Shown here in pieces: positions 1 through 13,793 of a stretch of DNA of 13,793 nt. The notes beneath the pieces are model-generated. The model made no database searches. It saw nothing but the letters and a program-made list of their open reading frames with translations, and was not told the origin of the DNA. This DNA is from Candidatus Bathyarchaeia archaeon (lineage in GTDB: Archaea; Thermoproteota; Bathyarchaeia; Bathyarchaeales; Bathycorpusculaceae). The stretch is taken from assembly GCA_049969855.1 (NCBI GenBank), contig JBMFOB010000026.1, positions 1 to 13,793 of the forward strand, given 5' to 3'. Made by a program: the position numbers and the translations under genes. Position 1 is the stretch's first letter. The number at the start of each line of letters is the position of its first letter.

Positions 1-79
1 CTCTTAGGGCTTGCACTTCAATCTTGCCAACGCGGTAGACTTTCACTAAATCCTTAATTTTTATGTCTAAACCTTTCAT
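1..79 (-). CDS. 5' part of an ABC transporter ATP-binding protein (LolD/MacB-type), runs off the window edge
   Basis: Not in the ORF track. Manual translation from ATG at 79-77 gives MKGLDIKIKDLVKVYRVGKIEVQALR, a typical LolD-type N-terminus that resembles the ATPase at 9732 (VKDVKKSYRMGKVLVPALRG). The start overlaps the upstream permease stop (ATGA, 79-76). Confidence 0.85.
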   Translation of the reverse strand, partial: MKGLDIKIKDLVKVYRVGKIEVQALR

Positions 80-2862
80 CTTAGGCGAACCATCCGTTCC
101 AGTTTAGTCACATATCTTCTTGACATGATTAGGATTGGAAGGATTGTTGCTACAAAAATGAGCGCTATACAAGAAGTAAGCATTAAAGTTGTGTCTAATG
201 GAAAAACGAGGCGTCTTTTAACAAGTTCTAAAATCATAGCATTGGAAGAGGAAATGTTTCCATACACAATAACAATGCCTACAAAAATGCCCAATATGAC
301 GGAAAAAGTTACGAGGGCGAGATTTTCTGTTAAGAACATTATGACCAACTGCTTGTACGATAAGCCTTTGACGCTCATAATTGTGGCTTCACGGCTTCTC
401 TCCTTTAAGCTAACAACGCTTATGAGGGCTGTTCCAACTGAGGCGGCTAAAACTGCGAAAACAATGCCTAACCTTTGAACGTCTAACGTGCCCATTGTAA
501 TAACATCTTCTTGGGCTTTCTCCCACTCCTCAGCGAAGGATTGCACTTGAATTATATCTAAGTTCATACTGCGAATTTTGTTGGCAACAAGTTTTCCGTC
601 TGCTCCATCCTTTAGTTTTAGCAGTATTCTTGCTGAGGGACTTACATATGTGCTGATTTCTTCTAAGAACTCTTGTGAAACATAGGACCAGTATCTGTTT
701 ATGGATGCTTGGAGCGGGTAAATTTGGGATTGGGATTCTGAGCTTGGACCAAAAAAGCCAACAACCCTAAGCCCTATCTGTTGTGAATCAAAGCTTAAGT
801 AGAGATTTCCTCCGATTGTGAGATTGACATATGATTCGGCGACGAAGCGTTCTAAAATAATTGTGTGGTTATCTGCGGCTAAGTTGTTAAATGCGGTTGT
901 CACATCAGTTCCGCTGAACCAGTCACCTTCGTAATAGGCGGTTTTTAACCAAGCATTCGGCTCTACCGCCTTCATAAAAATGTTGCCAACTGAAAATGAA
1001 TATTCAATTGTAGCGTTATAAACAAATTCGGAAACATTTGTCATTATAATGTCCAGAATTTCTGGTGCATTATTAGCGTAGGAAACACTAACAGCGATGT
1101 CTGCGCCAACCTCATAGTAGATTCTTCTCATGGCATAGTCTTGTTCGCTGGCTAATTGCCCATTAACTTGAACGCTATAGCCAACAATTAAAGCGATTAG
1201 GAAAGCGATGGCTGCTGAACGGGCTGGATTTCTCCTAACATTTTTTGTGGCTAAAACTCCTAAATCGCCAAAAAACTTTGCTGCTTTCGCTGTTAATTGC
1301 TGGAACTCCAGTGAGCCCTGAATGAACATTTTTGTGAATCCCCAAAAGAAAAGCAATGGTCCAATATAGTTAAGTATCGCATCGACAAACATGAAAATTC
1401 CAACAAGAAGCATGAGAATAAAGTTTCCACCACCAAACATTATTCTTGTTAAAACCGCAGTCATGTTTACGCCAGAGAGGAAAACTGCTATTTTGTATCT
1501 TCCCAAAATTAACGCAACCATAGGCCACCTTTTCTTGTACGGTTTCTCTATTTCCATGGGCAAGTATTCTCTAAGTGCTTCTACCGTTGGAAGTTGGGAA
1601 GCCTTTCTCGCTGAGCTATAGGTTGAGAGCAAAGCCATGATGACGCCGAAGGCTATAGTGAAGCTTACGGTGAAGGGGCTGATCAGATTTAAGTTGAACA
1701 GTGTGTCAGTGCTAAATTGAGTGAATAACGGGTTTAAAAGAAAGCCCAAAAATACTCCAAGGGCTCCACCAATCAATCCAATCAGCAAAGTCTCAGTCAA
1801 AAAAGTTCGCAGAATATGACCTCTTGAAAAACCCTTTGTCAGCAATAATCCAATTTCACGTCTCCTAAGATTGAAGGAAACATCCGAAACAGTTGTTCCC
1901 ATATACCAAGCCATAAAAAATATTGGAAGAGAAACAAGAGTAAACATGAACCTTATGCCTATAGATGCAAATTGGAAACTGTACAAAGGTCCTTCTAAAT
2001 TGTTCTGAATACCAATAGAGCCTAAATCTTGAGCCACAGCATTCGTGATACTATTTTCTACCGCTTGAAGATTGTTAAGGGATGTGCCTATGTCCCATGG
2101 ATTTATCAAAACATCTCGGTTCAAGTAAACGAGAAGGCTTGTTTCCATCCACCCATATGACCGATATACATCTGGCAGTGACGGCAAAATTTTCTGCATT
2201 GTTTTCTCCCAACTCACAAGAAGTAGGAAGTCCATCTGGGTTGTTGGGGATATGGCTTCTGTTTGAAAAGGCATCGGCCAATACGGAGAACCCAAAGCAA
2301 TTGCAGCCGCCTTATCATCTAAATGGGCGAAACCTTTCACTGTTAGGTTTAAAGGTATGTTAATTTGGGTGTCGTATGTGGAAAAGTTTACTTGGATTAC
2401 ATCATTAACTTTTACCATGTTGGCTAAAGCCGTATTTTCTGGAATGTAAGTTTCATTCTCCCCTATTTCTTCTATTTGCCTATTTAACCATCCCTTATAA
2501 ACTTGTGAGTAATTTGTTATGGCAGTAATTCTCGCCATATCTTGCAATGAATAATTTTTATCTGAGATTGTTATTTGAACCCAAGAAACTCTGGAAATGA
2601 TTTCAGCGTCTATAACTCCACTAACGCCTAACACTTTATCTCGAACAGTTAACAGTTTTGTCAAGTTGCTAAGGTTTTGTATGTTTGCTTGCATGTCAAC
2701 ATAAACATATCTAAGCTGCTGCTCCATGGCTTGTTTGGCAGTTGCATTTGCTTTAATGTCTATGCCAGCAAAGAATGCAGAGGCTAAAGTTATTCCTATC
2801 AAAAGTGCCAAGAAAAGTTTCCATGAACAAAACACATGTTTAACAGCGTAGAATATGGGCAT
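76..2862 (-). CDS. Large ABC transporter permease with two FtsX/MacB-like repeats (928 aa)
   Basis: Two FtsX signatures (RRREIGLLLTKGFSRGHI...ETLLIGLIGG and ERSREATIMSVKGLSYKQL...ENLAL), each preceded by a TM helix and a large extracytoplasmic domain. Translationally coupled to an ABC ATPase. Confidence 0.9.
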   Translation of the reverse strand: MPIFYAVKHVFCSWKLFLALLIGITLASAFFAGIDIKANATAKQAMEQQLRYVYVDMQANIQNLSNLTKLLTVRDKVLGVSGVIDAEIISRVSWVQITISDKNYSLQDMARITAITNYSQVYKGWLNRQIEEIGENETYIPENTALANMVKVNDVIQVNFSTYDTQINIPLNLTVKGFAHLDDKAAAIALGSPYWPMPFQTEAISPTTQMDFLLLVSWEKTMQKILPSLPDVYRSYGWMETSLLVYLNRDVLINPWDIGTSLNNLQAVENSITNAVAQDLGSIGIQNNLEGPLYSFQFASIGIRFMFTLVSLPIFFMAWYMGTTVSDVSFNLRRREIGLLLTKGFSRGHILRTFLTETLLIGLIGGALGVFLGFLLNPLFTQFSTDTLFNLNLISPFTVSFTIAFGVIMALLSTYSSARKASQLPTVEALREYLPMEIEKPYKKRWPMVALILGRYKIAVFLSGVNMTAVLTRIMFGGGNFILMLLVGIFMFVDAILNYIGPLLFFWGFTKMFIQGSLEFQQLTAKAAKFFGDLGVLATKNVRRNPARSAAIAFLIALIVGYSVQVNGQLASEQDYAMRRIYYEVGADIAVSVSYANNAPEILDIIMTNVSEFVYNATIEYSFSVGNIFMKAVEPNAWLKTAYYEGDWFSGTDVTTAFNNLAADNHTIILERFVAESYVNLTIGGNLYLSFDSQQIGLRVVGFFGPSSESQSQIYPLQASINRYWSYVSQEFLEEISTYVSPSARILLKLKDGADGKLVANKIRSMNLDIIQVQSFAEEWEKAQEDVITMGTLDVQRLGIVFAVLAASVGTALISVVSLKERSREATIMSVKGLSYKQLVIMFLTENLALVTFSVILGIFVGIVIVYGNISSSNAMILELVKRRLVFPLDTTLMLTSCIALIFVATILPILIMSRRYVTKLERMVRLR

Positions 2863-2925
2863 TAAACATCACATTCTGATTCTATTGCAACGTTTTTAAG
2901 CCTATTGTTTAGAACAGCCAAATCC

Positions 2926-4131
2926 TCACAAAACCTTCTCCTCAAGCTGAAGCTTTTCCAACTGTTTCAGCACATACTGGCGAATTTCATTAGGCTTTGG
3001 CAGTTTAGCAACTATTTTTCCATTCTTTATTAATGGCTTTAGCATCTGCTCAGTTTTGCCTCCGCAAACTGGACAGTTAGGCTGCGCTTTATCAAATGGT
3101 AAAACCAAATCCGCCAAACATTTCTGGCATCTCCAAACCTCTTTTTTGCCGCCCATCTTACCCCGTTTTGCGCATAGCTTTCCGTCAACTTCAACGATGT
3201 CCATGGCAAAATCTATTGTTGGCGCATTGCTTAGGGCTGTGCCAACGCCGAAGCCTTCAGCTCCAGCCTTGCATAACTCTTTCATGTTCTCCTCATTTAA
3301 TCCTCCTGAAACGAAAATTTTCACATGGTTAAAACCTCTAATGTCAAGTTCCCACTTCACTTCGCGGATAAGTTCTGCGAAATCGCCTTTCCTAGATGCG
3401 GGTGTGTCAAGGCGAACGGCATATAAGCGTTCTTTTAGGGCTTCAGCAGCCATTATAGCCTCCATCTTTTCATCAGAATAAGTGTCCACCAAAGCGATTC
3501 TCGAAACTTTAGGCGAGATTACTTCGTCGAAGGCTTTCCAAGCCTTAACCTGGTCTCTGAAAACTATAATCAAAGCATGGGGCATAGTTCCAGAAGGCTC
3601 TATTCCCAAAATTTTTGCTCCGCTCAGGCTTGATACGCCGTCAAAACCGCCTATGTATGAGGCACGGTCAATCATTGGAGAAAGCGCTGGGTGCATGCGG
3701 CGAATTCCAAAGGAAATTAATGTTTTATCTCCAACAGTCTTGCGCATTCTTGCTGCCCGAGTTGCCACACCAGACGCCTGACAGATTAAACCAAGAAGTG
3801 GCGTTTCATAAAGGCAAAAATCGCCATATGGTCCTTCAATCCGCATTACGGGTTCTCTTATGCCCCTATAATCCTCGTGGCGGAAAACGCTTCCCTCGGG
3901 CATGGCATAAACATCCGCATTAATGCCCTCAAATAGGTGGGCTACTTCTTCGATTCCGCATAAAATTCCCCAAGGCCAACCGTGTGGAAGCTTGCCAGGC
4001 GTAACATCAGCGATGACTGGTGTTTTTTCTAAGCCTTTTGCTTCTATGATTTGTTTTGTTCTTACAAAGTATATGTCTGTGGTTTCGCCGCGTTTTATTT
4101 CTTCATCTGAAGCATAATGAAATAGCCTCAT
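2926..4131 (-). CDS. pncB: Nicotinate phosphoribosyltransferase, archaeal type with C-terminal zinc knuckle
   Basis: Motifs TDIYF, SFGIRRMHP, GTMPH, LVDTY, VRLDT, IFVSGGL, FGVGT and KRGK. C-terminal CQKC...CPVC. Confidence 0.95.
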   Translation of the reverse strand: MRLFHYASDEEIKRGETTDIYFVRTKQIIEAKGLEKTPVIADVTPGKLPHGWPWGILCGIEEVAHLFEGINADVYAMPEGSVFRHEDYRGIREPVMRIEGPYGDFCLYETPLLGLICQASGVATRAARMRKTVGDKTLISFGIRRMHPALSPMIDRASYIGGFDGVSSLSGAKILGIEPSGTMPHALIIVFRDQVKAWKAFDEVISPKVSRIALVDTYSDEKMEAIMAAEALKERLYAVRLDTPASRKGDFAELIREVKWELDIRGFNHVKIFVSGGLNEENMKELCKAGAEGFGVGTALSNAPTIDFAMDIVEVDGKLCAKRGKMGGKKEVWRCQKCLADLVLPFDKAQPNCPVCGGKTEQMLKPLIKNGKIVAKLPKPNEIRQYVLKQLEKLQLEEKVL

Positions 4132-4201
4132 TTGCTTGGCGCTCCAAACATAGCTTAAATAATAGTTAATTTGTTGGATAAACGTTTTAGGGTTTTACGT
4201 T

Positions 4202-4747
4202 TTACGCTTTTAAAACCATTATGAGCACGTTTACAAAGCCTACTTCCATGATGGCTGCAATGAGGAATATGCCGTAAATATATGCTAAATCCTTCATGGA
4301 CATTTTTCTCCTCAAAGTTTTCTCTATTGTCAAATAAATTCCGTACCCTTCAACGATTCCTATGGGTGTGCTTATAAGCAGAATTAAGGGCAAAGCTTCA
4401 ACAGTTACCCCACCATAAATTAGGGTGCTTCCCCGCAAAATGCTCAAGAAAACAATCATAACCGTAAAGATCAAGGCAAAGGTTTTCGGATGCTCAAGCA
4501 CAATATTCCCATATTTTTCCCTCTTAAAGAAATTTAAAACCACCAAATTGACGTAGAAGGTCATACCTAAAAGAATTAGTGAAATCACGATAAGGTTATG
4601 GATAAAAAGCACGGCTATAGCTACAAGCTGATTGCTAAGGATTATGCTCAAACTCTGAAAGAAAATTGTATTCTCAACATAAGAAAGCAAAAGAAAAATT
4701 AGAAAAGCCAAACCTAAAAACACAGTTCGGGTTTTTTCACCAAACAA
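4202..4747 (-). CDS. Integral membrane protein, SpoIIM/DUF95-like
   Basis: About 5 hydrophobic helices. LFIHN, PIGIVE and LIAAIME echo the SpoIIM F-x-NN, PHG-x-x-E and AA-x-x-E motifs. TTG start with GAGG upstream. Confidence 0.65.
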   Translation of the reverse strand: MFGEKTRTVFLGLAFLIFLLLSYVENTIFFQSLSIILSNQLVAIAVLFIHNLIVISLILLGMTFYVNLVVLNFFKREKYGNIVLEHPKTFALIFTVMIVFLSILRGSTLIYGGVTVEALPLILLISTPIGIVEGYGIYLTIEKTLRRKMSMKDLAYIYGIFLIAAIMEVGFVNVLIMVLKA

Positions 4748-4758
4748 CTGTTAAACCT

Positions 4759-5250
4759 CTAAAGGATTAAAATCATGAAGGAGCTAAAACGTTCAATTAG
4801 GATGGCGAGAATGCCGAAGAACAAAGCCAGTAAAATTATAACAGCCAAATAAATGACTATTGCCAATATGCCAACCGCCAACGACCCAAGCCAACCTGTT
4901 TCGTAGAGGCTTTTTATTAGAAGCAGCCAAGTGATTATGCTAAGTATTAAAGCTATGACAGGATATGGAATGAACATGAGGAAAAGCGTCGACAAAACAG
5001 TTCCCAGAAGCGAAATTATTAGGGCATCTGTTAAACGAGCCCGTTTTCCGCCAACAACAATTAATCCAGATAGATAAAGAACAACCGTTAACACAAGTAA
5101 ACTGACAAAGAAAAGCACTAAGGAAAAGATTATTGCAAGTCCCCTGCCAAGTTCGCCGATAATGTTATCCCACCAAGAGCCTTCCCTTCTTGCAATTAGG
5201 CTTGTAAGCAGTACAATTCGCAGCATACTTGTTAACGTCATATTGACCAC
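4759..5250 (-). CDS. Hypothetical integral membrane protein
   Basis: 163-aa ORF with 4-5 TM segments, co-oriented and 11 bp from the next gene. The start could be GTG 5250 or ATG 5241. Confidence 0.75.
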   Translation of the reverse strand: MVNMTLTSMLRIVLLTSLIARREGSWWDNIIGELGRGLAIIFSLVLFFVSLLVLTVVLYLSGLIVVGGKRARLTDALIISLLGTVLSTLFLMFIPYPVIALILSIITWLLLIKSLYETGWLGSLAVGILAIVIYLAVIILLALFFGILAILIERFSSFMILIL

Positions 5251-5304
5251 TTAATGGTTAGCCATATTCAGCTTCATGGAATAAAAATTTTGCTGACATT
5301 CTAT

Positions 5305-5619
5305 TCAGATTCTTTCTCGTTTTATCTCGAAAAGCACTGTTCCGCCGTTCGTGTAGGGTTTTCCAGGGTCCAAGCATTGAATGTAACCTTTTTCTCCTTC
5401 TTCTTTTGCTAAGCCTAATTGCTTAAAACTTATTCCATGACTTAAGGGCACAATCATTGAAAGCAAGGAGCCAAAAGCGTGAACGCAGATGTTATCTGTT
5501 TTGCTAATAACAATTTTCGGCGATTCTACTGTTATTTTTTCTCCAACCTTGAAAACTGGACATTTTCCCCGAATCTCCTTAACGGTTATGACTAAACGGT
5601 AATTCTCTCCGTTTTGCAT
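5305..5619 (-). CDS. TIGR04076-family small Cys-containing protein
   Basis: Pattern ITVKEIRGKCP-x-FKVGE ... ICVHAF ... CLDPG ... GTVLFEI with the three family cysteines. Confidence 0.8.
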   Translation of the reverse strand: MQNGENYRLVITVKEIRGKCPVFKVGEKITVESPKIVISKTDNICVHAFGSLLSMIVPLSHGISFKQLGLAKEEGEKGYIQCLDPGKPYTNGGTVLFEIKRERI

Positions 5620-5744
5620 AGGGGCTTCGCCTCACTCATTTCATACATGATTTTGTTGGATTATAATTTTTGGAAGCTGGAAAATGGCAAACACTTAAAA
5701 GTCATTTTGAAGGGGATATTTGCTAATTGACTATAAAGGTGTAA
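5620..5744. promoter_or_regulatory. Divergent archaeal promoter region
   Basis: Plus strand: BRE/TATA-like AAACACTTAAAA at 5689-5700 and SD AGGTG at 5737-5741. Minus strand: CAAAAATTATAA around 5661-5672. Confidence 0.55.
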
Positions 5745-6953
5745 ATGACAATGGGAAATCGTCCGGCAATAGTTGCGGTTGGAAGAACAAAATTCGGCGA
5801 ACACTACGAGAAGGAGCCTGAAAAGCTTATTGAAGAGGCTTGGCTTAAGGCTTCGCAGGAAGCGGACATAGAACGCAGAGACTTGGAAGCCTGTTACCTT
5901 TCAGACTATTTCTTGCCAATAACGAACAAGCTTGGGCTAGAAGAGGGTTTCCTTTCTGAGCTTACGGAATTGCATGTGCCGATGGAAGTAACCCGCTCCT
6001 TCAGTTCAGCCTTGTTTAATGCTTGCAATGCCATCCAAGCTGGGAGATACAATGTTGTTTTGGTTGGCGGAATAGAGAAAATGACCGACCGCTGGGACAA
6101 AATCCGAGATGACCTTATGCTTCTTGAAGACCCTTGGAGTTATTATGCTGGTTGCACGCCTGAGGCAAACCATGAGCTTATGCTTAGGGCTTACATTAAG
6201 AAATATGGAATAAGCGGTGATAATCTTGAAAAATTAAACACGGCTTTGGCACAGATTTCTGTCAAAAATCATTTGCACGCAACAAAAAATGAATATGCGC
6301 AGTATCAGAGGAAAATAACTGTTGAGCAAGTTTTAAATGCTAGGAAGGAAGCGCGAAAACCTTTGGGGCTTTACGATTATGCGCCAATTTCTGATGGTGC
6401 CTCTGCGCTTATCCTAGCAAGTGAAGACTTTGCTGAAAAGTTTACTGACAAGCCCGTTTACATTCTTGGTTCTTCTTTAGCGACGGATTATCTAACATTT
6501 CCAGCGAGAGAAGATCTAACACATTTTTTTGCAAGCAAAATCGCCATTAAAAATGCTTTGAAAATGGCTGGAATAAGCCTCTGGGACATAGGAATTGTTG
6601 AACTTTACGACCAGTCCACAGTTATGGAGATGATTTCGCTTGAGGATTTAGGATTCTGTGAACATGGGAAGGCTTGGCAAAACATATACGAGAGCTGTCA
6701 AGATTATAAGGGCTATTACGAAATTAATGGAAAGAAACTTTTCACAAATCTCAACGGTGGATTAAAAGCGGATGGAAACCCGTTAGGCGCCACTGGCGGA
6801 GCCCAAATTTTTGAAGTCTTTAAACAGTTGAGGGGCGAAGCTGGAGAAAGGCAAGCCAAAAGTGATGAAAGACTGAAATATGGCTGTGTAATGGAGCTTG
6901 AGGGTTTTGGAACTAAAAGTTACGTCTACATTTTAGGGAGGAATCATAAGTGA
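5745..6953 (+). CDS. Thiolase-fold protein (archaeal acetoacetyl-CoA thiolase/SCP2-type) lacking canonical catalytic residues
   Basis: Fold motifs GRTKFGE, GGIEKM, KNH..A..N..AQ, PISDGASA, EDLGFC, GGLKA and GATG are present. CASG reads TRSF, HDCF reads YDQS and GHP reads GNP. The start may be ATG 5751 given SD spacing. Confidence 0.9.
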   Translation: MTMGNRPAIVAVGRTKFGEHYEKEPEKLIEEAWLKASQEADIERRDLEACYLSDYFLPITNKLGLEEGFLSELTELHVPMEVTRSFSSALFNACNAIQAGRYNVVLVGGIEKMTDRWDKIRDDLMLLEDPWSYYAGCTPEANHELMLRAYIKKYGISGDNLEKLNTALAQISVKNHLHATKNEYAQYQRKITVEQVLNARKEARKPLGLYDYAPISDGASALILASEDFAEKFTDKPVYILGSSLATDYLTFPAREDLTHFFASKIAIKNALKMAGISLWDIGIVELYDQSTVMEMISLEDLGFCEHGKAWQNIYESCQDYKGYYEINGKKLFTNLNGGLKADGNPLGATGGAQIFEVFKQLRGEAGERQAKSDERLKYGCVMELEGFGTKSYVYILGRNHK

Positions 6954-8458
6954 GCAGTGAACCAATAGAGAGAAGAGTTTCATATTTAGGCGATAGGTTA
7001 AGGGGAAGGCGCTGTGGAATCTGCGGCAAAGAGTATTTCGAGGTTAGGGACTACTGCGGAGTTTGCGGAAGAAAAAGCTTCGGAAAAATGGTTGACATAG
7101 ACTTTTTCTACGAGAAGGGCAAGCTTGAAATTTGCACGCTTATTAATGAACCGACAAACAAGTTCACGAAGCTTGGAAAATACATTTACGGCATAGTTTC
7201 CTTTCACAACGGCAAAATCCGCGTCCCCGGAAGACTGACTGACCAAATAACGAAAGAAAATGAAGAAATTGATTTTTCAGTTTTTGAGGGGAGGGAGGTT
7301 GTTCCAAGGTTTAGGAGGCGCTATTCGGTTGATAAAAGTGACGTAATTCCAACAATTTCCTTAGCCTTCACATTCGCCGACGAATATTATCCCCACCAAG
7401 AATACAATGTTGTTAAGCCGAATAAAGAGTATGAAACGCCTGGAATAGTTGGTTATGGAGTTTACATTCCAAGATTTAGGATTAAAGAGGGCGGCATGGA
7501 GCGTTCTGTTCCATTTATTGACGAAGACTCTATAACGGCGGCTGTGGAGGCTGGAAAACTCGCGCTGATTCATTCCGGAGTTGACAGCACTCTCGTTGGA
7601 AAGGTTTACGTGGGCTCAGAATCCAACCCATACGCCGTAAAACCCATCGCCTCAAAGGTTGCGCAGGTTCTGAAACTCGGCGAGGAAGATGAGGACGTTC
7701 AAGGAGTGGACGCCGTAGACACAGAATTTGCATGCAAAGCCGCCACAAGCATGTTTAAGGATGCAGCTTCGCTGGTTAACTATCCAAAATCAAACATTCG
7801 ATACGCAATGGTTATAGGCACAGACAATTCCCAAGCAGCTCCAAGAGACTGTCCAGGCGGAGAATTAGACCTATTCGTTGGATTCGGTGCATGCGCCTAC
7901 ATCTTTGGAAAAAATGATGTTATTGCTGAGGTTGAAGGATGGTACTCATGCACTTCTGACACGCCAGACTTTTGGCGCAGAGACGGACAGCCTTACCCAA
8001 TGCATGGTGGACGGTTCACTGGAGAACCAGCCTATTTTAAGCATATTCGCAAGGCTGCGAAGAAGCTTATGGAAAGGCTTAACCTTAAAGTTGAAGACAT
8101 CAACTATTTTGTTGTTCACCAGCCTAATGTGCAATTTCCAATGAAAGTCGCCAAAGAACTCGGCTTCAAAGAAGAACAGTATCTGCCGTCAATTCAAGTG
8201 GCAAAATTTGGCAACACATACTCCGGTTCTTCCCCACTTGGATTAGCATCCGTTCTTGACATTGCTAAGCCAAATGAACGCATCCTCATTGTAAGTTATG
8301 GTTCAGGCGCTGGAAGCGACGCCTACTCCCTTGTTACCACAAACCAAATACTTGAAAAGCGGAAACGCCAAAAATTGACAGTTAAGTATCAAGCTGAAAA
8401 TCCTTTCTTAAGCTATGTGGACTACACAACTTATAGACGATTGAAGGTTGGAATGTAG
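6950..8458 (+). CDS. mvaS: Fusion of N-terminal DUF35 (Zn-ribbon + OB-fold) and archaeal hydroxymethylglutaryl-CoA synthase
   Basis: aa 22-39 CGIC/CGVC zinc ribbon and an OB-fold ending in PRFRR. From aa 164: GIVGYG.YIP, DED, GSES (E224), EFACKA (C262), DTPDFWRR, HGGRFTGEPAYF, HQPN (H390), GNTYSG and SYGSGAGSD. GTG start overlaps the thiolase stop (GTGA), with SD GGGAGG at 6936-6941. Confidence 0.92.
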   Translation: MSSEPIERRVSYLGDRLRGRRCGICGKEYFEVRDYCGVCGRKSFGKMVDIDFFYEKGKLEICTLINEPTNKFTKLGKYIYGIVSFHNGKIRVPGRLTDQITKENEEIDFSVFEGREVVPRFRRRYSVDKSDVIPTISLAFTFADEYYPHQEYNVVKPNKEYETPGIVGYGVYIPRFRIKEGGMERSVPFIDEDSITAAVEAGKLALIHSGVDSTLVGKVYVGSESNPYAVKPIASKVAQVLKLGEEDEDVQGVDAVDTEFACKAATSMFKDAASLVNYPKSNIRYAMVIGTDNSQAAPRDCPGGELDLFVGFGACAYIFGKNDVIAEVEGWYSCTSDTPDFWRRDGQPYPMHGGRFTGEPAYFKHIRKAAKKLMERLNLKVEDINYFVVHQPNVQFPMKVAKELGFKEEQYLPSIQVAKFGNTYSGSSPLGLASVLDIAKPNERILIVSYGSGAGSDAYSLVTTNQILEKRKRQKLTVKYQAENPFLSYVDYTTYRRLKVGM

Positions 8459-8459
8459 C

Positions 8460-8480
8460 AAACCCTTAATAAACCCTTAA
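8460..8480 (+). repeat. Perfect 10-bp direct repeat AAACCCTTAA x2 (11-bp period), BRE/TATA-like
   Basis: Copies at 8460-8469 and 8471-8480 in the 48-bp intergenic gap, with a degenerate AAACTTA at 8484-8490. Confidence 0.7.
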
Positions 8481-8506
8481 AAGAAACTTAGTGGCGGAGC
8501 ACAAAA

Positions 8507-9664
8507 TTGTTTGCCTATGGAATATTCAAGGTCATATATGCGCCACATAAAGCGTTTAAGGAGATAATTCAAGACCCAAAATATTTTGGACCAATTTTAA
8601 TAATGATTCTCTTCATTGCAGCAAACACAGCGTTTGCTTACACCTTATTATCTAGGCAATACATTGAGCAGACTTTGCCCACCGCTCAGCAAAAAGACGT
8701 GTGGACTGAAAACTCCACTTTATGGACGTCTAATGGAGCGCTTCCCAAGAACAATTATGACGATTTCATAAATGGAACCTACTACGGAAACAGCAGCATC
8801 GAATTCTCCATAGTTAATAACACTCAAGTTTGGATGCAGCTAAACGATATGGGAACTGTAAACTGTTCAGGACCAGACGGCTACAGTAGCCTATATTTAA
8901 GAGTAAAATGGACAAGTCCAAAGGACAAACCCCAAAATGTAACTATTTTCCTATTTTCTTCAACTCCTTCCGACTACTTTTATTATAACCTAACAGAGAA
9001 TTTCTCGAATTCCACCTTTAACGTTTGGAACAACTTAACAATACCGCTTAGGGAAAACTGGTTGAATAATAGCCTTACTGCAAGCTGGGATAACATAACG
9101 GGCATAAAATTGGATTTCGTATGGCCTGAAAGCTCCGACATAACCATATTAATTGATGGTTTGTTTTTCGGAGGCATTTTTGAATCTTCACTAACAAATG
9201 TTGTTGGCGACCTAGTCAGTTACGCACTTTATGCTTTCGCACAGTTTGTTATTAAATGGGTTATTCTTGGAGGGCTATTATACATAATGACTAAGGCTTT
9301 TGGAGCAAAAATCTTATGGAGACCAGTGTTGATAGTGATTGGATTTACTCTTATAACCATGTTTATACAAGCAGCCATAAATGCTGCCACATTCTCGACT
9401 TTGCCAACGCTCTATTACAGGTTTGATTTGATGGGAGGCGTTAGTGGAGAAAGCGAGGTTGCCCTCACTAAAATATTGGATGAGGTGGGGCTTGTTAATC
9501 AAATTTATGGATATGTCCAAATCGCCGCATACATCTGGACTATGGGATTATGTGTAGTTGCCACTCGTTTTCTAACCCAGTTTTCTTGGACAAAAAGCTT
9601 TTTCATAGGAGCATTTTCATACTTTGCAAGCATACTACTGGTAAGCATGATATTTGGAATCTAA
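8507..9664 (+). CDS. Yip1-family membrane protein with a large extracellular beta-rich insertion
   Basis: N-terminal Yip1-type P-x-x-x-F-x-x-I motif (APHKAFKEI) plus a TM helix, then about 180 aa of Asn/Ser/Thr/Trp-rich sequence, then 4 TM helices. TTG start with GGAG SD. Lies directly upstream of ABC ATPase and permease genes. Confidence 0.75.
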   Translation: MFAYGIFKVIYAPHKAFKEIIQDPKYFGPILIMILFIAANTAFAYTLLSRQYIEQTLPTAQQKDVWTENSTLWTSNGALPKNNYDDFINGTYYGNSSIEFSIVNNTQVWMQLNDMGTVNCSGPDGYSSLYLRVKWTSPKDKPQNVTIFLFSSTPSDYFYYNLTENFSNSTFNVWNNLTIPLRENWLNNSLTASWDNITGIKLDFVWPESSDITILIDGLFFGGIFESSLTNVVGDLVSYALYAFAQFVIKWVILGGLLYIMTKAFGAKILWRPVLIVIGFTLITMFIQAAINAATFSTLPTLYYRFDLMGGVSGESEVALTKILDEVGLVNQIYGYVQIAAYIWTMGLCVVATRFLTQFSWTKSFFIGAFSYFASILLVSMIFGI

Positions 9665-9677
9665 ATTAAAAGTGAAG

Positions 9678-9725
9678 TTTATAAAAAAGGAAATTATCCC
9701 ATAAAGTTGTTTCCAACGGTTGGAA
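9678..9725 (+). promoter_or_regulatory. TATA box plus palindromic operator-like site
   Basis: TTTATAAA at 9678-9685 and a perfect 7-1-7 inverted repeat TTCCAAC-G-GTTGGAA at 9711-9725. Confidence 0.55.
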
Positions 9726-9731
9726 CCATAC

Positions 9732-10421
9732 ATGGCAATAATCCTCGGAGTCAAAGATGTTAAAAAAAGCTATCGCATGGGCAAAGTGTTAGTTCCAGCC
9801 CTGCGTGGAGTAAGCTTTGAAGTTGAAGAAGGGGCGCTGGTGACAATTTTTGGTCCTTCTGGAAGCGGAAAATCCACTTTGCTGCATCTAATAGGGTGTT
9901 TGGACCGTCCGGATGAAGGAGAAATACTAATTGACGGTGCTAATGTTCTCAAAATGAGCGATGATGAATTGGCTGAGCTTCGCCTTAAAAAAATTGGTTT
10001 TGTCTTCCAATTCTTTAATCTACTGCCAAGACTAACAGCCTTAAGAAATGTTCAATTGCCTTTAACTATTGCTGGCGCATCTGAAGAGGAAGCCTTAGAA
10101 AAGGCTGAAGAAATGTTAAGGCTTGTAGGCTTAGAGGCTCGAATGAACCATAAGCCCTTCGAGTTGAGCGGTGGAGAACAGCAACGTGTAGCAATAGCCA
10201 GAGCCCTAATTAATAATCCGAAAATTGTTTTGGCTGATGAGCCTACTGGAAATTTGGATACTAAAACTGGTTGGGAAATAGTGCAGTTAATGAAAGAATT
10301 GAACGAAAAGAAGGGACAAACCTTTGTGATTGTCACCCATGACCCTCACGTGGCAGAGACCGCTGACCGCATCATCCATTTGAAAGACGGTTTAGTTGAA
10401 GGAATAAAAAGAAGCGCCTAA
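9732..10421 (+). CDS. ABC transporter ATP-binding protein (LolD/MacB/SalX-type)
   Basis: Walker A GPSGSGKST, Q-loop GFVFQFFNL, signature LSGGEQQR, Walker B VLADEPTGNLD and H-loop VTHD. ATG 9732 preferred over TTG 9720. Confidence 0.95.
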   Translation: MAIILGVKDVKKSYRMGKVLVPALRGVSFEVEEGALVTIFGPSGSGKSTLLHLIGCLDRPDEGEILIDGANVLKMSDDELAELRLKKIGFVFQFFNLLPRLTALRNVQLPLTIAGASEEEALEKAEEMLRLVGLEARMNHKPFELSGGEQQRVAIARALINNPKIVLADEPTGNLDTKTGWEIVQLMKELNEKKGQTFVIVTHDPHVAETADRIIHLKDGLVEGIKRSA

Positions 10422-10433
10422 GAGGAATAAAAC

Positions 10434-11699
10434 ATGAAAGCAAGCAAAATATTATTCATAGCTTGGGACAATCTGAAACAGAGAAAACTGAGAACTTCGC
10501 TTACAACCCTCGGCGTCATCATAGGAATCACAACAATAATAGGAATTGCTTCTCTTGGCGAAGGTTTCCGATTAGAAATAAGACAAAGAATGGAGCAAGG
10601 CTTCGAACTCGACGTCCTAATAGTATTTCCAGGAAGCTTCACAGCAGGCTTAACAGAAGGATTCAACCAGACGGATGTTGAAAACATCAGAAACATCCAT
10701 AATGTAACTCTTGTAACACCACTAATAACAATGCCTATGGTGGAAGGAATGGAGTTACGCAACAGCGAAACAAAGCAAAAACTAGGCGCATTTACTATTG
10801 GCGCCGTAAACTTTACTGAAATGAAAGAAATGCTTCCATTGCGATTTAATGTTTCAAGCGGAAGATTCCCAGAGTCAAATGAAAGTTCATTCATTGTTCT
10901 TGGCTATAAAGCAAGCATTGTTAACGAAACTACAGTTGCAAATGTAGGGGAAAACGTTTCTTTAGTCCTTTCTGGATATCCTGTTAAAAATTTCACAGTC
11001 TCTGGAATATTAGCAAAGGGAGGTACATCTGGAATAACAAATTTTGATTACTGGGCTTTTATTTCAATTGAAGACGCTCATCCAATGATGAAGAATCCAG
11101 ATAAGCCTTATCAAATTATTCTTGTGAAGGTTTCTGACCCGCGATATGCAGAGAGCGTTGCTAAAGAGATTGAGAGTCTTTTTCCGCCATATTCCATTAC
11201 TGTTTTTGTGCCTTCTGCTTTGATGCGTCAAGTTGACTACATTTTAAACATTGTTCAAATGTTTTTGGTGGCTATTGGCTCTATTTCGCTTTTGGTTGCT
11301 GGAGTTGGCATAATGAACATTATGACTGTTGCGGTTATGGAAAGAACCCGTGAAATAGGCATATTGAAGGCTATTGGAGCCAAAAGCCGAACAGTTTTAG
11401 GCATGTTTCTCGCCGAAGCAGCTTTGGTGGGCATTATTGGCGGTTTCATAGGAGTCTTCACTGGTTATGGACTTTCTTATGGGTTAGCGCAAATCCTCTC
11501 CAACTTTATGCAGCCTCAACGTCAAGAAACGGTTCTTCAAGCGCCAGAAACCCAAAGAATGCAGATAAACCCAGTTTTCTCACCAGAATGGACTATAGTA
11601 GCCTTTGTTTTCGCCATAATCGTCTGCATAATCTTCGGCTTATACCCAGCGAGAAAAGCCGCAAAACTAAACCCTGTTGAGGCATTACGTTACGAATAG
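10434..11699 (+). CDS. ABC transporter permease, MacB/FtsX family
   Basis: RTSLTTLGVIIGI, an extracytoplasmic domain, VAGVGIMNIM..AV.ERTREIGILKAIGA and GLYPARKAAKLNPVEALRYE. GAGG SD upstream. Confidence 0.95.
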   Translation: MKASKILFIAWDNLKQRKLRTSLTTLGVIIGITTIIGIASLGEGFRLEIRQRMEQGFELDVLIVFPGSFTAGLTEGFNQTDVENIRNIHNVTLVTPLITMPMVEGMELRNSETKQKLGAFTIGAVNFTEMKEMLPLRFNVSSGRFPESNESSFIVLGYKASIVNETTVANVGENVSLVLSGYPVKNFTVSGILAKGGTSGITNFDYWAFISIEDAHPMMKNPDKPYQIILVKVSDPRYAESVAKEIESLFPPYSITVFVPSALMRQVDYILNIVQMFLVAIGSISLLVAGVGIMNIMTVAVMERTREIGILKAIGAKSRTVLGMFLAEAALVGIIGGFIGVFTGYGLSYGLAQILSNFMQPQRQETVLQAPETQRMQINPVFSPEWTIVAFVFAIIVCIIFGLYPARKAAKLNPVEALRYE

Positions 11700-11706
11700 G
11701 CGCTTA

Positions 11707-11719
11707 GCAAGATTTATAT
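11707..11719 (+). promoter_or_regulatory. Putative BRE/TATA promoter of the TRAM-SSB-TRAM cluster
   Basis: GCAAGA followed by TTTATAT (11713-11719). Archaeal spacing predicts a transcription start near 11741-11745. Confidence 0.55.
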
Positions 11720-11742
11720 GGTTGAGTGGCTTTTCTGCATGT

Positions 11743-11809
11743 AACTAGCCATACCAAAAGCTCAGTGTCAACAAAATGGCACATGGGTTTTATGGTGAAA
11801 AGGCTGGTT
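11743..11809 (+). ncRNA. Putative structured 5' leader RNA (long imperfect hairpin, 27 bp)
   Basis: Manual pairing: 11743-50/11802-09, 11752-56/11793-97, 11757-64/11784-91 and 11765-70/11777-82, with loop ACAAAA. Five G-U pairs work only on the + strand. Confidence 0.6.
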
Positions 11810-11833
11810 CCGCGATAAGGACGAAAACACAAT

Positions 11834-12118
11834 ATGCCAAGAAGGCTACCCGAAAAAACAAAAAATGCTCCAAGAAAACCAAGGAGATATGGAAGCCACA
11901 GTAGATTCCGCTCATCAAGACCATTCTTCCCAATGACGCCTGTAAAAGAAAACCAAGAAATAGAGGTTGTCATAGACGACATTGGAAGCAGAGGCGACGG
12001 AATAGCAAGAATCCAAAACTATCTAATTTTCGTGCCCAGAAGCAAAATAGGCGAACGTGTTAAAGTCAGAATTCTGGCAGTTCGGGAAAAGTTTGCCGTC
12101 GCGGAGAAAATAGCTTAA
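11834..12118 (+). CDS. Single TRAM-domain RNA-binding protein with a basic N-terminal tail
   Basis: PV....EIEVVIDDIGSRGDGIARIQNYLIFVP....GERVKVRI......FAVAE is the archaeal stand-alone TRAM pattern. Confidence 0.9.
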   Translation: MPRRLPEKTKNAPRKPRRYGSHSRFRSSRPFFPMTPVKENQEIEVVIDDIGSRGDGIARIQNYLIFVPRSKIGERVKVRILAVREKFAVAEKIA

Positions 12119-12130
12119 CGGAGGACAAAA

Positions 12131-12421
12131 TTGAAAATAAAGGATTTGCGAAACGGAATGAAAAACGTAAGCATAGAAGCTAAAGTCTTAGAGAAATCTG
12201 AGGCGCATGAGGTTTTATCCAGATTCAAAGACGAAACCTACAAAGTGGCAACCGCCATAATAACCGACGAAACAGGCAAAATAAAAATGACCCTATGGAA
12301 CGAACAAATAAACCAAGTAAACGTCAACGACACAGTCAAAGTGGAAAACGGCTACATCACAAGCTTCAGAGGAGAAATCCAACTAAACGTTGGAAGACGC
12401 GGAAAACTAACAGTTGAGTGA
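12131..12421 (+). CDS. ssb: Single OB-fold single-stranded nucleic acid-binding protein (crenarchaeal SSB/RPA-like)
   Basis: KIKDL..GM.NV.I.AKV, DETG.IK.TLW and ENGY...FRG.IQLNVG..G. TTG start after GGAGG. Confidence 0.85.
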   Translation: MKIKDLRNGMKNVSIEAKVLEKSEAHEVLSRFKDETYKVATAIITDETGKIKMTLWNEQINQVNVNDTVKVENGYITSFRGEIQLNVGRRGKLTVE

Positions 12422-12464
12422 AACGCGGAAAACCATTATTAACGAAATGAGAGGTGAAAACCGG

Positions 12465-12743
12465 ATGGAAGAAAGAAGAAGCTTCGGCCAAAGAAGAGGA
12501 TTCAGAGGAAGAGGCGGAGGCAGATTCCCTCCAAAACCAGTGGAAATCGGAAAAGAATACGAAGTTGACGTTCAAGAAACAAGCCGCAGAGGCGAAGGCA
12601 TAGCCAGAATCCAAGGCTTAGTAACCTTCATACCAAACACCAAACCAGGAGACCATGTCAAAATAAAAATAACAAGGATAAGCAGAAGATTCGCCGAAGC
12701 CGAAGTTGTAGAAAAAGGAGAAGCCGAAAAAGAAGAAGAATAA
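12465..12743 (+). CDS. Second single TRAM-domain protein with an RG/RGG-rich N-terminus and acidic C-terminus
   Basis: PVEIGKEYEVDV...SRRGEGIARIQGLVTFIP....GDHVKIKI......FAEAE. Start moved from 12414 to ATG 12465 because SD GAGGTGA (12451-12457) lies 7 nt upstream. Confidence 0.9.
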   Translation: MEERRSFGQRRGFRGRGGGRFPPKPVEIGKEYEVDVQETSRRGEGIARIQGLVTFIPNTKPGDHVKIKITRISRRFAEAEVVEKGEAEKEEE

Positions 12744-12755
12744 GCGCTTTATTCC

Positions 12756-13181
12756 TCACTTCTTTTTGAAGAAAAGCCAATTTTTCTTATCTCTAAATCT
12801 CATAAGCACATAAACGCCGCTAAGCCTGCCACCGTTAATTTCTACTATGAGCTTGTCTTCCTTTCGCTCTAACAGCCTATACGTTCCCTTATCCCAAATT
12901 TCCACGGTGCCCGCTCCATACTCGCCTTCAGGAATTGTTCCTTCAAAATTTGCATATTCAACTGGGTGGTCTTCCACCTCTACAGCCAATCTTCGAATGC
13001 CTGGCGTGGTAGGCGGTTCTTTAGGTATTGCCCAACTTTTTAATACGCCGTCCATTTCTAAGCGCAAGTCATAATGCAAATGCGTAGCTGCATGTTTCTG
13101 AATCACGTAGATTTTGTTTTCGCCTTTTGGCTCTGTTGTTTTCGTGAAGTTTCTTTTTCTCCAATACTCTTCTAAGCTCAA
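12756..13181 (-). CDS. Stand-alone LigD-type DNA 3'-phosphoesterase (PE domain)
   Basis: [64 protein letters not shown] start. Confidence 0.93.
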
Positions 13182-13250
13182 TTCTCGCCCTTACCATTAT
13201 TTCACATGTAGATAAAAATAGGGAATTGCGATTAGGTTATAGTTTATGCT

Positions 13251-13670
13251 TTATATTTCTTCAAGAAGTGTTGTGAAAGTATCGTGATGCTCTTCTTCAT
13301 CCTTCAGAATGCCCATGAACAGGAAGGCTGTGGTTTCATCCTTTTCCTTTTGCGCTTGGGCTATAATTTCCTTGTAAAGCTTTATGGCGTTTTCCTCATC
13401 CTTCACGTCTCGACTTATCATTTCCTTAAGGTTTTTGCCTACAACAATCTCTGTGGGTTTTGTTGTTGGGGTAGCGCCTAAATAGAAAAGTCTTTCAGCA
13501 ATGGCTTCCGCATGCTTCATCTCCGCTATGGCTATGTTTTTCAGTTCGTCTTGAACTGCAAAGCCTTTAACGCCGCCCCATTGGATGTGCTGCCACATAT
13601 ATTGTATGGAAACTTGCATTTCTCTGGCTATTGCATCATTTAACATACCTAAAAGTTTCTTAGATGCCAT
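13251..13670 (-). CDS. bfr: Ferritin-like di-iron protein, short bacterioferritin type (139 aa)
   Basis: Ferroxidase ligands in REMQVSIQY, EMKH, EENAIKLY and EEEH. Start moved to ATG 13670 because the GTG at 13679 lies inside SD AGGTGA. Confidence 0.85.
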   Translation of the reverse strand: MASKKLLGMLNDAIAREMQVSIQYMWQHIQWGGVKGFAVQDELKNIAIAEMKHAEAIAERLFYLGATPTTKPTEIVVGKNLKEMISRDVKDEENAIKLYKEIIAQAQKEKDETTAFLFMGILKDEEEHHDTFTTLLEEI

Positions 13671-13747
13671 ATTTTTCACCTATGCATTACACTTATCTTT
13701 AAACTTCTCTTCTTATATTAAACTTGCCTAAATTTCCGTAACAGTGC

Positions 13748-13793
13748 TTATTTGCCATTTTTAGAATCGCCAATGAAATAGCCGCCTAAACCT
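13748..13793 (-). CDS. Possible 3' end of an upstream gene entering the window
   Basis: Open frame GLGGYFIGDSKNGK-stop, co-oriented with bfr. Too short to identify. Confidence 0.3.
   Translation of the reverse strand, partial: GLGGYFIGDSKNGK

Follow-up and report, generated by a model that had tools for sequence, protein, structure and literature searches.

HMG-CoA is, to our knowledge, the starting point of all membrane lipids in archaea. For its synthesis, the known archaeal arrangement couples the unfavourable thiolase reaction to HMG-CoA synthase (HMGCS) in one channelling complex; the closest described example is the Methanothermococcus thiolase/HMGCS/DUF35 complex (6ESQ), whose genes are ordered HMGCS-thiolase-DUF35. 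On its own, HMGS of the archaeal complex shows no activity and ACAT is not soluble (excerpt of PMC12960953, citing Vogeli 2018), and archaeal HMGCS enzymes are 50-100 residues shorter than their bacterial and eukaryotic homologues and share their CoA site with the thiolase (excerpt of PMC11522927).

Two further groups of proteins are relevant. The bacterial Friedel-Crafts acyltransferases PhlABC and MucABC, described in 2026, and the Pseudomonas fluorescens ACAT/HMGS-DUF35 complex, in which HMGS is fused to DUF35, are likewise thiolase/HMGS/DUF35 assemblies with one condensing subunit dead and kept as structure; in PhlABC/MucABC it is the HMGS-like subunit that lacks the E-C-H-N residues, while the thiolase Cys is live (excerpt of PMC12960953). 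The steroid aldolases Ltp2-ChsH2(DUF35) and Sal-Shy(DUF35), together with TbSLP, have an SCP2-type thiolase fold without the nucleophilic Cys and with Tyr in place of the HDxF His; the catalytic pair is the Tyr of YDxF/Y plus Tyr344 in Ltp2 or Cys304 in Sal (excerpt of PMC12329534).

The window analysed here, a 13,793-nucleotide stretch from a Candidatus Bathyarchaeia archaeon (contig JBMFOB010000026.1 of assembly GCA_049969855.1), carries the three folds of the Methanothermococcus complex in two genes (Table 1), with the thiolase gene first and, unlike in that complex, DUF35 fused to the N-terminus of HMGCS. A sequence-only reading had proposed this layout, and it held: both open reading frames, the GTGA overlap and the ribosome-binding motif were as claimed, and profile searches and matches to 6ESQ chains assigned a thiolase fold to the first product and fused DUF35 and HMGCS to the second. 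For all three parts the 6ESQ chains were the best matches (thiolase, E 1.3e-53, TM 0.91; HMGCS, E 1.5e-83; DUF35, E 1e-6), and PhlABC/MucABC-type matches were weaker in PDB searches with both proteins. In orthologues the two genes overlap or lie no more than about 10 nt apart. Most orthologues begin where the thiolase gene has its second ATG (5751), which is probably the true start, a small correction to 5745.

Table 1. Features of the pseudo-thiolase/DUF35::HMGCS gene pair (positions in the window)
Feature	Position	Strand	Remark
Pseudo-thiolase gene	5745..6953	+	402 aa; SCP2-type/archaeal thiolase fold without catalytic residues
T83-R84-S85, site of 4-residue deletion, nucleophilic Cys loop lost	5991..5999	+	E-A-A-C-A-S in live thiolases
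Y288-D-Q-S291 at the HDCF site (catalytic His and second Cys)	6606..6617	+	from alignment
N345 at the GHP His position	6777..6779	+	from alignment
E384-L-E386 at N-x-G of the C-terminal NxGG loop	6894..6902	+	ExEG here
Shine-Dalgarno-like GGGAGG	6936..6941	+	8 nt upstream of fusion GTG; read directly
GTGA start/stop overlap	6950..6953	+	fusion GTG at 6950; pseudo-thiolase TGA 6951-6953
DUF35::HMG-CoA synthase fusion gene	6950..8458	+	502 aa
DUF35 domain, zinc ribbon and OB fold, residues about 1-140	6950..7369	+	predicted pseudo-thiolase docking surface
DUF35-HMGCS linker, residues about 141-164	7370..7441	+	conserved
HMGCS domain, residues 165-497	7442..8440	+	NF003274 match
HMGCS tetrad E224; C262; H390; N422	7619-7621; 7733-7735; 8117-8119; 8213-8215	+	

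The first protein matched Thiolase_N and Thiolase_C_1 (Pfam) and reached the curated cut-off of none of the NCBIfam thiolase models, the best score being 298.6 against a cut-off of 420 for the archaeal ACAT model NF004720; a second archaeal ACAT model, NF053570, gave 250 against 600. Its motifs were read against 6ESQ_A and the intact thiolase of the window's own genome. The CxS nucleophile loop, EAACASSS in the intact thiolase, reads VTR----SFS here, and the deletion recurred in 35/35 orthologous loci. At the first position of HDCF these loci have Tyr (29/35), Asn (5/35) or Cys (1/35), followed by an invariant Asp, and the counterpart of GHP is GNP in 34/35 and GSP in 1/35. In the C-terminal loop, where 31 live rows of the alignment have N (94%) and G (100%), the 35 pseudo-clade rows have invariant Glu at both positions. 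Altogether, 18 of the 66 positions conserved to at least 85% in the 31 live thiolases differ in the pseudo-thiolase. The absence of the catalytic set, first noticed in the window, thus extends to every one of the 35 loci examined. Loss of the CxS, HDxF and GHx motifs, in which the protein departs from the Methanothermococcus thiolase, implies that it makes no acetoacetyl-CoA by the known mechanism; the HDxF His is essential, the H284A exchange abolishing HMG-CoA formation (excerpt of PMC12960953). Public records label these genes 'acetyl-CoA C-acetyltransferase', so that thiolases are over-counted in metabolic reconstructions.

The second protein retains what the first has lost. Residues 165-497 scored 391.8 against a cut-off of 244 with the archaeal HMGCS model NF003274, and the fusion fell slightly under the cut-off of TIGR00748 (342.9 versus 353.35). 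The tetrad lies within GSES, FACK, HQPN and GNTY motifs and is invariant in 38/38 aligned fusions, as in the Methanothermococcus HMGCS, where it is also intact; N422 thereby joins the E224, C262 and H390 picked out beforehand. Judged by this intact tetrad, the HMG-CoA synthase of the fusion is a working enzyme, and it is the sole archaeal-type HMGCS found in the window's genome. A live synthase beside a dead thiolase is the reverse of the PhlABC/MucABC pattern, as had been proposed, the bacterial side of the comparison following the excerpt of PMC12960953.

The N-terminal domain of the fusion matched DUF35 of 6ESQ both in sequence and in fold. Its sequence reached only 19.3-21.1 bits with zf-ChsH2, below the 23.2 cut-off, and OB_ChsH2_C had no match in the fusion (both Pfam). 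Modelled with AF2, residues 1-165 (pLDDT 74) had 6esq_E as best fold match (Foldseek E 7.7e-7), and the best 15 matches listed, through rank 18, were all DUF35. The domain can be aligned with standalone DUF35 proteins and has a CxxC...CxxC zinc ribbon (C22, C25, C36, C39). Many positions at residues 137-164 are near-invariant, and parts of this segment have low pLDDT.

Of 201 Bathyarchaeia genomes sampled, the same 49, which comprise one order plus one outlier, held the dead thiolase (at least 59% identity) and the fusion N-terminus (at least 59%), and the two genes were adjacent. The pair is conserved, with the fusion directly 3' of the dead thiolase in 30/30 loci and in five further loci. 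Three genomes of the carrier order lack both genes and have a bacterial/haloarchaeal-type HMGCS instead. Among the database matches listed, 120 relatives were 85-100% identical to the pseudo-thiolase, and 101 of 398 columns were invariant across the 35 pseudo-thiolase rows. dN/dS was 0.042-0.096 for the pseudo-thiolase in 8/9 pairs (one was saturated) and 0.030-0.075 for the fusion. The pseudo-thiolase is under strong purifying selection, like the synthase, and is not decaying.

In a thiolase tree the dead thiolases formed one clade (SH-aLRT 100). Its sister group (97) consists of intact thiolases whose genes likewise stand before a DUF35-HMGCS fusion. On this topology, the catalytic loss had a single origin within the fusion-linked thiolases. 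The sister clade (G006, G060, G108, G177, G183, G003) has the same two-gene layout and fusion; unlike here, its partner thiolase keeps EAACAS, HDCF and GHP. Separately, the zinc ribbon of DUF35 is down to three Cys in G006, G060, G108, G177 and G183 (not G003), and in G004. G081 and G198 were considered as further decayed partners and rejected: parts of these loci are masked, and what can be read of them has live motifs. Thermoplasmatota operons with the order HMGCS-thiolase-DUF35 (L104, L105, L117) also show loss of the nucleophilic Cys, with C->S in two loci and C->D in one; in contrast to the present case, both His motifs are kept there, the loop is not deleted, DUF35 is unfused and the thiolases belong to another clade.

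These observations are best explained, with a probability of roughly 0.65, by a pseudo-enzyme subunit descended from the archaeal complex thiolase and kept because the fusion requires it as a non-catalytic partner, with acetoacetyl-CoA supplied in trans. Of the readings offered from the window at the outset, it is that of acetoacetyl-CoA from elsewhere, with the thiolase fold as scaffold or CoA-binding subunit, that is favoured by the motif loss in all 35 loci, the purifying selection, the conservation of the predicted interface and the presence of an intact thiolase elsewhere in the genome. The other, a complex with different acyl-CoA condensation chemistry, is less likely.

The conservation of the interface emerged from structural models. 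The AF2 model of the pseudo-thiolase (pLDDT 93.5) retains the fold, including the loop domain, and its best PDB match was 6esq_A (TM 0.91/0.93). The modelled complex of pseudo-thiolase and fusion gave an ipSAE of 0.82 versus 0.01 for the best control, a value that speaks for likeness to an already solved complex and not for binding as such; 58 of the 80 solved complexes passed the mark applied, as did 2 of the 110 mismatched pairs. Contacts were at least 96% the same between runs, and pLDDT of the partners was at least 92. Comparison with the methanococcal structure, which the sequence-only reading had called for, accordingly gave the same fold and a similar DUF35-thiolase docking, the interface of the Methanothermococcus complex being retained in the model. 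DUF35 residues 10-139 face thiolase residues 119-152, 203-206 and 251-258, and invariant residues specific to the pseudo-clade are enriched at this predicted interface (10/51 versus 19/351 elsewhere, Fisher p 0.0014). The 1:1 model shows no HMGCS-thiolase contact and hence no shared CoA site, the DUF35 part alone touching the thiolase, and this was counted against the pseudo-enzyme reading.

The residues that occupy the former active site are as conserved as would be expected of catalytic residues, which was likewise counted against that reading: S291, E384 and E386 are invariant, Q290 and N345 are 97% conserved and R84 is 94% conserved. An unlikely alternative is that the pocket formed by Y288, D289, Q290, S291, N345, R84, E384 and E386 runs Cys-independent acyl-CoA chemistry, such as the aldol/retro-aldol or enolate chemistry of the Ltp2 and Sal aldolases, that feeds or complements the fused HMGCS. 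The YDxx at the HDCF position recalls YDHF of Ltp2, YDCY of Sal and YDCF of TbSLP, and Ltp2 and Sal likewise work with DUF35 partners (excerpt of PMC12329534), although their partner is a hydratase and here it is HMGCS. Selection on the pseudo-thiolase as strong as on the synthase also suits a catalyst, as do the three carriers, described below, that have no other acetoacetyl-CoA route among those searched. However, Tyr288 gives way to Asn or Cys in six of the 35 loci, so that it is not an essential base, and Gln and Ser stand at the motif positions of the Sal Cys and the Ltp2 His (motif positions 3 and 4, the comparison with Ltp2 covering this motif). The match to Ltp2 (6ok1_A, E 1.5e-13) is moreover far weaker than that to the complex thiolase, and the neighbouring genes point to no substrate by Pfam and NCBIfam. 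The conserved pocket and the retention of fold and loop domain in the AF2 model would also be consistent with a regulatory or ligand-sensing subunit whose old active site still binds CoA or acyl-CoA and tunes HMGCS, a role that seems to us very unlikely.

Supply of acetoacetyl-CoA in trans, part of the preferred pseudo-enzyme reading, presupposes another thiolase. The window's genome has an intact one on contig C14 (557 bits against the cut-off of 420) with a standalone DUF35 downstream, and second thiolase copies in other carriers were intact and followed by DUF35 in 20/20 cases examined; two carriers have a type-II (bacterial-type) thiolase. In three carriers, G082, G190 and G026, genome searches found neither a live thiolase nor a standalone DUF35. 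Thiolases are obligate dimers, and the common presence of an intact thiolase+DUF35 pair could mean that the dead subunit heterodimerises with that pair or docks it, a mixed complex still channelling acetoacetyl-CoA to HMGCS. Such a bridge is quite improbable, given that the live copy has its own DUF35 and belongs to another thiolase clade, that two carriers have the bacterial-type thiolase II instead and that three have none.

The three exceptional genomes are 95% (G082), 93% (G190) and 97% (G026) complete and keep HMG-CoA reductase; together, G082 and G190 make up the whole of their genus (g6), with one species each. Other routes to acetoacetyl-CoA were sought in all three. A crotonyl-/3-hydroxybutyryl-CoA route was rejected, with PF02737 matches at noise level only and no 3-hydroxyacyl-CoA dehydrogenase found, as was a malonyl-CoA route (NphT7-like or decarboxylative), with no KAS-III beyond the HMGCS domain and no carboxyltransferase. 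For an acetoacetate route, the search was confined to family-I CoA-transferases and gave no match. With no live thiolase and no other route searched for in evidence, a trans supplier is not evident everywhere. It is conceivable, if rather improbable, that these genomes have no thiolase-superfamily machinery beyond the dead-thiolase/DUF35-HMGCS pair and that the first mevalonate step proceeds in a new way, the remodelled pair itself making or acquiring the C4 unit by thiolase-independent chemistry or an undescribed enzyme supplying acetoacetyl-CoA. If true, this would mean, together with the independent Cys losses in Thermoplasmatota, that several archaeal lineages lack the textbook entry to isoprenoid-lipid synthesis.

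Under the pseudo-enzyme reading, the pseudo-thiolase is retained because archaeal HMGCS needs a thiolase/DUF35 partner. The pseudo-thiolase, which probably forms a dimer as thiolases do, would bind the DUF35 domain to which HMGCS is now covalently joined, and this binding would assemble and stabilise the synthase. By analogy with the live thiolase of the Methanothermococcus complex, it probably also completes the CoA-binding site of HMGCS. Acetoacetyl-CoA would no longer be made and channelled within the complex and would instead be supplied in trans, in the window's genome presumably by the intact thiolase+DUF35 pair on contig C14. From this substrate the fusion, with its E-C-H-N tetrad intact, would make HMG-CoA for HMG-CoA reductase.

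A literature search found no paper that describes, for Bathyarchaeia, a catalytically dead thiolase next to HMGCS, and Vogeli et al. 2018 may mention archaeal DUF35-HMGCS fusions. Bathyarchaeia abound in sediments and hot springs, and here an order-level lineage of the class has kept the architecture of the complex with the thiolase dead, a mirror image of the bacterial PhlABC/MucABC systems. The pair raises the testable question of whether an organism with another thiolase can do without channelling and, in carriers without a live thiolase, that of where acetoacetyl-CoA comes from. It would illustrate, in nature, how a pseudo-enzyme becomes entrenched when its partner depends on it structurally.

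The first protein of the pair matched the Pfam families Thiolase_N and Thiolase_C_1 and kept the fold (AF2 pLDDT 93.5); the closest structure was 6esq_A, the thiolase of the Methanothermococcus thiolase/HMG-CoA synthase (HMGCS, HMGS)/DUF35 complex 6ESQ (TM 0.91/0.93). It scored under the curated cut-off of all NCBIfam thiolase models (best NF004720, 298.6 vs 420; NF053570, 250 vs 600). Compared with 6ESQ chain A and the intact thiolase of the same genome, the nucleophile loop EAACAS has become TRS and is four residues shorter, HDCF has become YDQS, GHP has become GNP, and the C-terminal NxGG loop has become ExEG. The motifs of acetoacetyl-CoA thiolases (ACATs) are CxS, HDxF and GHx, and an H284A change in HDxF eliminates HMG-CoA formation, according to PMC12960953; none of the tests for a catalytic ACAT returned the first protein as a member. 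The Cys loop is deleted in 35/35 loci, the His of HDCF is Tyr in 29, Asn in five and Cys in one, and GHP reads GNP at 34 loci and GSP at the remaining one; in the alignment, 18 of the 66 positions conserved at ≥85% in 31 live thiolases are altered in the dead clade. The loss of the catalytic set claimed in the sequence-only reading is thereby confirmed.

The main rival to retention as a structural partner is that the remodelled pocket of this pseudo-thiolase carries out new chemistry. Its YDxx motif is reminiscent of TbSLP and of two aldolases with DUF35 partners, Ltp2 and Sal (PMC12329534), but the Tyr varies between loci, Ltp2/Sal have a second catalytic residue that is absent here, and similarity to Ltp2, Sal and TbSLP is far below that to the complex thiolase, so that we regard new chemistry as unlikely.

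The two open reading frames and their overlap were read from the sequence just as first described, and a GGGAGG lies upstream.

Features of the coupled gene pair
Feature	Position	Strand	Remarks
Pseudo-thiolase ORF	5745-6953	+	402 aa
DUF35::HMGCS fusion ORF	6950-8458	+	502 aa
GTGA overlap	6950-6953	+	GTG start of fusion over TGA stop of thiolase gene
GGGAGG	6936-6941	+	8 nt upstream of fusion GTG start

The pseudo-thiolase frame opens ATG-ACA-ATG (5745-5753); the second ATG (5751) occupies the start position of most orthologues, is better spaced than 5745 from an upstream AAGGTG, and is consistent with annotated relatives of 398-400 aa. Three small divergent ORFs lie upstream of the pair (4202-5619, -), one encoding a TIGR04076-family protein (5305-5619, -) and two (163 and 181 aa) having no Pfam or NCBIfam match. 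One flank holds a 928-aa FtsX-domain permease (76-2862, -) and the other (8507-11699, +) a Yip1-domain membrane protein and a MacB/LolD-like ABC ATPase and permease pair; Pfam and NCBIfam gave these flanking genes no evident tie to mevalonate genes.

Residues 165-497 of the fusion scored 391.8 against NF003274, the model for archaeal HMG-CoA synthases (cut-off 244), and aligned with the synthase of 6ESQ, chain I (E 1.5e-83). Placement within the GSES, FACK, HQPN and GNTY motifs confirmed E224, C262 and H390, the residues already listed as kept, and added N422; the E-C-H-N tetrad is the defining feature of HMGS in PMC12960953. The N-terminal domain, with zinc-ribbon cysteines C22/C25/C36/C39, scored below Pfam thresholds; residues 17-93 matched the DUF35 chain of 6ESQ (E 1e-6) and, with the domain modelled alone (pLDDT 74), the top 15 PDB matches listed (through rank 18) were all DUF35 proteins, 6esq_E being the best. 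The second protein counts as a DUF35 joined to an archaeal HMGCS. Over the first 165 residues of the fusions, only three zinc-ribbon cysteines are left, the fourth being substituted (C..EGR/C..DGR), at loci L038-L041, which have live thiolases, and at L042, where the Cys loop is deleted; all four are kept in fusions partnering dead thiolases and in the fusion of genome G003 (L043).

A two-chain model of pseudo-thiolase and fusion gave an ipSAE of 0.82 vs 0.01 for the best control, with contact agreement between runs of at least 96% and partner pLDDT of at least 92; the ipSAE mark was reached by 58/80 solved complexes and 2/110 mismatched pairs. Because a like complex has already been solved, the score expresses likeness to that complex, not binding, and on this model the DUF35-binding surface of the pseudo-thiolase looks retained. 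The predicted interface pairs fusion residues 10-139 with thiolase residues 119-152, 203-206 and 251-258. Residues invariant in the dead clade and rare in live thiolases made up 10/51 predicted contacts vs 19/351 elsewhere (Fisher p 0.0014). Modelling of the complex, proposed earlier as a check, thus gave the DUF35-thiolase interface, and no HMGCS-thiolase contact in the 1:1 model.

The 120 best database relatives of the dead thiolase were 85-100% identical, came, where named, from Bathyarchaeia/Bathycorpusculaceae MAGs, and were annotated as acetyl-CoA C-acetyltransferase, thiolase family protein or hypothetical protein. The family is compact: a library of 1.8 billion representatives held one full-length representative at 73%, the next at 44% and then ≤41%. 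Of the 201 genomes sampled from the class, 48 held orthologues (≥59% identity), besides the window's own (all 27 genomes of family f1, genus g14 of f2, families f3-f6 and one genome of f23). The fusion gene lay directly downstream in 30/30 loci and five further ones, the two genes overlapping or standing no more than about 10 nt apart, and the first 160 fusion residues as query gave matches of at least 59% in the same 49 genomes, at coordinates adjacent to the dead thiolase. Conservation of the pair, another proposed check, held in these 49 genomes and at these loci. In pairwise comparisons the dead thiolase gave dN/dS of 0.042-0.096 and the fusion 0.030-0.075 (8/9 pairs; one saturated). Because the genomes are related and hence not independent, all of these counts stand for a single clade and not for many separate events. 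The dead thiolase is conserved, not decaying. In G086 its gene is split over two contig ends (G086:C91, G086:C62), as far as can be seen an assembly break with no frameshift.

An intact thiolase (EAACAS, HDCF, GHP) precedes a DUF35-HMGCS fusion in genomes G006, G060, G108, G177, G183 and G003, and the classical HMGCS-thiolase-DUF35 trio occurs in G001, G007 and G013. In a quick maximum-likelihood tree (80 rows, SH-aLRT support only; 10/35 'pseudo' rows were database proteins, gene context not seen), all fusion-linked thiolases formed one clade (100); within it the dead thiolases grouped together (100, stem 0.75), with the live fusion partners as their sister group (97). On this placement the DUF35 fusion arose before the single loss of catalysis. 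The thiolase beside the fusion at L042 (G004:C2) is a separate case: its nucleophile loop is deleted (ST----TSS), while both His residues remain (HDAT, GHP). It stands outside the dead clade as a partially stripped form, and G004 has six other thiolase matches. Three genomes of the carriers' order (G050, G014, G044) have neither dead thiolase nor fusion; their HMGCS (L099-L101; about 455 aa; best model NF041302, 311.7 bits, below cut-off) is bacterial/haloarchaeal-type, in place of the archaeal type, a pattern that fits a dead thiolase needed only by the archaeal-type synthase. At L097 and L098 (G010, G002) the archaeal-type HMGCS is 508 aa long and extends ~140 residues further at its C-terminus; this extension matched no DUF35 query or Pfam family.

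The window's genome (1.28 Mb, 93% complete) has one further thiolase, on contig C14 (557 bits vs cut-off 420); it retains every motif, and the gene after it encodes a 145-aa DUF35 with complete Pfam matches. A 3-hydroxyacyl-CoA dehydrogenase (3HCDH) match lies ~3 kb away, and nearby ORFs, read by eye, presumably encode crotonase- and acyl-CoA dehydrogenase-like proteins. HMG-CoA reductase is present, and the fused HMGCS is the sole one. Of the other carriers examined, 20/20 have an intact second thiolase with a standalone DUF35 after it. Two carriers without this arrangement, G020 and G114, have a bacterial-type thiolase II. In three carriers, G082, G190 and G026, genome searches found no thiolase of either type, standalone DUF35, real 3HCDH, extra KAS-III, family-I CoA-transferase or carboxyltransferase. 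These keep HMG-CoA reductase and are 95%, 93% and 97% complete; genus g6 has no species besides G082 and G190. It is possible that incompleteness explains the missing thiolase, at the price of three separate strikes.

The closest known system is the Methanothermococcus complex, of which the window pair is a variant with a dead thiolase. In PhlABC/MucABC and the P. fluorescens ACAT/HMGS-DUF35 complex, by contrast, the HMGS subunit is dead (PMC12960953); the window pair is their mirror image, and the reversed polarity to PhlABC noted earlier holds. DUF35 fusions to thiolase-superfamily proteins have been known since 2010 (PMC2954200), and a C-terminal HMGCS-DUF35 fusion is described from Streptomyces (PMC11522927, citing Vogeli 2018). 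A literature search, with supplements and Vogeli 2018 outside its reach, found no publication describing, for Bathyarchaeia, an HMGCS with a dead thiolase next to it.

In HMGCS-thiolase-DUF35 operons of three Thermoplasmatota MAG loci (3/27 HMGCS-linked loci, among 35 retrieved with one Cys-less representative), the nucleophilic Cys is S (L104, L105) or D (L117), and HDAF/HDSY replaces HDCF; DHVE2/Aciduliprofundum relatives keep the Cys and likewise have HDAF. The nucleophile position is D, S, N, G or A, not Cys, in 13/31 aligned non-orthologous representatives (P0132-P0160 and others), and no Cys aligns there in the solved 'thiolase-like protein ST0096' (4YZO). Judging from these alignments, Cys-less archaeal-type thiolases seem common. 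Two Syntrophales MAG contigs (L136, L137) carry tandem thiolase-like genes flanked by DUF35-like genes; the shortened nucleophile loop (VEG---DGA) and YDAY motif of their products recall the Sal/Ltp2 aldolase type.

On its own, the HMGS of the archaeal complex shows no activity, and the ACAT on its own is insoluble (PMC12960953, citing Vogeli 2018); a CoA site common to both enzymes is created on complex formation, and compared with its homologues archaeal HMGCS is shorter by 50-100 residues (both PMC11522927). For these reasons the archaeal-type synthase would depend structurally on its thiolase. Were acetoacetyl-CoA obtained from another thiolase, the partner's chemistry could be lost but the partner itself could not; the pseudo-thiolase would bind the fusion and contribute to its CoA site. 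We consider it probable (roughly 0.65) that the pseudo-thiolase is kept as structural partner of the synthase, with acetoacetyl-CoA coming from another thiolase. Supply from elsewhere, one option of the sequence-only reading, is supported by the catalytic loss, the conservation and the intact thiolase with DUF35 in the genome. The interest of the pair lies in an entrenched pseudo-enzyme, and in the source of acetoacetyl-CoA in the carriers without a live thiolase.
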